A stretch of 64,000 nucleotides of DNA, from assembly GCA_963749905.1 (NCBI GenBank), contig CAVVOF010000006.1, positions 318,379-382,378 on the forward strand. The letters run 5' to 3'. The position numbers and the translations under genes were made by a program. This DNA comes from an uncultured Actinomycetota bacterium (GTDB taxonomy: Bacteria > Actinomycetota > Actinomycetes > S36-B12). The notes below the pieces were generated by a model. The model was not told where the DNA came from. It saw nothing but the letters and a program-made list of their open reading frames with translations, and did no database searches. This document shows positions 1 to 64,000 of this stretch, piece after piece (position 1 is the first letter of the stretch; each line of letters begins with the position of its first letter).

Positions 1-339
1 TTCCGCATCAACTGCGCCCAGTGCCACCAGGCGGCCGGCCAGGGTGGCGCCCTGACCCACGGCAAGTACGCGCCGAGCCTGATGGAGTCCACTCCGCAGG
101 TCATCTACGAGGCGATGCTCACCGGCCCGCAGAACATGCCGGTGTTCAGCGAGGCCACGCTGCCGACCGAGGAGAAGCAGGCCATCATCGCCTACGTCCA
201 GCACCTGCAGGACGCCCCGAGCCAGGGCGGCCTGAACCTCGGCCGCTTCGGCCCTGTCACGGAAGGCGTCTTCCTCGCCCTTGCCATCTTCGCCGCACTG
301 ATCGGGGCGGCCGTCTGGATCGGAATCAAGTCGCGATGA
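1..339 (+). CDS. qcrC: cytochrome bc1 diheme cytochrome c subunit, 3' part (5' end outside window)
   Basis: Frame 1 reads FRINCAQCHQ (CxxCH) ...GPQNMPVF...GRFGPVTEG then a C-terminal TM helix; stop overlaps the qcrA ATG (ATGA). Confidence 0.93.
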   Translation, partial: FRINCAQCHQAAGQGGALTHGKYAPSLMESTPQVIYEAMLTGPQNMPVFSEATLPTEEKQAIIAYVQHLQDAPSQGGLNLGRFGPVTEGVFLALAIFAALIGAAVWIGIKSR

Positions 340-1401
340 CCGACATCACGCCCCACGAGGGTCACGACAAGGGCCACGCGAGCGCCCCGGCGAAGCTGGG
401 CTACTCCCCCGTGGCCGACATCCCGCACAAGCCGCGCGCCACCGACACCGACCCCAAGGCGGCCCGACGCGCCGAGCGCCAGATCACATCGATGTTCCTG
501 CTGTCGATGCTCTTCGTGGTGCTGTTCATCGTCGGCTACGTGACGATCGATCCGACCACGACCGTCTACATCCCCGTACTCGGCGATGTCGGCTTCAGCA
601 ACGTCATCCTCGGCCTGACCCTCGGCATGTCCATCTTCCTGATCGGCGCCGGGGCCATCCAGTGGGCCAAGAAGCTGATGCCCGACGTGGAGGTCGTCCA
701 GGAGCGGCACGAGATGGCCTCCCCCCGGCGCGCGACCGCCGAGTCGGTGGCCAACTACGAGCGGGGCAAGGAGGAGTCCGGCTTCGCCCGGTTCAAGATG
801 ATCCGCCGCACCCTGATCGGCGCCATGGTGCTCTTCCCGATCCCGCTGGTCGTCGTCCTGCGCGACCTGTGGACGGCCACCCCGGCCGAGGAGGGCAAGT
901 CCCCTGCGGACCTGCTGTCCACGACCCTGTGGACCGCGGGCTCACGGATCGTCTCGGACGGCACCTACAACCCCGTCCGGCCCGAGGACCTCCCGGTGGG
1001 CGGCCTGGTCTCCGCCGTTCCCGAGGACCTCGAGGAGGTCGAGGAGATCGAGGGCAACTTCAACGCGCGCACCAAGGCGGCGATCATCCTGGTGCGGATG
1101 GATCCCGAGCGAGATCCGCGCTCAGCAGGGCGACGGCTGGGACTACCAGGGCATCCTCGCCTACTCGAAGATCTGCACCCATGTGGGCTGCCCGATCGCC
1201 CTGTACGAGCAGCGCACCCACCACCTGCTGTGCCCCTGCCACCAGTCGACCTTCGACCTCGCCGACGCCGGCAACGTCGTCTTCGGCCCGGCCGCCCGGG
1301 CCATGCCGCAGTTGCCGATCGGCGTGGATGAGGAGGGCTTCCTCGTCGCCCTCTCCGACTTCCAACAACCTGTCGGACCGAGTTTCTGGGAGCGCGGATG
1401 A
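336..1401 (+). CDS. qcrA: Rieske iron-sulfur subunit (one apparent frameshift near 1106)
   Basis: N-terminal TM helices in ORF 21..1331; Rieske motifs CTHVGC and CPCHQS in the frame ending at 1401. Confidence 0.93.
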
Positions 1402-3133
1402 CCACGACCAGCCCGGTAGAGAAGGCTGGCGGCGCAACGGCGACGTACGTCGACCAGCGCATCGGCAGCAACAAGTTCCTGTCCCGCAACCTCGGCAAGG
1501 TCTTCCCCGACCACTGGTCGTTCATGCTGGGCGAGATCGCGCTCTACAGCTTCATCGTGGTGATGCTGACCGGCGTGTTCCTGACCCTGTGGTTCAAGCC
1601 TTCCATGGCCGAGGTGATCTACGACGGCTCCTACGTCCCGCTCAAGGGCATCCACATGTCCCAGGCCTACGAGTCGACGCTGGAGATCTCCTTCGACGTT
1701 CGCGGCGGCCTGCTCATTCGCCAGATGCACCACTGGTCGGCACTGATCTTCATCGCGGCGATGGCCGTCCACATGTTCCGGGTCTTCTTCACCGGCGCGT
1801 TCCGCAAGCCGCGTGAGTTCAACTGGCTGATCGGCGTGGTCCTGACCACCCTCGGCCTGCTGGCCGGCTTCTCCGGCTACTCGCTGCCGGACGACCTGCT
1901 CTCCGGCACCGGCCTGCAGATCGCCCGCGGCATCGTCCAGGCAGTACCCATCGTCGGCACCTGGGCGGCCTTCCTGCTCTTCGATGGCGAGTTCCCGGGC
2001 ACGGAGTTCATCTCGCGCCTGTACGGGATCCACATCCTGCTCATCCCGGGCCTGATCCTGGCGCTGGTGACCGTCCACCTCATGCTGGTGTGGACGCAGA
2101 AGCACACCCAGTTCCCCGGCCCCGGCCGCACGAACGACGAACGTGGTCGGCTACCCGCTGCTCCCGGTCTACATGGCCAAGGCGGGCGGCTTCTTCTTCG
2201 TCGTCTTCGGCATCATCGCCCTGGTCAGCGGCCTGGTCACGATCAACCCGATCTGGATCTTCGGGCCGTTCATGCCCGATCAAGTGTCCGCGGGCTCCCA
2301 GCCCGACTGGTACATCGGCTTCCTCGACGGCGCCCTACGCGTCATGCCGAACTGGGAGACGGTGATCTTCGGCTGGACGATCTCGTGGAACATCTTCATC
2401 CCCGCACTGGTCGTGCCCGGGCATCCTGTTCACCGCGCTCGGCCTCTATCCGTTCATCGAGTCCTGGGTCACCGGCGACAAGCGCGAGCACAACCTGCTC
2501 GACCGCCCGCGCAACGCCCCGACCCGGACCGCCTTCGGCATGATGGCGATCTCGTTCTATGTCCTGCTCTGGGTGGGCGGAGCCAACGACATCATCGCGG
2601 TCGCCTTCGACCTGTCGATCAACTCGATCATCTGGTTCCTGCGGATCGCGCTGTTCGTCGTGCCGCCGATCGTCTTCCTCGCCACCCGGCGCGCGTGCCT
2701 CGGCCTGCAGCGACGGGACCGCGAGAAGCTCCTGCACGGGTACGAGTCCGGGCGCATCCTGCGGCTCCCGCACGGTGAGTTCATCGAGGTGCACCAGCCG
2801 CTGTCCGAGAAGGACCTCGCGGTGATCACCTCGAAGGTCGACCACGAGCCGCTGCCGGCGCCGGACAAGGCGGACGCCGACGGAGTGCGCAACAAGGCGT
2901 ACCGGGTGCAGTCCCTCCGGCACAAGCTGAGCGTGTTCTTCTACGGCGCGAACGTGGCGAAGCCCAGCGCCGCGGAGATCGAGGCCGGGCAGCACCACGT
3001 GGCCCACGACGCCGAGATCGAGGCACCCCTGCACGACTACGAGGACGACGACGAGTTCCGGCGGGCGCACGGCGGCGTGCTGCACCACCCGGGCATGGCC
3101 GAGACCAACCGAGAGCAGCAGGCCGAGCACTAG
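1398..3133 (+). CDS. qcrB: cytochrome b subunit (apparent frameshifts near 2139 and 2420)
   Basis: [31 protein letters not shown] and LLHGYESG motifs spread over three consecutive ORFs. Confidence 0.94.
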
Positions 3134-3141
3134 GAGCGGGC

Positions 3142-3168
3142 CCGTAGGGCCCCAGAGCGGCCCTACGG
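3142..3168. terminator. hairpin between convergent genes
   Basis: ccgtagggcc-N7-ggccctacgg just after the qcrB stop. Confidence 0.6.
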
Positions 3169-3715
3169 TCAGCTCGGGGTCCACGAGGTACCGCAGGGCC
3201 GCGAAATCGCCGTTGCGACCCTCCTCGGCCAGCGTGAGGCCCATCGGGACAGGCAGCACGGGCGTGCCCGCGCCCAGGACCACCGGCGCCACGCTCAGCC
3301 AGACCTCGTCGATCAGGCCCGCGCGGGCGAAGGCTCCCGCGGTGGCCCCTCCCCCGGCCAGCCACAGGTCGGCCTCGCCAGCCGCCGCGCGCATCTGCTC
3401 GAGCACGGCATCAGGGGCCGCGTCGGTGAACGTGAGGTCGGCGCCGACCGGCACCCGCTCGACAGCGCGATGGGTCAGGACCCAGCCGGGCTGCCGGTGC
3501 GGCCAGGGGAGGTCAGGGTCGGCCAGGGGGCCGCTCATCAGCCAGTCGAAGGTGGTCCGGCCCATGACGATGGCACCGATGCCGGCGTCGAAGGTCGTCC
3601 AGCCCAGCAGCCCCTCGGGATCGCTGTCCCGGCCTTCCAGCCAGTCGAGCGAGCCGGCCGCGTCTGCGGCGTACCCGTCGACGCTGGCCGCGCTGTAGTA
3701 GATCAACCGGCCCAT
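3169..3715 (-). CDS. dihydrofolate reductase / RibD C-terminal family protein
   Basis: YYSAASVDGY, VMGRTTF, WLAGGG, GLIDE, PVVLGAG motifs; end inferred, since removing one C near 3176 gives ...VDPS* at 3169. Confidence 0.8.
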
Positions 3716-3723
3716 GGCGGCCC

Positions 3724-4083
3724 TCAGCCTGGCTCACGGCGCGACGAGAGCACGCAGAACTCGTTGCCCTCGGGATCCGCCAGCACCACCCAGCTCACCG
3801 CTTCCTGCCCGATGTCGACCCGCCGGGCGCCCATGGCCACCAGCCGGGCAACCTCGGACTCCTGGTCATCCGGTCGGAAGTCCAGGTGCAGGCGGTTCTT
3901 CACCACCCGCGGATCCGTGACGGAGACGAACAGCAGCCCGGGCAGCTGGTCCGCCGACTCCCGGATCTCCACCTCGTCCTGCCCCTCGTCGACGGTCACC
4001 CAGCCGAGGGCCGCCGCCCACCACGCCCCCAGGGCCCGCGGATCCTGCGCGTCGACGACGACCTGCTCCCACACGAGTGCCAT
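3724..4083 (-). CDS. VOC / glyoxalase-like family protein
   Basis: QVVVDAQDP...KNRLHLD...WVVLADPEGNEFCV. Confidence 0.9.
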   Translation of the reverse strand: MALVWEQVVVDAQDPRALGAWWAAALGWVTVDEGQDEVEIRESADQLPGLLFVSVTDPRVVKNRLHLDFRPDDQESEVARLVAMGARRVDIGQEAVSWVVLADPEGNEFCVLSSRREPG

Positions 4084-4128
4084 GACGCGACCCTGCCACG
4101 CGGAGCCGGCCGAGGCTAGGGTGCCGTG

Positions 4129-4716
4129 ATGACCCACGGGCCCGACGACATCGGTCACATGCACTTCCACGCCCTCGAGGACATGACGGTCCCGGACTTC
4201 GAGGTCCTGGCACGCGTCCACGAGTCCAACCTGGCGAACCTGCCGACCCTGCTGCTCTCGATGCTGGACAGCCTGGGCGGGGACGACGCCTATCCGGTCG
4301 ACCGCCGCACCCACAGCCTCCAGGCGGCCACCCGGGCGCTGCGGGACGGCCGCGACGAGGAGTACGTCGTGGTGACCCTGCTCCACGACATCGCCGAGAC
4401 CCTGGGGCCGCTGAACCATGGCGAGGTGATCGCCGCCGTCCTCAAGCCGTTCATCGGCGAGGCGAACCACTGGATGCTCGAGCACCACCCGCTGTTCCAG
4501 ACCTACTTCTACGGCGGCCAGGTCGGCATCGACCCGAACGCGCGGGACGCGTACCGCGACAGCCCGTACTTCGACCGGACAGCCGAGTTCTGCGCGCGGT
4601 ACGACGAGGTCTCCTTCGACCCCGACTACCCGAGCGAGCCGGTCGAGACCTTCATCCCGATGGTCGAACGTGTCCTGTCGACGACGTGGACGCCGCCCAC
4701 CACGCACACGTCCTGA
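4129..4716 (+). CDS. HD-domain metalloenzyme (PhnZ/MIOX-like)
   Basis: HSLQAATRA, LLHDI, NHG, EHH and terminal YD motifs; TAGGGT 6 nt before the ATG. Confidence 0.85.
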   Translation: MTHGPDDIGHMHFHALEDMTVPDFEVLARVHESNLANLPTLLLSMLDSLGGDDAYPVDRRTHSLQAATRALRDGRDEEYVVVTLLHDIAETLGPLNHGEVIAAVLKPFIGEANHWMLEHHPLFQTYFYGGQVGIDPNARDAYRDSPYFDRTAEFCARYDEVSFDPDYPSEPVETFIPMVERVLSTTWTPPTTHTS

Positions 4717-4740
4717 CGGCCAGCGGCGCAGGGGCTCACG

Positions 4741-5455
4741 TCAGCAGCGGCACGCGGGGCCCTGCGGCAGGGCGCCCCGCGCGGCCACGAGCACCTCGGC
4801 CTCGTCGCCCTGCGGGATCAGGGACGGCGTTCCGCAGACCGTGACCCGGGCCCGCTCCCAGGGCCGGTCGTCGGCCAGGAAGCGCTCCTCCGCACTCCCC
4901 CACTCCGCCCAGAAGGAGACCACCTCGGCGGTGCCGCCGTCCCGCTCGATCCCGCGTCGGTTCGCCTCGGCGTGGTCCGACTGCACCCACACGGTCGCGT
5001 CCAGGAGTGTGCTCAAGCTGCGACGTGCGGACCCGACCCCCTCGACCAGCACGACGGGCGTCCCGGCCGCCACGGTGATCGCACCGCTGCGACCCCGCAC
5101 CTCCCAGGCCGGCGGCCGGAAGTCCACCGCCTCGCCGCGGCGCAGGGGAAGCAGCACCCGCGCGGCCAGCAGGTGGTCCCAGCCGAAGAACGACTCGTAC
5201 CAGGCGACGTCGTCCGTGTGGATGACGATCGATCCGGGGATGGCCACGGCCAGCGCAGATGCCGCCGTCGTCTTGCCGCTTCCGGAACGGCCGTCCACGG
5301 CCACCACCCACGGCCGGTCCCGGGCCGCCACCGCACCTGCGAGCAGGTCAGCGGCAACCGTGCGCCAGGTCGTCGCCTGCCAGCCGGCGACGACGGGCTC
5401 CCCCGGAAACGGACGGATCCCCGACCCGGGGGGCCGAGGATCCGTCGTAGGTCAT
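4741..5455 (-). CDS. uridine-kinase-like P-loop protein (start inferred across a probable frameshift near 5400)
   Basis: VAVDGRSGSGKTT, IHTDD, LVEGVG, E..F...DRPWERA. Confidence 0.78.
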
Positions 5456-5460
5456 GGCGA

Positions 5461-5857
5461 TCAGTGGGCGAAGTCGCCCCGGTAGTACTCGAACAGCCAG
5501 CCGACGAGGGCGAGCACGAGGAAGAACACCCCGGCCACGATGACCCACACGGCGAAGATCAGGCCGAGCACGACCACGAAGGCGGCCGCAGCCGATGGCC
5601 AGCGGCCACCAGGAGTGCGGGCTGAAGAACCCGTACTCGGGATCGGCCTCGTCGATGTTCCCGTCCAGCCGGTCTTCGGGCCGGGGGTACACCCGCTTGG
5701 CGGTGTACAGCACGTAGAAGCCGACGATGAAGGCCAGCCCGGCCGACATCGCCAGCGCGGTGGTACCGATCGGGTCCCGCGAGAAGTACCAGTAGATGAT
5801 CGAGATCGGCAGGAAGAAGATCGCTCCCAGCCCGAAGATCCAGCCTTCGATCTTCAC
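5461..5857 (-). CDS. ctaF: cytochrome c oxidase subunit 4 (frameshift near 5590)
   Basis: [19 protein letters not shown]; C-terminus [13 protein letters not shown] in the shifted frame. Confidence 0.9.
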
Positions 5858-7582
5858 TTCTGCTCCCCTTCGACGGCTCCGCTCGCGCTACCGCTGACCG
5901 GCGTATGCGCACCCGCAGCGGCCAGCTCCGGATGGTGCAGGTCGAAGGCCGGGCGCTCCGAGCGGATCTTCGGCAGCGAGACGAAGTTGTGCCGCGGCGG
6001 CGGGCAGGAGGTGGCCCACTCGAGCGAGCCGCCCCAGCCCCACGGGTCGTCGACGCCCACCATCGGTGCCGTGCGCCAGGTCTTGATCACGTTCCAGATG
6101 AAGAACAGTGTCGAGATGCCGAGCATGGCCGCGCCGAGCGTGGAGATCTGGTTGAACAGCTCGAAGTCGTCGGCCGGCAGGTAGTCGCCGTACCGGCGGG
6201 GCATGCCCTGCACGCCCAGCCAGTGCTGGATCAGGAAGGTGACCTGGAAGCCGACGAACAGCAGCCAGAAGTGGATCTTGCCGAGCCGCTCGTCGAGCAT
6301 GCGCCCGGTCATCTTCGGCCACCAGAAGTACAGGCCCGCGAAGAACAGGAACACGACCGTGCCGAACACCGTGTAGTGGAAGTGGGCCACCACGAAGTAG
6401 CTGTCCGACACGTGGAAGTCCAGCGGCGGCGCCGACAGGATGATGCCCGGTCAGGCCGCCGAACAGGAACGTGATCAGGAAGCCCATGGTCCACAGCATC
6501 GGCGTCTGGAAGGAGACGGAGCCCTTCCACATGGTGCCGATCCAGTTGAAGAACTTCACGCCCGTCGGCACCGCGATCAGCATCGTCATGATCGCGAAGT
6601 ACGGCAGGTAGATCGAGCCGGTCACGTACAGGTGGTGGGCCCACACCGCCATCGACAGGGCGCCGATGGCGAGGGTGGCGAACACCAGACCCTTGTAGCC
6701 GAAGATCGGCTTGCGGGAGAACACCGGGATGATCTCCGAGGCGATGCCGAAGAACGGCAGGGCCAGGATGTACACCTCGGGATGGCCGAAGAACCAGAAC
6801 AGGTGCTGCCAGAGGATGGCTCCGCCGTTCTCCGGAGCGAACACCAGCGCGCCGTACTGGCGGTCGATGAAGGCCATCGCGAGGGCGGCGGCGAGCACCG
6901 GGAAGCACAGGATCACCAGGATGCTCGTGACGAAGATCGTCCACGTGAAGATCGGCATCCGGAACATGGTCATGCCGGGCGCGCGCATGGTGAAGATCGT
7001 GGTGATGAAGTTGACCGCACCGAGGATGGTGCCCAGGCCGCCCATGGCGAGGCCGAGGTACCAGAGATCGGCGCCGACCTCGGGCGAGTAGACCGCGTTG
7101 CTGAGCGGCGCGTACGCGAACCAGCCGAAGGCGGCGGCGCCACCCGGCGTCAGGAAGCCCAGGGCCGCCGTCAGGCCGCCGAAGAAGAACAGCCAGTACC
7201 CCAGCATGTTCAGCCGGGGGAAGGCGACGTCGGGGGCGCCGATCTGCAGGGGCATGATCACGTTGCCGAAGCCGACGAACAGCGGCGTCGCGAACAGGAA
7301 CAGCATGATCGTGCCGTGCATCGTGAACAGCTGGTTGTACTGCTCCAGCGAGACGAACTGCAGGCCCGGGACGGTCAGCTCAGCCCGGATCGCGAGGGCC
7401 ATGAGCCCGGCCACGAAGAACCAGAACGTGGCGGTGACCAGGTACATGTAGCCGATGACCTTGTGGTCGGTCGAGGTGACCCACTTGATGAGCGAGGAGC
7501 CCCATCGACGCTTCTTGGCCTCGTGCCGCGACTCGTCCGCCGCGCCGGAGGCGGCGACCGGCGGTTCACTCAGGATGGTCAT
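5854..7582 (-). CDS. ctaD: cytochrome c oxidase subunit I (frameshift near 6447)
   Basis: [35 protein letters not shown]. Confidence 0.96.
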
Positions 7583-8445
7583 GTCGTCCTCTCATCCGGC
7601 ATCTGGCCGTCGTCGTTGCTGATGCCGGTGTCGAACAGCCCGGACTGACCTCGTGCCTTGAGGTCGGCGACGTACTGGTCGAACTCGGCCTTCTCGACGA
7701 CCCGCACATTGAACAACATGCGGGCGTGGTCAACGCCGCAGAGCTCGGCGCACTTGCCAGCGTAGGTGCCCACCTTGTCGGGGGTGAGCTCGAAGACATT
7801 GGTCTTGCCGGGGATGACGTCCATCTTGAACAGGAAGGCCGGCACCCAGAAGGAGTGGATGACGTCCGGCGAGACGAGCTCGAACCGGACCTTCTCGCCC
7901 ACCGGGAGCACCAGCTCGGCCGGCAGGTCGGGCGAGCCGACCGCGTAGGCGTCCTGGTCCATGTAGTTGAAGGCCCAGTTCCAGCGGAAGCCGACCACTT
8001 CGACGGTCATGTCCTGGTTGTTCTCGACCGCCAGGATCTCGGACTGGTCCCGGACGGTGAACCAGAACAGGCCGAGGACCATGATCAGCGGGAGGACGGT
8101 GTAGAGGATCTCGATCGGGATGTTGTACTTCGTCTGCTCGGGCACGTCGTCCTTGTGCCGGCGACGGTAGGCGACGGCCGCCCAGAGCATCAGTCCCCAG
8201 GTGACGATGCCCACCGCCCAGGCCGCGATCCAGGACCCGTTCCAGAGGTTCTGGATGATCAGGCCCTCCTTGGTGGCCGGATCGGGCAGGTCCAGGAAGA
8301 GGATCTCGTTCGCCGTGCAGCCCGAGGCCGTCAAGGTGATGGCTAGGGCTCCTAGCCCCAAAGCGGCGGCACGCCAGCGTCGCCGCGACGTGCCCTGCTG
8401 GTGGTGAGGTGTTCCCACGGGGAGCACCTGGCTCGACTGCCGCAC
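7579..8445 (-). CDS. ctaC: cytochrome c oxidase subunit II
   Basis: Lipobox-like [14 protein letters not shown], CuA motif [12 protein letters not shown]. Confidence 0.95.
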
Positions 8446-8585
8446 GGATCGCCTTCCTCTGTGGTGGACGCGGGCAGACTAGCGCACCCCGCCGCCCCTA
8501 TGTGGGTACCCCCGCGCGCACGACAGGATCGTTGTAATGGGCTCGGCCCCTCGTGCGCAGGCCCATATCGAGTTAGCGTGGATTT

Positions 8586-9758
8586 GTGCCGTTTCCTGAC
8601 GATTCCGCCGATTCCCCCGATCTCGCCGGATCGAGGCTGCCGTCAACCGCCCCACGGCCCCCAGAGGGCTATCTGGACGCCGTGGGCGGTCAGCCGATGC
8701 TCCCCGTCGCCGCTGCCGCCTGGCAGGCCGCCGCCGCCCAGGGGTGGAGCGATCCGGCGCGGCTGCACCACCAGGGTCGGGTAGCGGGACAGCTGCTGGA
8801 CGCGGCTCGGACCTCCTTCGCCCAGCTCCTGGGTATCCGGGCTGACGAGGTGTTCCTGACGTCGTCCGGCCCCACCGCCGTCGCGCACGCGGTCGAGGGC
8901 CTGTGCCGGATCCCGGGCGCCGAGAGTCGCGTCGTGGCCTCGGCCATGGAGACGATGGCCGTGCTCGCCCCCGCGGACCAGTGGGCCGGCGAGGTCGACC
9001 TCGTGCCGGTGGACGAACAGGGGCGCATGGACCAGGACGCCTTCGCCAAGGCACTGGCCCGGCCCGCGGCGCTCGCCTGTGTCCAGGCCGCCAGTCCCGA
9101 GGTCGGGACCCGCCAGGACCTGCCCCGGGTTGCTGCAGCCGCCCGTGCGGCCGGCGTCCCGCTGCTCGTGCACGCAGTGCAGGTGATCGGACGTGGTCCC
9201 GTGCCGACCGAATGGGACCTGCTGGCCGCTTCTGCCCGTGACTGGGGCGGTCCGGCCGGCGTCGGGCTGCTGGCGGTGCGCAGCGGGCTGGCCTGGCGTC
9301 CCGAGCAGAGTCCCGACCGGGGCTGGCTGGGCGGGTTCCCTGACGTCCCGGGGGCGGTGGCCGCCGCGCGGGCGTGGGAGTACGTGCAGGCGGTGGCCGA
9401 TGACGAGGCCGAGCGCGCCTTCGCCCTGACGCAGCGCCTTCGCGCCGAGCTGCCCCAGGTCGCCGACGGCATCGACGTCGTGGGGCACCCGACCGATCGA
9501 CTGCCCCACATCGTCACCTTCACCTGCACCGACGTCGTCGGGGAACAGCTCGTCCATGAGCTGTCGCGGCACGCCGTCAGCGTGGCCAGCGGGTCCGCCT
9601 GCACGGCGGACGCCCGCATGCCCAGCCAGGCACTCGTGGCCATGGGGGTCGCCTCGGCTGCGTCGATCCGGGTGTCCCTGCCACTCGGCTGCTCGACGAG
9701 CAGCGTGGATCGGCTCCTGGAGGTCCTGCCCCAGGCGCTCGCGGCCGGTCGCGCCTGA
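8586..9758 (+). CDS. IscS/NifS-like class V aminotransferase-fold protein with degenerate PLP site (start uncertain)
   Basis: YLD, DPARLH, SPEVGTRQ, WGGPAGVG, ASGSACT, IRVSL; canonical HK appears as RD. Confidence 0.85.
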   Translation: MPFPDDSADSPDLAGSRLPSTAPRPPEGYLDAVGGQPMLPVAAAAWQAAAAQGWSDPARLHHQGRVAGQLLDAARTSFAQLLGIRADEVFLTSSGPTAVAHAVEGLCRIPGAESRVVASAMETMAVLAPADQWAGEVDLVPVDEQGRMDQDAFAKALARPAALACVQAASPEVGTRQDLPRVAAAARAAGVPLLVHAVQVIGRGPVPTEWDLLAASARDWGGPAGVGLLAVRSGLAWRPEQSPDRGWLGGFPDVPGAVAAARAWEYVQAVADDEAERAFALTQRLRAELPQVADGIDVVGHPTDRLPHIVTFTCTDVVGEQLVHELSRHAVSVASGSACTADARMPSQALVAMGVASAASIRVSLPLGCSTSSVDRLLEVLPQALAAGRA

Positions 9759-9780
9759 GCGGCGTCCCCCGGGCCTGGCT

Positions 9781-10446
9781 CTACTTCGCCGCCAGGCAGC
9801 CCGGCAGGTCGAGGGCGAGCGCGAGCCGGGCCAGGTACTCGCTCCTCCGGATCTCCACGACGCCGAGAGTGGCCAGGTGGTCCGTGCGCCACTGCACGTC
9901 CAGCAGCCGGTCGTCACCGCAGTCCCGCAGCCGCTGCACCAAGGTCACTAGCGCCGCCTTGGACGCGTCGGTCACCCGATGGAACATCGACTCGCCCGCG
10001 AACAGGCCACCGATCTCGACGCCGTAGAGGCCGCCGACCAGCTCGTCCCCTTCCCAGACCTCGACCGAATGCGCCCAGCCCAGCCGATGGAGCTCGGCGT
10101 AGGTGGCCACGAAGTCCGGCGTGATCCAGGCACCGTCCTCCCGGCCCTCGGCGCACGCATGCATCACGTCCACGAATGCGGTGTCGAACGAGTAGCGGAA
10201 CCGCCGCAGCGACCGACGTAGGGATCGGCTGACGTGCAGGCCGCCCAGCGGCAGCACCCCGCGGGGATCGGGCGACCACCAGGCCAGCTCACCCGAGGCC
10301 AGGTGCATCGGGAAGAGGCCGGTGGCGTAGGCCGCGAAGACCGTCGAGACCTCAAGGTCCGCGCCGACGGCGACCACGTCCATGCCGGGTTCCGCGACGG
10401 CCGGGTCGGGCAGGACCCAGCGGCACGGCTCGGGAAGCTCGGGCAT
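9781..10446 (-). CDS. aat: leucyl/phenylalanyl-tRNA-protein transferase
   Basis: AYATGLFPM, WWSPDPRG, AHSVEVW, LVGGLYG, FAGESMF, DASK. Confidence 0.95.
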   Translation of the reverse strand: MPELPEPCRWVLPDPAVAEPGMDVVAVGADLEVSTVFAAYATGLFPMHLASGELAWWSPDPRGVLPLGGLHVSRSLRRSLRRFRYSFDTAFVDVMHACAEGREDGAWITPDFVATYAELHRLGWAHSVEVWEGDELVGGLYGVEIGGLFAGESMFHRVTDASKAALVTLVQRLRDCGDDRLLDVQWRTDHLATLGVVEIRRSEYLARLALALDLPGCLAAK

Positions 10447-10483
10447 CAGCCGCCCTCCCTCGACGTACGCGATCGGCGAGTGA

Positions 10484-11470
10484 TCAGGGGCGCGGGCACA
10501 CGACGTGCGGCTCCACGTCCGCCGCCGCGTCATCCCCGTAGGCCTTGGCCATCCGCTCGAGGAAGTGTGTCCGGGCGAGCTCGTACTCCTGGGTGCCGAT
10601 GGTCTCGATGACATACGTCGCCAGCAACGCACCGAGCTGCGCCGAGCGCTCGTCGCTGAGGCCCCATGCCTGCCCGCTCAGGAAGCCGGCACGGAAGGCG
10701 TCGCCCACGCCGGTGGGATCCGCCTTGCGGTCCTCCTCGGCCACGGCCACGGTGACCGGGGCCTCCCCGCGTCGCTCGACTCGGGCGCCGTCGGGACCGA
10801 GCGTCGTGACCCGCACCTCGACCTGGCTGGTGATGTCGGTCGTCGACCACCCGGTCTTGTGCTCGATGAGCGCGGACTCGTACTCGTTCACGAACAGGAA
10901 CGTGGCGCCCTCGATCAGCGGCGTGATCTCGTGGCCCTCCATGCGGGCGAGCTGCTGGGACGGGTCGGCTGCGAACGGGTAGCCGCGGAAGCGGCACTCC
11001 TCGGTGTGCCGCAGCATCGCCTCGGGGTCGTTCGCGCCGATGAGCACGACCTCGGCGCGGCCGATCCGGTCGACGACGGGGCGCAGTTCGATGTTGCGGG
11101 CCTCCGACATCGCGCCCGGGTAGAACGAGGCGATCTGGTTCTGCTCGGAGTCCGTCGTGCAGACGAAGCGAGCGGTGTGCCGGGACTCGGACACGCGGAC
11201 GCCGCTGGTGTCCACGTTGTGCCGCTGCAGCCACGACTCGTAGTCGGCGAAGTCCGGGCCGACGGCCCCGACGAGCACCGGGCGCAGGCCCAGGCAGCCC
11301 ATGCCGAAGGCGATGTTCGGGGCCACTCCCCCGCGACGGACCTCGAGCTCCTCGACCAGGAAGGACAGGGAGACCTTGTCCAGCTTGTCGGCGACGAGCG
11401 AGTCGGAGAACCGACCCGGGAACGTCATGAGGTGGTCGGTAGCGATGGACCCGGTGATGATGATCGACAC
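10484..11470 (-). CDS. adoK: PfkB-family carbohydrate kinase, adenosine kinase type
   Basis: TGSIATDHLM, RRGGVAPNIA, DPTGVGDAFRAG. Confidence 0.88.
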   Translation of the reverse strand: MSIIITGSIATDHLMTFPGRFSDSLVADKLDKVSLSFLVEELEVRRGGVAPNIAFGMGCLGLRPVLVGAVGPDFADYESWLQRHNVDTSGVRVSESRHTARFVCTTDSEQNQIASFYPGAMSEARNIELRPVVDRIGRAEVVLIGANDPEAMLRHTEECRFRGYPFAADPSQQLARMEGHEITPLIEGATFLFVNEYESALIEHKTGWSTTDITSQVEVRVTTLGPDGARVERRGEAPVTVAVAEEDRKADPTGVGDAFRAGFLSGQAWGLSDERSAQLGALLATYVIETIGTQEYELARTHFLERMAKAYGDDAAADVEPHVVCPRP

Positions 11471-11506
11471 GGGTGGCGACCCTACCGCCTATCCGTGCCA
11501 GCAAAC

Positions 11507-11567
11507 GCCGAGTGGCGGGTAGTGCAGGCCCAACGCGGGGTTGGCCCTGCACTACCCGCCACTCGGC
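11507..11567. repeat. long intergenic inverted repeat (28-bp arms, 1 mismatch, 5-nt loop)
   Basis: gccgagtggcgggtagtgcaggcccaac-gcggg-gttggccctgcactacccgccactcggc. Confidence 0.9.
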
Positions 11568-11578
11568 AGGAGGTCAGG

Positions 11579-11926
11579 TCAGTGGAAGGAGTCGCCGCAC
11601 GCGCATGAGCCGGTGGCGTTCGGGTTGTCGATCGTGAAGCCCTGCTTCTCGATGGTGTCGACGAAGTCGATGGTGGCACCGCTGAGGTACGGGGCGCTCA
11701 TCCGGTCAGTGACCACGCCGACGCCGCCGAAGTCCTTGAGCACGTCGCCGTCGAGGCTGCGATCGTCGAAGAAGAGCTGGTAGCGCAGCCCCGAGCAGCC
11801 GCCCGGCTGCACGGCTACGCGGAGGGTGAGGTCGTCGCGGCCCTCGGCCTCGAGGAGTGCCCGCACCTTGCTAGCGGCCTCGTCGGTCAGGAGGATGCCG
11901 TCGGTCGTGGTGGTCTCAGCGGACAT
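11579..11926 (-). CDS. A-type Fe-S carrier protein (HesB/IscA/ErpA family)
   Basis: GGCSGLRY, IDNPNATGSCACGDSF. Confidence 0.95.
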   Translation of the reverse strand: MSAETTTTDGILLTDEAASKVRALLEAEGRDDLTLRVAVQPGGCSGLRYQLFFDDRSLDGDVLKDFGGVGVVTDRMSAPYLSGATIDFVDTIEKQGFTIDNPNATGSCACGDSFH

Positions 11927-12051
11927 GTTTCGTGCCTTTCGTGACTTGTGGCCGGAATCGGGCCGTGCTAGCGGTCCCAATGCCGTCCCAGACTCTCATA
12001 CGTCAGGCCTGCGCGCGAACCGCCACCACGCGGGATGCGACACTTCATCCC

Positions 12052-13248
12052 ATGGCGAACACGTTCACCGAACCCGAACCGACGCCCCTGGCCCTGCTGC
12101 TCATGGGCCACGGCTCCGACCCGGATACCGAGCGCGGCGTGGAGTGCCCGGGCACCCTGCCCTCGCCGTCCGATCCCGGCCTCGTCGAACGCGCCCGGGC
12201 GGCCAAGGAGGCACTGGGCGACCGGGTCTACATCCTCGGCCACCACTACCAGCGTGACGAGGTCATCCAGTTCGCGGACGTGACCGGAGACTCGTTCAAG
12301 CTGTCCCAGCAGGCGGCCGCGCATCCCGAGGCGGAGTTCATCGTCTTCGCCGGCGTGCACTTCATGGCCGAGAGCGCCGACATCCTCACGGCCGGACACC
12401 AGCAGGTGATCCTGCCCGACCTCGCGGCCGGCTGCTCGATGGCGGACATGGCCGAGATCCAGCAGGTGGAGGACTGCTGGGCGGTGCTCGAGGACGTCGG
12501 CATCGCCGACGTCACGGTGCCGATCACCTACATGAACTCGTCAGCGGCCATCAAGTCCTTCACCGGTCGGCACGGCGGCTCCGTGTGCACGTCGAGCAAC
12601 GCCGAGCGGAGCCTGACATGGGCGTTCGAGCAGGGCGAGAAGGTCCTGTTCCTCCCCGACCAGCACCTCGGGCGCAACACCGCTGTGCTGGACCTCGGGA
12701 TGTCCCTCGACGACTGCGTCGTCTACAACCCCAACCGGCCGCGGGGTGGGCTGACGGACGAGCAGCTGCGCAACGCCCGGATGATCCTGTGGCGCGGGCA
12801 CTGCTCGGTGCACGCCCGGTTCTCGGCGGACACCGTCGACGAGGTGCGCGAGCGCGTCCCTGGGGTGCAGGTCATCGTGCATCCCGAGTGCAAGCACGAG
12901 GTGGTGTCCAAGGCCGACGTCGTCGGCTCGACGGAGAAGATCATCGCGACGATCGCGGCGGCGGAGCCCGGCACCGCGTGGGCCGTCGGCACTGAGCTGA
13001 ACCTGGTCAAGCGGCTGGCCGAGCAGCACCCGGACAAGGAGGTGCTCTTCCTCGACCGGACGGTCTGCTACTGCTCGACGATGAACCGGATCGACCTGCC
13101 GCACCTGGTCTTCGCGCTGGAGTCGCTCGTCAACGGCGAGGTCGTCAACCGGATCGAGGTGGACGAGGACACTGCGCGCTGGGCGAAGGTCGCACTCGAC
13201 CGCATGCTGGCACTGCCCGGCGTGAGCACCGCAGCGAAGCCGGACTGA
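12052..13248 (+). CDS. nadA: quinolinate synthase
   Basis: ILGHHYQR, GVHFMAE, AGCSMADM, YMNSSA, CTSSNA, CSVH, HPEC, C..MNR. Confidence 0.96.
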   Translation: MANTFTEPEPTPLALLLMGHGSDPDTERGVECPGTLPSPSDPGLVERARAAKEALGDRVYILGHHYQRDEVIQFADVTGDSFKLSQQAAAHPEAEFIVFAGVHFMAESADILTAGHQQVILPDLAAGCSMADMAEIQQVEDCWAVLEDVGIADVTVPITYMNSSAAIKSFTGRHGGSVCTSSNAERSLTWAFEQGEKVLFLPDQHLGRNTAVLDLGMSLDDCVVYNPNRPRGGLTDEQLRNARMILWRGHCSVHARFSADTVDEVRERVPGVQVIVHPECKHEVVSKADVVGSTEKIIATIAAAEPGTAWAVGTELNLVKRLAEQHPDKEVLFLDRTVCYCSTMNRIDLPHLVFALESLVNGEVVNRIEVDEDTARWAKVALDRMLALPGVSTAAKPD

Positions 13249-13257
13249 CGGCGCGGG

Positions 13258-16011
13258 CTACGGAGCGGCCGCCAGGCTTGTGCGGGCCAGTTCCAGCACC
13301 GCGCCGATCGTCAGGTGACGGCCGGCCTCGGCAGCCGCGACCGCCTGCGCCTCCGACAGCTGGCCACGGGCTCGGTCGATGTCCTCCAGGCCGGGCAGCT
13401 GATCCGAATACACGTTGACGATGCCCTCCTCACGCGCGAAGACCTCCGCCGCGGCCGCGATCTGCACGGACCTCTCGGGACGGTCCTCCAAGGCCTCCGT
13501 CGCCGCGAGGCCGACGAGCGACAGGCCGACGCCGCGCGTGCTGGCCACGTCGACATAGGCCTCGACGGCGTCCAGCAGGTGCTCCCGGGCCCGCTGGGGC
13601 TGGCCGTGACGCAGGTGGAGCCAGGCCGTCTCGTCGAGGATCCGGGCCTGTTCCGCACGATCGCCGACGGCCTCGAACGACGCGAGCGCCTCGCCGTAGA
13701 AGTCGACCGCCTCGATGAACTGGCCGCGGCCGGCGGCCAGCTGCGCGAGGCCACCCAGGGTGAGCCCTGCCCCCTCCTGGTCACCGAGTCGGCGCTGGAT
13801 CCCGAGTGCGTACTCGTAGCTGGCGTGAGCTCCCTCGTGATCGCCCGCGACGGACTGCAGGATGCCGAGAATCGTGGATGCGAAGGCCTCGCTCCAGGAG
13901 AATCCCAGAGCTCGGCTCTCCTCGACGCTCTCCCGGGCAAGGGCGAGGCCGGCCTGGAGGTCGAACCCGAGCTGCCCGAGTGCTCGCAGGTGGGAGGCGA
14001 TGCACCTCTCCCGGCGTGCACCCAGGTCGGTGGCGATGGCGTACGCCTCCAGCCACTCGCCGTTCGCCTGCTCGTACTGGCCGAGCACCCAGGAGGTCAG
14101 TCCCGCCGTCAGGAGTGCCCCGGCTCGGCCGACAGTGCGCGCTGCGGATCCGTCAGCGGCCAGGAATGCGGTCGCGTAGTCCCGTGCCGTGATGTTCTTG
14201 CCCCGGATGTGCCAGTGCAGCGACAGGTCGCCGCACATCTGCAGGCCCGCCTCGGCTGCTGCCGCGTCCCCCGACCCAGACGCCGCAAGGAGGGTGTCGA
14301 GGGCCGCCACGAGGTTGCCCTCCTCCGTGATGCCGCGTTCCACCGCGCGGATCTGGCCGCCGGCCTCGGTGTCGTCGCGGATCTCCCGGCTCACGCTCGC
14401 GAAGCGATTGGCGTGGGCGAGTGCCGTGGCGGCCGCCTCTCCGGAGTCGTCCAGGCGTTCCGCTGCGTACTCGGCGATGGTCTGCAGCATGCGCAGACGC
14501 GCCTCTGGGCCGTCGATCTGCACCAGCGCCTTGTCGACGAGGGACTCGAGATCGTCCAGGTCCCCGCCCTCAGCGTGACCGCACACGGCCAGCGCATCGC
14601 CCACCGAGCACCCACCTGCGAAGACGGCCATGCGTCGGAACATGCGCTGCTCCTGCTCCGTCAGCAGTGAGTGGCTCCAGTCGATCGCGGCTCGCAGGGT
14701 CTGCTGGCGCTCCGGTACGTCGCGTGGGCCGGCCGTGAGGATGTCCAGGGCGTGGCCGAGCCGGTCAAGCAGCTCCTCGGGCGACAGCAGCCGCAGTCGC
14801 GCAGCGGCCAGTTCCAGCGCCAACGGAAGGCCATCCAGTCGACGACAGACGCTCGCCACCGCGTCGGCGTTCGCGGCGGTCAACTCGAAGCCACGTCGCG
14901 ACACCCTCGCACGCTCGACGAAGAGCCGAACCGACGGGAAGGCGAGGAGCTCCTCCGGCGTGCCGCCCTGAGCCGGCGCCGGGAGCGCGAGAGGTGCGAG
15001 CGGAAACTCGCGCTCGGCACCGATGTGCAGGAGGGCCCGGCTCGTTGCCACGATGCGCAGTTGCGGACACCGGTCTGCGAGCCCGGCCACGAGCGGCGCC
15101 GCCGACACCAGCTGCTCCAGGTTGTCGAGCAGCAGGACGGCCTTCTTGCTGCCGATCAGCGCGATGACGCCGTCCTCCAGGCTGCGCTCATCCGCCTCCT
15201 TGACGTCCAGCGCATCCGCCAGAGCCGGCAGGAAGTCCGCCGGTTCATCGACGTCGGAGAGATCGACGAAAGCCACGCCATCGAGGAACTCAGGAGCCAG
15301 TCGCCGGCCGAGCTCGGCCAGGAGACGCGTCTTGCCCACTCCGCCGGGGCCGGTGATCGTGACGACGCGGTGCCCTGGGACCAGCGTCTCCAGGGACTCC
15401 AGATCGGCCTCGCGGCCCACAAGTGGAGTCGTCGCCGCGGGCAGATTCGCGGGGAGGCTGGCGAACCGCTCGCCCTTCCCCTCGAGCGCCGCTGGATCGG
15501 GGACGACGATTCCTTGATCCGCCACGGCGAACAGCTCGACAGGACTTCCTACGTTCTTGAGGCGGAATCGACCGACGCTGACCACGGGCACGTCACGTCG
15601 GTTGGCGACCTGCTGCCGAGCGGCCTCGGACAGCATCACGCCGCCCGGCACGGCGAACGACTCGATTCGAGCCGCGATGTTCACCGCGTCCCCGGTGAGG
15701 CGCTCGGCATCAACGATCACGTCACCCACGTGGATCCCGATCCGCACTGACACCCCTCGGGGACCCAGGTCGCGCTGGATCGCGACGGCCGCCTGGACGG
15801 CGGCCAGGGCGCTCGGGAACATGCTCATGCTCCCGTCGCCCAGGCGCTGCACCACCGTTCCACCGGCCGACGCGTGCTCGCGGTCCACCGCATCCCAGTA
15901 GTGATCCCGCTTCTCGAGCGCTGAGCGCTCGTCCGCCTGCATGAGAGCGGAGTAGCCGACCATGTCGGTGAACATGACGGCGACCAGCCGGCGATCCAGC
16001 CCCTCGACCAC
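13258..16011 (-). CDS. class III nucleotide cyclase - STAND (NB-ARC-like) ATPase - TPR-like protein
   Basis: MFTDMVGYS, LGDG, GDAVNIAARI; GPGGVGKT, LLLDNLE, ATSR, LDGLPLALELAAAR; helical repeat C-terminus. Confidence 0.9.
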   Translation of the reverse strand: MVEGLDRRLVAVMFTDMVGYSALMQADERSALEKRDHYWDAVDREHASAGGTVVQRLGDGSMSMFPSALAAVQAAVAIQRDLGPRGVSVRIGIHVGDVIVDAERLTGDAVNIAARIESFAVPGGVMLSEAARQQVANRRDVPVVSVGRFRLKNVGSPVELFAVADQGIVVPDPAALEGKGERFASLPANLPAATTPLVGREADLESLETLVPGHRVVTITGPGGVGKTRLLAELGRRLAPEFLDGVAFVDLSDVDEPADFLPALADALDVKEADERSLEDGVIALIGSKKAVLLLDNLEQLVSAAPLVAGLADRCPQLRIVATSRALLHIGAEREFPLAPLALPAPAQGGTPEELLAFPSVRLFVERARVSRRGFELTAANADAVASVCRRLDGLPLALELAAARLRLLSPEELLDRLGHALDILTAGPRDVPERQQTLRAAIDWSHSLLTEQEQRMFRRMAVFAGGCSVGDALAVCGHAEGGDLDDLESLVDKALVQIDGPEARLRMLQTIAEYAAERLDDSGEAAATALAHANRFASVSREIRDDTEAGGQIRAVERGITEEGNLVAALDTLLAASGSGDAAAAEAGLQMCGDLSLHWHIRGKNITARDYATAFLAADGSAARTVGRAGALLTAGLTSWVLGQYEQANGEWLEAYAIATDLGARRERCIASHLRALGQLGFDLQAGLALARESVEESRALGFSWSEAFASTILGILQSVAGDHEGAHASYEYALGIQRRLGDQEGAGLTLGGLAQLAAGRGQFIEAVDFYGEALASFEAVGDRAEQARILDETAWLHLRHGQPQRAREHLLDAVEAYVDVASTRGVGLSLVGLAATEALEDRPERSVQIAAAAEVFAREEGIVNVYSDQLPGLEDIDRARGQLSEAQAVAAAEAGRHLTIGAVLELARTSLAAAP

Positions 16012-16169
16012 GGAACCCCCTCGTCGGCTTGGTTGGCACCGGGCCTACTGAGGGTAGCGTCACGCGACCCCTCCCGGTTTCCCATGCGTGAACCCGCCCG
16101 TCGCACACCGACCCCCGGGCATCGCCGGCTGCCGAATGTCGCGATGTCAGCGCCGCCCGCTCAGCCACT

Positions 16170-16237
16170 CCCGTCTGTCTTGAGGTTGGTGGTCGCAAAA
16201 CGTACGTTTTGCGACCACCAACCTCAAGACAGACGGG
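16170..16237. repeat. 68-bp perfect palindrome, REP-like (copy 1)
   Basis: cccgtctgtcttgaggttggtggtcgcaaaacgt|acgttttgcgaccaccaacctcaagacagacggg. Confidence 0.95.
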
Positions 16238-16246
16238 GAGTACGTA

Positions 16247-16820
16247 CTAGAGCCCGGGGGCTCCCCAGACGGCGAACCAGCGATTGAGGTCCTTCTCCAT
16301 CGGCAGCTCGCCGGCCAGCAGGTCACGGACCCGCAGCTCCAGCACGTTGTCGCGCTGCTCGCCCTCCGGCCGCGGGCGCGAACGGGTAGAACGTGCCGCG
16401 CTTGTACAGGTACACGAGCGACAGCGACCGGTCGTCGGGGTCGCGGAACGACAGCAGCGAGCACAGCAGCTGCGGGCCGAAGCCCGCCTCCACCAGCGAG
16501 GTGTTGACGGCGTGCACGTCGGTGACCGCTGACGGCAGATCGGGCGGATCCGTCGCCACCACCAGCCACGTGAAGCCGAAGTCGTCGACGGACGCCTCCA
16601 CCGGCGGTCCGCCATCCGTGTCGAGCAGCCGCCTGACCTCGTCCACCACGTCGGCGAAGGCCCGGCCCTCCGGCGCTCGGAAGGCCACCGAGCCGCGGCC
16701 CGTCGGCTGCATGTCGAGGCTGACCTGCAGGCTGATCGCCGCCCCCGGCAGCGCGAACAGCGCGTCGAGGTTCGGGCCGGTCGGCTTGCGCCGCCCCATC
16801 ACCGCGTCGAGGAACCCCAC
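16247..16820 (-). CDS. PspA-associated protein, PspAB family (frameshift near 16375)
   Basis: MGFLDAVMGR, DDFGFTW, LVYLYKRGTFYPFAP, RDNVLELR, RWFAVWGAPGL; follows pspA-htpX. Confidence 0.85.
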
Positions 16821-17722
16821 TACCGCTCACCCAGTTCGGCGGAGATCTTCGCCAACTGCTCCAGACGTCGCTCGAGGGGCGGATGCGTCGCCATCAGCGA
16901 CTCGAAGCCGAAGCTGCGGCCCGGGGCAAGGGCCGGGGCGAACGCGAAGGCGCTCACGGACTGCATCTGCCTGAGGTCGCGGGTCGGGATGGCGCCCATG
17001 TCCCCGGTGATCTTCTGCAGGGCGCGGGCCAGCGACGTCGGCTTCCCGGTGAGCAGCGCTGCCCCGCGGTCGGCACCGAGCTCCCGGTACCGCGACAGCG
17101 CGCGGATGAGCAGGTAGGAGACGAAGTACACGACGACGCTGACGACGGTGATCGCGAGGAACATCACCGCGGTGTTCTGGTCGCGGTTGCGTCCCATCGA
17201 GCTCCACATCACGCTGCGGGTCATGAAGCCGGCCAGGATCGCGGTGAACGACGCGATCGTCATGACGGTCACGTCGCGATGGGCGACGTGCGAGAGCTCG
17301 TGCGCCAGCACACCCTCGAGCTCCTCGGCATCCAGTCGCTTGAGCAGGCCGGTGGTGACGACGATGACGGCGCGCGACTGGGTGCGCCCGGTGGCGAACG
17401 CGTTTGGCACGTCGCTGTCGGCGATCCCGACGCGCGGCTTGGACATGTCGGCCATCGCGCAGACGCGATCGACGATCGCATGCAGCTGCGGGGCCTGTTC
17501 CGGCGTGACCACGTGCGCCCGCATGGACGACATGGCCAGTGAGTCCGAGAACCACCACTGCGCGAACAGCAGCGCGCCGCTGATCCCGATGACGAAGACC
17601 GCATTGAAGCCGACCGTGTACAGCACCGCGGCCAGGATGACGTAGAGCAGCCCGAGGCCGAACATGGTGCCGAACATGCGGGCGGTCAGGCCCCGATCCG
17701 TGCCGTAACGCGTACGCGCCAT
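16820..17722 (-). CDS. htpX: zinc metalloprotease HtpX (M48)
   Basis: PNAFATG, LAHELSH, SRYRE, THPP; TM helices. Confidence 0.93.
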   Translation of the reverse strand: MARTRYGTDRGLTARMFGTMFGLGLLYVILAAVLYTVGFNAVFVIGISGALLFAQWWFSDSLAMSSMRAHVVTPEQAPQLHAIVDRVCAMADMSKPRVGIADSDVPNAFATGRTQSRAVIVVTTGLLKRLDAEELEGVLAHELSHVAHRDVTVMTIASFTAILAGFMTRSVMWSSMGRNRDQNTAVMFLAITVVSVVVYFVSYLLIRALSRYRELGADRGAALLTGKPTSLARALQKITGDMGAIPTRDLRQMQSVSAFAFAPALAPGRSFGFESLMATHPPLERRLEQLAKISAELGER

Positions 17723-17729
17723 CGACGTC

Positions 17730-18458
17730 CTAAGACTCCAGCTCGGGCTTGGCCGGCGCCGCCGCGACCTCAGCCTTGAGCGCGGCCAGCTGGTTCTCGA
17801 CGTCGGACTCGCTGGCCATCCGCTCCAGCTCGACCGTGATGTTGTCCTTGCCCATGCTCGTCACGTCGCTGAGCGCCCCGGACGCCACGAGTTCATCGAT
17901 GGCGCCGGCGCGCGCCTGCATCTGCGCGGTCTTGTCCTCGGCCCGCTGGACGGCAAGGCCGACATCGCCGAGCTCGTCCGAGATGCCCGCGAACGCCTCG
18001 TTGATCTTCGTCTGGGCCTCGGCGGCCGAGTAGGTGGCCTTGATGGTCTCCTTCTTGGTGCGGAAGGTCTCGACCTTGGCCTGGAGCTGCTGCGCGGCCG
18101 CGGTCAGCTTCTCCTCCTGGTCCTGCAGCGTGGCGAGCTGGGCCTGCAGGTCGGCGATCTGCTGGTGCAGGCCGCTTCGCCGCGTCAGCGCCTCGCGGGC
18201 GAGATCCTCGCGGCCCCCGGCGAGGGCTGCGCGGGCCTGCTCCTCGAGCTTGGCCTCCTGCTGTGCGAGCCCCTGGATCTGCAGTTCGAGGCGCTTGCGG
18301 CTGGTGGCGACGTCGGCCACTCCGCGGCGCACCTTCTGCAGCAGTTCGAGCTGCTTCTCGTACGAGTAGTCGAGGGTCTCGCGGGGATCCTCGGCCCGGT
18401 CCAGCGCCTTGTTGGCCTTGGACTTGAAGATCATCTTGAAACGCTGCCACAGACCCAT
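17730..18458 (-). CDS. pspA: PspA/IM30 family protein
   Basis: AEDPRETLD, GREDLAREAL, long coiled coil, ARAGAIDEL. Confidence 0.92.
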   Translation of the reverse strand: MGLWQRFKMIFKSKANKALDRAEDPRETLDYSYEKQLELLQKVRRGVADVATSRKRLELQIQGLAQQEAKLEEQARAALAGGREDLAREALTRRSGLHQQIADLQAQLATLQDQEEKLTAAAQQLQAKVETFRTKKETIKATYSAAEAQTKINEAFAGISDELGDVGLAVQRAEDKTAQMQARAGAIDELVASGALSDVTSMGKDNITVELERMASESDVENQLAALKAEVAAAPAKPELES

Positions 18459-18536
18459 CGGGGACCCTTCCGTCGTCGGCGTGATCTCCAGCCTATGCGG
18501 AGCACCCCACGGTCGCACAGGCTAGGCTCGCCAATC

Positions 18537-19143
18537 ATGTTCGGACGCAACAAGCCCGCCGATTCCGCTGCCACGCCGACGCCCTCGGCGACGGAGCAGG
18601 ACGCCCGCGCGCCCAAGGGCCGTCCCACGCCCTCCCGGCAAGGAGGCCGAGGCGGCCCGCAAGCAGAACCTGCGGATCCCGAAGGACCCGAAGGCCGCGA
18701 AGAAGGCCGCCCGGGAGCGGGACCGCGAGGAGCGGTCACGTGCTCGCGCGGGCATGCTCGCCGGGGACGAGCGCTACCTGCCGCCGAGGGATCGTGGCCC
18801 GGCCAAGGCGTTCACCCGCGACTTCGTCGACTCCCGATTCACCATCGCGGAGTTCTTCATCTTCATCGCGATCGCCGTGCTCGCCCTGGGCTTCATCCGC
18901 AACGCCACCGTGCAGTCGTTCGTGACGCTGGCCTTCCTGCTGTTCGCCCTCGTCATCATCGTCGACACCGGCATCCTGCTGTTCAGCCTGGACCGGCGGG
19001 CCAAGGAGCAGTTCCCCAACAAGCCCGATCGCAAGGGCATCCTGCTGTACGCGACGCTGCGCACCGTCCAGCTGCGCCGGCTGCGCCTGCCCCCGCCGCG
19101 GGTCCGTCGCGGCGGCGCCCGTCGTCAAGTAGTCGTCAAGTAG
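18537..19143 (+). CDS. DUF3043-like membrane protein (frameshift near 18637)
   Basis: KGRPTP.RKEAE, GDERYLPPRDRGP, RRLRLPPP; usual neighbour of pspA in actinobacteria. Confidence 0.85.
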
Positions 19144-19167
19144 TCGGTAGGCAACCCTGGAGGTCGC

Positions 19168-19362
19168 ATGACCTGGTTCTGGAGTTACGACCCGTCCACC
19201 GGCGAGCGCGGCGAGCGGTCGCAGGGCTTCCCGACGCAGGCCGACGCCGAGACGTGGCTCGGCGAGTCCTGGCGTGACCTGCTCGACGGCGGCGTGTCTC
19301 AGGTGTCGTTGATGGAGGACGACCACGTCGCCTACGGCCCGATGAGCCTGCATCCGGAGTAG
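19168..19362 (+). CDS. small conserved actinobacterial hypothetical protein
   Basis: GGAGG RBS; FPTQADAETWLGESWRDL...YGPMSL pattern. Confidence 0.8.
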   Translation: MTWFWSYDPSTGERGERSQGFPTQADAETWLGESWRDLLDGGVSQVSLMEDDHVAYGPMSLHPE

Positions 19363-19400
19363 CGCCCCGTCTACCCTTGACAGTGGATTGGGGGGCAGCC

Positions 19401-20483
19401 ATGGCGACCGCTCTCGCACCGGAAGAGGGCACCCGCGGGATCTTCCTCCAGACCGCGCGGCGCCAGATCCCGCCTGTGCTAGCGGCGGCGGGCGTCCTGA
19501 CCGCCGTGTTCGCCGTGGTCAACGCGGTGGCCCTGCCTGACGAAGCCGCCACCACCTGGGTGATCAACGTGGTCTTCGCGCCGGTGTTCCTCATCCTGGC
19601 CTGGGTCCTGCGCCGTGGACAGCTCCCCGACACCGCGCTGCCGTGGATCTGGACGATGTGCAGCGTCGCCCTCGTGGGCATGCTCCTCCACGCCTATGCG
19701 CAGATGCCCACTGCGGCGAACCTCGCCTATGTGGTGCTGGTCATGATCGTCTTCGGACCGCTGACGCACGCGTGGCTTCCGTTCGCGCTGGGAGCGGTCG
19801 TGATGGAGATCGGCGCCGTGGCGACGTTCTCTGCCGTGGTGACCCCGGTGGAGGTGCGGGAGAACTCGCTCGTCTGCGCCAGTGCCCTGCTGGTGGGCGC
19901 CATCCTCCTGCAACTGCGACTCTCCGCACTCTCCGATCTCGCCGACATGCAGGTCGAACTGGCTCGCCAGGCGGCCTACGACCCCTTGACCGAAGTCCTC
20001 AACCGCAACGGGCTCGAGCGCGCGATCCCGGCCTTCCTCGCGACGGCGCAGCGCACCGAGGAACCGGTCCTCGCGTGGTTCGTCGACGTGCGCGGCCTCA
20101 AGAAGGCGAACGACCGGCTCGGTCATCGCTTCGGCGACGAACTGCTCTCGGCCGTCGCACGTGCCCTGCGGTCGTGCATCCGCACGAACGACCTCCTGGT
20201 GCGCTGGGGCGGCGACGAGTTCCTCGTTCTCGGGACGGGCTCGCCCGGAGCGGCAGCCGACCTGAACGCACGCGTGGACCGCATGCTTGCCGCCGATGCC
20301 GCGATCACCGATCGCTGGAAGGGGTCGGTCACCGTCGGCTTCGCCTCGGCGCCCGCTGTCGACGGGCCGGCGGGGCTCGACGAGCTCATCGCGCGTGCCG
20401 ACCAGGACATGTACCGGCGACGCGCGACAGCGGACGGTCCGCTCGAACAGGCCGGACAGCGGGATCTGCACCCCCGGACGTAA
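19401..20483 (+). CDS. membrane-bound GGDEF diguanylate cyclase (alternative TTG start at 19377)
   Basis: Several TM helices, DPLT, KKANDRLGH..GD, RTND I-site, RWGGDEF, RADQDMY. Confidence 0.9.
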   Translation: MATALAPEEGTRGIFLQTARRQIPPVLAAAGVLTAVFAVVNAVALPDEAATTWVINVVFAPVFLILAWVLRRGQLPDTALPWIWTMCSVALVGMLLHAYAQMPTAANLAYVVLVMIVFGPLTHAWLPFALGAVVMEIGAVATFSAVVTPVEVRENSLVCASALLVGAILLQLRLSALSDLADMQVELARQAAYDPLTEVLNRNGLERAIPAFLATAQRTEEPVLAWFVDVRGLKKANDRLGHRFGDELLSAVARALRSCIRTNDLLVRWGGDEFLVLGTGSPGAAADLNARVDRMLAADAAITDRWKGSVTVGFASAPAVDGPAGLDELIARADQDMYRRRATADGPLEQAGQRDLHPRT

Positions 20484-20554
20484 CGTCACCGGCCGCGTCC
20501 TTTGACACGCCACGGTCGCGCGTGGTCGGATCAGCCCACAACTTCATCACCACT

Positions 20555-20645
20555 CGTTCGACGTCCAGGGGAAGTCCGGTGAGATCCCGGCGCTGTCCCG
20601 CAACCGTGTTCCCCGCAAGGGGTGAGTCGGAGCACCTGGCGAACG
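20555..20645 (+). promoter_or_regulatory. cobalamin riboswitch aptamer (short form)
   Basis: ggggaagtccggtgagatcccggcgctgtcccgcaaccgtg...gagtcggagcacctg B12-box; closing pairing cgttcg..ccagg / cctgg-cgaacg; upstream of ECF and cob genes. Confidence 0.9.
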
Positions 20646-20702
20646 CGAGCGGCTCCATCCGTCGAGGTAACGGGACGGGAGCTCGGGTCCCCACCCAGCC
20701 GT

Positions 20703-20736
20703 CCCCCGACTGCTTCAGCAGCGGGGGTTTCGCTTT
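20703..20736 (+). terminator. terminator-like hairpin in the riboswitch expression platform
   Basis: cccccg-a-ctgct-tc-agcag-cggggg followed by tttcgcttt. Confidence 0.5.
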
Positions 20737-20785
20737 CCGGGGCACGCAGCGACCGGTCCGGCACCGCTCCCCCAGAAGGGCACCC

Positions 20786-21853
20786 GTGAACACCGTCAAG
20801 GGCCTGCGTCGCCTGAGCATCGCCATCGCGACCGCCATGGCCATTGCCCTGCCAACCGCCATCCCCGCGCACGCCGCCGGCTCCGACGCCGGCCTCTACG
20901 GCGCCAGCGACCCGACGTACGACGGCGTGTACCGCCAGTCGCTGGCCCTGCTGGGCCTGGCCGCCAACGACATCACCCCGCCGACCAGCGCCATCGCCTG
21001 GCTGCTGGACCAGCAGTGCGCGGACGGGTCCTTCCAGGCGTACCGCGCCGACACCGGCCAGCCCTGCGCCAAGGCGGACCCGGCCAACTTCACCGGGCCG
21101 GACACCAACTCCACCGCCCTCGCGCTGATGGCGCTGATGGCCCTCGACGACAGCCGGGTCATGAACCTGAAGGCGCCGATCATGAACCGCATCGTCGACT
21201 CGGCCGAGTCCGCCGGCACGTGGCTGCGCAAGCAGCAGAACGCGGACGGCGGCTGGCCGTACTACGCCGGCGGCGCATCCGATGCCAACTCGACCGGCCT
21301 GTCGCTCGCCGCCGCCAACACCTGGGGCGGCACGTTCGGCTCGAAGCTGTACAAGAAGGCCTCCCGCTTCCTGGGCCGGCTCTCGTCATCCTGCGCCGAC
21401 GGCGGCGGGTTCGCCTACCAGTCCGGCAGCAAGCCCGACGGCTCCGCAACGTCTCAGGGCGTGGTCGGACTGGCCGGCTCCCTGCCGGTGAGCAAGCAGC
21501 CCACCGCCGCGGTGGCCGCGCCCTGCGCGAACACCGCCAAGGCGAAGGGGATCAGCTACCTCGCCAAGGGCCTGTCATCGACCGGCCTGCTGCCCTCCTC
21601 GCTCGGCGGCATCGACTACTCGTCGACGGCCATGGCCGTGCTCGGCCTGACCGAGGCGCGGCAGGGCCGAGCGTCCATCCGCAAGGCCACTGCGGCACTG
21701 AAGGCCAGCGCCGACGAGTTCGTGACCGGCAACGGCACCAACCCGGGAGCCGCGGGCCTGCTGCTGATGGTCGCCGAGGCGACCGGCTCGAAGCCCACCG
21801 CGTTCGGCGGGGTCAACCTGGTCAGCACCCTGGCCTCGTCCATCCGCGGCTAG
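20786..21853 (+). CDS. secreted prenyltransferase/squalene-cyclase-repeat (alpha/alpha barrel) protein, putative cobamide-binding
   Basis: Signal peptide ending AHA-A; WLLDQQCADGSF, DTNSTA, WLRKQQNADGGW, DANSTG repeats; first gene after the riboswitch. Confidence 0.8.
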   Translation: MNTVKGLRRLSIAIATAMAIALPTAIPAHAAGSDAGLYGASDPTYDGVYRQSLALLGLAANDITPPTSAIAWLLDQQCADGSFQAYRADTGQPCAKADPANFTGPDTNSTALALMALMALDDSRVMNLKAPIMNRIVDSAESAGTWLRKQQNADGGWPYYAGGASDANSTGLSLAAANTWGGTFGSKLYKKASRFLGRLSSSCADGGGFAYQSGSKPDGSATSQGVVGLAGSLPVSKQPTAAVAAPCANTAKAKGISYLAKGLSSTGLLPSSLGGIDYSSTAMAVLGLTEARQGRASIRKATAALKASADEFVTGNGTNPGAAGLLLMVAEATGSKPTAFGGVNLVSTLASSIRG

Positions 21854-21866
21854 CGGACCTCCGCAC

Positions 21867-22592
21867 ATGAGGACGAGGGCGATCGCGCGGGCGGCCGGTG
21901 CACTGGCACTGGCAGCGTCGTCGATCGCCCTCGTCACCTCTCCGGCCCAGGCGGCCGCCTATCGCTACTGGACCTACTGGCAGGCGCCTGCCGCAGCCGG
22001 GACGTGGGCTTTCGCCACCCAGGGCCCCGGCACCGCGGTTCCCGCGGACGGCGACGTGGAGGGCTGGGCGTTCGGCGTCACCACCCAGTCAGCCGACCCC
22101 GACGACGCACCCGCCACCGCGCCCGACTTCGCCGCCGTCTGCGCCGACACCGCCGCTGCCCCGGACGGCAAGCGGGTGGCCCTGATCATCGACTTCGGCC
22201 CAGCCGCCGTCGCGCCCGCGGGCCAGACACCGCCCGCCCCGGTGGCGCAGTGCGTGGTCGCCGCCCCCGACGCGACCGGCTACGACCTGCTGCGCTCGGT
22301 GGCCGAGGTCCGGACCGAGGACGGGCTGGTCTGCGGCGTCGCCGGCTACCCCGAGGGTGAGTGCGCGCCGGTCCTCAGCGACGCCGAGGCCGAGGACCTG
22401 CTCACCGCGGCGTCGGCCTCCGCGTCACCCGGGCCGGGCACGTCGACGCCCAGCCCGTCGGGCATGGCCGCGGCCGCGACCGGCCCGGCAACCGGTCCGG
22501 GCTCTGGCTCCCCGGTCGCCGTCCTGGCGGTGGCCGCCCTGCTCCTCGGCGGCGGCGCCCTCTGGTACCGGGGGCGACGCCGTGAGAGCTGA
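21867..22592 (+). CDS. SCO2322-family exported, C-terminally anchored protein
   Basis: Signal peptide, YRYWTYW, GDVEGWAF, IDFG, LVCGVAGYP, low-complexity stalk, TM helix and basic tail. Confidence 0.8.
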   Translation: MRTRAIARAAGALALAASSIALVTSPAQAAAYRYWTYWQAPAAAGTWAFATQGPGTAVPADGDVEGWAFGVTTQSADPDDAPATAPDFAAVCADTAAAPDGKRVALIIDFGPAAVAPAGQTPPAPVAQCVVAAPDATGYDLLRSVAEVRTEDGLVCGVAGYPEGECAPVLSDAEAEDLLTAASASASPGPGTSTPSPSGMAAAATGPATGPGSGSPVAVLAVAALLLGGGALWYRGRRRES

Positions 22593-23710
22593 CCGCACCG
22601 CCCGGTGGCTGCACCCGGGCGCATGGTGGGCCTGGGCGCTGGGGCTGGCCGCGGCCGCGAGTCGCACCACCAACCCGCTGATCCTCCTGCTGATCATCGC
22701 CGCCGCCGCCGTGGTCGTGGAGTCCCGCCGACCCAACGCGCCGTGGGCCAGGTCGTTCGGCTTCTTCGTCCGCCTCGGCATCCTCGTCATCGCCGTCCGC
22801 CTGCTGGTCCAAGTGCTGTTCAGCGCCTCGATCGGCACGACCGTCCTGCTCGACCTGCCGGGCATCCCGCTGCCGTCCTGGCTGGCCGGCGTCCGCCTCG
22901 GCGGCACGATCACCCTCGAGTCGATGCTCGTCGCCCTCTACGACGGACTGCGGCTGGCGACGATCCTCATCTGCGTGGGCTCCGCCAACGCGCTCGCCTC
23001 GCCGACGCGGTTGCTCAAGTCGGTGCCCGCGGCTCTCTACGAGCTCGGGGTGAGCGTCGTGGTGGCACTCACCTTCACTCCGCAGCTGATCGCTGACGTC
23101 GACCGACTGCGCAGCACCCGTCGCCTGCGCGGGCGGCGCACCTCTGGCCCGCGGGCCATCGCCGGCGCGGCGGTCCCGGTGCTCGAGGGAGCGCTGGAGC
23201 GCTCGGTGACCTTGGCTGCGGCCATGGACTCGCGCGGCTACGGGCGCCGCGGCCCGCAGTCCGTCAGTAGCCGCCGGCTCGTCGGCCGCCCTGCTCCTCG
23301 GCGGCCTCGTCGCGTCGTGCATCGGCGTGTACGCGCTCGTGTCCGCCGATTCGCCCGCGGCCCTCGGCCTGCCGATGCTCGCCGCCGGAGTGGGCGCGTC
23401 CATCGCCGCCGTGGCGCTCGCCAGCCGTACGTCCGTCCGCACCCGATACCGGCCGGACCCGTGGCGGTTGCCCGAGTGGCTCGTCGCAGGGGCCGGCGTG
23501 GTCACCGCGGGGCTGCTCGCCGCCGCATCGTGGCTCGGCGTTGCCGCCCTGACCGCGCCGACCGATCCGCCAGGCTGGCCCGCCCTGCCCCTCGTCGGCC
23601 TCCTCGCCGCCGCGATCGCCGCCACGCCCGCCCTGACCGCGCCCCCGCTGCCGCTCAACGTCCGCCACCAGCGGTCGACCGCCACCCGTGTTCCGGAGCC
23701 GGTCGCATGA
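22582..23710 (+). CDS. ECF transporter T component, CbiQ family (frameshift near 23280)
   Basis: LHPGAWW, ALERS..LAAAMDSRGYG, RTRYRPDPW. Confidence 0.88.
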
Positions 23711-25332
23711 TCCGGTTCGACGACGTCACCATCACCTATCCGGGTGCGCACGCGCCCGTGCTGGCGCACGTCGACCTCGCCATCCCCGAGGGTGAACTGG
23801 TCCTGGTGGTCGGCCGCACCGGATCGGGCAAGTCCACCCTGCTCAAGGCCATCAACGGCCTGGTGCCCCACTTCACCGGCGGCACCCTCTCCGGTCGCGT
23901 GGTCGTCAACGGCCGTGACACCCGGGAGTTCCCTCCCCGCGAGCTCGCCGACGTGGTGGGCGTCGTCCCCCAGGACCCGATGAGCGGCTTCGTCACCGAC
24001 GTCGTGGAGGACGAGCTGGCCTACGGCATGGAATGCCTGGGCATCCCGGCCGACGTGATGCGTCGCCGCGTCGAGGAGACCCTCGACCTGCTCGGCCTGG
24101 CCGACCTGCGCCACCGGGCGCTGGCCTCCCTGTCCGGGGGACAGCGTCAGCGCGTCGCCATCGGCGCGGTGCTCACCTCGCACCCCCGAATCCTCGTGCT
24201 GGACGAGCCGACCTCCGCCCTGGATCCCGGTGCCGCGGAGGAGGTGCTCGCCGCACTCCAGCGCTTGGTGCACGACCTCGGCGTGACCGTGGTGATGGCC
24301 GAGCACCGGCTCGAACGCGTCGTCCAGTACGCGGACCTCGTCGTCATCGTCCCCGGCGAGGGCCTGCCGGTGGTGGCCGGATCACCCTCCGAGGTCATGG
24401 CGCAATGCCCCCATCGCGCCGCCGGTCGTCGAGCTCGGCCGCCTCGCCGGCTGGCAGCCGCTGCCGCTCTCGGTGCGTGACGCCCGTCGGGCCGCCGGTC
24501 CGCTGAGAGACCTGCTCGTCGGCCGCACCCCGCACCTGCGCGCGGTGCGATCCACCACTCGGGTGTCCGCCACGACCGACCATCTCTCCGTCTCGTACCA
24601 GGACCACCAGGCGCTGCGCGACGTCCGCCTCGATGTTGGCGAGGGCGAGATCGTGGCCCTGATGGGCCGCAACGGGGCCGGCAAGTCCACCCTCCTCAAC
24701 GCGATGGTCGGCCTGGGCCCGCGCGTCACCGGCCTCGTCCAGGTCGGCGGAGCGGATCCCCGGTCTCTGCGAGGGTCCAGAGCTGCTGTCCCGGGTGGGA
24801 CTGGTGCCCCAGGAGCCAGGCGACCTGCTCGAGGCCACCACCGTCGCGGACGAGTGCCGAGCCGCGGATCGCGACGCCCAGTGCGAGCCCGGCACCACCC
24901 GGGCCCTGCTCGCGCTCATGGCGCCGGACATCGAGGACGGCACGCATCCGCGGGACCTGTCGGAGGGCCAGCGGCTGCTGGTCGCTCTCTGCGTCATCCT
25001 GGCCGCCCGGCCCCGGACTGCTGCTGCTCGACGAGCCGACGCGCGGATTGGACTATCCGACGAAGGCCCGGCTGGCCCGCGTGCTCGCCGACCTCGCGGA
25101 GGCCGGTCACGCCATCGTCCTGGCGACGCATGACGTGGAACTGGTCGCCGAGGTCGCCGACCGCGTCGTCATCCTCGCCGAGGGCGAGGTGGTGGCGGAC
25201 GGGCCGACCAGCCACGTGGTCACGTCGTCGCCCATGTTCGCCCCTCAGGTGTCGAAGATCCTCGCCCCCGCGTCGTGGCTGACCGTGGATCAGGTCGCCG
25301 CGGCCATCACCGGCGAGGAGGTGGCCGGATGA
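23707..25332 (+). CDS. ECF transporter duplicated ATPase (frameshifts near 24404, 24774, 25012)
   Basis: GRTGSGKST / LSGGQ / LDEPT, then GRNGAGKST / LSEGQ / LDEPTRGLD. Confidence 0.88.
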
Positions 25333-26157
25333 GCAGCGCCGTGCACCTCGGGCCCGCGTCGCGGCTGGCCATCGGCATGGTCTCCGCGGTCGGGCTGGTC
25401 GCCTTCCTGTGGCCGCTGGTGGCGGCCCCGGAGTCCGCGGCCGTCGCGCATGCGAGCGACGCACCGATCCTGTTCGCGGTGGTCGTCCCGCTCCTGCTCG
25501 TCGTCGTCCTCACGCAGGTGAGCGACGGTGGGATGGACGCCAAGGCCATCGCCATGCTCGGCGTGCTCAGCGCGGTCATCGCGGCCCTGCGCCCGCTGGG
25601 CGCCGGCACGGCGGGACTCGAGCCGATCTGGATCGTGCTCATCCTCGGCGGCCGCGCCCTCGGGCCCGGATTCGGCTTCAGCCTCGGAGCCGTCTCGATG
25701 TTCGCGTCCGCCCTCCTCACCGGTGGCGTGGGGCCGTGGCTGCCCTTCCAGATGCTCGGTGCCGCGTGGGTCGGCATGGGTGCCGGCCTGCTCCCGCAGT
25801 GGCGGGGGCGACGCGAACTGGTGCATGCTGGCCGCATACGGGGCGGTCGCGTGCGTGGCCTACGGCTTCCTGCTGAACCTGTGGTTCTGGCCGTTCATGG
25901 CCGGGCTGCCGGAGGCGATCGCCTTCACTCCGGGCGCGGGCATGGTCGAGAACATCGCGGCCTGGCTGCGGTTCTGCCTGGTGACCTCGCTCGGCTACGA
26001 CCTGCCACGAGCCGCCTTGACCGTGATCCTCATCGTGGTCGCCGGACGGCCGGTGCTCCTGGCGCTGCGCCGAATCTCGAGGCGCGCCGCCTTCGATGCG
26101 CCGGTGGAGTTCACGCCGACCGCGGAGCCGGCGCCGCCCGTGGCCGGGGTCCGCTGA
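25329..26157 (+). CDS. ECF transporter S component, probably cobalamin-specific (frameshift near 25824)
   Basis: KAIAMLGVL, GGVGPWLPFQM, LNLWFWPF, YDLPRA. Confidence 0.85.
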
Positions 26158-26158
26158 G

Positions 26159-27583
26159 GTGCGCATCACCCTCCTCGGCACCGGATCGGCCGACGGCTGG
26201 CCCAACCCCTTCTGCCGGTGCGCCTCCTGCTCGACAGAGCGCACGGCCGGACGGGCCCGCACCCCGAGCTCGGCCCTGGTCGACGACGTCCTGCTGATCG
26301 ACGCCGGGCCGACCACGCCGCACCTGCCGCCCGGCGGGCCGGCCCTCGACCACGTCGAGCACCTGCTCCTCACTCACGGTCATCCGGACCACCTGCACCC
26401 GGCGCTGCTGCTGACCCGTCACTGGACGAGCCCGCGCGCCGTCCTGCACGTCTGGGGGCCGCCGGCCGCCCTCGACCTGTGCCGCGACTGGATCGCGCCG
26501 GACGCACCCGTCGACCTGCACCCCCTGATCGCCGGCGACGAAATGGCCCTGGACACCGCAGGCGGGACGTACTCCGTGCAGGCGCTGCCGGCGCGGCATG
26601 ACCACGGCAATGGCGACGTGCTCGCCGCGGAGGCGCTGCTCTTCGACGTCACCGGTCCGGACGGGGGTCGGCTGCTGTACGCCACCGACACCGGACCGTT
26701 CACCGCCGAGGAGATCGGACTGGCTACCGATCCGTACGACGTCGTCGTACTCGACGAGACCTTCGGCGACACCCTGGACCACGGCACCGGACACCTCGAC
26801 CTCGCCCGCCTGCCGGCCCTGCTCGCCGACCTCCGCGCGCACGGCTGCGTCACTGCCGCGACGCGTGTCATCGCCACCCATCTGAGCCATCACAATCCGC
26901 CCACCCCCGAGCTGCGCCGGCGCCTGGCGCCGTTGGGAGTCGAGGTGCTCGCGGATCTCGCCTCCATCGACACGGCCGACGGAACAGGCTCCGACCGTCG
27001 CGGACGGCGCCTGCTCATCCTCGGGGGCGCCCGGTCCGGCAAGTCCCGGCACGCGGAGGAGCTGGCGGCCGACGCGACACGGGTCACCTACGTGGCCACC
27101 GGCGGGCAGCGCCCCGACGACGGCGAGTGGACGGAGCGGGTCCGGCGCCATCGCGAGCGACGCCCGGCTCGCTGGACGACCGTCGAGTCCTCCGACGTGA
27201 GCGCGGTGCTGGCCGGGACCCAGCCGGGCGAGACCGTCCTCGTCGACTGCCTGGCCCTGTGGCTGACCGCCGCCCTCGACGACATCGACGCGTGGTCACG
27301 GAGTGAGGCAGGCGGGCGGTCGGCCGTCGAGGACGAGGCGCACGAGCGGATCACCGCGCTCGTCGCCGCGATCGAGCGCTGCCCGAGCGAGCTGATCCTG
27401 GTCTCCAACGAGGTGGGCATGGGCGTGGTGCCGGCCACCTCTTCCGGGCGGCTCTTCCAGGACCTGCTCGGCAGTCTGAACGCGAGGGTGGCCGAGCAGG
27501 TCGACGAGGCGGTCATCGTGATCGCCGGACAGCTCCTGCCCCTCACCGCCCGCGCCACGAGCACGAGGAGCTCCCGTGACTGA
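26159..27583 (+). CDS. cobU: PhnP-like MBL-fold hydrolase fused to adenosylcobinamide kinase/guanylyltransferase
   Basis: N-part LLGTG, CRCASC, THGHPDH, YATDT, THLSH; C-part GGARSGKS, RHRERRP, LVDC, VSNEVG; one uninterrupted frame. Confidence 0.9.
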   Translation: MRITLLGTGSADGWPNPFCRCASCSTERTAGRARTPSSALVDDVLLIDAGPTTPHLPPGGPALDHVEHLLLTHGHPDHLHPALLLTRHWTSPRAVLHVWGPPAALDLCRDWIAPDAPVDLHPLIAGDEMALDTAGGTYSVQALPARHDHGNGDVLAAEALLFDVTGPDGGRLLYATDTGPFTAEEIGLATDPYDVVVLDETFGDTLDHGTGHLDLARLPALLADLRAHGCVTAATRVIATHLSHHNPPTPELRRRLAPLGVEVLADLASIDTADGTGSDRRGRRLLILGGARSGKSRHAEELAADATRVTYVATGGQRPDDGEWTERVRRHRERRPARWTTVESSDVSAVLAGTQPGETVLVDCLALWLTAALDDIDAWSRSEAGGRSAVEDEAHERITALVAAIERCPSELILVSNEVGMGVVPATSSGRLFQDLLGSLNARVAEQVDEAVIVIAGQLLPLTARATSTRSSRD

Positions 27584-28655
27584 CACCGTCGCCGCGCCTT
27601 CGATCCGCGCGGCCGATTCCGCCCGTGCGCGCCAGGCCACCCTGACCAAGCCGGCGGGCGCCCTCGGCCGCCTCGAGGATGCGTCCATCTGGATGGCGGC
27701 CGTGCAGGACCGCTGTCCGCCGACGCCGTTCCGGCATCCCCACTTGGTGATCCTGGCCGGCGACCACGGCGTCGCGCGGACGTCGGGTACGTCCGCCTAT
27801 CCACCGGAGGTGACTGCCCAGATGGTGGCCAACTTCGCGACCGGCGGAGCGGCCGCCACGGTGCTGGCTCGCCGGCTGGGGGCGTCGGTGCGAGTCGTCG
27901 ACGTCAGCGTCGATGCCGACCCCGCGTACCTCGAGTCCATCGACCCGACGATCGCCGCCCATCGGGTCCGTCGGGGCAGCGGCAGCATCGACCGCGAGGA
28001 CGCGATGACCGTCGACGAGTGCCGGACCGCCCTGGCCCTCGGGCGGCTGCTCGCCGACGAGGCCATCGACGCCGGCGCCGACGTGCTGCTGCCTGGGGAC
28101 ATGGGCATCGGCAACACCACCCCGGCTGCCGCGCTCATCGGCGTCGTGACCGGCGCTGACGCGGCCGGTGTCACCGGCCGAGGCACGGGAATCGACGACC
28201 CCACGCTGCAGCGCAAGCGCCAGGCCGTCGCGTCCGCCATGGCGCGCGCGACGGAGGTGGCCGACGACCCGGTGGCCGTGCTCACACGCATCGGCAGCCC
28301 CGACATCGCGGCGGCCGCTGGCCTGCTCGCGCAGTCCGCCAGCCGCGGCTGCCCGGTGGTGCTGGACGGCGTGGTGTCCGGGGCGGCGGCCCTGCTCGCC
28401 GACCAGCTCGCCCCTGGCGCGCGCGACTGGTGGATCGCCGGCCATCGATCTGCGGAACCGGCCGCCGGACTGGCCCTCGCCCACCTGGGACTCCACCCCC
28501 TGGTCGACCTCGGCCTGCGCCTGGGCGAGGGCACCGGAGCACTGCTTGCCCTGCCGCTGCTGGACGCCGCGGCCACCACCCTCGCGGAGATGGCCACCTT
28601 CGAAAGTGCCGGAGTCTCGGATCGGCAGGCCCCGGCAGCCGCGGCACGGACCTGA
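27576..28655 (+). CDS. cobT: nicotinate-nucleotide-dimethylbenzimidazole phosphoribosyltransferase
   Basis: LTKPAGALGRLE, GDHG, GDMGIGNTT, GRGTG, LRLGEGTGA, EMATF. Confidence 0.95.
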   Translation: MTDTVAAPSIRAADSARARQATLTKPAGALGRLEDASIWMAAVQDRCPPTPFRHPHLVILAGDHGVARTSGTSAYPPEVTAQMVANFATGGAAATVLARRLGASVRVVDVSVDADPAYLESIDPTIAAHRVRRGSGSIDREDAMTVDECRTALALGRLLADEAIDAGADVLLPGDMGIGNTTPAAALIGVVTGADAAGVTGRGTGIDDPTLQRKRQAVASAMARATEVADDPVAVLTRIGSPDIAAAAGLLAQSASRGCPVVLDGVVSGAAALLADQLAPGARDWWIAGHRSAEPAAGLALAHLGLHPLVDLGLRLGEGTGALLALPLLDAAATTLAEMATFESAGVSDRQAPAAAART

Positions 28656-28656
28656 C

Positions 28657-29433
28657 GTGCCCGATTCCGTGCGGCTGGCCTTCGGCACCTTCACCCGGAT
28701 CCCCGTACCCGCTCCGCGGGTCGTCGACTCCCGGGTCGCGGGCCGGGCGATCCTCCTCGGCCCGCTCGTCGGCCTCGTGCTCGCCCTCGTCGTCGGCATC
28801 GCCGCACAGGTGCTCGTCAGCCTCACCCCCGTCGGCGGCCTGCTCGGCGGCGTCCTCGCGGTCGGCGCCCTGGCCTGGCTGACCCGCGGACTGCACCTCG
28901 ACGGCCTCGCCGACACCGCGGACGCCCTCGGCAGCGGCCGGCCCGCCGACGAGGCACTCGCCATCGCCCGGCGCTCCGACATCGGGCCGTTCGGCGTGCT
29001 GGTGCTGGTCCTGCTGCTGGCGGCCGAGGCCGTCGCCCTCGGCCAGCTGCTGGACAGCGGCGCGGGCGCGGGCAGCCTCGTCGTCGCGGTGGTCGCCGGC
29101 CGGATCGCGATCGTGCTCGCCTGCCGCCGCTCGGTCCCCGCGGCCAGGCCTGACGGGCTGGGCGCGATGGTTGCGGGCAGCGTTCCCACCTGGGCGGCAT
29201 TGGGCTGGGCGGCGCTGTGGGTGGCCCTCAGCGCCGCCTCGGTCGCCCGCGCGCACGGTCCCGGGGTGGCCCTGGCCACGGCTGCGGCGGTGGCCGTCGG
29301 CCTCCTCGCCGGCGCATGGCTGACGGCGGTGGCGGTCCGCCGGCTCGGCGGCATCACCGGCGACGTGCTCGGCGCGGTCGCGGAGGTCGCAACCGTCGCC
29401 GTGCTCGTCATACTGGTCGCGCTGCCGGGCTGA
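28657..29433 (+). CDS. cobS: adenosylcobinamide-GDP ribazoletransferase
   Basis: FTRIP, GLHLDGLADTAD, IGPFG, GGITGDVLGA. Confidence 0.93.
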   Translation: MPDSVRLAFGTFTRIPVPAPRVVDSRVAGRAILLGPLVGLVLALVVGIAAQVLVSLTPVGGLLGGVLAVGALAWLTRGLHLDGLADTADALGSGRPADEALAIARRSDIGPFGVLVLVLLLAAEAVALGQLLDSGAGAGSLVVAVVAGRIAIVLACRRSVPAARPDGLGAMVAGSVPTWAALGWAALWVALSAASVARAHGPGVALATAAAVAVGLLAGAWLTAVAVRRLGGITGDVLGAVAEVATVAVLVILVALPG

Positions 29434-29466
29434 CCGGCGCCGTCCGCTCGAGCCGCGAGGAGTCGC

Positions 29467-30213
29467 ATGACCGCCGACCTGCCGCCGCTGACGGCTGACG
29501 CCATCGGCCGGGTCGAGGGCTCAGACGGAACCCGGGCCGTGCCACCGGCCGACGTGACCGGTGCTCTCGGCGATCTATGGACGTGGTGGCACTCGCTGGT
29601 GCCCGGCGCGTCGGTTGAGCCGCGGTGGCTGGACGGCCCGGACGGCCCGATCGCCGCGGCGATGGACGCTGGCGTGACCGCGGCGGACGCGGCGGTCGAT
29701 GCAGGCGTCACCCTGCTGATCCCCCGCGTCGCACGGCCCGACGACACGGTGGCCCGCACGGTCATCGGCCTGCTGACCCGCAAGGAGTCGTCCGCCGTCC
29801 TCGCTCAGCCGGCCGGCATGACGGATCGCGACTGGATGGTCGCCTGCGCGGACATCCGGGATCGGATGGCAGACGTGGTCGAGCATCGCGGCGAGCCGGT
29901 GCCCCTGCTCGACCACCTCGGCGCCGGCTCGCTGGCGGGCGTCGTCGGCATCCTGCTCGGGGCCGCGGCCCGTCGCACGCCCTGCCTCGTCGACGGCACC
30001 CCCGAACTCGCAGCCGCGCTCGTCGCGGACCGGCTGGCCTTCCGGGCGAAGGGCTGGTGGCGCGCCGGCGCGACGTCACCCGATCCCGCGCGCATCGCGG
30101 CCGTCGACCGCATCGATCTGACGCCGGGGCTGCCCCTGGACCTGAGCGATGACGCGGGACGTGGCGCCGAGGTCACCGTCGACCTGCTGGAGCTGCTCCT
30201 CTCGCGCGCCTGA
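29467..30213 (+). CDS. truncated, degenerate CobT-like protein
   Basis: GALGDL, AADAAVDAGVTLL, GAAARRTPCLVDG, PLDL...GRGA align to CobT; GDHG, GIGNTT and GEG motifs absent. Confidence 0.72.
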   Translation: MTADLPPLTADAIGRVEGSDGTRAVPPADVTGALGDLWTWWHSLVPGASVEPRWLDGPDGPIAAAMDAGVTAADAAVDAGVTLLIPRVARPDDTVARTVIGLLTRKESSAVLAQPAGMTDRDWMVACADIRDRMADVVEHRGEPVPLLDHLGAGSLAGVVGILLGAAARRTPCLVDGTPELAAALVADRLAFRAKGWWRAGATSPDPARIAAVDRIDLTPGLPLDLSDDAGRGAEVTVDLLELLLSRA

Positions 30214-30216
30214 GCG

Positions 30217-30486
30217 CTACGAGTCGAACTTGCGCATCTCCTCCTGGATTCGCGCCTCGCTGGGCTGCTTGGCGCGCGGCCCGAACGCGCCCCACGCGGT
30301 GAACAGCAGGGCGATGCCCATGCCGAACATGGCCCACATCGGCCAGAAGTAGCCACCGCCGGAGAACGCCCAGACCGCGATCAGGATGATCCACACGATG
30401 ACGAAGACGCCGAGCAGCTTCCAGAACCCGGACTGATCCCTCAGCCGCTTCTCGGCGGCGCGCCGCAGTGCCTCGTTGTCAGACAT
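30217..30486 (-). CDS. 2TM-domain small membrane protein
   Basis: Two TM helices, GYFWPMW, RIQEEM. Confidence 0.8.
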   Translation of the reverse strand: MSDNEALRRAAEKRLRDQSGFWKLLGVFVIVWIILIAVWAFSGGGYFWPMWAMFGMGIALLFTAWGAFGPRAKQPSEARIQEEMRKFDS

Positions 30487-30530
30487 GCCACCACGGTAGC
30501 CCCGAAACTGGCCGGATGGGGTGTGGCCGC

Positions 30531-30908
30531 TCACCCCAGCGGGTAGGGACCGAACCGACCCCACGCGATCAGCACGAGAAGGACGAAGAGCGCGGCGGTC
30601 ATCAGCATCGGGCCACGCTCACCGCGCCGCGCATGCGTGATGAACGCCCCGGCCATGTCGATGGCCAAGCCGGTGGCAGCCAGCGGGACGAGCACTACGG
30701 CGATGCCGGTGATGCCGGGTAGCACCAGGCCCAAGGCGCCGGCGATCTCCGCGACCCCGATTGCACGGATCAGCCCAGGAGCGAAGTCGGCGGCCCAGTT
30801 CTGACCCGAGGCGACCAACTGCTCGCGGGAGCGAGCCAGCTTCAGCACCCCCGTGATGAGGAAGGCGACCGCTAGGAAGCCCTGGGCGATCCACAGGAAG
30901 GTGTTCAT
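30531..30908 (-). CDS. DoxX family membrane protein
   Basis: LWIAQGFLA..F...G..KL, IG.AEIAGALGLVLP. Confidence 0.85.
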   Translation of the reverse strand: MNTFLWIAQGFLAVAFLITGVLKLARSREQLVASGQNWAADFAPGLIRAIGVAEIAGALGLVLPGITGIAVVLVPLAATGLAIDMAGAFITHARRGERGPMLMTAALFVLLVLIAWGRFGPYPLG

Positions 30909-30922
30909 GGCAGCGGCTCCGC

Positions 30923-32053
30923 TCAGCGCGTGTTGACGTCGACGAACGGCGGCTTGACGACCCGGAATCGTGAGGCCCGCCCCCGCACGTCGACCACGAC
31001 CTCGTCGCCGACGGCCACCGCAGAGTCCAGCAGCGCCAATCCGACGCCCTGCTTGAGCGTGGGCGAGAACGTCCCGCTGGTCACCTCGCCGATGACCTCA
31101 CCCGCCAGCGCGTCGTCGCCGTCGGCAGAGCGCCGCACGGCCATATGCGGCCGTGGAATCCCCCTGTCGAGGGCGAGCAGCCCGCGCAGTCGCCGGGCCG
31201 GACCCGCCGCCCGCTGGGCGGCCACCGCGTCGCGGCCCAGGAACTCGGGCTTGTCCCAGCCGACCGCCCAGCCGAGCATCGCCTCGACCGGCGTGATCGT
31301 CGGGCTGATGTCCTGGCCGTGCAGCGGGTAGCCCATCTCGGTGCGCAAGGTGTCCCGGGCGCCCAGGCCCGCCGGCATGCCGCCGCGCTCGCGGGCCGCC
31401 GCGACGACCGCATCCCACAGGTCACCGAGCACCTCCGCCGGCGCCACGAGCTCGAATCCCTGCTCGCCCGTGTATCCGGTGCGGCACACCACCACGGGAG
31501 CATCGGACCAGCGCGCCATCGCCATGGCCATGTAGTCGTGGTCCACCGGGAACCCGAGCGCCGCGACAGTGTCGGCGCTCGCGGGACCCTGAACCGCGAT
31601 GATCCCGTGGGTCAGGTGCTGGTCGTCGACCGTCAGGCCCTCCGGCGCGAGGCCGCGAAGCGTCGCGACCACCGTGGCGGCGTTCGCGGCGTTCGGGATG
31701 ATGAAGACCCCGTCATCGCCCCATCGGTAGACGATCAGGTCGTCCACCACACCGCCGGCGTCGTTGAGCAGCATGGAGTACTGGGCCTGGCCGTCCTCGA
31801 TGCGATCGAGATCGTTGGCGAGCACCGAGTTGACGAAGTCCTTGGCCCCCGGCCCGTGGATGGCGACCTTGCCCATGTGGGAGACGTCGAACACGCCGAC
31901 CGTCGACCGCACTGCGGTGTGCTCGGCCACGACACCGTCGTACTCGATGGGCATGTCCCAGCCGCCGAAGTCCGCGGTCTTGGCGCCCGCCGCGAGGTGG
32001 CGGGAGTGCAGGGGCGTCGTCTTCAGGCCGGTGGCCTCGGTTTCGCTGCTCAC
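30923..32053 (-). CDS. gcvT: glycine cleavage aminomethyltransferase
   Basis: FGGWDMP, FDVSHMG, RTGYTGE, GLGARDTLRTE, TSGTFSP. Confidence 0.95.
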   Translation of the reverse strand: MSSETEATGLKTTPLHSRHLAAGAKTADFGGWDMPIEYDGVVAEHTAVRSTVGVFDVSHMGKVAIHGPGAKDFVNSVLANDLDRIEDGQAQYSMLLNDAGGVVDDLIVYRWGDDGVFIIPNAANAATVVATLRGLAPEGLTVDDQHLTHGIIAVQGPASADTVAALGFPVDHDYMAMAMARWSDAPVVVCRTGYTGEQGFELVAPAEVLGDLWDAVVAAARERGGMPAGLGARDTLRTEMGYPLHGQDISPTITPVEAMLGWAVGWDKPEFLGRDAVAAQRAAGPARRLRGLLALDRGIPRPHMAVRRSADGDDALAGEVIGEVTSGTFSPTLKQGVGLALLDSAVAVGDEVVVDVRGRASRFRVVKPPFVDVNTR

Positions 32054-32111
32054 AGGCCGACCGTAGTGCGTCCGGGCCCCGCGGGTCCGGCGGTGGCAAT
32101 ACAGTGAAGTC

Positions 32112-33629
32112 ATGACGCTGACCCCCACCGCCCGCATCGTCCTGGCCGACTCGAAGCCGCACACCGCCGCCGCCGACGCACTGGTCATCGCCGTCGCGCC
32201 GGCCCGCGGCAAGAAGGTCGAGATCCTCTCCCCGGGGCTCTCCGCCGCGGTGCGCACTCGGCTGGCCGAGGCGCTGCAGGCCATGGGCGCGACCGGCAAG
32301 GCAGGTGAGGTCGTGCGCCTCCCCAGCGGGTCCGGGATCAGCGCCCCCGTGGTCGTCGGCCTCGGGCTCGGCGACGAGGCCGCGCGCGCCGACGCGGAGA
32401 CGGTCCGGCGGGCCGTCGGCGACGCGATCCGCGGCCTGGCGGGGACGCGGCGGGTGGCCATGGCGCTGCCCCTGACGGACGATGACGCGCTGCTGACCGT
32501 GGCGATCGCCGCCCAGCTCGCCGCCTACGACTTCGTCGCGTTCCGCAGCGCGTCCAAGAAGGGCCGCAAAGCACCCGTGCACTCGGTCACGCTCCTGCTG
32601 CCCGAAGCACCGACCGCCGAGCAGAAGCAGGCAGTCAAGGACGTCACCACCGTTGCCGCCGCCGTCAACCTCACGCGCGACCTCGTGAACACTCCCCCGA
32701 ACGCCCTTCCGCCGGCGGCGCTGGCGGATGCCGCCGTGGCCGCCGTCGAGGGCCTGCCCGTCGACGTCACCGTCTGGGACGAGACCGAGCTCGCGCGCGA
32801 GGGCTGCGGCGGCATCCTCGCCGTCGGCCAGGGCTCGGCCAACCCGCCGCGGCTGGCCCGGCTCTCCTACGCTCCCGAGGGCGCGACGACGCACCTCGCG
32901 CTGGTCGGCAAGGGCATCACGTTCGACACCGGCGGCATCTCCATCAAGCCCGCCGCCAACATGGACGAGATGAAGTCCGACATGGCCGGGGCGGCCGCCG
33001 TCATCGGCGCCGTCGCCGCGATCGCCCGCCTCGGGCTGCCCGTCCGGGTCACCGGCTGGGTGCCGACGGCCGAGAACATGCCCAGCGGCACGGCGCAGCG
33101 CCCCGGCGACGTCATCACGATGTACGGCGGGAGGACCGTCGAGGTGCTGAACACCGACGCCGAAGGCCGGCTGATCCTCGCCGACGCCATCGGGATGGCC
33201 GCCGAGGACAAGCCCGACCTGCTCATCGACGTCGCCACGCTCACCGGCGCGCAGGTCGTCGCACTGGGCACCCGCACGGCGGGCGTCATGGCGAACGACG
33301 ACGGCGCCCGCATGGCCGTGGTCGACGCGGCCGGCGCCGCGGGCGAGGCGATGTGGCCGATGCCGCTGCCCGACGACCTGCGGGCCGCACTCGACTCGAG
33401 CACTGCTGACATCGCCAACATCGGCGACCGGATGGGCGGCATGCTCTCCGCCGGCGTGTTCCTGCGGGAGTTCGTCCCGGCCGGGCAGAAGTGGGTCCAC
33501 GTCGACATAGCCGGGCCGTCGCACAACGCCAAGGGGGCCTACGGCTACACGCCTACGGGCGGAACCGGCTGCGCGGTGCGGACCTTCGTCCAGATCGCCG
33601 CCGAGATGGCCACGCCCGCGAGCGACTGA
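32112..33629 (+). CDS. pepA: leucyl aminopeptidase (M17)
   Basis: VGKGITFDTGG, MKSDMAG, NTDAEGRL, DVATLTGA. Confidence 0.95.
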   Translation: MTLTPTARIVLADSKPHTAAADALVIAVAPARGKKVEILSPGLSAAVRTRLAEALQAMGATGKAGEVVRLPSGSGISAPVVVGLGLGDEAARADAETVRRAVGDAIRGLAGTRRVAMALPLTDDDALLTVAIAAQLAAYDFVAFRSASKKGRKAPVHSVTLLLPEAPTAEQKQAVKDVTTVAAAVNLTRDLVNTPPNALPPAALADAAVAAVEGLPVDVTVWDETELAREGCGGILAVGQGSANPPRLARLSYAPEGATTHLALVGKGITFDTGGISIKPAANMDEMKSDMAGAAAVIGAVAAIARLGLPVRVTGWVPTAENMPSGTAQRPGDVITMYGGRTVEVLNTDAEGRLILADAIGMAAEDKPDLLIDVATLTGAQVVALGTRTAGVMANDDGARMAVVDAAGAAGEAMWPMPLPDDLRAALDSSTADIANIGDRMGGMLSAGVFLREFVPAGQKWVHVDIAGPSHNAKGAYGYTPTGGTGCAVRTFVQIAAEMATPASD

Positions 33630-33751
33630 CGCTTGCTCAAGGGGGCATTCGCCAGCGGGACGCGTCGATGGAAGGATGACACCCGACCGGCGACGCGCTC
33701 GCCGGGACACCGTCACGAAACGGCAGAGACGACCTCAAGGGAGTAGGCAAC

Positions 33752-35119
33752 GTGCCCAACGCAGACCTGGTGATCCTCGGCGGCGGCAGTGGCGGGTATG
33801 CCTGCGCGCTGCGCGCAGCGGAGCTCGGCAAGTCCGTCATCCTCATCGACAAGGACAAGCTCGGCGGCACCTGCCTGCACCGCGGCTGCATCCCGACGAA
33901 GGCCCTGCTCCACGCGGCCGAGGTCGCCGACGCCACCAAGGAGTCCGACGCGTTCGGTGTCCGCGCCACCTTCGAGGGCATCGACATGGTCAAGGTCAAC
34001 GAGTACCGCGACGGCGTCGTCGGCCGGCTCTACAAGGGCCTGCAGGGACTGGTCAAGAGCCGCAACGTGACCTTCGTCGAGGGTGCCGGCCGGCTGGTCG
34101 GCCCGAAGACCGTCGAGGTCAACGGCGAGCAGTACACCGGCGAGAACGTGGTGCTGGCGACCGGGTCGTACGCGCGATCGCTGCCGGGGCTGGAGATCGG
34201 CGGCCGGATCATGACGTCCGACCAGGCACTCAACCTCGACTACGTCCCCTCCAGCGTGATCGTGCTCGGCGGCGGCGTGATCGGCGTCGAGTTCGCGTCG
34301 GTCTGGAAGTCGTTCGGCGCCGACGTCACCATCGTCGAGGCCCTGCCGCACCTGGTGCCCAACGAGGACGAGGCGATCTCCAAGACCCTCGAGCGCGCGT
34401 TCCGCAAGCGCAAGATCGACTTCAGCCTGGGCGTCCGCTTCCAGTCCGCGACGCAGGACGACTCCAGCGTGACCATCACCCTCGAAGACGGCACCACCAA
34501 GACCGCCGACCTGCTGCTCGTCGCCGTCGGCCGCGGCCCGAACACGTCCGACATGGGCTACGAGGAGCAGGGCGTCGCCATGGAGCGCGGCTGGGTGCTG
34601 GTCGACGAGCGCCTGCGCACGAATCTGCCGGGCGTCTTCGCCGTCGGCGACATCACTCCCGGCCTGCAGCTCGCGCACCGCGGATTCCAGCACGGCATCT
34701 TCGTCGCGGAGGAGATCGGCGGCCTCAACCCCGCCGTCATCGCCGACGTCAACATCCCGCGCGTCACCTACTGCGAGCCCGAGGTCGGCAGCGTGGGGCT
34801 GACGGAGGCCGAGGCTCGCGAGCTGCACGGGAACAACGTGGCCGTGTACGAGTACAACCTCGGCGGCAACGGCAAGAGCCAGATCCTCGCCACGACGGGC
34901 TTCATCAAGCTCGTGCAGGTCGTCGACGGACCGATCATCGGGGTGCACATGGTCGGCTCCCGCATCGGCGAGCAGATCGGCGAGGCCCAGCTGATCGTCA
35001 ACTGGGAGGCCTACCCGGAGGACGTGGCGACCCTCATCCACGCGCACCCGACCCAGAACGAGGCCATGGGCGAGGCGCATCTCGCCCTCGCCGGCAAGCC
35101 CCTGCACGCCCACGCCTGA
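33752..35119 (+). CDS. lpdA: dihydrolipoyl dehydrogenase
   Basis: GGGSGGY, GGTCLHRGCIP, HAHPTQNE. Confidence 0.96.
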   Translation: MPNADLVILGGGSGGYACALRAAELGKSVILIDKDKLGGTCLHRGCIPTKALLHAAEVADATKESDAFGVRATFEGIDMVKVNEYRDGVVGRLYKGLQGLVKSRNVTFVEGAGRLVGPKTVEVNGEQYTGENVVLATGSYARSLPGLEIGGRIMTSDQALNLDYVPSSVIVLGGGVIGVEFASVWKSFGADVTIVEALPHLVPNEDEAISKTLERAFRKRKIDFSLGVRFQSATQDDSSVTITLEDGTTKTADLLLVAVGRGPNTSDMGYEEQGVAMERGWVLVDERLRTNLPGVFAVGDITPGLQLAHRGFQHGIFVAEEIGGLNPAVIADVNIPRVTYCEPEVGSVGLTEAEARELHGNNVAVYEYNLGGNGKSQILATTGFIKLVQVVDGPIIGVHMVGSRIGEQIGEAQLIVNWEAYPEDVATLIHAHPTQNEAMGEAHLALAGKPLHAHA

Positions 35120-35149
35120 CGTCCGCGAACCTCGAAGGAGCACTGCATC

Positions 35150-36898
35150 ATGTCGGTCACTGTCACGATGCCCGCGCTGGGTGAGAGCGTCACCGAAGGC
35201 ACCGTCACCCGCTGGCTGAAGCAGGTCGGCGACACCGTCGCCGCCGACGAGCCGCTGCTCGAGGTGTCCACCGACAAGGTCGACACCGAGATCCCCTCCC
35301 CGGCCTCCGGCGTGCTCCTGAGCATCGCGGTGGGCGAGGACGAGACTGTCGAGGTCGGCGCCGCGCTCGCGGAGATCGGGGAGGCCGCCGAGGCCTCCGC
35401 TCCGGCTCCGCGCTCGGCGCCCGAGCCCGTTGCTGCTCCGGCGCCCGAGCCGGTGGCCGCCCTGCCCGCCGCCCCGAGCCCGTTGCTGCTCCGGCGCCCG
35501 AGCCGGTGGCCGCTCCTGCTCCCGCCGCTCCCAGCGGCCCCGCGACGCCGGTGCTCATGCCGGCGCTGGGCGAGAGTGTCACCGAAGGCACCGTCACCCG
35601 CTGGCTGAAGCAGGTCGGCGACACCGTCGCCGCCGACGAGCCGCTGCTCGAGGTGTCCACCGACAAGGTCGACACCGAGATCCCCTCCCCCGCCTCCGGC
35701 GTGCTCCTGAGCATCGACGTGGGCGAGGACCAGACCGTCGAGGTGGGCGCCCAGCTGGCCACCATCGGTGCCGCCGGCGCCGCACCCGCAGCTGCCCCCG
35801 CGCCTGCACCGTCCGCCCCGGAGCCGGCCGCTGCGCCGCTGCCGACCGCCGCCCCCGCGGCTCCCCCGGCACCCGCTGCGCCTGCCCCCGCGGCTCCCGC
35901 GCCCTGCCGCAGCGGCACCCGCGTCCGCACCCGAGCCCGCCGGCAACGCCGACGCCTACGTCACTCCCCTGGTGCGTCGGCTGGCCGTGCAGCACGGCGT
36001 GGACCTGTCGACCATCGCCGGCACCGGTGTGGGCGGCCGGATCCGCAAGTCCGACGTTCTCGACGCCGCCCTGAAGGCCAAGGAATCCGCCGCTCCCGCC
36101 CCCGCGGCGGCTCCGGCCGCCACCCCCGCGGCCACCACGCCGGCGGCTTCCGCGCCGACCGCTCCGTCGTCACCCTTGCGTGGGCGCACCGAGAAGCTCA
36201 GCAGGCTGCGCAAGGTCATCGCCGAGCGGATGGTCGAGTCCTTGCACGTGTCCGCCCAGCTGACGACCGTCGTCGAGGTCGACGTGACCCGCATCGCGCA
36301 GCTGCGCAGCCGGGTCAAGGGCGACTTCGAGGCGCGGGAGGGCGTCAAGCTGTCCTTCCTGCCGTTCTTCTGCAAGGCAGCGGTCGAGTCCCTGAAGCAG
36401 TTCCCCCAGGTCAACGCGTCGGTCGACATGGACGCGGGCACGGTCACCTACTTCGACTCCGAGCACCTCGGTGTCGCCGTCGACAGCGAGCGCGGCCTGC
36501 TCGTGCCGGTCATCCGCGACGCCGGTGACCTCAACATCGCCGGACTGGCTCGGCGCATCGCCGACCTGGCGGACCGCACCCGCACGAACAAGCTGTCGCC
36601 GGACGAGCTCAGCGGTGGCACCTTCACCGTCACCAACACCGGCAGCCGCGGCGCCCTGTTCGACACGCCCATCATCAACCAGCCGCAGGTCGCCATCCTG
36701 GGCACGGGGGCCGTCGTCAAGCGTCCCGTCGTCGTGCCCGACGCGACCGGATCCGACGTCATCGCCATCCGGTCGATGGTGTACCTGGCGCTGACCTACG
36801 ACCATCGTCTGGTCGACGGTGCCGATGCCGCGCGCTTCCTCGGGGCCATCAAGGCCCGGCTCGAAGAGGCGGCGTTCGAGGCCGAGCTCGGTCTCTAG
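35150..36898 (+). CDS. dlaT: dihydrolipoamide acyltransferase E2 with two lipoyl domains (frameshifts near 35461 and 35905)
   Basis: Two STDKVD lipoyl domains, TPLVRRLA subunit-binding domain, YDHRLVDG. Confidence 0.93.
35178..35716 (+). repeat. near-identical direct repeat encoding the two lipoyl domains (approx. 35178-35327 and 35567-35716)
   Basis: gtcaccgaaggcaccgtcacccgctggctgaagcaggtcggcgac...ggcgtgctcctgagcatcg occurs twice. Confidence 0.85.
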
Positions 36899-36906
36899 CC
36901 GAAGAA

Positions 36907-36976
36907 CCTTCGCGAGTGTGCGCTGGTCGTCGCTTCGGGGTACTCCAAAGCGACGACCAGCGCACACTCGCGAAGG
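36907..36976. repeat. 70-bp near-perfect palindrome (29-bp perfect arms)
   Basis: ccttcgcgagtgtgcgctggtcgtcgctt-cggggtactcca-aagcgacgaccagcgcacactcgcgaagg. Confidence 0.92.
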
Positions 36977-37036
36977 AAGTGGGGCCGGGCGGGGGGTCGA
37001 GGTGCGCGCGGACGTCGTAGGCGGGAGGCTGGGGCC

Positions 37037-37999
37037 ATGAGAATCGCCGTCACCGGAGCATCGGGCCTGATCGGCCGCGCCCTCGTCCCGCAGTTGCGCA
37101 CCGCCGGCCACGAGGTCGTCCGGCTGGTCCGTCGTCCGACATCCGCCGCGGACGAGATCACCTGGGATCCGCGGGCGGGCACCGTCGACCTCGAGCGGCT
37201 GGCCGGCACGGATGCCGTCATCCACCTCGCCGGCGCCGGGGTCGGCGACCACCGCTGGACCGACGCCTACAAGCGGGAGATCCTCGACAGCAGAGTCGAC
37301 GGCACGCACACCATCGTCCGGGCGATCACCGCTCTGGACCCGATGCCCCAGGTCCTCGTGTCCGGCTCGGCGATCGGCTTCTACGGGGAGACCGGCGACC
37401 GCGAGGTCGACGAGACCTCCCCGGCCGGGACGGGCTTCCTCGCCGACGTGGTCCGCGCATGGGAGGCCGCCTCCCAGCCCGCCGCAGCCGCCGGGATCCG
37501 GGTCGTCAACCCGCGGACCGGACTCGTGGTGGCCGCCCCCGCTGGCACGATCGGGCCGTTGTTCTCGGTGCTCAAGCTCGGCGCCGGCATGCACACGTCC
37601 GGCATCGGCGGCGCGTTCGGGCCGCTGATCCCCGGCGTGCGCCTGAACCTGGCCGGACGGCTGGGATCCGGGCGCCAGTACTGGTCGTGGATCTCACTGC
37701 GCGACGAGGTGGCCGCCCTGCGCTTCGTGATGGAGAACGACGGCATCCACGGTCCGGTGAACCTCACCGGGCCGACGCCGGTGACGAATGCCGAGGTCAC
37801 CGACGCGCTGGCCGAGGCCATCGGCCGACGATGGCTGCCACCGATCCCGGACTTCGCCATCAAGACGCTGCTCGGCGAGTTCTCCGCGGAGGTGCTCGGC
37901 AGCGCGCGGGTGCTGCCGACGGTCCTCGAGGAGGCCGGCTTCACCTACCAGGACACCACCATCGAGTCGGCGATCCGCACCGCGCTGGCAGGCTCCTAG
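37037..37999 (+). CDS. TIGR01777-family NAD-dependent epimerase/oxidoreductase
   Basis: VTGASGLIG, HLAG, SRVDGT, GSAIGFYG, GSGRQYWSWI. Confidence 0.9.
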   Translation: MRIAVTGASGLIGRALVPQLRTAGHEVVRLVRRPTSAADEITWDPRAGTVDLERLAGTDAVIHLAGAGVGDHRWTDAYKREILDSRVDGTHTIVRAITALDPMPQVLVSGSAIGFYGETGDREVDETSPAGTGFLADVVRAWEAASQPAAAAGIRVVNPRTGLVVAAPAGTIGPLFSVLKLGAGMHTSGIGGAFGPLIPGVRLNLAGRLGSGRQYWSWISLRDEVAALRFVMENDGIHGPVNLTGPTPVTNAEVTDALAEAIGRRWLPPIPDFAIKTLLGEFSAEVLGSARVLPTVLEEAGFTYQDTTIESAIRTALAGS

Positions 38000-38001
38000 C
38001 C

Positions 38002-39264
38002 GTGCAGGAGCATGACGTCGTCATCGTCGGGGCCGGACTCGCCGGCCTCGCCGCGGCCCGGCAGCTGTCGATCCACGGCGTCGATGTCGTCGTCCTCGAG
38101 TCCTCTGACGACGTCGGCGGGCGGGTCCGCACGGACGTCGTCGACGGCCTGTTCCTCGACCGCGGCTTCCAGGTCTTCAACCCGGCCTACCCCGAGGCGG
38201 CCCGGGTGCTCGACTACGACGCCCTCGAACTGCGTGGCTTCACCCCGGGCGTCATCGCCCTGACCGACCACGGGCCCACTCGGCTCGGCGATCCCCGCGC
38301 GCTGCCGAAGTGGGCAACCGACGCCCTCTCCCGCCGCTCAGGCCGGCTGGGCGGCAAGCTCCGGTTCGCCTCGTACGCCCTTCGCAACGCCCGCCAGTCC
38401 CGTCATCAGCGCGAGGCGCAGATGGACATGCCCGCCGACGTGGCCCTGCTGTCCGCGGGCGTGGGCGCCGACCTGCTCGAGACGGTCCTGCGTCCGTTCC
38501 TCAGCGGCGTCTTCCTCGAGGATCGGCTCGAGACGTCCCGACGGTTCCTCGACCTCGTCCTCCTCAGCTTCCTCAAGGGCCGGCCATCGGTGCCGGCGCA
38601 GGGCATGCAGGCCATCCCGCGCCAGCTGCACGACGCGCTGCCGGAGGGCACCGTGCGCCTCGGCGTCGAGGTGCACCAGGTGGACGACGGAGTCCTGCAC
38701 ACGTCCGACGGCAGCGTGCGCGCCCGCACGGTCATCGTCGCCACCGACCCCCGCACGGCCGCCGGGCTGCTGCCCAGCCTGCACGTCCCAGGCGGGCGCG
38801 ATGTCACCACCTGGTACTACGTCGCCGACACTCGGCCGGAGCTGCTCACCGGCGGCGAACCCGTCGTCGTGGTCGACGGCCGCCACGCTCGCGGGCCGCT
38901 CGTCAACACCGTGGTCCTGACGCACGCCGCCCCCACGTACGCGTCGGACGGCCGGGTGCTGGTCAGCGCGTCCGCCCTCGGCCTGCACGACGACGCGGCG
39001 ATGGAGGCCATCGTGCGCGGGCACCTCGCGCAGCTCTACGGGGTCGGCACCCGATCGTGGGCGCACGTCGCCACCTACCCCGTGCCCTACGCCCTGCCCG
39101 CGATGCTGCCGCCGTTCGACGTGCGTCGACCCGTCGCCCTCGGCGAGTGGCTGTTCGTCGCGGGCGATCACCGCGACACCGGGTCCATCCAGGGTGCGAT
39201 GGTCAGCGGCCGACGTGCGGCCGATGGCGCACTGCTGCAGCTTGGGCTGCAGCCGGTCTCCTGA
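38002..39264 (+). CDS. FAD-dependent oxidoreductase (amine oxidase family)
   Basis: VGAGLAG, GGRVRT, LDRGFQV, AGDH...SIQGAMVSG. Confidence 0.88.
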   Translation: MQEHDVVIVGAGLAGLAAARQLSIHGVDVVVLESSDDVGGRVRTDVVDGLFLDRGFQVFNPAYPEAARVLDYDALELRGFTPGVIALTDHGPTRLGDPRALPKWATDALSRRSGRLGGKLRFASYALRNARQSRHQREAQMDMPADVALLSAGVGADLLETVLRPFLSGVFLEDRLETSRRFLDLVLLSFLKGRPSVPAQGMQAIPRQLHDALPEGTVRLGVEVHQVDDGVLHTSDGSVRARTVIVATDPRTAAGLLPSLHVPGGRDVTTWYYVADTRPELLTGGEPVVVVDGRHARGPLVNTVVLTHAAPTYASDGRVLVSASALGLHDDAAMEAIVRGHLAQLYGVGTRSWAHVATYPVPYALPAMLPPFDVRRPVALGEWLFVAGDHRDTGSIQGAMVSGRRAADGALLQLGLQPVS

Positions 39265-39279
39265 CGTAGGGTGCTGACC

Positions 39280-39936
39280 ATGACTGCGCCCACCACTCCC
39301 CGGATCCGGGTGGAGCACGTGGGCTTCGGCGACGCCGCCGTCGACTACCACGACGGGTGGGAGCTCCAGCGCCGCGTCCACGCCGAGGTCGTCTCCGGCA
39401 CCGCCCCCGACACGGTGCTGCTGCTCGAGCACACGCCCGTGTACACCGCCGGCCGCCGCACCGAGCCCTTCGAGCGCCCGCTCGACGGAACGCCGGTCGT
39501 CGACGTGGACCGGGGCGGCAAGATCACCTGGCACGGCCCCGGCCAGCTCGTCGGATACCCGATCGTGCGCCTGCCGTCCCCGATGGCGGTCGTCGACCAC
39601 GTCCGGCGCATCGAGTCGATGCTGATGGACGTGTGCGCCGAGCTCGGCGTCGAGACGATGCGGGTCACCGGTCGCAGCGGCGTGTGGCTGGCCGCTGACG
39701 CGCGCGGCCCCGAGCGCAAGATCGCCGCGATCGGGATCCGGGTCACCGAGGGCGTCACCATGCACGGCTTCGCCCTGAACTGCGACAACGACCTGGCGTG
39801 GTTCGACCGCATCGTCCCGTGCGGCATCACCGATGCCTCCGTGACCACCCTGTCGAAGGAGCTCGGCCGCGACGTCGCCGTGGCCGAGGCGCTGCCCGTC
39901 GTCGAGCGGCATCTGGAAAGGATCGTGTCGTGGTAG
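39280..39936 (+). CDS. lipB: octanoyltransferase
   Basis: [34 protein letters not shown]. Confidence 0.95.
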
Positions 39937-40922
39937 ATCCGGTCGTCTCAACGGATGCCTCGGGCCGGCGTCTGCTGCGCATCGAGGCCCGCAACGCCGA
40001 GGTCCCCATCGAGCGCAAGCCCGACTGGATCCGCACGCGCATGAAGACCGGGCCGGAGTTCAGCAAGATCCACGCCATGGTCAAGGCCGAGGGCCTGCAC
40101 ACCGTGTGCCAGGAGGCCGGCTGCCCGAACATCTACGAGTGCTGGGAGGACCGCGAGGCCACCTTCCTCATCGGGGGCGAGCAGTGCACCCGCCGCTGCG
40201 ACTTCTGCCAGATCGACACCGGCAAGCCCTCCCCGCTGGATCGGGACGAGCCCCGACGTGTCGCCGAGTCCGTGCGCACCATGGGCCTGCGGTACGCGAC
40301 CGTCACCGGAGTCGCGCGCGACGACCTGCCCGACGAGGGCGCGTGGCTCTACGCGCAGACCGTCCGCGAGATCCACGACCTCAACCCCGGTACCGGCGTC
40401 GAGGTGCTCATCCCCGACTTCTCCGGCAACCCGACGCTGCTGGGCGAGGTGTTCGCTGCCGCACCCGAGGTGCTCGCGCACAACGTCGAGACCGTCCCGC
40501 GGATCTTCAAGCGGATTCGCCCCGCCTTCACCTACGAGCGCAGCCTCGACGTCCTCACGCAGGCGCGCGCCGCCGGGCTGGTGACCAAGAGCAACCTGAT
40601 CCTGGGCATGGGCGAGGAGATCGACGAGGTCCACCAGGCGCTGCACGACCTGCACGACGCGGGGTGCGACCTGGTGACCATCACGCAGTACCTGCGCCCG
40701 ACCCCGCGGCACCACCCCGTCACCCGGTGGGTGCGCCCCGAGGAGTTCGTCGCACTGGCCGACTACGCGACGGAGGTCGGCTTCGCGGGCGTCATGAGCG
40801 GACCCCTCGTCCGCTCCAGCTACCGCGCCGGGCGCCTCTACCAGCAGGCGCTCGCTGCCCGTGGCGAGGAGCGTGGGGCCAGCATCACGGTCCTGGCCGG
40901 CCCCGCGGCCGAGTCCGTCTAG
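39930..40922 (+). CDS. lipA: lipoyl synthase
   Basis: [25 protein letters not shown]. Confidence 0.96.
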
Positions 40923-40969
40923 CGGCCGCGGTCGGGCTGGGCGGCCGAGGACCAACTAGGCTGGCCGCC

Positions 40970-41644
40970 ATGTTCGGAAAGATCCGCGGCACGCTCTCGT
41001 CCCTCGCCCAGAACTGGCGGATGACACAGCAGGTGTATCGCCTGCTTCCGCTCGAGGTCGGCGGGCTGTTCCTGCTCACCTTCCTGGTGGTGCTGATCCC
41101 CGTCGGGCTGTGGCTCAACTGGCCGACCGCGGTCATCCTGGCCTTCCCCCTGGCCCTCCTGGTGGGCACCTACTGGTTCAGCAGGCGCGCGATGCGGGCG
41201 GCGTACTCGCAGATCGACGGCCAGCCGGGCGCCGCTGCCGCCGTCATCCAGTCGCTCCGTGGCGGGAACTGGCTGGTGACCCCCGCGGTGGCCGCCAGCC
41301 GCAACCAGGACCTCGTGCACCGGGTCGTCGGCAAGCCGGGCGTCGTGCTGATGTCCGAGGGACCGGCCAACCGCGTCGTGCCGATGCTGGCCAACGAGCG
41401 GAAGAAGACCGCCCGATGGCTGCCGGAGATCCCCATCTACGAGATCCAGGTCGGCAACGACGAGGGCCAGGTGCCGCTCATCAAGCTGCAGAAGGCGCTG
41501 ACCTCGCTGCCCAAGAACCTCCGCGGCGGGGAGATCACCGAGATGCGCCGCAAGCTCGACGCACTCGGCAATGCCGCGTCGTCGATGCCGATCCCCAAGG
41601 GACCGGTGCCGACCAGCACCCGGCAGGTACGCCGCCAGCGCTAG
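40970..41644 (+). CDS. DUF4191-like membrane protein
   Basis: Two TM helices, GQPGAA, VHRVVG.PGVVL..EG, PIPKGP; position between lipA and RDD-glnA. Confidence 0.85.
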   Translation: MFGKIRGTLSSLAQNWRMTQQVYRLLPLEVGGLFLLTFLVVLIPVGLWLNWPTAVILAFPLALLVGTYWFSRRAMRAAYSQIDGQPGAAAAVIQSLRGGNWLVTPAVAASRNQDLVHRVVGKPGVVLMSEGPANRVVPMLANERKKTARWLPEIPIYEIQVGNDEGQVPLIKLQKALTSLPKNLRGGEITEMRRKLDALGNAASSMPIPKGPVPTSTRQVRRQR

Positions 41645-41664
41645 CCCTAGGACACACTGCCCCC

Positions 41665-41728
41665 CGTCTGTCTTGAGGTTGGTGGTCGGAAAACGGCCGT
41701 TTTCCGACCACCAACCTCAAGACAGACG
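41665..41728. repeat. 64-bp perfect palindrome, REP-like (copy 2)
   Basis: cgtctgtcttgaggttggtggtcggaaaacgg|ccgttttccgaccaccaacctcaagacagacg. Confidence 0.95.
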
Positions 41729-41737
41729 CGGAGTGGT

Positions 41738-42121
41738 TCAGCGGCGGACGACGACGGAGTCCACCGCCCGGTCGTGCAGACCGCGACCGTACGAGTCGAC
41801 CACCACTGCCGGAATCACCAGGCACAGCAGCACCGTGCGCAACGCCACCCGCCCGAGGGTCAGGCGCGATCCATCGGTCCGCACGACGGCCAGGCCCAGC
41901 AGGCGCTGCCCGAAGGACGCGCCGATCAGCCACGTCAGCACGATGACCTCCAGCGCGAACACCGACAGCACCGCCACTGAGCTCTCGAGGGACCCGTACG
42001 CGACGTCGCGGAAGACCAGCAGGGACACCGCCGTCGCCGCGAGCCAGTCGATGACCAGGGCCAGCAGGCGCCGGCCGAACCCGGCGATCGCCCCCGGCGC
42101 AGCAGTCGTCTCCTCAGGCAC
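41738..42121 (-). CDS. RDD family membrane protein
   Basis: GRRLLALVIDW, GQRLLGL, GRGLHDR; divergent from glnA. Confidence 0.9.
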   Translation of the reverse strand: MPEETTAAPGAIAGFGRRLLALVIDWLAATAVSLLVFRDVAYGSLESSVAVLSVFALEVIVLTWLIGASFGQRLLGLAVVRTDGSRLTLGRVALRTVLLCLVIPAVVVDSYGRGLHDRAVDSVVVRR

Positions 42122-42163
42122 CCGGACACGCTATCGGCCGCGGCATGACCCTTCCGCTGCCGG

Positions 42164-42217
42164 TTAACACGTCCGAAACAGACGGGATACCGCCGGGACA
42201 CCGCTCCTCCGTAGTGT
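42164..42217 (+). promoter_or_regulatory. GlnR box and -10 element of glnA
   Basis: TTAAC-n6-GAAAC-n6-GATAC-n6-GACAC (11-bp period) followed by TAGTGT. Confidence 0.75.
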
Positions 42218-42323
42218 TCAGCTGTCGGAGGCGGCCGCCCCCGACCCGGCGGGGCCCCCCGCGCGAGGCGAACGCACCAGAGCGGTGCACGACCAAGGCT
42301 CGCCCAGGCGAGCAGGAGGTGAC

Positions 42324-43748
42324 ATGTTCAGTTCCCACGACGAGGTCAAGAAGTACATCAAGGATGAGGGCATCGAGTTCGTCGACGTCCGCTTCATCGA
42401 CCTCCCCGGCATCATGCAGCACTTCAACATGCCGACGTCGGCGTTCGACGACGCCGCCTTCGAGGACGGCCTGATGTTCGACGGATCCTCGATCCGCGGC
42501 TTCCAGGCCATCAACGAGTCCGACATGAAGCTGCTCCCCGATCCTGCGACCGCGTACCTCGACCCGTTCCGCAAGGCGAAGACCCTGGTGATGAACTTCG
42601 CCGTGGTCGATCCGTACACCGGCGAGCCCTACAGCCGCGATCCCCGTGGCGTGGCCGGCAAGGCCGAGGCCTACCTGAAGTCGACCGGCATCGCCGACAC
42701 CTGCTACTTCGGTCCCGAGGCCGAGTTCTACGTGTTCGACGACGTGCGTTACGACACGCAGGCGAACGAGGGGTACTACCACATCGACTCCATCGAGGGC
42801 GCCTGGAACACCGGTCGCGTCGAGGAGGGCGGCAACCGCGGCTACAAGACCCGCTTCAAGGGCGGCTACTTCCCGGTCCCGCCGGTCGATCACTTCGCCG
42901 ACATCCGCGACGAGATGGTGGCCAAGCTGCTGCAGGTCGGCCTGCAGGTCGAGCGCTCGCACCACGAGGTCGGCACCGCCGGCCAGGGCGAGATCAACTA
43001 CAAGTTCAACACGCTGCAGCATGCGGCCGACGAGGTGATGCTGTTCAAGTACATCATCAAGAACGTCGCGTGGGAGCACGGCAAGACCGCGACCTTCATG
43101 CCGAAGCCGCTCTTCGGCGACAACGGCTCGGGCATGCACTGCCACCAGTCCCTGTGGAAGGACGGCGAGCCGCTGTTCTACGACGAGAAGGGCTACGGCG
43201 GCCTGTCCGACCTGGCCCGCTGGTACATCGGCGGCCTGCTGGAGCACGCGCCCTCGCTGCTGGCGTTCACCAACCCGACGGTGAACTCCTACCACCGCCT
43301 GGTGCCCGGCTTCGAGGCTCCGGTCAACCTGGTGTACTCGGCGCGCAACCGCTCCGCCTGCATCCGCATCCCGGTCACGGGCAGCAACCCCAAGGCGAAG
43401 CGCATCGAGTTCCGGGTGCCCGACCCGTCGAGCAACCCGTACCTGGCGATGTCCGCGATGCTCATGGCGGGACTGGACGGCATCAAGAACCGGATCGAGC
43501 CGCACGCGCCGGTCGACAAGGACCTGTACGAGCTGCCCCCGGACGAGGCCGCCAGCATTCCGCAGGTGCCGGGATCGCTGTCTGCGGTGCTCGAAGCCCT
43601 CGAGGATGACAACGAGTACCTGCAGGCGGGTGGCGTGTTCACCGCCGACCTGATCGAGACCTGGATCGACTACAAGCGGATCAACGAGGTCGCACCGATC
43701 CAGCTGCGCCCGCACCCGTACGAGTTCGAGCTGTACTACGACATCTAG
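42324..43748 (+). CDS. glnA: glutamine synthetase type I
   Basis: [18 protein letters not shown]...NGSGMH, RIEFR, adenylylation site DKDLY; AGGAGG RBS. Confidence 0.97.
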
Positions 43749-43826
43749 TCGTCACGGGGGCGAACCCGAGCAGTCACCCCCTGACGCAGGCTCCCTCCGC
43801 GTCGATTCGCCTCGCGCGCACAGGGA

Positions 43827-43867
43827 ACAGGGAGGCCCCCCGGTTTCGACCGGGGGGCCTCTCCTGT
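43827..43867 (+). terminator. glnA terminator hairpin
   Basis: acagggaggccccccggt-ttcg-accggggggcctctcctgt. Confidence 0.8.
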
Positions 43868-43883
43868 CGCCCATACTGGGCAC

Positions 43884-44339
43884 ATGAACCGCGGCGTGAT
43901 CGGGTGGCTCCTGGTGACCGTGCAGTTCGTCCTGCTGGTCGGCCTGGTCCTCCTCCCCCGCGAGAGCCCGACTCTGCTCCGGATGGCGATCGGCGTTCCC
44001 CTCATCGCGGCCGGGATCCTGCTCGGTCTGGTGGCCATGCGCCACCTCGGCACCGCCCTGACCCCCACCCCGGTCCCCATCGAAGGAGCCGGACTGCGCA
44101 CCGATGGCGCCTATCGCCGCGTGCGGCATCCGATCTACAGCGCGGTCCTGCTCATGGCCGTGGGCTACGCCACCATGATGGGGTCGGCGTGGACGTGGCT
44201 CGGCGTCGGTGTGCTCGCCGTGTTCTTCCTGGTCAAGTCGCGCTGGGAGGACTCCCTGCTCGCTGAGACCTACGCCGACGACTGGGCCGAATGGGCCAGC
44301 CGGACGGGGGCGCTGCTGCCGCGCTGGCGACGCGACTGA
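43884..44339 (+). CDS. isoprenylcysteine carboxyl methyltransferase / PEMT-family membrane protein
   Basis: LTPTPVP, GAYRRVRHPIYS, KSRWE. Confidence 0.85.
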   Translation: MNRGVIGWLLVTVQFVLLVGLVLLPRESPTLLRMAIGVPLIAAGILLGLVAMRHLGTALTPTPVPIEGAGLRTDGAYRRVRHPIYSAVLLMAVGYATMMGSAWTWLGVGVLAVFFLVKSRWEDSLLAETYADDWAEWASRTGALLPRWRRD

Positions 44340-44345
44340 CGGCTC

Positions 44346-47300
44346 TCAGTCCTCGTCGTCCTCAATGCCGTAGAACAGACGGTCGACAACCTGGCGCGCG
44401 CGGCGGGTGATCCGGCGGTAGTCGTCGAGCATCCTCCCGGTCGCCCCCAGCTCGTACCCCAGCGTGTAGGCCACGGCGCGACGCTCGCGCACGTCGGTCG
44501 GCACCATGTCGCTGGGCCGCCCACGCACCAGCATCGTCGAGTTCCTGATCGCTGTCGCCGTGCGCCAGGCGTACGCCAGCGCCGCCGCGTCGGCGTCCAC
44601 GATCAGTCCGGCAGTCCGCGCGGCCTCGAGGGCCTCGAGCGTCGACGTGGTGCGCAGCCCCGGCACCGCGTCGGCATGGCGCATCTGCAGCAGCTGCACC
44701 ACCCACTCGACATCACTCAGTCCGCCGCGACCCAACTTCGTGTGCAGCGTGGGGTCGGCGCCACGGGGCAGCCGCTCGGACTCCATCCGGGCCTTCAGCC
44801 GGCGCACCTCCCGGACCTCGTCCTCCGACAGATTGCCGCCCCAACGGAGCGGATCCACCAGCGCGACGAACCGCTCGCCGAGTTCGGGATCGCCGGCCAC
44901 GAACGAGGCCCGCAGCAGCGCCTGCGCCTCCCAGGTGGCCGACCACCGGTCGTAGTAGGCCGCATACGAGGCCAGCGAACGGACCAAGGGACCCTGCCTG
45001 CCCTCCGGCCGCAGGTCCGCGTCGATGTCCAGGGGCGGATCCCCACTGGGCGCCATCAGCAGGCTGCGCAGGTCCTCCGCGATCTGGTGCGCGGTACGGG
45101 TGGCCGGCTGCTCCTCGGTGCCGGCCGCGGGCTCGTAGACGAACATGACATCGGCGTCGCTGCTGAAGCCGAGCTCACGACCGCCGAAGCGACCCATGCC
45201 GATGACCGCGAACAACACCGATCCGTCCGGGTCCACGCTGTCCCGGACGACGCGCAGCGCACCCTCGACGGTGACCATGGCCACCGCCGTCAGCGCGGCG
45301 CCCGCGGCATCCGGAGTGGCCATCCCGAGCAGCTCAGCGGCAGCGATCCGGAACAGTTCCCGACGCCGGACCGAGCGAATCGCGGCGACGGCCTGCTCGG
45401 GCGCCTCGTGGCGTTCGACGATCGACATGACCTCGGCTCGCAGGGCCTCCGGGTCACGAGGCACGAGCTCGTCATCGTCAGCGAGGATCGACACCGACTC
45501 CGGCGCCTGCAGGACGAGTTCGGTCGCGTACCTGCTCGAGGCGAGGATGCGCGCGAGCCGCTCGGCGGCGATCGACTCGTCGCGCAGCAGTCGCAGGTAC
45601 CAGTGGGTGGCCCCCAGCGCATCGCTGACCCGGCGGAAGCCCAGCAGACCGCCATCCGGATCGGGGGCGTCCGCGAACCAGCCCAGCATCACGGGGAGGA
45701 GCGTCCGCTGGATGGCCGCGCGGCGGCTCACCCCCGAGGTCAGGGCCTCGAGGTGGCGCAGCGCACTGGCGGGGTCGAGGTAGCCGAGCGCTTGGAGCCG
45801 CTGCTCCGCGGCCTCGACGCTGAGCCGCGCCTCCCCTGCCTCCAGCCGCGCTACGGCCCTGAGCAGCGGACGGTAGAAGAGCTTCTCGTGCAGGCGCCGC
45901 ACCTCGCGCGCGTGCTTGCGCCACGTCTTCACCAGGTCGCCCACCGGGTCGCTGCGGAAGCCGAGCGACCGCCCGAGTCGACGCAGCTCCACCTCGCCCT
46001 CCGGCATGGTGTGCGTGCGCCTCAGCTTCTGCAGCTGGATGCGATGCTCCAACGTACGCAGGAAGCGGTACGCCTCGGCCAGCGTCGACGCGTCGTCCCG
46101 ACCGACGTAGCCCCAGGTGGAGAGCGCCTCGAGCGCCACGAGGGTCGTCGGGCTGCGGAGCATGACGTCGCTGCGACCGTGCACGAGCTGCAGCAGCTGG
46201 ACGGAGAACTCCACGTCGCGCAGCCCACCCGGGCCGAGCTTCAGCTCGCGGTCAGCGAGGCGAGCGGGGATGTGCTGCTCGACGCGCTTCCGCATGGCCT
46301 GGGCGTCCTCGACGAATGTCGGATGATCGGCCGCACTCCAGACGAATGGGCTGACCGCATCGACGTACTCGGCACCGAGCACGACGTCGCCGGCCGCAGG
46401 ACGAGCCTTGAGCAGGGCCTGGAACTCCCAGGTGCTGGCCCATCGCTCGTAGTACCCGACGTGCGAGGCGATGGTCCGCACGAGTGCGCCCTGCTTGCCC
46501 TCGGGACGCAGGTTGGGATCGACCTCCCAGATGGTCCCCTCGGCCGTCACCGCGCTGCACGCGCGCATGAGGGCGCTCGCGAGGGCCGTGGCGGTCGCCA
46601 GCGCCTCGGCCTCGTCGGTGCCCTCGACCGGCTCGGCCACGTAGATGACGTCGACGTCGCTGACGTAGTTGAGCTCCTGCGCCCCGCACTTCCCCATGCC
46701 GATGACGGCGAACCGGCAGCTCTCGACGCGCTCGCCCACCTCGGCCCGAGCGATGGCCAGGGCAGCCTCGAGGACGCAGTCGGCCAGGTCCGACAGCCAC
46801 GTGGCGACGGCGTCCATGCCGGCCAGGCCGCTCAGGTCGCGGGCGGCGATCCCCAGCAGCGCTCGCCGGTAGGCAATCCGGAGACGGTCAAGTGCAGGCT
46901 CACCGGTTTCGGTCGCGACGGGCAGCGGACTGTCGGGATGGGCTCCCACGGACTGCAGCAGCTCGATGCGCGTCTGGCGTGCCGAGGGCGCGGTCGTCAG
47001 CGCCTCCGCGTCGGCCAGCACCTGCCACTCGCCAGGGTGCCGCGTCAGGAACTCGCCGAGTGCTTCCGACATGCCGAGCACCTCGGTCAGGCGCCGGCGC
47101 AGGTCGGGATCGGCCGAAAGGGCCCCGATCAGCCGCGCGTACTCCCGCTCATCGGCCGCCTCGAGGATGCGGATGAGCAGCAACAGCGCGGAGTCGGGAT
47201 CGGCTGCCGCCCCCAGGTCGACCAGCACGTCGGCGTCGTCCTCGTCGTCCAGCAGTGGCTCCAGCCGTGGCGATTCGCACAGGCGCTGGGCGCGGGCGAG

Positions 47301-47357
47301 GTCCTGGAAGCCCAGCCGCGCCAGTCGGGCGGACTCGGACGATCGACGAGCCGTCAT
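44346..47357 (-). CDS. glnE: glutamine synthetase adenylyltransferase/deadenylase
   Basis: Two nucleotidyltransferase domains: GMGKCG..ELNYVSDVD and GMGRFGG.ELGFSSDAD; LRPEG twice. Confidence 0.95.
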   Translation of the reverse strand: MTARRSSESARLARLGFQDLARAQRLCESPRLEPLLDDEDDADVLVDLGAAADPDSALLLLIRILEAADEREYARLIGALSADPDLRRRLTEVLGMSEALGEFLTRHPGEWQVLADAEALTTAPSARQTRIELLQSVGAHPDSPLPVATETGEPALDRLRIAYRRALLGIAARDLSGLAGMDAVATWLSDLADCVLEAALAIARAEVGERVESCRFAVIGMGKCGAQELNYVSDVDVIYVAEPVEGTDEAEALATATALASALMRACSAVTAEGTIWEVDPNLRPEGKQGALVRTIASHVGYYERWASTWEFQALLKARPAAGDVVLGAEYVDAVSPFVWSAADHPTFVEDAQAMRKRVEQHIPARLADRELKLGPGGLRDVEFSVQLLQLVHGRSDVMLRSPTTLVALEALSTWGYVGRDDASTLAEAYRFLRTLEHRIQLQKLRRTHTMPEGEVELRRLGRSLGFRSDPVGDLVKTWRKHAREVRRLHEKLFYRPLLRAVARLEAGEARLSVEAAEQRLQALGYLDPASALRHLEALTSGVSRRAAIQRTLLPVMLGWFADAPDPDGGLLGFRRVSDALGATHWYLRLLRDESIAAERLARILASSRYATELVLQAPESVSILADDDELVPRDPEALRAEVMSIVERHEAPEQAVAAIRSVRRRELFRIAAAELLGMATPDAAGAALTAVAMVTVEGALRVVRDSVDPDGSVLFAVIGMGRFGGRELGFSSDADVMFVYEPAAGTEEQPATRTAHQIAEDLRSLLMAPSGDPPLDIDADLRPEGRQGPLVRSLASYAAYYDRWSATWEAQALLRASFVAGDPELGERFVALVDPLRWGGNLSEDEVREVRRLKARMESERLPRGADPTLHTKLGRGGLSDVEWVVQLLQMRHADAVPGLRTTSTLEALEAARTAGLIVDADAAALAYAWRTATAIRNSTMLVRGRPSDMVPTDVRERRAVAYTLGYELGATGRMLDDYRRITRRARQVVDRLFYGIEDDED

Positions 47358-48118
47358 GCGGACTCGGCGTCGGCCGCGGCTCGGCGCGCCCACACCAGGT
47401 CCGCCCACGCGCGCGTGAAGGGCCGCCAGGCGGTGATCAGCGCAGGCTCAGCCTCGTCAACGGCCTCTGCGGCGACGAGCGGATCCACCCCTGAGCGCTC
47501 CAGCGCCTCGTCGACGTAGTCCGCCCAGGACCGGAACGCGGCCGCGTCCAGCTCGGGATGCAGCTGCAGGCCGTACGCGCTGTCGCCCACGCGGAACCCC
47601 TGCACGCGGCAGGCCTCGTTCGTCAGCAGCAGGACCGCCCCGGGCGGCAGTTCGATGACATGGTCCTGGTGCCACTGGGCCGCCGGGATCTCGACGCCGT
47701 GTGAGGGCACCGCACTGGATACCACTGGGTCGAGCAGGCCATCGACGGTCTGCCGCACGTACGACAGTCCGATCTCCTGGATCGGGCCGAGCTCGACCCG
47801 TCCACCCGTCGCGCTGGCGAGCAGCTGGCCGCCCAGGCACAGGCCCAGCACCGGAATCCCCCGTTCGACCGCGTCCGCCAGCAGGCGCTGCTCGGCGGGC
47901 AGCCAGTCGGCCAGGTGGTCGTCGGCGTGCCCTACCGACCCACCGAGCGAGAGCAGGCCGTGGACCCCGTCGGGCACCGTCGTCGGCACCGGGTCGCCGA
48001 GGTGGGCACGGACCACATCGACCCGGACCCCCGACTCCTCGAGCCACTCCCCCACGAGCAGGGGCGGATCGGTCGGGTCGTTCTGGATGGCAAGGACGAC
48101 GGGCTGCGCAGGACTCAC
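47354..48118 (-). CDS. type 1 glutamine amidotransferase-like protein
   Basis: GLCLGGQ, QWHQD, LQLHPE catalytic triad. Confidence 0.88.
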   Translation of the reverse strand: MSPAQPVVLAIQNDPTDPPLLVGEWLEESGVRVDVVRAHLGDPVPTTVPDGVHGLLSLGGSVGHADDHLADWLPAEQRLLADAVERGIPVLGLCLGGQLLASATGGRVELGPIQEIGLSYVRQTVDGLLDPVVSSAVPSHGVEIPAAQWHQDHVIELPPGAVLLLTNEACRVQGFRVGDSAYGLQLHPELDAAAFRSWADYVDEALERSGVDPLVAAEAVDEAEPALITAWRPFTRAWADLVWARRAAADAESA

Positions 48119-49452
48119 AAAAGGGGAAGGTATCGGTCAATCTCCCAGCGAGTCACCTGGCGTCGGTACTCGGCCCACTCCGCCTGCTTGTTGCGCAGGA
48201 AGAAGTCGAAGACATGCTCGCCCAGCGTCTCCGCGACGAGTTCCGAGCGCTCCATCGCCTGCACGGCCTGGCCGAGGCTCGAGGGCAGTGGCTTCATGCC
48301 GAGCGCCCGCCGCTCTCCTTCGGTCAACGCCCAGACGTCGTCCTCCGCGCCACGCGGGAGTTCGTAGCCCTCCTCGATCCCCTTCAGCCCTGCGGCGAGC
48401 AGCACCGCGAAGGCGAGGTAGGGGTTCGTGGCGCTGTCGAGGGAGCGGAACTCGATACGAGTGCTGTTGCCCTTCGAGGGCTTGTACATCGGCACCCGGA
48501 TGAGGGACGACCGGTTGTTGTGCCCCCAGCAGATCCACGCGGGGGCCTCGCCACCCCCGGCCAGCCGCTTGTAGGAGTTGACCCACTGGTTCGTCACGGC
48601 GGTGATCTCGGGTGCATGCACCAGGAGGCCGGCGATGAACGATCGGGCCACCTTCGACAGCTGGTACTCCGCCCCCGCCTCGAAGAAGGCGTTGCGATCG
48701 CCCTCGAACAGGGACAGGTGCGTGTGCATGCCTGAGCCGGGATGGTCCCGCATCGGCTTCGGCATGAAGGACGCGTACAGGCCCTGCTCCAGCGCGACCT
48801 CCTGGACGACGAGCCGGAAGGTCATCAGGTTGTCGGCCGTGGTCAGCGCGTCGGCGTAGCGCAGGTCGATCTCCTGCTGTCCGGGGCCGCCCTCGTGGTG
48901 GCTGAACTCGACGGAGATGCCCATCTGCTCCAGCATGGTGATCGCGTGCCGCCGGAAGTCGTGGCCGACGCCGTGCGGGGCATTGTCGAAGTACCCGTAC
49001 CGGTCCACCGGCTCGGGCACGATGCCGGGCTCGGGCATGTTCTTGAACAGGTAGAACTCCACCTCGGGGTGCGTGTAGAAGGTGAACCCCAGGTCGGCCG
49101 CTCGCGTCAGCGTCCGCTTGAGCACGTAGCGCGGGTCGGCGTAGGACGGCGAACCGTCCGGCAGCAGGATGTCGCAGAACAGGCGCGCCACCCCGGGACC
49201 CTCACTGCGCCACGGCAACAGCGAGAACGTCGACGGGTCGGGCTTGGCCAGCATGTCCGACTCGTAGACACGCGTGAAGCCCTCGATCGCCGATCCGTCG
49301 AACCCGATTCCCTCGGCGAATGCACCCTCGAGCTCCGCGGGCGCGATCGCGACCGACTTGAGGGTGCCGAGCACGTCCGTGAACCACAGTCGGACGAATC
49401 GGATGTCGCGTTCCTCGATGGTCCGGAGGACGAACTCCGCCTGCTTGTCCAT
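48115..49452 (-). CDS. glnA2: glutamine synthetase-like protein GlnA2
   Basis: IRFVRLWFTD, FDGSAIEGF, SHHEGGPGQQE, FMPKP..GSGMH; upstream of glnE, divergent from nadE. Confidence 0.92.
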   Translation of the reverse strand: MDKQAEFVLRTIEERDIRFVRLWFTDVLGTLKSVAIAPAELEGAFAEGIGFDGSAIEGFTRVYESDMLAKPDPSTFSLLPWRSEGPGVARLFCDILLPDGSPSYADPRYVLKRTLTRAADLGFTFYTHPEVEFYLFKNMPEPGIVPEPVDRYGYFDNAPHGVGHDFRRHAITMLEQMGISVEFSHHEGGPGQQEIDLRYADALTTADNLMTFRLVVQEVALEQGLYASFMPKPMRDHPGSGMHTHLSLFEGDRNAFFEAGAEYQLSKVARSFIAGLLVHAPEITAVTNQWVNSYKRLAGGGEAPAWICWGHNNRSSLIRVPMYKPSKGNSTRIEFRSLDSATNPYLAFAVLLAAGLKGIEEGYELPRGAEDDVWALTEGERRALGMKPLPSSLGQAVQAMERSELVAETLGEHVFDFFLRNKQAEWAEYRRQVTRWEIDRYLPLL

Positions 49453-49513
49453 ACGCCCATACTGTCGCGCCCGGTGTTACGCGGGGGTTAAACGCGCCCA
49501 GTAATCTCAACCC

Positions 49514-51187
49514 GTGCCCACGCTGCGCAGTGCCCTGATCCAGGTGAACTCGGTCGTCGGCGACCTGGCCGGGAATGCGGCGCTGGTGCGCGCTGCAGTG
49601 TCGGAGGCGGCGGCCCACCAGGCCCGACTCGTGGTGCTGCCCGAACTCGTCCTCACCGGCTACCCCGTCGAAGACCTCGCGCTGCGCCCCTCCTTCCAGA
49701 CGGCGGCGCGCACCGCCGTCCACCAGCTGGCCGCCGACCTCGCCGCGGACGGCCATGGCGCCATCACCTGTCTGGTCGGCTACCTCGACTTCCTGGACGA
49801 GGATGGCGACAGCGCGACGGGCCGGCCCCGCCGGGCACCCGTGAACGCCGCCGCCGTGATCCGGGACGGCCAGGTCACCGCCCGCTACGTCAAGCACCAC
49901 CTGCCCAACTACGGCGTGTTCGACGAGGCCCGCTACTTCGTCTCCGGCGACCAGCCACAGGTCATCGACGTGGACGGTGTCGACGTCTCGATCGCGATCT
50001 GCGAGGACCTTTGGCAGGAGGGTGGTCCGGTCGCCTGGACCCGAGCCGCCGGTGCTCCTGTGCTGGCCGTGCTGAACGCGTCGCCCTACGAGCAGGACAA
50101 GGACGACGTCCGGCTCGAGCTGTGCCAGCGCAGGGCTCGCGAGTCGGGGGCCACCCTGCTGTACGCGAACCTGGTCGGCGCCCAGGACGAACTGGTCTTC
50201 GACGGTGACTCACTGGCCGTGGCCCCGGACGGCACGCTGCTCGGCCGGGCCGCTCAGTTCGAGACCGGCGTCCTCATCGTCGACGTGGACACGGACACGC
50301 CACGGGCCGCCGCCGGACCGGTGGCATATCGGCTGGACACCCACGCCGAGGTGTACGGCGCACTCGTCCTCGGCCTGCGTGACTATGTCGACAAGAACGG
50401 CTTTCCGTCGGTGATCCTCGGGCTCAGCGGCGGCATCGACTCGGCGCTGGTGGCGGCACTCGCCGTCGACGCCTTCGGCCCAGAGCGGGTTTTCGGCGTG
50501 GCACTGCCGAGCGTGTACTCGTCCGAGCACTCGGTCGCCGATGCATACGACCTCGCCGAACGCACCGGGCTGCGCATCCGGACGGTGCCCATCGCCGGCA
50601 TGGTCGACGCCTATCAGGAGGCCCTGCACCTGAGCGGCCTGGCCGAGGAGAACCTGCAGGCGCGCGTGCGCGGCACCACGCTGATGGCACTGTCGAACGC
50701 CGAGGGCCACCTCGTCCTCGCTACCGGGAACAAGAGCGAGCTGGCCGTCGGCTACTCGACCATCTACGGCGACGCCGTCGGCGGGTTCGCCCCCATCAAG
50801 GACGTCCCGAAGACTCTGGTGTGGGAGCTCGCGCGCTGGCGGAACGCACAGGCAGACGCGGCCGGAGCGGTGGCGCCGATCCCCCCGAACAGCATCGAGA
50901 AGCCTCCGAGCGCCGAGCTGCGCCCGGACCAGAAGGACACCGACTCACTGCCCGACTACCTGCTCCTCGACCAGCTCCTCGATCGCTACGTCGCGGGCGA
51001 CCACAGCGCAGCCGACCTGGTGAGCGCGGGCTTCGATCCGGCGCTCGTCGAGCGCATCCTCCGACTGACCGACCTCGCGGAGTACAAGCGACGGCAGTAT
51101 CCACCGGGCACCAAGATCTCGCTGCGGGCCTTCGGGCGCGATCGCCGCCTGCCGATCACGAACCGCTGGCGCGAGTCCGCTCCCTGA
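49514..51187 (+). CDS. nadE: glutamine-dependent NAD+ synthetase
   Basis: Nitrilase-fold domain (PEL, LPNYGVFDE, ICED) plus GLSGGIDS, NKSE, PSAEL. Confidence 0.96.
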   Translation: MPTLRSALIQVNSVVGDLAGNAALVRAAVSEAAAHQARLVVLPELVLTGYPVEDLALRPSFQTAARTAVHQLAADLAADGHGAITCLVGYLDFLDEDGDSATGRPRRAPVNAAAVIRDGQVTARYVKHHLPNYGVFDEARYFVSGDQPQVIDVDGVDVSIAICEDLWQEGGPVAWTRAAGAPVLAVLNASPYEQDKDDVRLELCQRRARESGATLLYANLVGAQDELVFDGDSLAVAPDGTLLGRAAQFETGVLIVDVDTDTPRAAAGPVAYRLDTHAEVYGALVLGLRDYVDKNGFPSVILGLSGGIDSALVAALAVDAFGPERVFGVALPSVYSSEHSVADAYDLAERTGLRIRTVPIAGMVDAYQEALHLSGLAEENLQARVRGTTLMALSNAEGHLVLATGNKSELAVGYSTIYGDAVGGFAPIKDVPKTLVWELARWRNAQADAAGAVAPIPPNSIEKPPSAELRPDQKDTDSLPDYLLLDQLLDRYVAGDHSAADLVSAGFDPALVERILRLTDLAEYKRRQYPPGTKISLRAFGRDRRLPITNRWRESAP

Positions 51188-51788
51188 CCAGGCCGGTCAG
51201 GATGGTGTCGACAATGGCCTCCACGGAAACGCTGGCGGCCGACGCCACGCAGTCCCACGCGCCGAGGTAGAACATCGGGCCGACGAGTACCGGGATGAGT
51301 GCATCGGGGTCGAGGTCGGCCCGCAGCTCGCCCGTCGCGATCCCGTCGGCGATGACGTCACGGATGACCTGACGTCGCGGGGCGAGCACCTTTGCGTGCA
51401 CCATTTCGGCGAGCTCCGGTGACTGCAAGCCCTGGGCGACCGACTGCATGAGCAGCCGCCCGGGCATCGACGTCGTCGATCGCACGCGCACGCCTGACAG
51501 GACCTGCACCAGGCGATCCCGCACCGGACCGGGCGCGGGTGCGGTCGGCAGATCGTCGTTCAGCCGCAGCAGTGCTCCCACCACGAGGTCCTCCCGCGTC
51601 GGGAAGCGCCGATAGACCGTGGTCTTGGCCACGCCCGCGTGCGCGGCCACCTCCTCGACAGTGAAGCGCTCGAACCCGCCGGTGGAAAGGATCTCGAGGG
51701 CGGACGCGGTGATCTGCTCGTCGATGCGCTCGTCTCGGGGACGTCCCTTGCGGACGGCGACGTCCTCGCCGGCCCGTGCGACGCTCAC
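51156..51788 (-). CDS. TetR/AcrR family transcriptional regulator
   Basis: GRPR, VAAHAGVAKTTVYRRF helix-turn-helix. Confidence 0.92.
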   Translation of the reverse strand: MSVARAGEDVAVRKGRPRDERIDEQITASALEILSTGGFERFTVEEVAAHAGVAKTTVYRRFPTREDLVVGALLRLNDDLPTAPAPGPVRDRLVQVLSGVRVRSTTSMPGRLLMQSVAQGLQSPELAEMVHAKVLAPRRQVIRDVIADGIATGELRADLDPDALIPVLVGPMFYLGAWDCVASAASVSVEAIVDTILTGLVRERTRASGS

Positions 51789-53524
51789 GGCTCGCGGCTC
51801 TCGTCGCGCCCGGGGTACTCGCCGGCGACCTCTTCGGCGTAGTGGGCGACCTCGTCCTTGACCAGTCGATCGGCGTCGTCGAGCGGCGGCGCCTGCGTCG
51901 CGTCCCGCTTCTCGGGTGGCGTGATCACCGGGAGCAGGAAGAGCACCAGCAGGGCGGCGATGATCATGACCGCCATCGAGATGTACGTGGTGAGGTGGGA
52001 CGCGCTCAGGTAGGCCTCGAAGAGCCCGGCCCGGAGGTCAGCGACGACCGGCGCCGGCGTCCCGGACGCGGCGGCCTGCTCCAGCAGGATGTTGGCGGCC
52101 ACCACCGACTCCTGGGCGACGGCTGACGACTGCTCGTCGATCGGCACCGGCGATGCGCTCAGCGCGGTGAGGACGTTGGCGGCGTACTGCGTGGTGAGGA
52201 TGGTGCCGATGACGGCGACTCCCAGTGCGCCGGCGACCTGGCGGACCGTGTTCTGCACCGCCGAACCCGCCCCGGCTCGGGCCAGCGGCAGCACGTTCTG
52301 CAGGACCGTCGATCCGGGCGCCATCACGTTGCCCATCCCGAACCCGAAGATGAAGAACACGACCAGGACGAACCACAGGCTCGACTGGATCTCGAATCGG
52401 GTCATCAGGAAGAGCGCGAGGGCCACCAGGCCGAGACCGACCGACATCACCGCGCGGTACCCGAAGCGCTTCACCATTGCCGCGCTGCGCGGCGCCGCGA
52501 GAAGCTGGGCCGCGGCGAACGGCAGGAAGCACAGGCCGGCCGCGAGCGTGTCGTAGCCCCGCAGGATCTGCAGGTAGAACGGCAGCGAGAACATGATTCC
52601 GGACATCGCGAAGAAGGACAGGCTCACTGCCGCCAGGGCCACGGAGTAGCCGCGGTTCTTGAACAGCGAGACGTCGAAGCTGGCGTGATCGCTGCGCGCC
52701 TCCGTCCACAGGAAGAAGGTGATCAGGATCAGGCCACCAAGGATCGGGAGCACGACGGACGGCGCCCAGAACGTCTTTGTGGACGACCAGTCGATGATGC
52801 CGTAGACGAGCAGGAGCAGTCCGGACGCCGAGATCACCAGGCCCAGGAGGTCCAGTCGGCGCGGGTGCGGGTTCCGCGTCTCCGGGACGATCCGCCAGAT
52901 CCCGACCATGCCGATGATGACGATCGGGACGTTGATCAGGAACACGGAGCCCCAGTCGTTCCCAGTCAGCCAGCTGCTCCACTGCGGATGCTGGAGCAGG
53001 ATGCCGCCGAGCACCGGCCCGAGCGCCACTGCGGCTCCGACCGAGCCGGCCCAGGCTCCGATGGCCTTGCCACGCTCGTGCGGAGGAAAGACCACGGTGA
53101 TGACCGCCAGCGTGACCGGCAGCACGGCAGCGCCGCCCACACCCATGAGTCCGCGGAAGGCGATCAGCATGGTGGACGAATCGGCGAACGCGCAGGCGGC
53201 GGAGGCCACCCCGAACACGGCCAGGCCGATCATCAGGATCTTCTTGCGGCCGTACTTGTCACCGAGCACGCCCCACGTGAACAGCAGCGAGGCGAAGACG
53301 AGGATGTACGAGTCGATCGCCCAGACCAGCTCACTCTGCGTGGCGTCCAGGTCGGCCTGGATCGTCGGCAGCGCGATGTTCAGGACGGTGTTGTCCAGCA
53401 CCACCACGAGCAGGCTGACGACCAGCACCCCGAGGATGGCCCACCGGCGCGGATGGCCCTCGCCCGAGGTCATCCAGCCGTCGTTCGTCGTCCGGGCCTC
53501 AGTCATCCCAGGCTCCTCGCTCAT
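51785..53524 (-). CDS. DHA2-family MFS efflux transporter
   Basis: LDNTVLNIALP, LGDKYGRK, FLINVP; about 14 TM helices. Confidence 0.92.
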   Translation of the reverse strand: MSEEPGMTEARTTNDGWMTSGEGHPRRWAILGVLVVSLLVVVLDNTVLNIALPTIQADLDATQSELVWAIDSYILVFASLLFTWGVLGDKYGRKKILMIGLAVFGVASAACAFADSSTMLIAFRGLMGVGGAAVLPVTLAVITVVFPPHERGKAIGAWAGSVGAAVALGPVLGGILLQHPQWSSWLTGNDWGSVFLINVPIVIIGMVGIWRIVPETRNPHPRRLDLLGLVISASGLLLLVYGIIDWSSTKTFWAPSVVLPILGGLILITFFLWTEARSDHASFDVSLFKNRGYSVALAAVSLSFFAMSGIMFSLPFYLQILRGYDTLAAGLCFLPFAAAQLLAAPRSAAMVKRFGYRAVMSVGLGLVALALFLMTRFEIQSSLWFVLVVFFIFGFGMGNVMAPGSTVLQNVLPLARAGAGSAVQNTVRQVAGALGVAVIGTILTTQYAANVLTALSASPVPIDEQSSAVAQESVVAANILLEQAAASGTPAPVVADLRAGLFEAYLSASHLTTYISMAVMIIAALLVLFLLPVITPPEKRDATQAPPLDDADRLVKDEVAHYAEEVAGEYPGRDESREP

Positions 53525-53545
53525 CGAATCCGGTCACGTCCTCAA

Positions 53546-53583
53546 TACGCAACGCCTGCGTTGCGAAACGCCACCGTATCGTA
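53546..53583. promoter_or_regulatory. putative tandem TetR operators
   Basis: cgcaacgc-ct-gcgttgcg overlapping cgaaacg-ccac-cgtatcg, about 20 nt upstream of the MFS-tetR pair. Confidence 0.6.
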
Positions 53584-53699
53584 AACCCGGGCAGCCGCGG
53601 CACGACACCTGGCGGTGGCGGTGGCAGGCGCGGGGTCGGGCATGTCATGATGGACGGGTCCGGGGACTCCGTGGGGAGCCTCGAGATGGGAGATGGGAC

Positions 53700-54521
53700 A
53701 TGTCCTTCTATGGCGCGCCCGATGGGCGCCGCGTCACGATGCGCGACCTCGCCGAGGCCACCCAGCGCGGCGAGAAGTGGCCGATGATCACCGCCTACGA
53801 CGCGCTCACCGCAGCGATCTTCGATGAGGCGGGCATCCCCGCGATCCTCGTCGGTGACTCCGCCGCGATGGTCGTCTACGGCCATGACTCGACCCTGCCG
53901 GTGACTGTGGACGAGTTGCTGCCGCTGGTGCGCGCAGTGGTGCGCGGGGCGCCGCGCTCCCTCGTCGTCGCCGACCTGCCGTTCGGCTCGTACCAGGCCT
54001 CCCCTGCCCAGGCGCTCGAGACCGCCGCCCGCTTCATGAAGGAGGGTGGCGCGCAGGCCGTCAAGCTCGAGGGCGGTGCGCCGATGCTGCCGCAGGTCGA
54101 GACCCTGGCAGGGGCCGGCGTCCCAGTCATTGGGCATCTCGGCCTGACGCCGCAGTCGGTGAACCTGCTCGGCGGCTACCGCGTCCAGGGGCGCGGCGAG
54201 GCCGGCGAGATGCTGATGCGCGACGCCAAGGCGATGGAGGCGGCCGGCGCATGCGCCGTGGTCCTCGAGGTGGTCCCCGCCGACCTGGCCGCCCGCGTCA
54301 GCGAGGTGCTCACCATCCCGACGATCGGCATCGGGGCCGGAAGCGCGACGGACGCACAGGTCATCGTGTGGCAGGACCTCGTCGGGCTCACCGCTGGGCC
54401 GGCGCCGAAGTTCGTCAAGCGCTATGCGGATGCGCGCACGGTGATCGGCGACGCTGTGCACCAGTGGGGCGAGGACGTGCGCACCGGGACCTACCCCGCA
54501 CAGGAGCACACCTACGCGTGA
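53700..54521 (+). CDS. panB: 3-methyl-2-oxobutanoate hydroxymethyltransferase
   Basis: ITAYD, LVGDS, ADLPFGSY, VKLEGG, GHLGLTPQ, TIGIGAG. Confidence 0.96.
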   Translation: MSFYGAPDGRRVTMRDLAEATQRGEKWPMITAYDALTAAIFDEAGIPAILVGDSAAMVVYGHDSTLPVTVDELLPLVRAVVRGAPRSLVVADLPFGSYQASPAQALETAARFMKEGGAQAVKLEGGAPMLPQVETLAGAGVPVIGHLGLTPQSVNLLGGYRVQGRGEAGEMLMRDAKAMEAAGACAVVLEVVPADLAARVSEVLTIPTIGIGAGSATDAQVIVWQDLVGLTAGPAPKFVKRYADARTVIGDAVHQWGEDVRTGTYPAQEHTYA

Positions 54522-54559
54522 TGCCTCCCGCAGGGCGGTGACGCTGGCACACTGCGGCC

Positions 54560-55870
54560 GTGGCTGAGAGTGAAGCGGGCGAGTCTCGACACTGGCTTGC
54601 CAGGATGCGCCTCGACATCACGCCGCTGCGCGCGTCGCGGAACTTCCGCATCGTGTTCGCCAGCGGGCTGGTGACATACCTCGGCTCGATGATCACGTTC
54701 GTCGCGCTCCCGTATCAGGTGGCGCAACTCACCGGATCCTTCATCGCCGTCGGACTCATCGGCCTGGCAGAGCTCGTCCCGCTGATCGTGTTCGGACTGT
54801 ACGGCGGCACCCTGGCCGATCGGGTGGACCGTCGGGTCATGGTTATCGCGACCGAGTCGGTTGCGGCACTGCTCGTTCTTGTCCTGCTCGCGAACAGCCT
54901 GCTCGCGCAGCCGCAGGTATGGCCGCTCTATGTGGTCGCGATGGCGCTGGCCGCCGTGGACGGTCTCCAACGACCTTCACTCGACGCCATCATCCCTCGC
55001 GTCGTCGCGCACGACCAGCTGCCGGCAGCCGCGGCGCTGACCTCCCTGCGGTGGCAGCTGGGCATGATCGTCGGCCCAGCCATCGGCGGCCTCCTGCTCT
55101 CCGCAGGGGGCGCTCCCATGGCCTACGGGTTCGACGCGCTCACCTTCCTGGTTTCCGTCGTCATGCTCGTGCGGCTGTCCAGCATCAAGGCTCCGGCGAC
55201 CGATGAGCGGCCCACCGCGTTGCGGCACATCGTCGACGGCATGCGCTACGCGTGGAGTCGGAAGGATCTGCTGGGCACCTACGCCGTGGACCTGATCGCG
55301 ATGATCTTCGCATTCCCCTACGCGCTCTTCCCCTTCCTCGCCGACGACCTCGGCGGGGCTTGGACGCTGGGACTGCTGTACTCCGCCGGCGCCGTCGGTT
55401 CGCTGGCCGTGACGTTGACCAGTGGGTGGACGAGTCGGGTGCATCGACATGGACGCGCCATCGTCATCGCTGCCGCGCTGTGGGGTCTTGGCATCGCGCT
55501 CGTCGGCGTGACGCAGTCCCTGCCCGTCGTCCTGTTCTGTCTCGCCTTCGCTGGCGGCGCAGACATGATCAGCGGCATCTTCCGCGGCGTGATGTGGAAC
55601 CAGACGATTCCCGACGAAGTGCGCGGACGCATGGCCGGATTCGAACTGCTGAGCTACTCGATCGGGCCGCTGCTCGGACAGGTGCGCAGCAGCACTGCCG
55701 CATCGTTGACCTCACTTCGCACGTCGTTCATCAGTGGTGGCGTGCTTTGCATCGTCGGCGTAGGACTTGCTGCCGTCGCACTCCCGTCACTGTGGACATA
55801 CGACGATCGCACAAGTCCCGACGCGATTCGCGAACGCGAGAAGCGCGGCGAGGCCGGCAACCCCGCTTGA
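54560..55870 (+). CDS. MFS transporter (EntS/DHA3-like)
   Basis: LDITPLR, LADRVDRR, QTIPDEVRGR; about 12 TM helices. Confidence 0.88.
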   Translation: MAESEAGESRHWLARMRLDITPLRASRNFRIVFASGLVTYLGSMITFVALPYQVAQLTGSFIAVGLIGLAELVPLIVFGLYGGTLADRVDRRVMVIATESVAALLVLVLLANSLLAQPQVWPLYVVAMALAAVDGLQRPSLDAIIPRVVAHDQLPAAAALTSLRWQLGMIVGPAIGGLLLSAGGAPMAYGFDALTFLVSVVMLVRLSSIKAPATDERPTALRHIVDGMRYAWSRKDLLGTYAVDLIAMIFAFPYALFPFLADDLGGAWTLGLLYSAGAVGSLAVTLTSGWTSRVHRHGRAIVIAAALWGLGIALVGVTQSLPVVLFCLAFAGGADMISGIFRGVMWNQTIPDEVRGRMAGFELLSYSIGPLLGQVRSSTAASLTSLRTSFISGGVLCIVGVGLAAVALPSLWTYDDRTSPDAIREREKRGEAGNPA

Positions 55871-56113
55871 AGATTCTCGTGTATTGCCAATGCATTTTGA
55901 GCCGCACTGCACTCTAGGCCGCGTCAAACATCCGACTACATCGTCGACGTCCACGTCGACAGACTGCGTCGTCCACGCGCGTGAACGACGTTGCACTCCA
56001 ACGACACAGGTGTCCGCACGTGCGCGTTGGCTTTGAGATTTGTGTCGTGCTCTGTCACAGTTGGCCTCGAGGAACGCTGCACAAGAGCAGGGTTCGACGA
56101 CACGGGAGGCAAC

Positions 56114-56588
56114 GTGGCGGTCGCGAAGAAGGCACCGGCCAAGAAGGCACCGGCCAAGAAGGCTGTTGCCAAGAAGGCTCCGGCGCGCAAGGCGCCGGCA
56201 AAGAAGGCCGTAGCCAAGAAGGCACCGGCCAAGAAGGCACCGGCCAAGAAGGCTGTTGCCAAGAAGGCTCCGGCGCGCAAGGCACCGGCAAAGAAGGCTG
56301 TAGCCAAGAAGGCACCCGGCCCGCAAGGCACCGGCCAAGAAGGCTGTTGCCAAGAAGGCTCCGGCGCGCAAGGCGCCGGCCAAGAAGGCCGTAGCCAAGA
56401 AGGCACCCGCCCGCAAGGCACCGGCCAAGAAGGCCGTAGCCAAGAAGGCACCCGCCCGCAAGGCACCGGTCCGCAAGGCACCCGCCAAGAAGGCGCCCGC
56501 GAAGAAGGCTGTTGCCAAGAAGGCTCCGGCTCGCAAGGCACCCGCTCGCAAGGCGCCTGCTCGGAAGGCTCCGGCACGCAAGCGCTAG
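56114..56588 (+). CDS. histone H1-like basic protein of 31 pentapeptide repeats (one +1 frameshift near 56317)
   Basis: GGGAGG RBS and GTG start; A(P/V)A(K/R)K repeats to TAG; strong terminator follows. Confidence 0.85.
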
Positions 56589-56604
56589 TCAAGGCGACGA
56601 ACGC

Positions 56605-56643
56605 CGTGAGGCCCGCACCGAAAGGTGCGGGCCTCACGTTGTT
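56605..56643 (+). terminator. intrinsic terminator, possibly bidirectional
   Basis: cgtgaggcccgcacc-gaaa-ggtgcgggcctcacg-ttgtt. Confidence 0.85.
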
Positions 56644-56658
56644 CCGGAGGTGCGCGCG

Positions 56659-56817
56659 TCAGTCCTCGTCGGCGTCGAACGCCTGATTGCGCTCGCGCGC
56701 CAACTCCAATGCCTGCGCGGCCTCACCCTCGGTGGCGTACGGGCCGAGTCTCTCCGCGTTGGCGCAGCCCTCTTCGGGCTCGACCTTCTGATGCACCAGG
56801 CAGTAGTACCAGCTCAT
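56659..56817 (-). CDS. small conserved protein divergent from map
   Basis: [11 protein letters not shown]...C....[16 protein letters not shown]; AGGAGG-type RBS. Confidence 0.78.
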
Positions 56818-56881
56818 GGTCACTCCCCTCCTCGTCGTAGCCTCAAACATAGTGCCCGACGCCCCGCCCTAGACTCGACCC

Positions 56882-57772
56882 ATGCCGATGGCGACACGGG
56901 CACCGCTGACACCTGGATCCGTCGCACCGATGCTCACCGTGCCCCCGAGCATCAGCCGCCCCGAGTACGTCGGAAAGCCGGCACCCACTCCATACTCGGG
57001 TCCAGAGCGCAAGGACGCCGAGACGATCGCCGCCATGCGCATCGCCTGCCGACTGGCGGCAGACGCACTGGCCGAGGTGGGACGCGCGGTGCAGCCCGGG
57101 GTATCCACGGCAACGCTCGACCGAATCGGTCACGAGTTCCTCTGCGATCACGGCGCCTACCCATCGACCCTCGGCTACCGCGGGTTCCCGAAGTCCCTGT
57201 GCACCTCGCTGAACGAGGTCATCTGCCACGGCATCCCCGACACGACCGTGCTCGAGGACGGCGACATCTGCAACATCGACATCACCGCCTACATCGGTGG
57301 TGTGCACGGAGACACCAACGCGACCTTTCTCGCGGGCGACGTCGAGGAAGAGGCTCGACTCCTCGTCGAGCGAACGCACGAGGCCACGATGCGCGCCATC
57401 AAGGCAGTGGCCCCCGGGCGTCCCATCAGTGTGATCGGACGGGTGATCGAGAGCTACGCGCGTCGCTTCGGCTACGGCGTGGTGCGCGACTTCACCGGTC
57501 ACGGCATCGGCACCTCCTTCCACACCGGGCTGGTCATCCCCCACTACGACGATCCAAACCTGACCCAGATCATCGAGACAGGCATGACGTTCACCATCGA
57601 GCCGATGATCACCCTCGGCACTCATGACTACGACATGTGGTCGGACGGGTGGACGGTGGTGACCAAGGACCGACGCTGGACCGCTCAGTTCGAGCACACC
57701 ATCCTCGTGACCGAGTCCGGCGCGGAGATCCTGACCCTGCCGACCCCTGCCGACGAGGGAGACATCGCATGA
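56882..57772 (+). CDS. map: methionine aminopeptidase type I
   Basis: [37 protein letters not shown]. Confidence 0.96.
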
Positions 57773-58551
57773 CGCACACCACGCACGCGCACACGGACAC
57801 CAGTTGGCCGCCCGACGTCCTGACCCTGTCGATCGACATCGGCGGCAGTGGTCTGAAGGCATCGATCGTCAGTGCGCAGGGCGTCATGGTCACGGATCGC
57901 GTCCGCGTGGACACGCCCTATCCCTGTCCGCCAGACCTGCTGGTCCACACGGTCGCCGACATGGTGGCTCCCCTGCTCGATGTGCATCGGGTGTCCGTCG
58001 GCTTTCCGGGTCTCGTCCGGCACGGCCATGTGATCGAGGTGCCCTCGCTGTCACGACTGGAGTACGGAGGCGAGCGAGACGCTGAGATGGCCGCACTGTG
58101 GCACGGCTTCGACCTGGCACACGCCCTGGCGAAGCGGTTCCAGCGTCCTACGAAGGTCGTCAACGACGCCGACATGCAGGGGTGCGCGGTGGTCAGCGGG
58201 CAGGGCCTGGAGTTCGTGCTCACCCTCGGCACCGGAGTCGGCACGGCACTCTTCAACGACGGCACCCTGCTGCCCCACCTCGAGCTGTCCCACGGACCGT
58301 TCAAGGACGGCATGACGTTCGACATCTCGCTCGGCAACGCCCAGCGCAAGTCCATCGGCAACCCCCGGTGGATCAAGCGGGTGCGCAAGGCGGTCCAGGC
58401 GTTCGACGACATGCTCTTCTTCGACCGGGTCTACGTCGGCGGCGGCAACGCCAAGCACCTCTCCCCCGAGGACGTCGGACACAAGGGCGAGATCGTTCCC
58501 AACACCTCGGGCATCCTGGGCGGTGTACGGGTCTGGGATCTCGAGGCCTAG
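57769..58551 (+). CDS. ROK family / polyphosphate glucokinase-like protein
   Basis: [34 protein letters not shown]. Confidence 0.87.
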
Positions 58552-58590
58552 GACGATCCGCTTTTCAACTATTTCCAGTAGACTCTGCAC

Positions 58591-59043
58591 ATGACGCGAT
58601 GGCTGACCGAGGATGAGCAGCGCCACTGGCGCTCGTGGTTGGCCGCGTCCATGCTGCTGCAGGACCGGCTGAACCGCGAGCTGCAGGCCCAGCACGGCCT
58701 CACCATGGCCGACTACGAGATCCTGGTGCGGCTCTCCGAGTCGCCGGACCGCCGCATGCGGATGAGCGATCTCGCCGAGGTGACGCTGTCCTCACGGAGT
58801 CGGCTCTCGCACCAGATCGACCGGATGGTCAAGGCCGACCTCGTCGAGCGCCAGTCGTGTGAGGACGACCGGCGGGGCGCCTTCGCCGCACTGACCGAGC
58901 ACGGCTGGACGACCCTCGTGGCCGCGGCACCCGATCACGTGGAGAGCGTGCGCGCGCATTTCGTCGACCAGTTGACGTCGCGCGAGTTCGCGGCGCTCGG
59001 ACAGGCGTGCCAGAAGGTGGCCGCACCCCTCGGAGCGGAGTAG
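58591..59043 (+). CDS. MarR family transcriptional regulator
   Basis: RMSDLA, SRSRLSHQIDRM, DRRG. Confidence 0.92.
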   Translation: MTRWLTEDEQRHWRSWLAASMLLQDRLNRELQAQHGLTMADYEILVRLSESPDRRMRMSDLAEVTLSSRSRLSHQIDRMVKADLVERQSCEDDRRGAFAALTEHGWTTLVAAAPDHVESVRAHFVDQLTSREFAALGQACQKVAAPLGAE

Positions 59044-59122
59044 CCGGCTACCCACGGGACATGTCCGAGCGACACGCGCCGGCTTCCAAGACCGCTGCGC
59101 CACCCGGTGTTACCGTCCCAGC

Positions 59123-59323
59123 ATGACGCAGGAGAGCGCCTTCCCCGCTGAGCAGCCTGCCGAGTCCGGAGCCAAGCCCAAGATTCCCGGACCGATCGAG
59201 GCCTTCACTGATGAGGAGCTCGACGCCCTCGAGCAGCTTGCGGCGTTCGAGACGGAGCACCGCCGGATGCTGGCGATGCAGTCGCTGTACTACCGCCGGC
59301 ACGGCGCGCGCGGCATCGCCTGA
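59123..59323 (+). CDS. small hypothetical protein (66 aa)
   Basis: GC3-biased codons; TACCGT 6 nt before the ATG; fills the intergenic gap. Confidence 0.6.
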   Translation: MTQESAFPAEQPAESGAKPKIPGPIEAFTDEELDALEQLAAFETEHRRMLAMQSLYYRRHGARGIA

Positions 59324-59375
59324 CCCATCCGGCCGATGGCGGGCGATCGGTCAGTGGTGGGTTCGCCGACGCCGC

Positions 59376-59846
59376 CTAGGCAGTCCTGCCTCGCAGCGAT
59401 GCCACGGCCCGTGGCACTCGTCGAACGATCACCGCACCGCCAACGGCGATAACGACACCGCTGGCAAGCGCCACCAGCCACCAGAATCCCACGTCGAACA
59501 ATCTCGTCAGGGTCTCTGCGGCAAGCGCTGCGAGGAGGCCTACGTAGGACCACGCCATCCAATAGGCATGGGAGTAGCGCCAGCCAGCCTGCGGAACGCG
59601 AAACCGAACAGCAACGACGCCACCCGTGACGGTGGCCAGGCTCGCAATGGCCAGAACATGGAACGGGCCAAACGAGCCGGTCAGGTTGTACAGAAGGAGA
59701 GCCGACACATTCAGCCCAACCATCGAACCCACGTACAACCAGCCTGCCCACCGATGCCGGGTATCGCCCTTGGCAGTCACCAGCACCCAGGCGCCAGTGA
59801 CGATTGCCAGCAGCGCTAGCACGAAGTGGAGGAAGCCGACCGACAT
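59376..59846 (-). CDS. DUF2306-like membrane protein
   Basis: KGDTRHRWAGWLY, GPFHVL, H...M..SY; TM helices. Confidence 0.78.
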   Translation of the reverse strand: MSVGFLHFVLALLAIVTGAWVLVTAKGDTRHRWAGWLYVGSMVGLNVSALLLYNLTGSFGPFHVLAIASLATVTGGVVAVRFRVPQAGWRYSHAYWMAWSYVGLLAALAAETLTRLFDVGFWWLVALASGVVIAVGGAVIVRRVPRAVASLRGRTA

Positions 59847-59996
59847 GACACAACAGTAGGTGGGAGCGCTGCGAAGCCAGCGATCCCGCTCGAACTATGG
59901 GTTCGGCGGTGCCGTCAGCAGTTGACGAAGTTGCCCATGCGCATGCCCACGAGTCCCTTCGATGACGGACTGACAGCAGTGTCACAAGGAGGCGGG

Positions 59997-60383
59997 GGAC
60001 GAGCCAGCCTGTAAGCCGGATTCTGTGGTCAGCCGAGGCTGACCGGTGATCATCCATCTGCGACCGCTGTTGCCAGCGGCCTGGTGCGGTCTACCCGCAG
60101 GCGATGAGCGGGCCGCTCACCTGCGCAGGCCACCCGATCCTTGCGGATCGGACGGCCCTCTTGACCTTGCTCCGGGTGGGGTTTGCCTAGCCGCCGCAGT
60201 CACCTGCGGCGCTGGTGGTCTCTTACACCACCGTTTCACCCTTACCGCGATTGCTCGCGGCGGTTTGCTTTCTGTGGCACTGTCCCGCGGGTCACCCCGG
60301 GTGGGTGTTACCCACCACCCTGCCCTGTGGAGTCCGGACTTTCCTCGACACTCGCGTGCCGCGATCACCCGGCTGGCTCGTCC
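59997..60383 (-). ncRNA. rnpB: RNase P RNA (class A)
   Basis: Minus strand: GAGGAAAGTCC, AGTGCCACAGAAA, GGGTGAAACGGTG, ACAGAATCCGGCTTA; P1 ggacgagccagcc / ggctggctcgtcc. Confidence 0.97.
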
Positions 60384-60388
60384 GAGCG

Positions 60389-61267
60389 TCAGGCTACCTT
60401 CTCGGCCACCAGGGTGAACAGGACCGGCAGGGGTTCCGCCAGCGCTCCCGCAGCTCCGGTGCCCAGCCGCCAGCGGTACTGACCGTCCGCTTCCGGAGTG
60501 AGGACGTCCCCCCGCGGATCGAACGGCGCCTCGACGTGCTCGGTCAGCAGGGTGACGCGTAGCCCGGCCCGCACGGCCGCGGTCACGATCTCGCCGATCG
60601 ACCACGCGTACTGCTCGATCTCCCACGAGAGGTCGGCGTCCGGGTTGGCGTATGAGCCGGTGCCCGAGTACTGACGCACGCCGTCGTTGACGTACGGGAA
60701 GTCCATCACCAGCGGGTCAAGGGACTCGGGCATGCACAGGAGCGGATGCAGTTCGACCAGGGCAAGCGCGCCGCCGGGTCGGAGGAGCGCGCTGGCGCCG
60801 GCCATCCACGCGTCGAGGTCGGCGATCCAGCTGAGCACGCCGACAGTCGCGTATACGAGATCGAACGATCCGTGGAAGGCGGTGAACTCCGGATCGCGCA
60901 GTCGCTGGCTGTCCGCCTCGACCGTCGCCACCTCGACGCCGCAGCGGGTCGCGAGGTCCGCGAGCCGGCTGAGTGCCGTGGGCGAGAAGTCGAACGCGGT
61001 GACGTGTGCCCCCATCCGCGCCAGGTGCACGGTGTCGATGCCGATGTGCGACTGCACGTGCGCGACGGTCCTGCCGGCAACGCCGACGCCGTCCGTGGCC
61101 GCGAGCACGGCCTCGAGCTCCGGGCCGCGCAGAGCCACCTCGCCGGCCACCAGCGCATCGAGGTCGTAGTAGCGGTCGTTGCCCGTGCCATGGAAGCGCG
61201 CCAGATCCTCCCAGTGCGCGAGGTTTCCCGCCGCCGCCTCTCCCTGCGGCTTCCCCGTGTCAGCCAT
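60389..61267 (-). CDS. class I SAM-dependent methyltransferase
   Basis: HVQSHIGIDT, AFDFS, FDLVYAT.GVLSW, LRPGG...ELHP. Confidence 0.88.
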   Translation of the reverse strand: MADTGKPQGEAAAGNLAHWEDLARFHGTGNDRYYDLDALVAGEVALRGPELEAVLAATDGVGVAGRTVAHVQSHIGIDTVHLARMGAHVTAFDFSPTALSRLADLATRCGVEVATVEADSQRLRDPEFTAFHGSFDLVYATVGVLSWIADLDAWMAGASALLRPGGALALVELHPLLCMPESLDPLVMDFPYVNDGVRQYSGTGSYANPDADLSWEIEQYAWSIGEIVTAAVRAGLRVTLLTEHVEAPFDPRGDVLTPEADGQYRWRLGTGAAGALAEPLPVLFTLVAEKVA

Positions 61268-61294
61268 GAGTCGTCCCTCCGCTAGCGTCGCTGC

Positions 61295-62050
61295 GTGCTC
61301 ATCCTGCTCCCGCCCAGCGAGGGCAAGTCCAGTCCCGAGACCGGTCCAGCGCTGGACCTGGGCGCATTGTCCTACCCATCCTTGACGGCCACGCGTCGAC
61401 GCGTGATGGCGGACCTGATCCGGCTGTGTCGCGGCGACCTCGACGCGGCCTGCACCACGTTGGGCCTTGGTCCGACGCAGCGCGGTGAGGTCGGTGCGAA
61501 CGCCCGTCTGCGCCGTCAGCCGTGCGCGCCGGCCATCGAGGTCTACAGCGGGGTCCTGTACGAGGCCCTCGACACGGCGACGCTCACGGCTCGGGCCCGC
61601 GAGCGACTCGATGCGCACGTCTCCATCAGCTCCGCGCTCTGGGGCCTTGTTCGGCCGGGTGACCCGATCCCGGCCTATCGGCTCAGTGGGACCGTCCGGC
61701 TGCCGGAGATCGGTGCACTGGCCGGAGCATGGCGTGCCCCGGTGGCGCGAGTGCTGGCCGAGACCGAGGGCCTGGTCCTCGACCTGAGGTCGTCCGCGTA
61801 CGTCGCGCTCAGCCCGGTGCCCCGCGAGTTGCGCAGTCGTGCGGCGACCGTGCGCGTGCTCACCGAGAAGGACGGCAGGCGGTCGGTCGTCAGCCACTTC
61901 AACAAGGCCACCAAGGGTCGGATCACCCGCGCGCTCGTGCAGTCGCGACGCACGCCCGCCGACGTCGACGAACTGGCGCATGAGCTGACCCGCTCAGGGT
62001 TCCGTATCGAGGTCGGGACGGGAGTCGACGTCATCGTCGACTCCCCCTGA
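61295..62050 (+). CDS. yaaA: peroxide stress protein YaaA family
   Basis: LLPPSEGK, YSGVLY, IPAYRL, DLRS, SHFNKATKG. Confidence 0.9.
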   Translation: MLILLPPSEGKSSPETGPALDLGALSYPSLTATRRRVMADLIRLCRGDLDAACTTLGLGPTQRGEVGANARLRRQPCAPAIEVYSGVLYEALDTATLTARARERLDAHVSISSALWGLVRPGDPIPAYRLSGTVRLPEIGALAGAWRAPVARVLAETEGLVLDLRSSAYVALSPVPRELRSRAATVRVLTEKDGRRSVVSHFNKATKGRITRALVQSRRTPADVDELAHELTRSGFRIEVGTGVDVIVDSP

Positions 62051-62054
62051 TCGA

Positions 62055-62111
62055 TGCTGCGGCACTTGTGGTCGGTTTCCGGGCGGAAAACCGACCACAA
62101 GTGCCGCAGCA
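62055..62111. repeat. intergenic inverted repeat (24-bp perfect arms)
   Basis: tgctgcggcacttgtggtcggttt-ccgggcgga-aaaccgaccacaagtgccgcagca. Confidence 0.92.
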
Positions 62112-62125
62112 CCGGGGGTGCGTGA

Positions 62126-63343
62126 TCAGGTGCCGTGCGGGGGCATCACACCGCGCAGGTGCGCCGCCTCTGCGAAGCCGAACATGGATGAGTGACCGTC
62201 CGGGAACCAGGCAAGGGTGCTGATCGAGCACGGTGGCAGTTCCATCCGGAACAGGCTGGTCAGCGGTGCGCCGACGGCGTCGGCCACCAGCACCTTGATC
62301 GGTGTCACGTGCGCGACCACGAGCAGCCGCTGTCCGGGGTGTTCCGCGATGACTGCGTCGCGGGCGCGCAGGACCCGTCGCTGACAGGCCGCGAATGACT
62401 CGCCGCCCGGAGGTGCCACATCCGTCGATCCGAGCCACTCCTCGAGCTCGGCCGGCCAGCGCTCGCGCACTTCGGCGAAGGTGTGGCCGTCCCAGTCGCC
62501 GAAGGCACACTCGGCGAAACCATCGACGACCGCTACCGGGAGTCCCAGGGCATCGGACACCGCTTGCGCCGTCTGACGCGTCCGCAGAAGCGGCGACGCG
62601 ATGATCCGCTCGATGTCACCGCGCTCTGCGAGCTCCGCGGCCAGCTCCGCGGCTTGCTCCTCGCCCAGCGGCGACAGCGGGGCGTCGTATCCGCCCAGCC
62701 CGCTGAAGCGCTTCTCCAGGCTCAGCGCGGTGGCGCCATGCCTGGCCAGGATGGTGTGGGTCGGGGCAGCGAGGTCAGCCCACCCGACCATCACGTTGGC
62801 CTTCGGACCGCTCGTCGCCTGCTCCTCAGCGACTGCCCGCGAGCGCTCCACATCGATGCTGCCGACGACGTCCTCAGCCAACTCATCCTCACTCGGCGCT
62901 CCGTCGATCCGACGGATGTGCCGAGCGCCATTCGCGAGCGCTGCGTCGATCATCTCGTTGACGAGGCGGTCGGCGACCACGTTCTGCGCCCGCGGGACCC
63001 ATGTGTAGGTGACGTGGCCCGGCGGGTAGATGTCGCGCGCCCTGCGGGCGAGGACCCGCATGTCGGGATGCTTGATCTGCCAACGCCCGCTCATCTGCTC
63101 GACGATCAGCTTGGAGTCGAGGCGCATCTCGACGTTGGCCTGCGGGTCGAGTTCATGCGCGTGCTCCAGTCCGGCGATGGCCCCTCGGTACTCGGCGACG
63201 TTGTTGCTCACCTCCCCGAGGTACTCGGCGAGCTCGGCAAGGACGGTCCCCGTCACGGCGTCACGAACGACGGCGCCGTAGGCGGCCGGTCCCGGGTTGC
63301 CGCGGGAGCCGCCGTCGGCCTCCACGATGAGCGAGCGTGGCAT
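62126..63343 (-). CDS. bifunctional RNase HI / histidine phosphatase (CobC-like)
   Basis: EADGGSRGNPG, NNVAEY, DSKL, AD; then RHG, SPL.R, ECAFG.WDG, VAHVTPIK. Confidence 0.93.
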   Translation of the reverse strand: MPRSLIVEADGGSRGNPGPAAYGAVVRDAVTGTVLAELAEYLGEVSNNVAEYRGAIAGLEHAHELDPQANVEMRLDSKLIVEQMSGRWQIKHPDMRVLARRARDIYPPGHVTYTWVPRAQNVVADRLVNEMIDAALANGARHIRRIDGAPSEDELAEDVVGSIDVERSRAVAEEQATSGPKANVMVGWADLAAPTHTILARHGATALSLEKRFSGLGGYDAPLSPLGEEQAAELAAELAERGDIERIIASPLLRTRQTAQAVSDALGLPVAVVDGFAECAFGDWDGHTFAEVRERWPAELEEWLGSTDVAPPGGESFAACQRRVLRARDAVIAEHPGQRLLVVAHVTPIKVLVADAVGAPLTSLFRMELPPCSISTLAWFPDGHSSMFGFAEAAHLRGVMPPHGT

Positions 63344-63348
63344 CGGCG

Positions 63349-64000
63349 CTAGAGACCCGACTCCGGGGTGCGCACCAGGATGCGTCGGCACTCCTCGCAC
63401 CGGATCACGTCGTCGGGAGGGGCGGCGCGCAGCTCCTCGATCTCGGTGGGCGGCAGCGCCAGGCGGCAGCCCTGGCAGGTGCCGCGATGCAACGGTGCGG
63501 CGCCGACACCGCCGTGGTCGGCCCGGATCTTCTCGTAGAGAGCGAGCAGATCGGCCGGGATCTCGGTGGCGATGAGGTCGCGCTGCTCCTTGACTATCCG
63601 CGCTTCGGCATCGAGTGCCGAGCGCTGCTCATGCACACTGGCCGCCAGGGTCTCGCGCTCGGTCGCGAGGTCGTCGCGCTCACGCCCGAGTTGGACGGCC
63701 GCCGCCTTCGCCCCCTCGACGCGCTCCATGATCTCGAGCTCGACGTCCTCGAGGTCGGAACGGCGGCGGCCCAGCGAGTCGAGCTCGGCCTGGATGGACT
63801 GCAGCTGCTTGGGGTCGCCGATCGTCCCGGAGTCCAGCAGGTGACGATCCCGGGCCATCCGGTCGAGGACCTGCTGCACGTCCTGGTCCGCGCGCGCCTG
63901 GTCGCGTTCGAGGTCGCTCAGGATGGTCTCCGCCGCCACCGTCTCGTCCCGCACCCGCGCCAGTCGGGCCTCCAGCTCCGCGAGGCGGGTGGCGTCGGGC
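63349..64000 (-). CDS. coiled-coil / C4 zinc-ribbon protein, DUF164-like (5' end outside window)
   Basis: Long coiled coil then CQGC...CEECRRIL; usual neighbour of the RNase H fusion. Confidence 0.9.
   Translation of the reverse strand, partial: PDATRLAELEARLARVRDETVAAETILSDLERDQARADQDVQQVLDRMARDRHLLDSGTIGDPKQLQSIQAELDSLGRRRSDLEDVELEIMERVEGAKAAAVQLGRERDDLATERETLAASVHEQRSALDAEARIVKEQRDLIATEIPADLLALYEKIRADHGGVGAAPLHRGTCQGCRLALPPTEIEELRAAPPDDVIRCEECRRILVRTPESGL

Follow-up and report, generated by a model that had tools for sequence, protein, structure and literature searches.

A PhnP-like metallo-β-lactamase-fold domain fused to CobU is a candidate cobamide-remodelling enzyme of corrinoid-salvaging Actinomycetes

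Most B12-requiring microbes cannot make B12 and rely on cobamides from other organisms, whose lower ligand is often the wrong one. To our knowledge, only two enzyme families, CbiZ and CbiR, open cobamides for rebuilding, with Vibrio CobS as a third, special case. In a 64,000-nucleotide stretch of DNA (the window) from an actinobacterium unable to synthesise vitamin B12, one gene joins a domain of the metallo-β-lactamase (MBL) fold to CobU, and this MBL half is possibly an enzyme of a new kind that recycles foreign B12 variants. The architecture of the protein, its conserved catalytic set, its operon and its genome distribution are all observed, and the comparative evidence favours a role of the MBL half that is specific to salvage, for example cleavage of the cobamide nucleotide loop, at a probability that we put at roughly 45%.

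The gene occupies a forward-strand frame (26096..27583, +) that is open throughout; in the database copy and in all aligned homologues it starts at the GTG codon at 26159, giving a product of 474 residues (26159-27583, +). An N-terminal PhnP-like MBL-fold domain (residues 1-272; 26159..26974, +), identified by Pfam, NCBIfam, structure and alignment comparisons, precedes an intact C-terminal CobU domain (adenosylcobinamide kinase / AdoCbi-P guanylyltransferase; 27014..27583, +). A preliminary description of this DNA had reported a single uninterrupted frame and had proposed that reads be checked for a stop between the domains. The frame is confirmed, as independent short-read contigs cover positions 26871-27210 and cross the domain junction without gap or indel. 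Because of this coverage, and because both domains are present in 120 of 120 database relatives (among the matches listed), the MBL-CobU junction is not an artefact.

The C-terminal half matches CobU in Pfam (PF02283, E 3.8e-53, 179.9 bits against a cut-off of 27) and in NCBIfam (NF004469, PRK05800; 174.3 bits against a cut-off of 161). It shares the P-loop and a conserved histidine with Salmonella CobU (PDB 1c9k; TM 0.90, 37% identity), although the latter is a stand-alone protein of about 180 residues that lacks an N-terminal hydrolase domain. The P-loop GxxxxGKS (here GGARSGKS) does not vary among the 64 fusions, and His331, the site of guanylylation, is retained in 63 of them.

The N-terminal half is matched by Lactamase_B_2 (PF12706; E 2.7e-19, 70 bits against a cut-off of 27). 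CobU, Lactamase_B_2 and Lactamase_B were the sole families returned by the Pfam scan of the fusion (E <= 0.001), which found no AP_endonuc_2 TIM-barrel domain, no CbiZ domain (PF01955) and no His_Phos_1; the fold is unrelated to those of CbiZ and CbiR. All six metal motifs named beforehand (GTG, CRCASC, THGHPDH, HDH, TDT and THLSH) are present in the translation, so that the MBL set is complete, with HxHxDH and the downstream His/Asp metal ligands intact on an alpha-beta/beta-alpha fold. The best solved relative by sequence is PhnP (E. coli phosphoribosyl 1,2-cyclic phosphate phosphodiesterase, 3g1p; E 8e-8, 24-25% identity), which is also among the best structural matches of the model (TM 0.70-0.72); the other fold relatives are MBL enzymes that cleave phosphodiesters or anhydrides, and the ESM Atlas returned generic MBL clusters alone. 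PhnP and the fusion have in common the MBL fold, the dimetal ligands, the structural zinc site Cys3His and the position of the general-acid histidine. The substrate of PhnP is likewise an alpha-ribosyl phosphodiester, and we know of no monoesterase activity of this enzyme. Unlike the fusion, PhnP has no CobU partner and belongs to a phn (C-P lyase) operon, whereas the fusion gene lies in a cob operon, together with an ECF importer, cobT and cobS; the PhnP equivalog TIGR03307 was not reached (41.8 bits against a cut-off of 272.25). We read the N-terminal half as a probable phosphoester hydrolase with two metals, on the PhnP branch of the MBL-fold enzymes.

Conservation within the fusions bears on whether this domain is an enzyme at all. 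The full set, made up of the seven dimetal ligands, the Cys3His site and the histidine that corresponds to PhnP His200, is found in 56 of the 64 fusions, at overall identities of 41-66%, which argues for selection on catalysis; His212 is retained in 62. Three or more catalytic ligands are lost in 7 of the 64, and yet the Cys3His site (Cys19, Cys21, Cys24, His244) is retained in every one. Such a pattern could be expected if the MBL half were mainly structural or regulatory for CobU, contributing to folding, oligomer formation or docking to a membrane or complex, and the persistence in producers of a stub with the Cys3His site, as well as the fixed two-domain body of the predicted model (pTM 0.82, pLDDT 93.4), would suit this role. 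Alternatively, the domain might hydrolyse a phosphodiester unrelated to corrinoids. Stand-alone MBL homologues occur in unrelated neighbourhoods: no cob genes are found among the neighbours in three such loci (G250, G234 and G253, the MBL gene itself being called only in G250). Fusions have unrelated genes only as neighbours in the Mycolicibacter, Prescottella, Gordonia, Aquipuribacter and 'Jannaschia sp.' loci. We nevertheless consider either possibility unlikely, in view of the preserved catalytic set on the one hand and, on the other, of the tight operon link to importer and loop-assembly genes, which argues for a corrinoid substrate.

This operon had been described as riboswitch-controlled and as comprising an ECF importer, cobT and cobS, and we find it so. 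A cobalamin riboswitch (Rfam AdoCbl-II, RF01689; 20555..20645, +; 43.7 bits against a gathering score of 36.5) is followed by genes that all lie on the + strand. The first encodes a membrane/surface protein resembling the SCO2321 family (20700..21853, +, start approximate; NF053823 at 207 bits, below the cut-off of 300, and GC3 frame), with weak Prenyltrans and SQHop_cyclase_N matches (prenyltransferase/squalene-cyclase-like toroid), and the second a SCO2322-family protein with an LPXTG cell-wall anchor (21867..22592, +; NF040672, 153.4 bits against a cut-off of 85; TIGR01167). The ECF module consists of a T component of the CbiQ family (22590..23680, +; PF02361, tblastn frames, GC3), a first ABC ATPase (23700..24480, +; PF00005, E about 1e-27, nucleotides about 23765-24216), a second (24473..25332, +; PF00005-type halves in separate frames, GC3, tblastn) and a substrate-binding S component (25338..26157, +; PF12822), the start codon of the fusion lying 1 nt downstream of its end. 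The end of the fusion gene in turn overlaps the start of cobT (NaMN:base phosphoribosyltransferase; 27576..28655, +; PF02277, E 5.8e-122; TIGR03160, 391.8 bits against a cut-off of 319.3), after which come cobS (cobamide-5'-phosphate synthase; 28678..29433, +, start approximate; PF02654, E 1.5e-43) and a gene for a half-length CobT-like protein whose match to the DBI_PRT model is confined to the C-terminal half of that model (29467..30213, +; Pfam, NCBIfam), a separate copy found at this place in a minority of loci. The cluster is conserved in a set of 80 loci, 62 of which have CobS as a neighbour of the fusion, 60-61 the S component and 55-57 the T/ATPase genes; the SCO2321-like gene occurs in 35 (many loci being cut by contig ends) and the SCO2322-family gene in 43. 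A cobalamin-clan riboswitch is present at the equivalent place in 6 of 7 related loci. The substrate of the importer is presumed, because no solved relative of the S component was found at E <= 10 and its folate-family S match is weak.

Corrin-ring genes, noted earlier as missing from the window, are missing more widely: CbiC, CbiB and CbiZ gave no match in the whole source genome (92.5% complete), BluB gave nothing above cut-off there, and this fusion is the only copy of CobU. A CbiZ route would therefore be unusable in this genome. The same genome holds information on another task that the MBL half could have, namely the last step of loop assembly, in which, as a substitute for CobC, it would take the 5'-phosphate off adenosylcobamide-5'-phosphate or alpha-ribazole-5'-phosphate. 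The cut-off of the CobC equivalog TIGR03162 was reached in 0 of 301 sampled genomes of the class, nor was it reached in the source genome (best 128 bits against 162.9, in another gene than the fusion), and the step is therefore without its canonical enzyme; moreover, the MBL domain is fused to CobU or CobT, both of the same pathway, and MBL-fold phosphomonoesterases exist, as exemplified by the MBL-domain phytase of PMC6584368. Against this, the source genome carries both earlier candidates for the step. The first is a bifunctional RNase H/acid phosphatase of the Rv2228c / MSMEG_4305 type (62126..63400, -; RVT_3/RNase_H and His_Phos_1; NF005567 equivalog, 471.6 bits against a cut-off of 326), whose M. 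smegmatis orthologue is described in PMC7466739 as contributing to B12 synthesis in vivo; CobC and this enzyme are hydrolases of the nucleotide-loop pathway, as is proposed for the fusion, but they belong to the histidine phosphatase family, with another fold and a covalent phospho-His mechanism, and the member in the window is encoded separately. The second is a DUF3043 protein encoded just upstream of the operon (18622..19113, +; PF11241, 175.1 bits), which is probably the CblZ of Rodionov's tables. In addition, producers need the step as much as salvagers, and yet the catalytic core is deleted in four of four producer genomes examined; the intact form is enriched in genomes that lack ring synthesis; and the nearest characterised relatives are diesterases. 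A CobC-like function is therefore improbable. Complementarity with CobC itself was uninformative as evidence, with no genome of the 301 at the TIGR03162 cut-off; sub-threshold matches (E <= 1e-40, an arbitrary line) occur in 32 genomes, 5 of them with an intact MBL half.

CblZ has been predicted to be a non-orthologous replacement of CobC in Actinobacteria (Rodionov 2003, as cited in PMC8620254 and PMC6593275), and it resembles the MBL domain of the fusion in lying beside cobU-cobT-cobS in actinobacteria and in having been proposed for a missing step. We reject an identity of the two on grounds of position: a 2019 gene table places CblZ next to CobU on the side away from CobT, and this neighbour is DUF3043 in the 2 of 2 Mycobacterium-like loci examined.

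The distribution of the domain points to salvage. In a 301-genome sample of the class (genomes related, some incomplete, 7 unpublished; 206 CobU-positive) an intact MBL half is present in 90, in keeping with the expectation that the fusion would occur in other actinobacteria, and its carriers are always annotated only as CobU. It was found in 64 of 95 CobU-positive genomes without CbiC compared to 25 of 111 with CbiC; conversely, 64 of 89 carriers of an intact MBL half are CbiC-negative, as opposed to 31 of 117 CobU carriers without one, and by family the split is 17/7 versus 5/17 (Fisher p = 0.0014). The 25 intact-domain carriers with CbiC are probable de novo producers. A further 34 genomes have a reduced MBL form only (29 CbiC-positive, 16 CbiZ-positive), and in four of four aligned ring-synthesising genomes the segments with HxHxDH and with His147, Asp177 and His212 are deleted while the Cys3His site is kept, leaving a stub.

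CbiZ (adenosylcobinamide / cobamide amidohydrolase) starts cobamide remodelling, as proposed for the MBL half, but does so by cleaving an amide bond, depends on CbiB and CobD for the rebuilding of the linker, and its fold is not the MBL fold. The two are nearly exclusive: CbiZ matches were obtained in 2 of 89 intact-MBL carriers versus 21 of 117 CobU-positive non-carriers, and 2 of 23 CbiZ carriers have an intact MBL half. The forecast that carriers would lack cbiZ was accurate for 87 of the 89. This complementarity becomes weak once relatedness is counted, because CbiZ is limited to 5 families and one of these, f54, has an intact MBL half as well.

The domain also occurs in fusions with CobT (P0156 and P0177; P0156 against full-length CobT, E 5e-30), which would suit a dinucleotide pyrophosphatase of the base-activation branch, converting, for example, alpha-DMB adenine dinucleotide (from CobT and NAD+) to alpha-ribazole-5'-P and AMP. 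A PhnP-family member, 6b9v, is called a 'diphosphatase' in its entry title, and an NAD+-dependent CobT route is mentioned in PMC12713380. However, the physiological weight of this route is unproven, CobU and not CobT is the dominant fusion partner, and a pyrophosphatase would serve producers and salvagers alike, at odds with the distribution and with the pattern of decay. We regard this activity as very improbable.

Cleavage of the nucleotide loop is the best-supported reading, and partly supported as a mechanism: its structural and contextual premises hold, and from these we infer the chemistry, that is, substrate, products and hand-over to CobU. The MBL half would work in corrinoid salvage rather than de novo synthesis, and the most likely reaction would be hydrolysis of the nucleotide-loop phosphodiester of imported complete cobamides, yielding cobinamide phosphate and the alpha-riboside of the unwanted base or, alternatively, cobinamide and the riboside 3'-phosphate. 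The fused CobU would then guanylylate cobinamide phosphate, or phosphorylate cobinamide first; CobT and CobS would attach a base that the cell has at hand; the 5'-phosphate would be taken off by the RNase H/acid phosphatase or by a different phosphatase; and the riboswitch would turn the operon off when usable cobalamin is plentiful. Such an enzyme would be a functional parallel to CbiR on an unrelated fold. In the account of PMC7733943, the CbiR cobamide phosphodiesterase of Akkermansia muciniphila opens the loop to Cbi-P and alpha-ribazole, thereby feeding CobU/T/S, and is encoded beside cobU/cobT/cobS in a host described as lacking de novo cobamide synthesis. The proposed reaction and place in the pathway would thus be alike for the presumed activity of the fusion, whereas CbiR is an AP-endonuclease-2 TIM barrel and a separate protein, oxygen-sensitive in vitro, and the fusion has an MBL fold joined to CobU.

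Loop cleavage is favoured by the kinship, judged from sequence and fold, with PhnP and other phosphodiester- or anhydride-cleaving MBL enzymes, by the operon context, the enrichment in CbiC-negative genomes and the decay in the ring-synthesising lineages examined, by the other CobC-step candidates of the source genome and, by analogy, by the CbiR precedent. On the opposing side, the known substrates of the PhnP branch are small molecules, the 25 probable producers carry an intact domain, and the MBL-CobT fusions fit a base-side role equally; furthermore, a domain that cleaves the loop while joined to a biosynthetic enzyme has to be selective for its substrate if a futile cycle is to be avoided. 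We propose, more tentatively than a role in salvage as such, that the intact MBL half represents a third class of cobamide-remodelling enzyme, structurally unrelated to the other two, physically coupled to CobU, widespread among the Actinomycetes that salvage corrinoids (the abundant freshwater Nanopelagicales included), and switched off to a zinc-binding stub in ring-synthesising lineages. If this is true, a large and ecologically important group, the actinobacteria of soil, sediment and freshwater with the Nanopelagicales among them, has an unrecognised route for the conversion of foreign cobamides, currently hidden under the plain annotation 'CobU', and genome-based predictions of the B12 forms usable by each organism need revision. 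No report of an MBL-CobU fusion or of an MBL cobamide hydrolase was found in a literature search outside of which most subscription journals lay. The pattern of intact domains and stubs is a ready-made natural experiment.

Three transporter genes, those of the T component, the second ATPase and the S component, have single-base frameshifts in the window, near positions 23281, 24769, 25010 and 25815, which look like assembly errors. Short-read contigs bear on the first three of these sites. In the T gene tblastn matches pass from frame 1 to frame 2, and one base is missing at 23281 from the contigs of the short-read runs X2 and X4; the second ATPase has its Walker A half in one frame and its C-terminal half in another, and one base is absent from short-read contigs at 24769 (X4), 25009 (X2) and 25011 (X4). 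In the S gene, the L017 homologue matches frame 3 and then frame 1, with the shift near 25815.

The fusion is encoded by a single open frame on the forward strand (26096-27583), in which the GTG at 26159, the start given in the preliminary description, opens MR[IV]TLLGTG as in the 474-aa database copy P0002 and every aligned homologue. Pfam places Lactamase_B_2 (E 2.7e-19) ahead of CobU (E 3.8e-53), and in NCBIfam the C-terminal half scores above the CobU equivalog line (174.3 bits, cut-off 161), so that an MBL domain and CobU indeed share one frame, and all six motifs listed earlier are present in the translation. Both Pfam domains recur in all 120 relatives listed (52-66% identity), and scanning the genomes of species representatives confirmed 390 stretches; its occurrence in other actinobacteria had been expected. 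Short-read contigs (coded public runs; records 4, 16, 29 and 30) cross the linker (26871-27210) with no inserted or missing letters, and no stop between the domains, a possibility raised at the outset, was seen. Because both domains occur in all listed relatives and the short-read contigs are intact over the linker, the fusion is real; it is widespread and unannotated.

The gene lies in an operon as described: an AdoCbl-II riboswitch (20555-20645) is followed by co-directional genes with touching or overlapping ends, in the order SCO2321-like, SCO2322-family LPXTG, ECF T, two ABC ATPases, ECF S, fusion, cobT, cobS and a half-length cobT-like gene. When 80 related loci were searched by tblastn with the window proteins as queries, the neighbours recovered beside the fusion were CobS (62 loci), the S component (60-61), the T/ATPase genes (55-57) and CobT (56). 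Where a neighbour was missed, the locus often ended at a contig edge; a genuine lack of these neighbours was seen in the loci of Mycolicibacter, Prescottella, Gordonia and Aquipuribacter and in several more. A cobalamin-clan riboswitch precedes the first gene in six of the seven long related loci scanned, L063 having none at gathering score. The pair of genes that opens the operon (SCO2321-like and LPXTG-anchored SCO2322-family; 20700-22592) is conserved 5' of the ECF module at many loci. The SCO2321-like protein gives weak prenyltransferase/squalene-cyclase (alpha-alpha toroid) matches, to which the alpha-alpha barrel of transcobalamin is a loose parallel; both proteins may be surface corrinoid binders. 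The half-length gene (29467-30213), which lies 3' of cobS in the window as in a minority of the related loci, encodes a 248-aa protein whose match to the CobT (DBI_PRT) model is confined to the model's C-terminal half.

GC3 plots, Pfam in three frames and tblastn with the intact homologue from the related locus L017 located four frame changes in the importer genes (22590-26157), near 23281 (ECF T gene), 24769 and 25010 (both ABC2) and 25815 (ECF S gene), and none in the next 4 kb (fusion, cobT, cobS, cobT-like). Otherwise near-perfect short-read contigs lack exactly one base at 23281 (read runs X2 and X4), 24769 (X4) and 25009/25011 (X2 and X4), a check that covers the first three sites, the site near 25815 lying outside the listed pieces. 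The window thus has single-base insertions at 23281, 24769 and ~25010, and these are probably, and most simply, assembly errors; a strain difference is possible. Similar single-base errors may occur in other genes of this assembly.

When both halves were searched by profile and structure, as had been suggested, E. coli PhnP was the best solved relative of the MBL half by sequence (E 8e-8), the two proteins aligning at HxHxDH, at three more metal ligands, at a His opposite His200 of PhnP and at the CxCxxC...H site. The AlphaFold model of the fusion (64-sequence alignment input; pLDDT 93.4, pTM 0.82) was matched by Foldseek to Salmonella CobU in its CobU half (TM 0.90) and to PhnP in its MBL half (TM 0.70-0.72, 24-25% identity), the latter also matching PqqB, YhfI, RNase Z and 6b9v, which by its title is a PhnP-family diphosphatase. 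In NCBIfam the MBL half scores below the PhnP equivalog cut-off (41.8 bits, cut-off 272.25). All 12 key residues are present in 56 of 64 aligned full-length fusions and the Cys3His site in all 64; at least three dimetal ligands are lost in seven and a single ligand in one. The seven (P0148, P0170, P0174, P0190, P0191, P0234 and P0254) retain a full-length MBL domain and look like pseudoenzymes, a stage intermediate between intact domain and the stub described below. A search of 1.84 billion representatives with the MBL domain alone returned 74 relatives at E <= 1e-30, rising to 638 at E <= 1e-10, stand-alone forms of ~250-290 aa among them. In a Pfam scan of 27 picked relatives, CobU was matched in ten, of which one is truncated, and in two (P0156, P0177) a full-length CobT-like domain takes the place of CobU as partner of the MBL domain.

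The source genome (3.28 Mb, 7 contigs, 92.5% complete) has no match to CbiC, CbiB or CbiZ. The fusion is its sole CobU; five B12-binding domains score over cut-off, and neither BluB (best 60.7 bits, cut-off 150) nor the CobC equivalog (best 128 bits, cut-off 162.9) does. On this evidence the organism is a corrinoid salvager, able to start only from cobinamide or a complete cobamide. It encodes an RNase H/acid phosphatase fusion of Rv2228c type (62126-63400, reverse strand; NF005567, 471.6 bits), whose M. smegmatis orthologue, when deleted, leaves the cells with less B12 and with B12-reversible phenotypes (PMC7466739). The class A RNase P RNA (59996-60380, reverse strand; 299.7 bits) lies close to this gene.

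The survey covered 301 genomes of the class (seven flagged unpublished: G006, G014, G023, G029, G035, G042 and G262). Matches to the intact MBL query were found in 90 of them (E <= 1e-15), to CobU in 211 (206 above cut-off), to CbiC in 111 and to CbiZ in 23, and the CobC equivalog exceeded its cut-off in none. Among the 206 CobU carriers, the intact MBL half occurs with CbiC in 25 and without it in 64, while CbiC occurs alone in 86 and neither in 31 (24, 62, 83 and 31 minus unpublished genomes); G212 is the sole MBL-positive genome with no CobU match. By majority rule over 46 families the same cells hold 7, 17, 17 and 5 (Fisher p = 0.0014), a test that treats families, still not independent, as units. 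As anticipated, carriers mostly lack cbiZ: CbiZ is found in 2 of 89 MBL-positive versus 21 of 117 MBL-negative CobU carriers, but its carriers belong to just five families, the intact MBL half being present in one of these too, and phylogenetic support for complementarity is thin.

In a Streptomyces-like genome CobU is 402 aa long; residues 1-226 can be aligned with the MBL half, but HxHxDH and the entire middle part are missing. Used as query, this stub recovered 124 of the 301 genomes, namely all 90 with the intact domain and 34 new ones (32 without unpublished genomes), of which 29 are CbiC-positive and 16 CbiZ-positive. Four stub proteins from three families, aligned out of the 34 stub-only genomes (L119:4392-5600; L121:296-1711, reverse strand; L122:312-1514; L123:224-1471, reverse strand; all from ring-synthesising actinomycetes), keep GTG...GWPxPxCxCxxC and the C-terminal zinc-site His, and in all four the dimetal ligands and general-acid segment are gone. 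Since the stub aligns to the MBL half with the catalytic parts missing, the sequences indicate that the fusion is old and that its catalytic core was deleted in the four ring-synthesising genomes examined and retained mostly in salvaging lineages.

The MBL half is thus a predicted salvage-specific hydrolase that, as the preliminary description proposed, would cut the nucleotide loop of imported cobamide, a reading to which we give a probability of about 45%. Its substrate would be the nucleotide-loop phosphodiester, the obvious phosphodiester in salvage; cleavage of this bond is shown for CbiR (PMC7733943). Two rival roles, a phosphatase acting at the last step and a pyrophosphatase on the base side, fit less well, because producers would need either as much as salvagers and neither predicts the intact/stub pattern; for the phosphatase, moreover, the source genome already has the RNase H/acid phosphatase. 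Counting against loop cleavage are the intact domain in 25 probable producers, the existence of MBL-CobT fusions and the thin phylogenetic backing of the CbiZ complementarity. If salvage-specific cleavage holds, the MBL half would add a structurally new class to a kind of enzyme already known, and its function is sharply testable.

Full-text literature searches yielded no publication describing an MBL-CobU fusion. CblZ is cited, in PMC8620254 and PMC6593275 among others, as an actinobacterial CobC alternative, with credit to Rodionov et al. 2003; its identity with the MBL domain was rejected, as gene positions and a DUF3043 neighbour argue against it. The gene table of the 2019 paper gives CobS 2222, CobT 2223, CobU 2224 and CblZ 2225 in M. 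avium 104, the same order in Corynebacterium, Gordonia, Rhodococcus and M. abscessus, and a CblZ distant from CobU in Propionibacterium, Aeromicrobium and Dermacoccus. Because a DUF3043 gene adjoins cobU-cobT-cobS in two Mycobacterium-like genomes of our sample, we infer from this order that what Rodionov's tables call CblZ is probably DUF3043. A DUF3043 gene accompanies the cobU/cobT/cobS region in distant actinomycetes (loci L112, L115, L116, L117 and L118), often with an aldo-keto reductase alongside at cob loci. In the window it lies at 18622-19113, and a gene for a GGDEF-domain protein (19377-20483, forward strand) separates it from the riboswitch.
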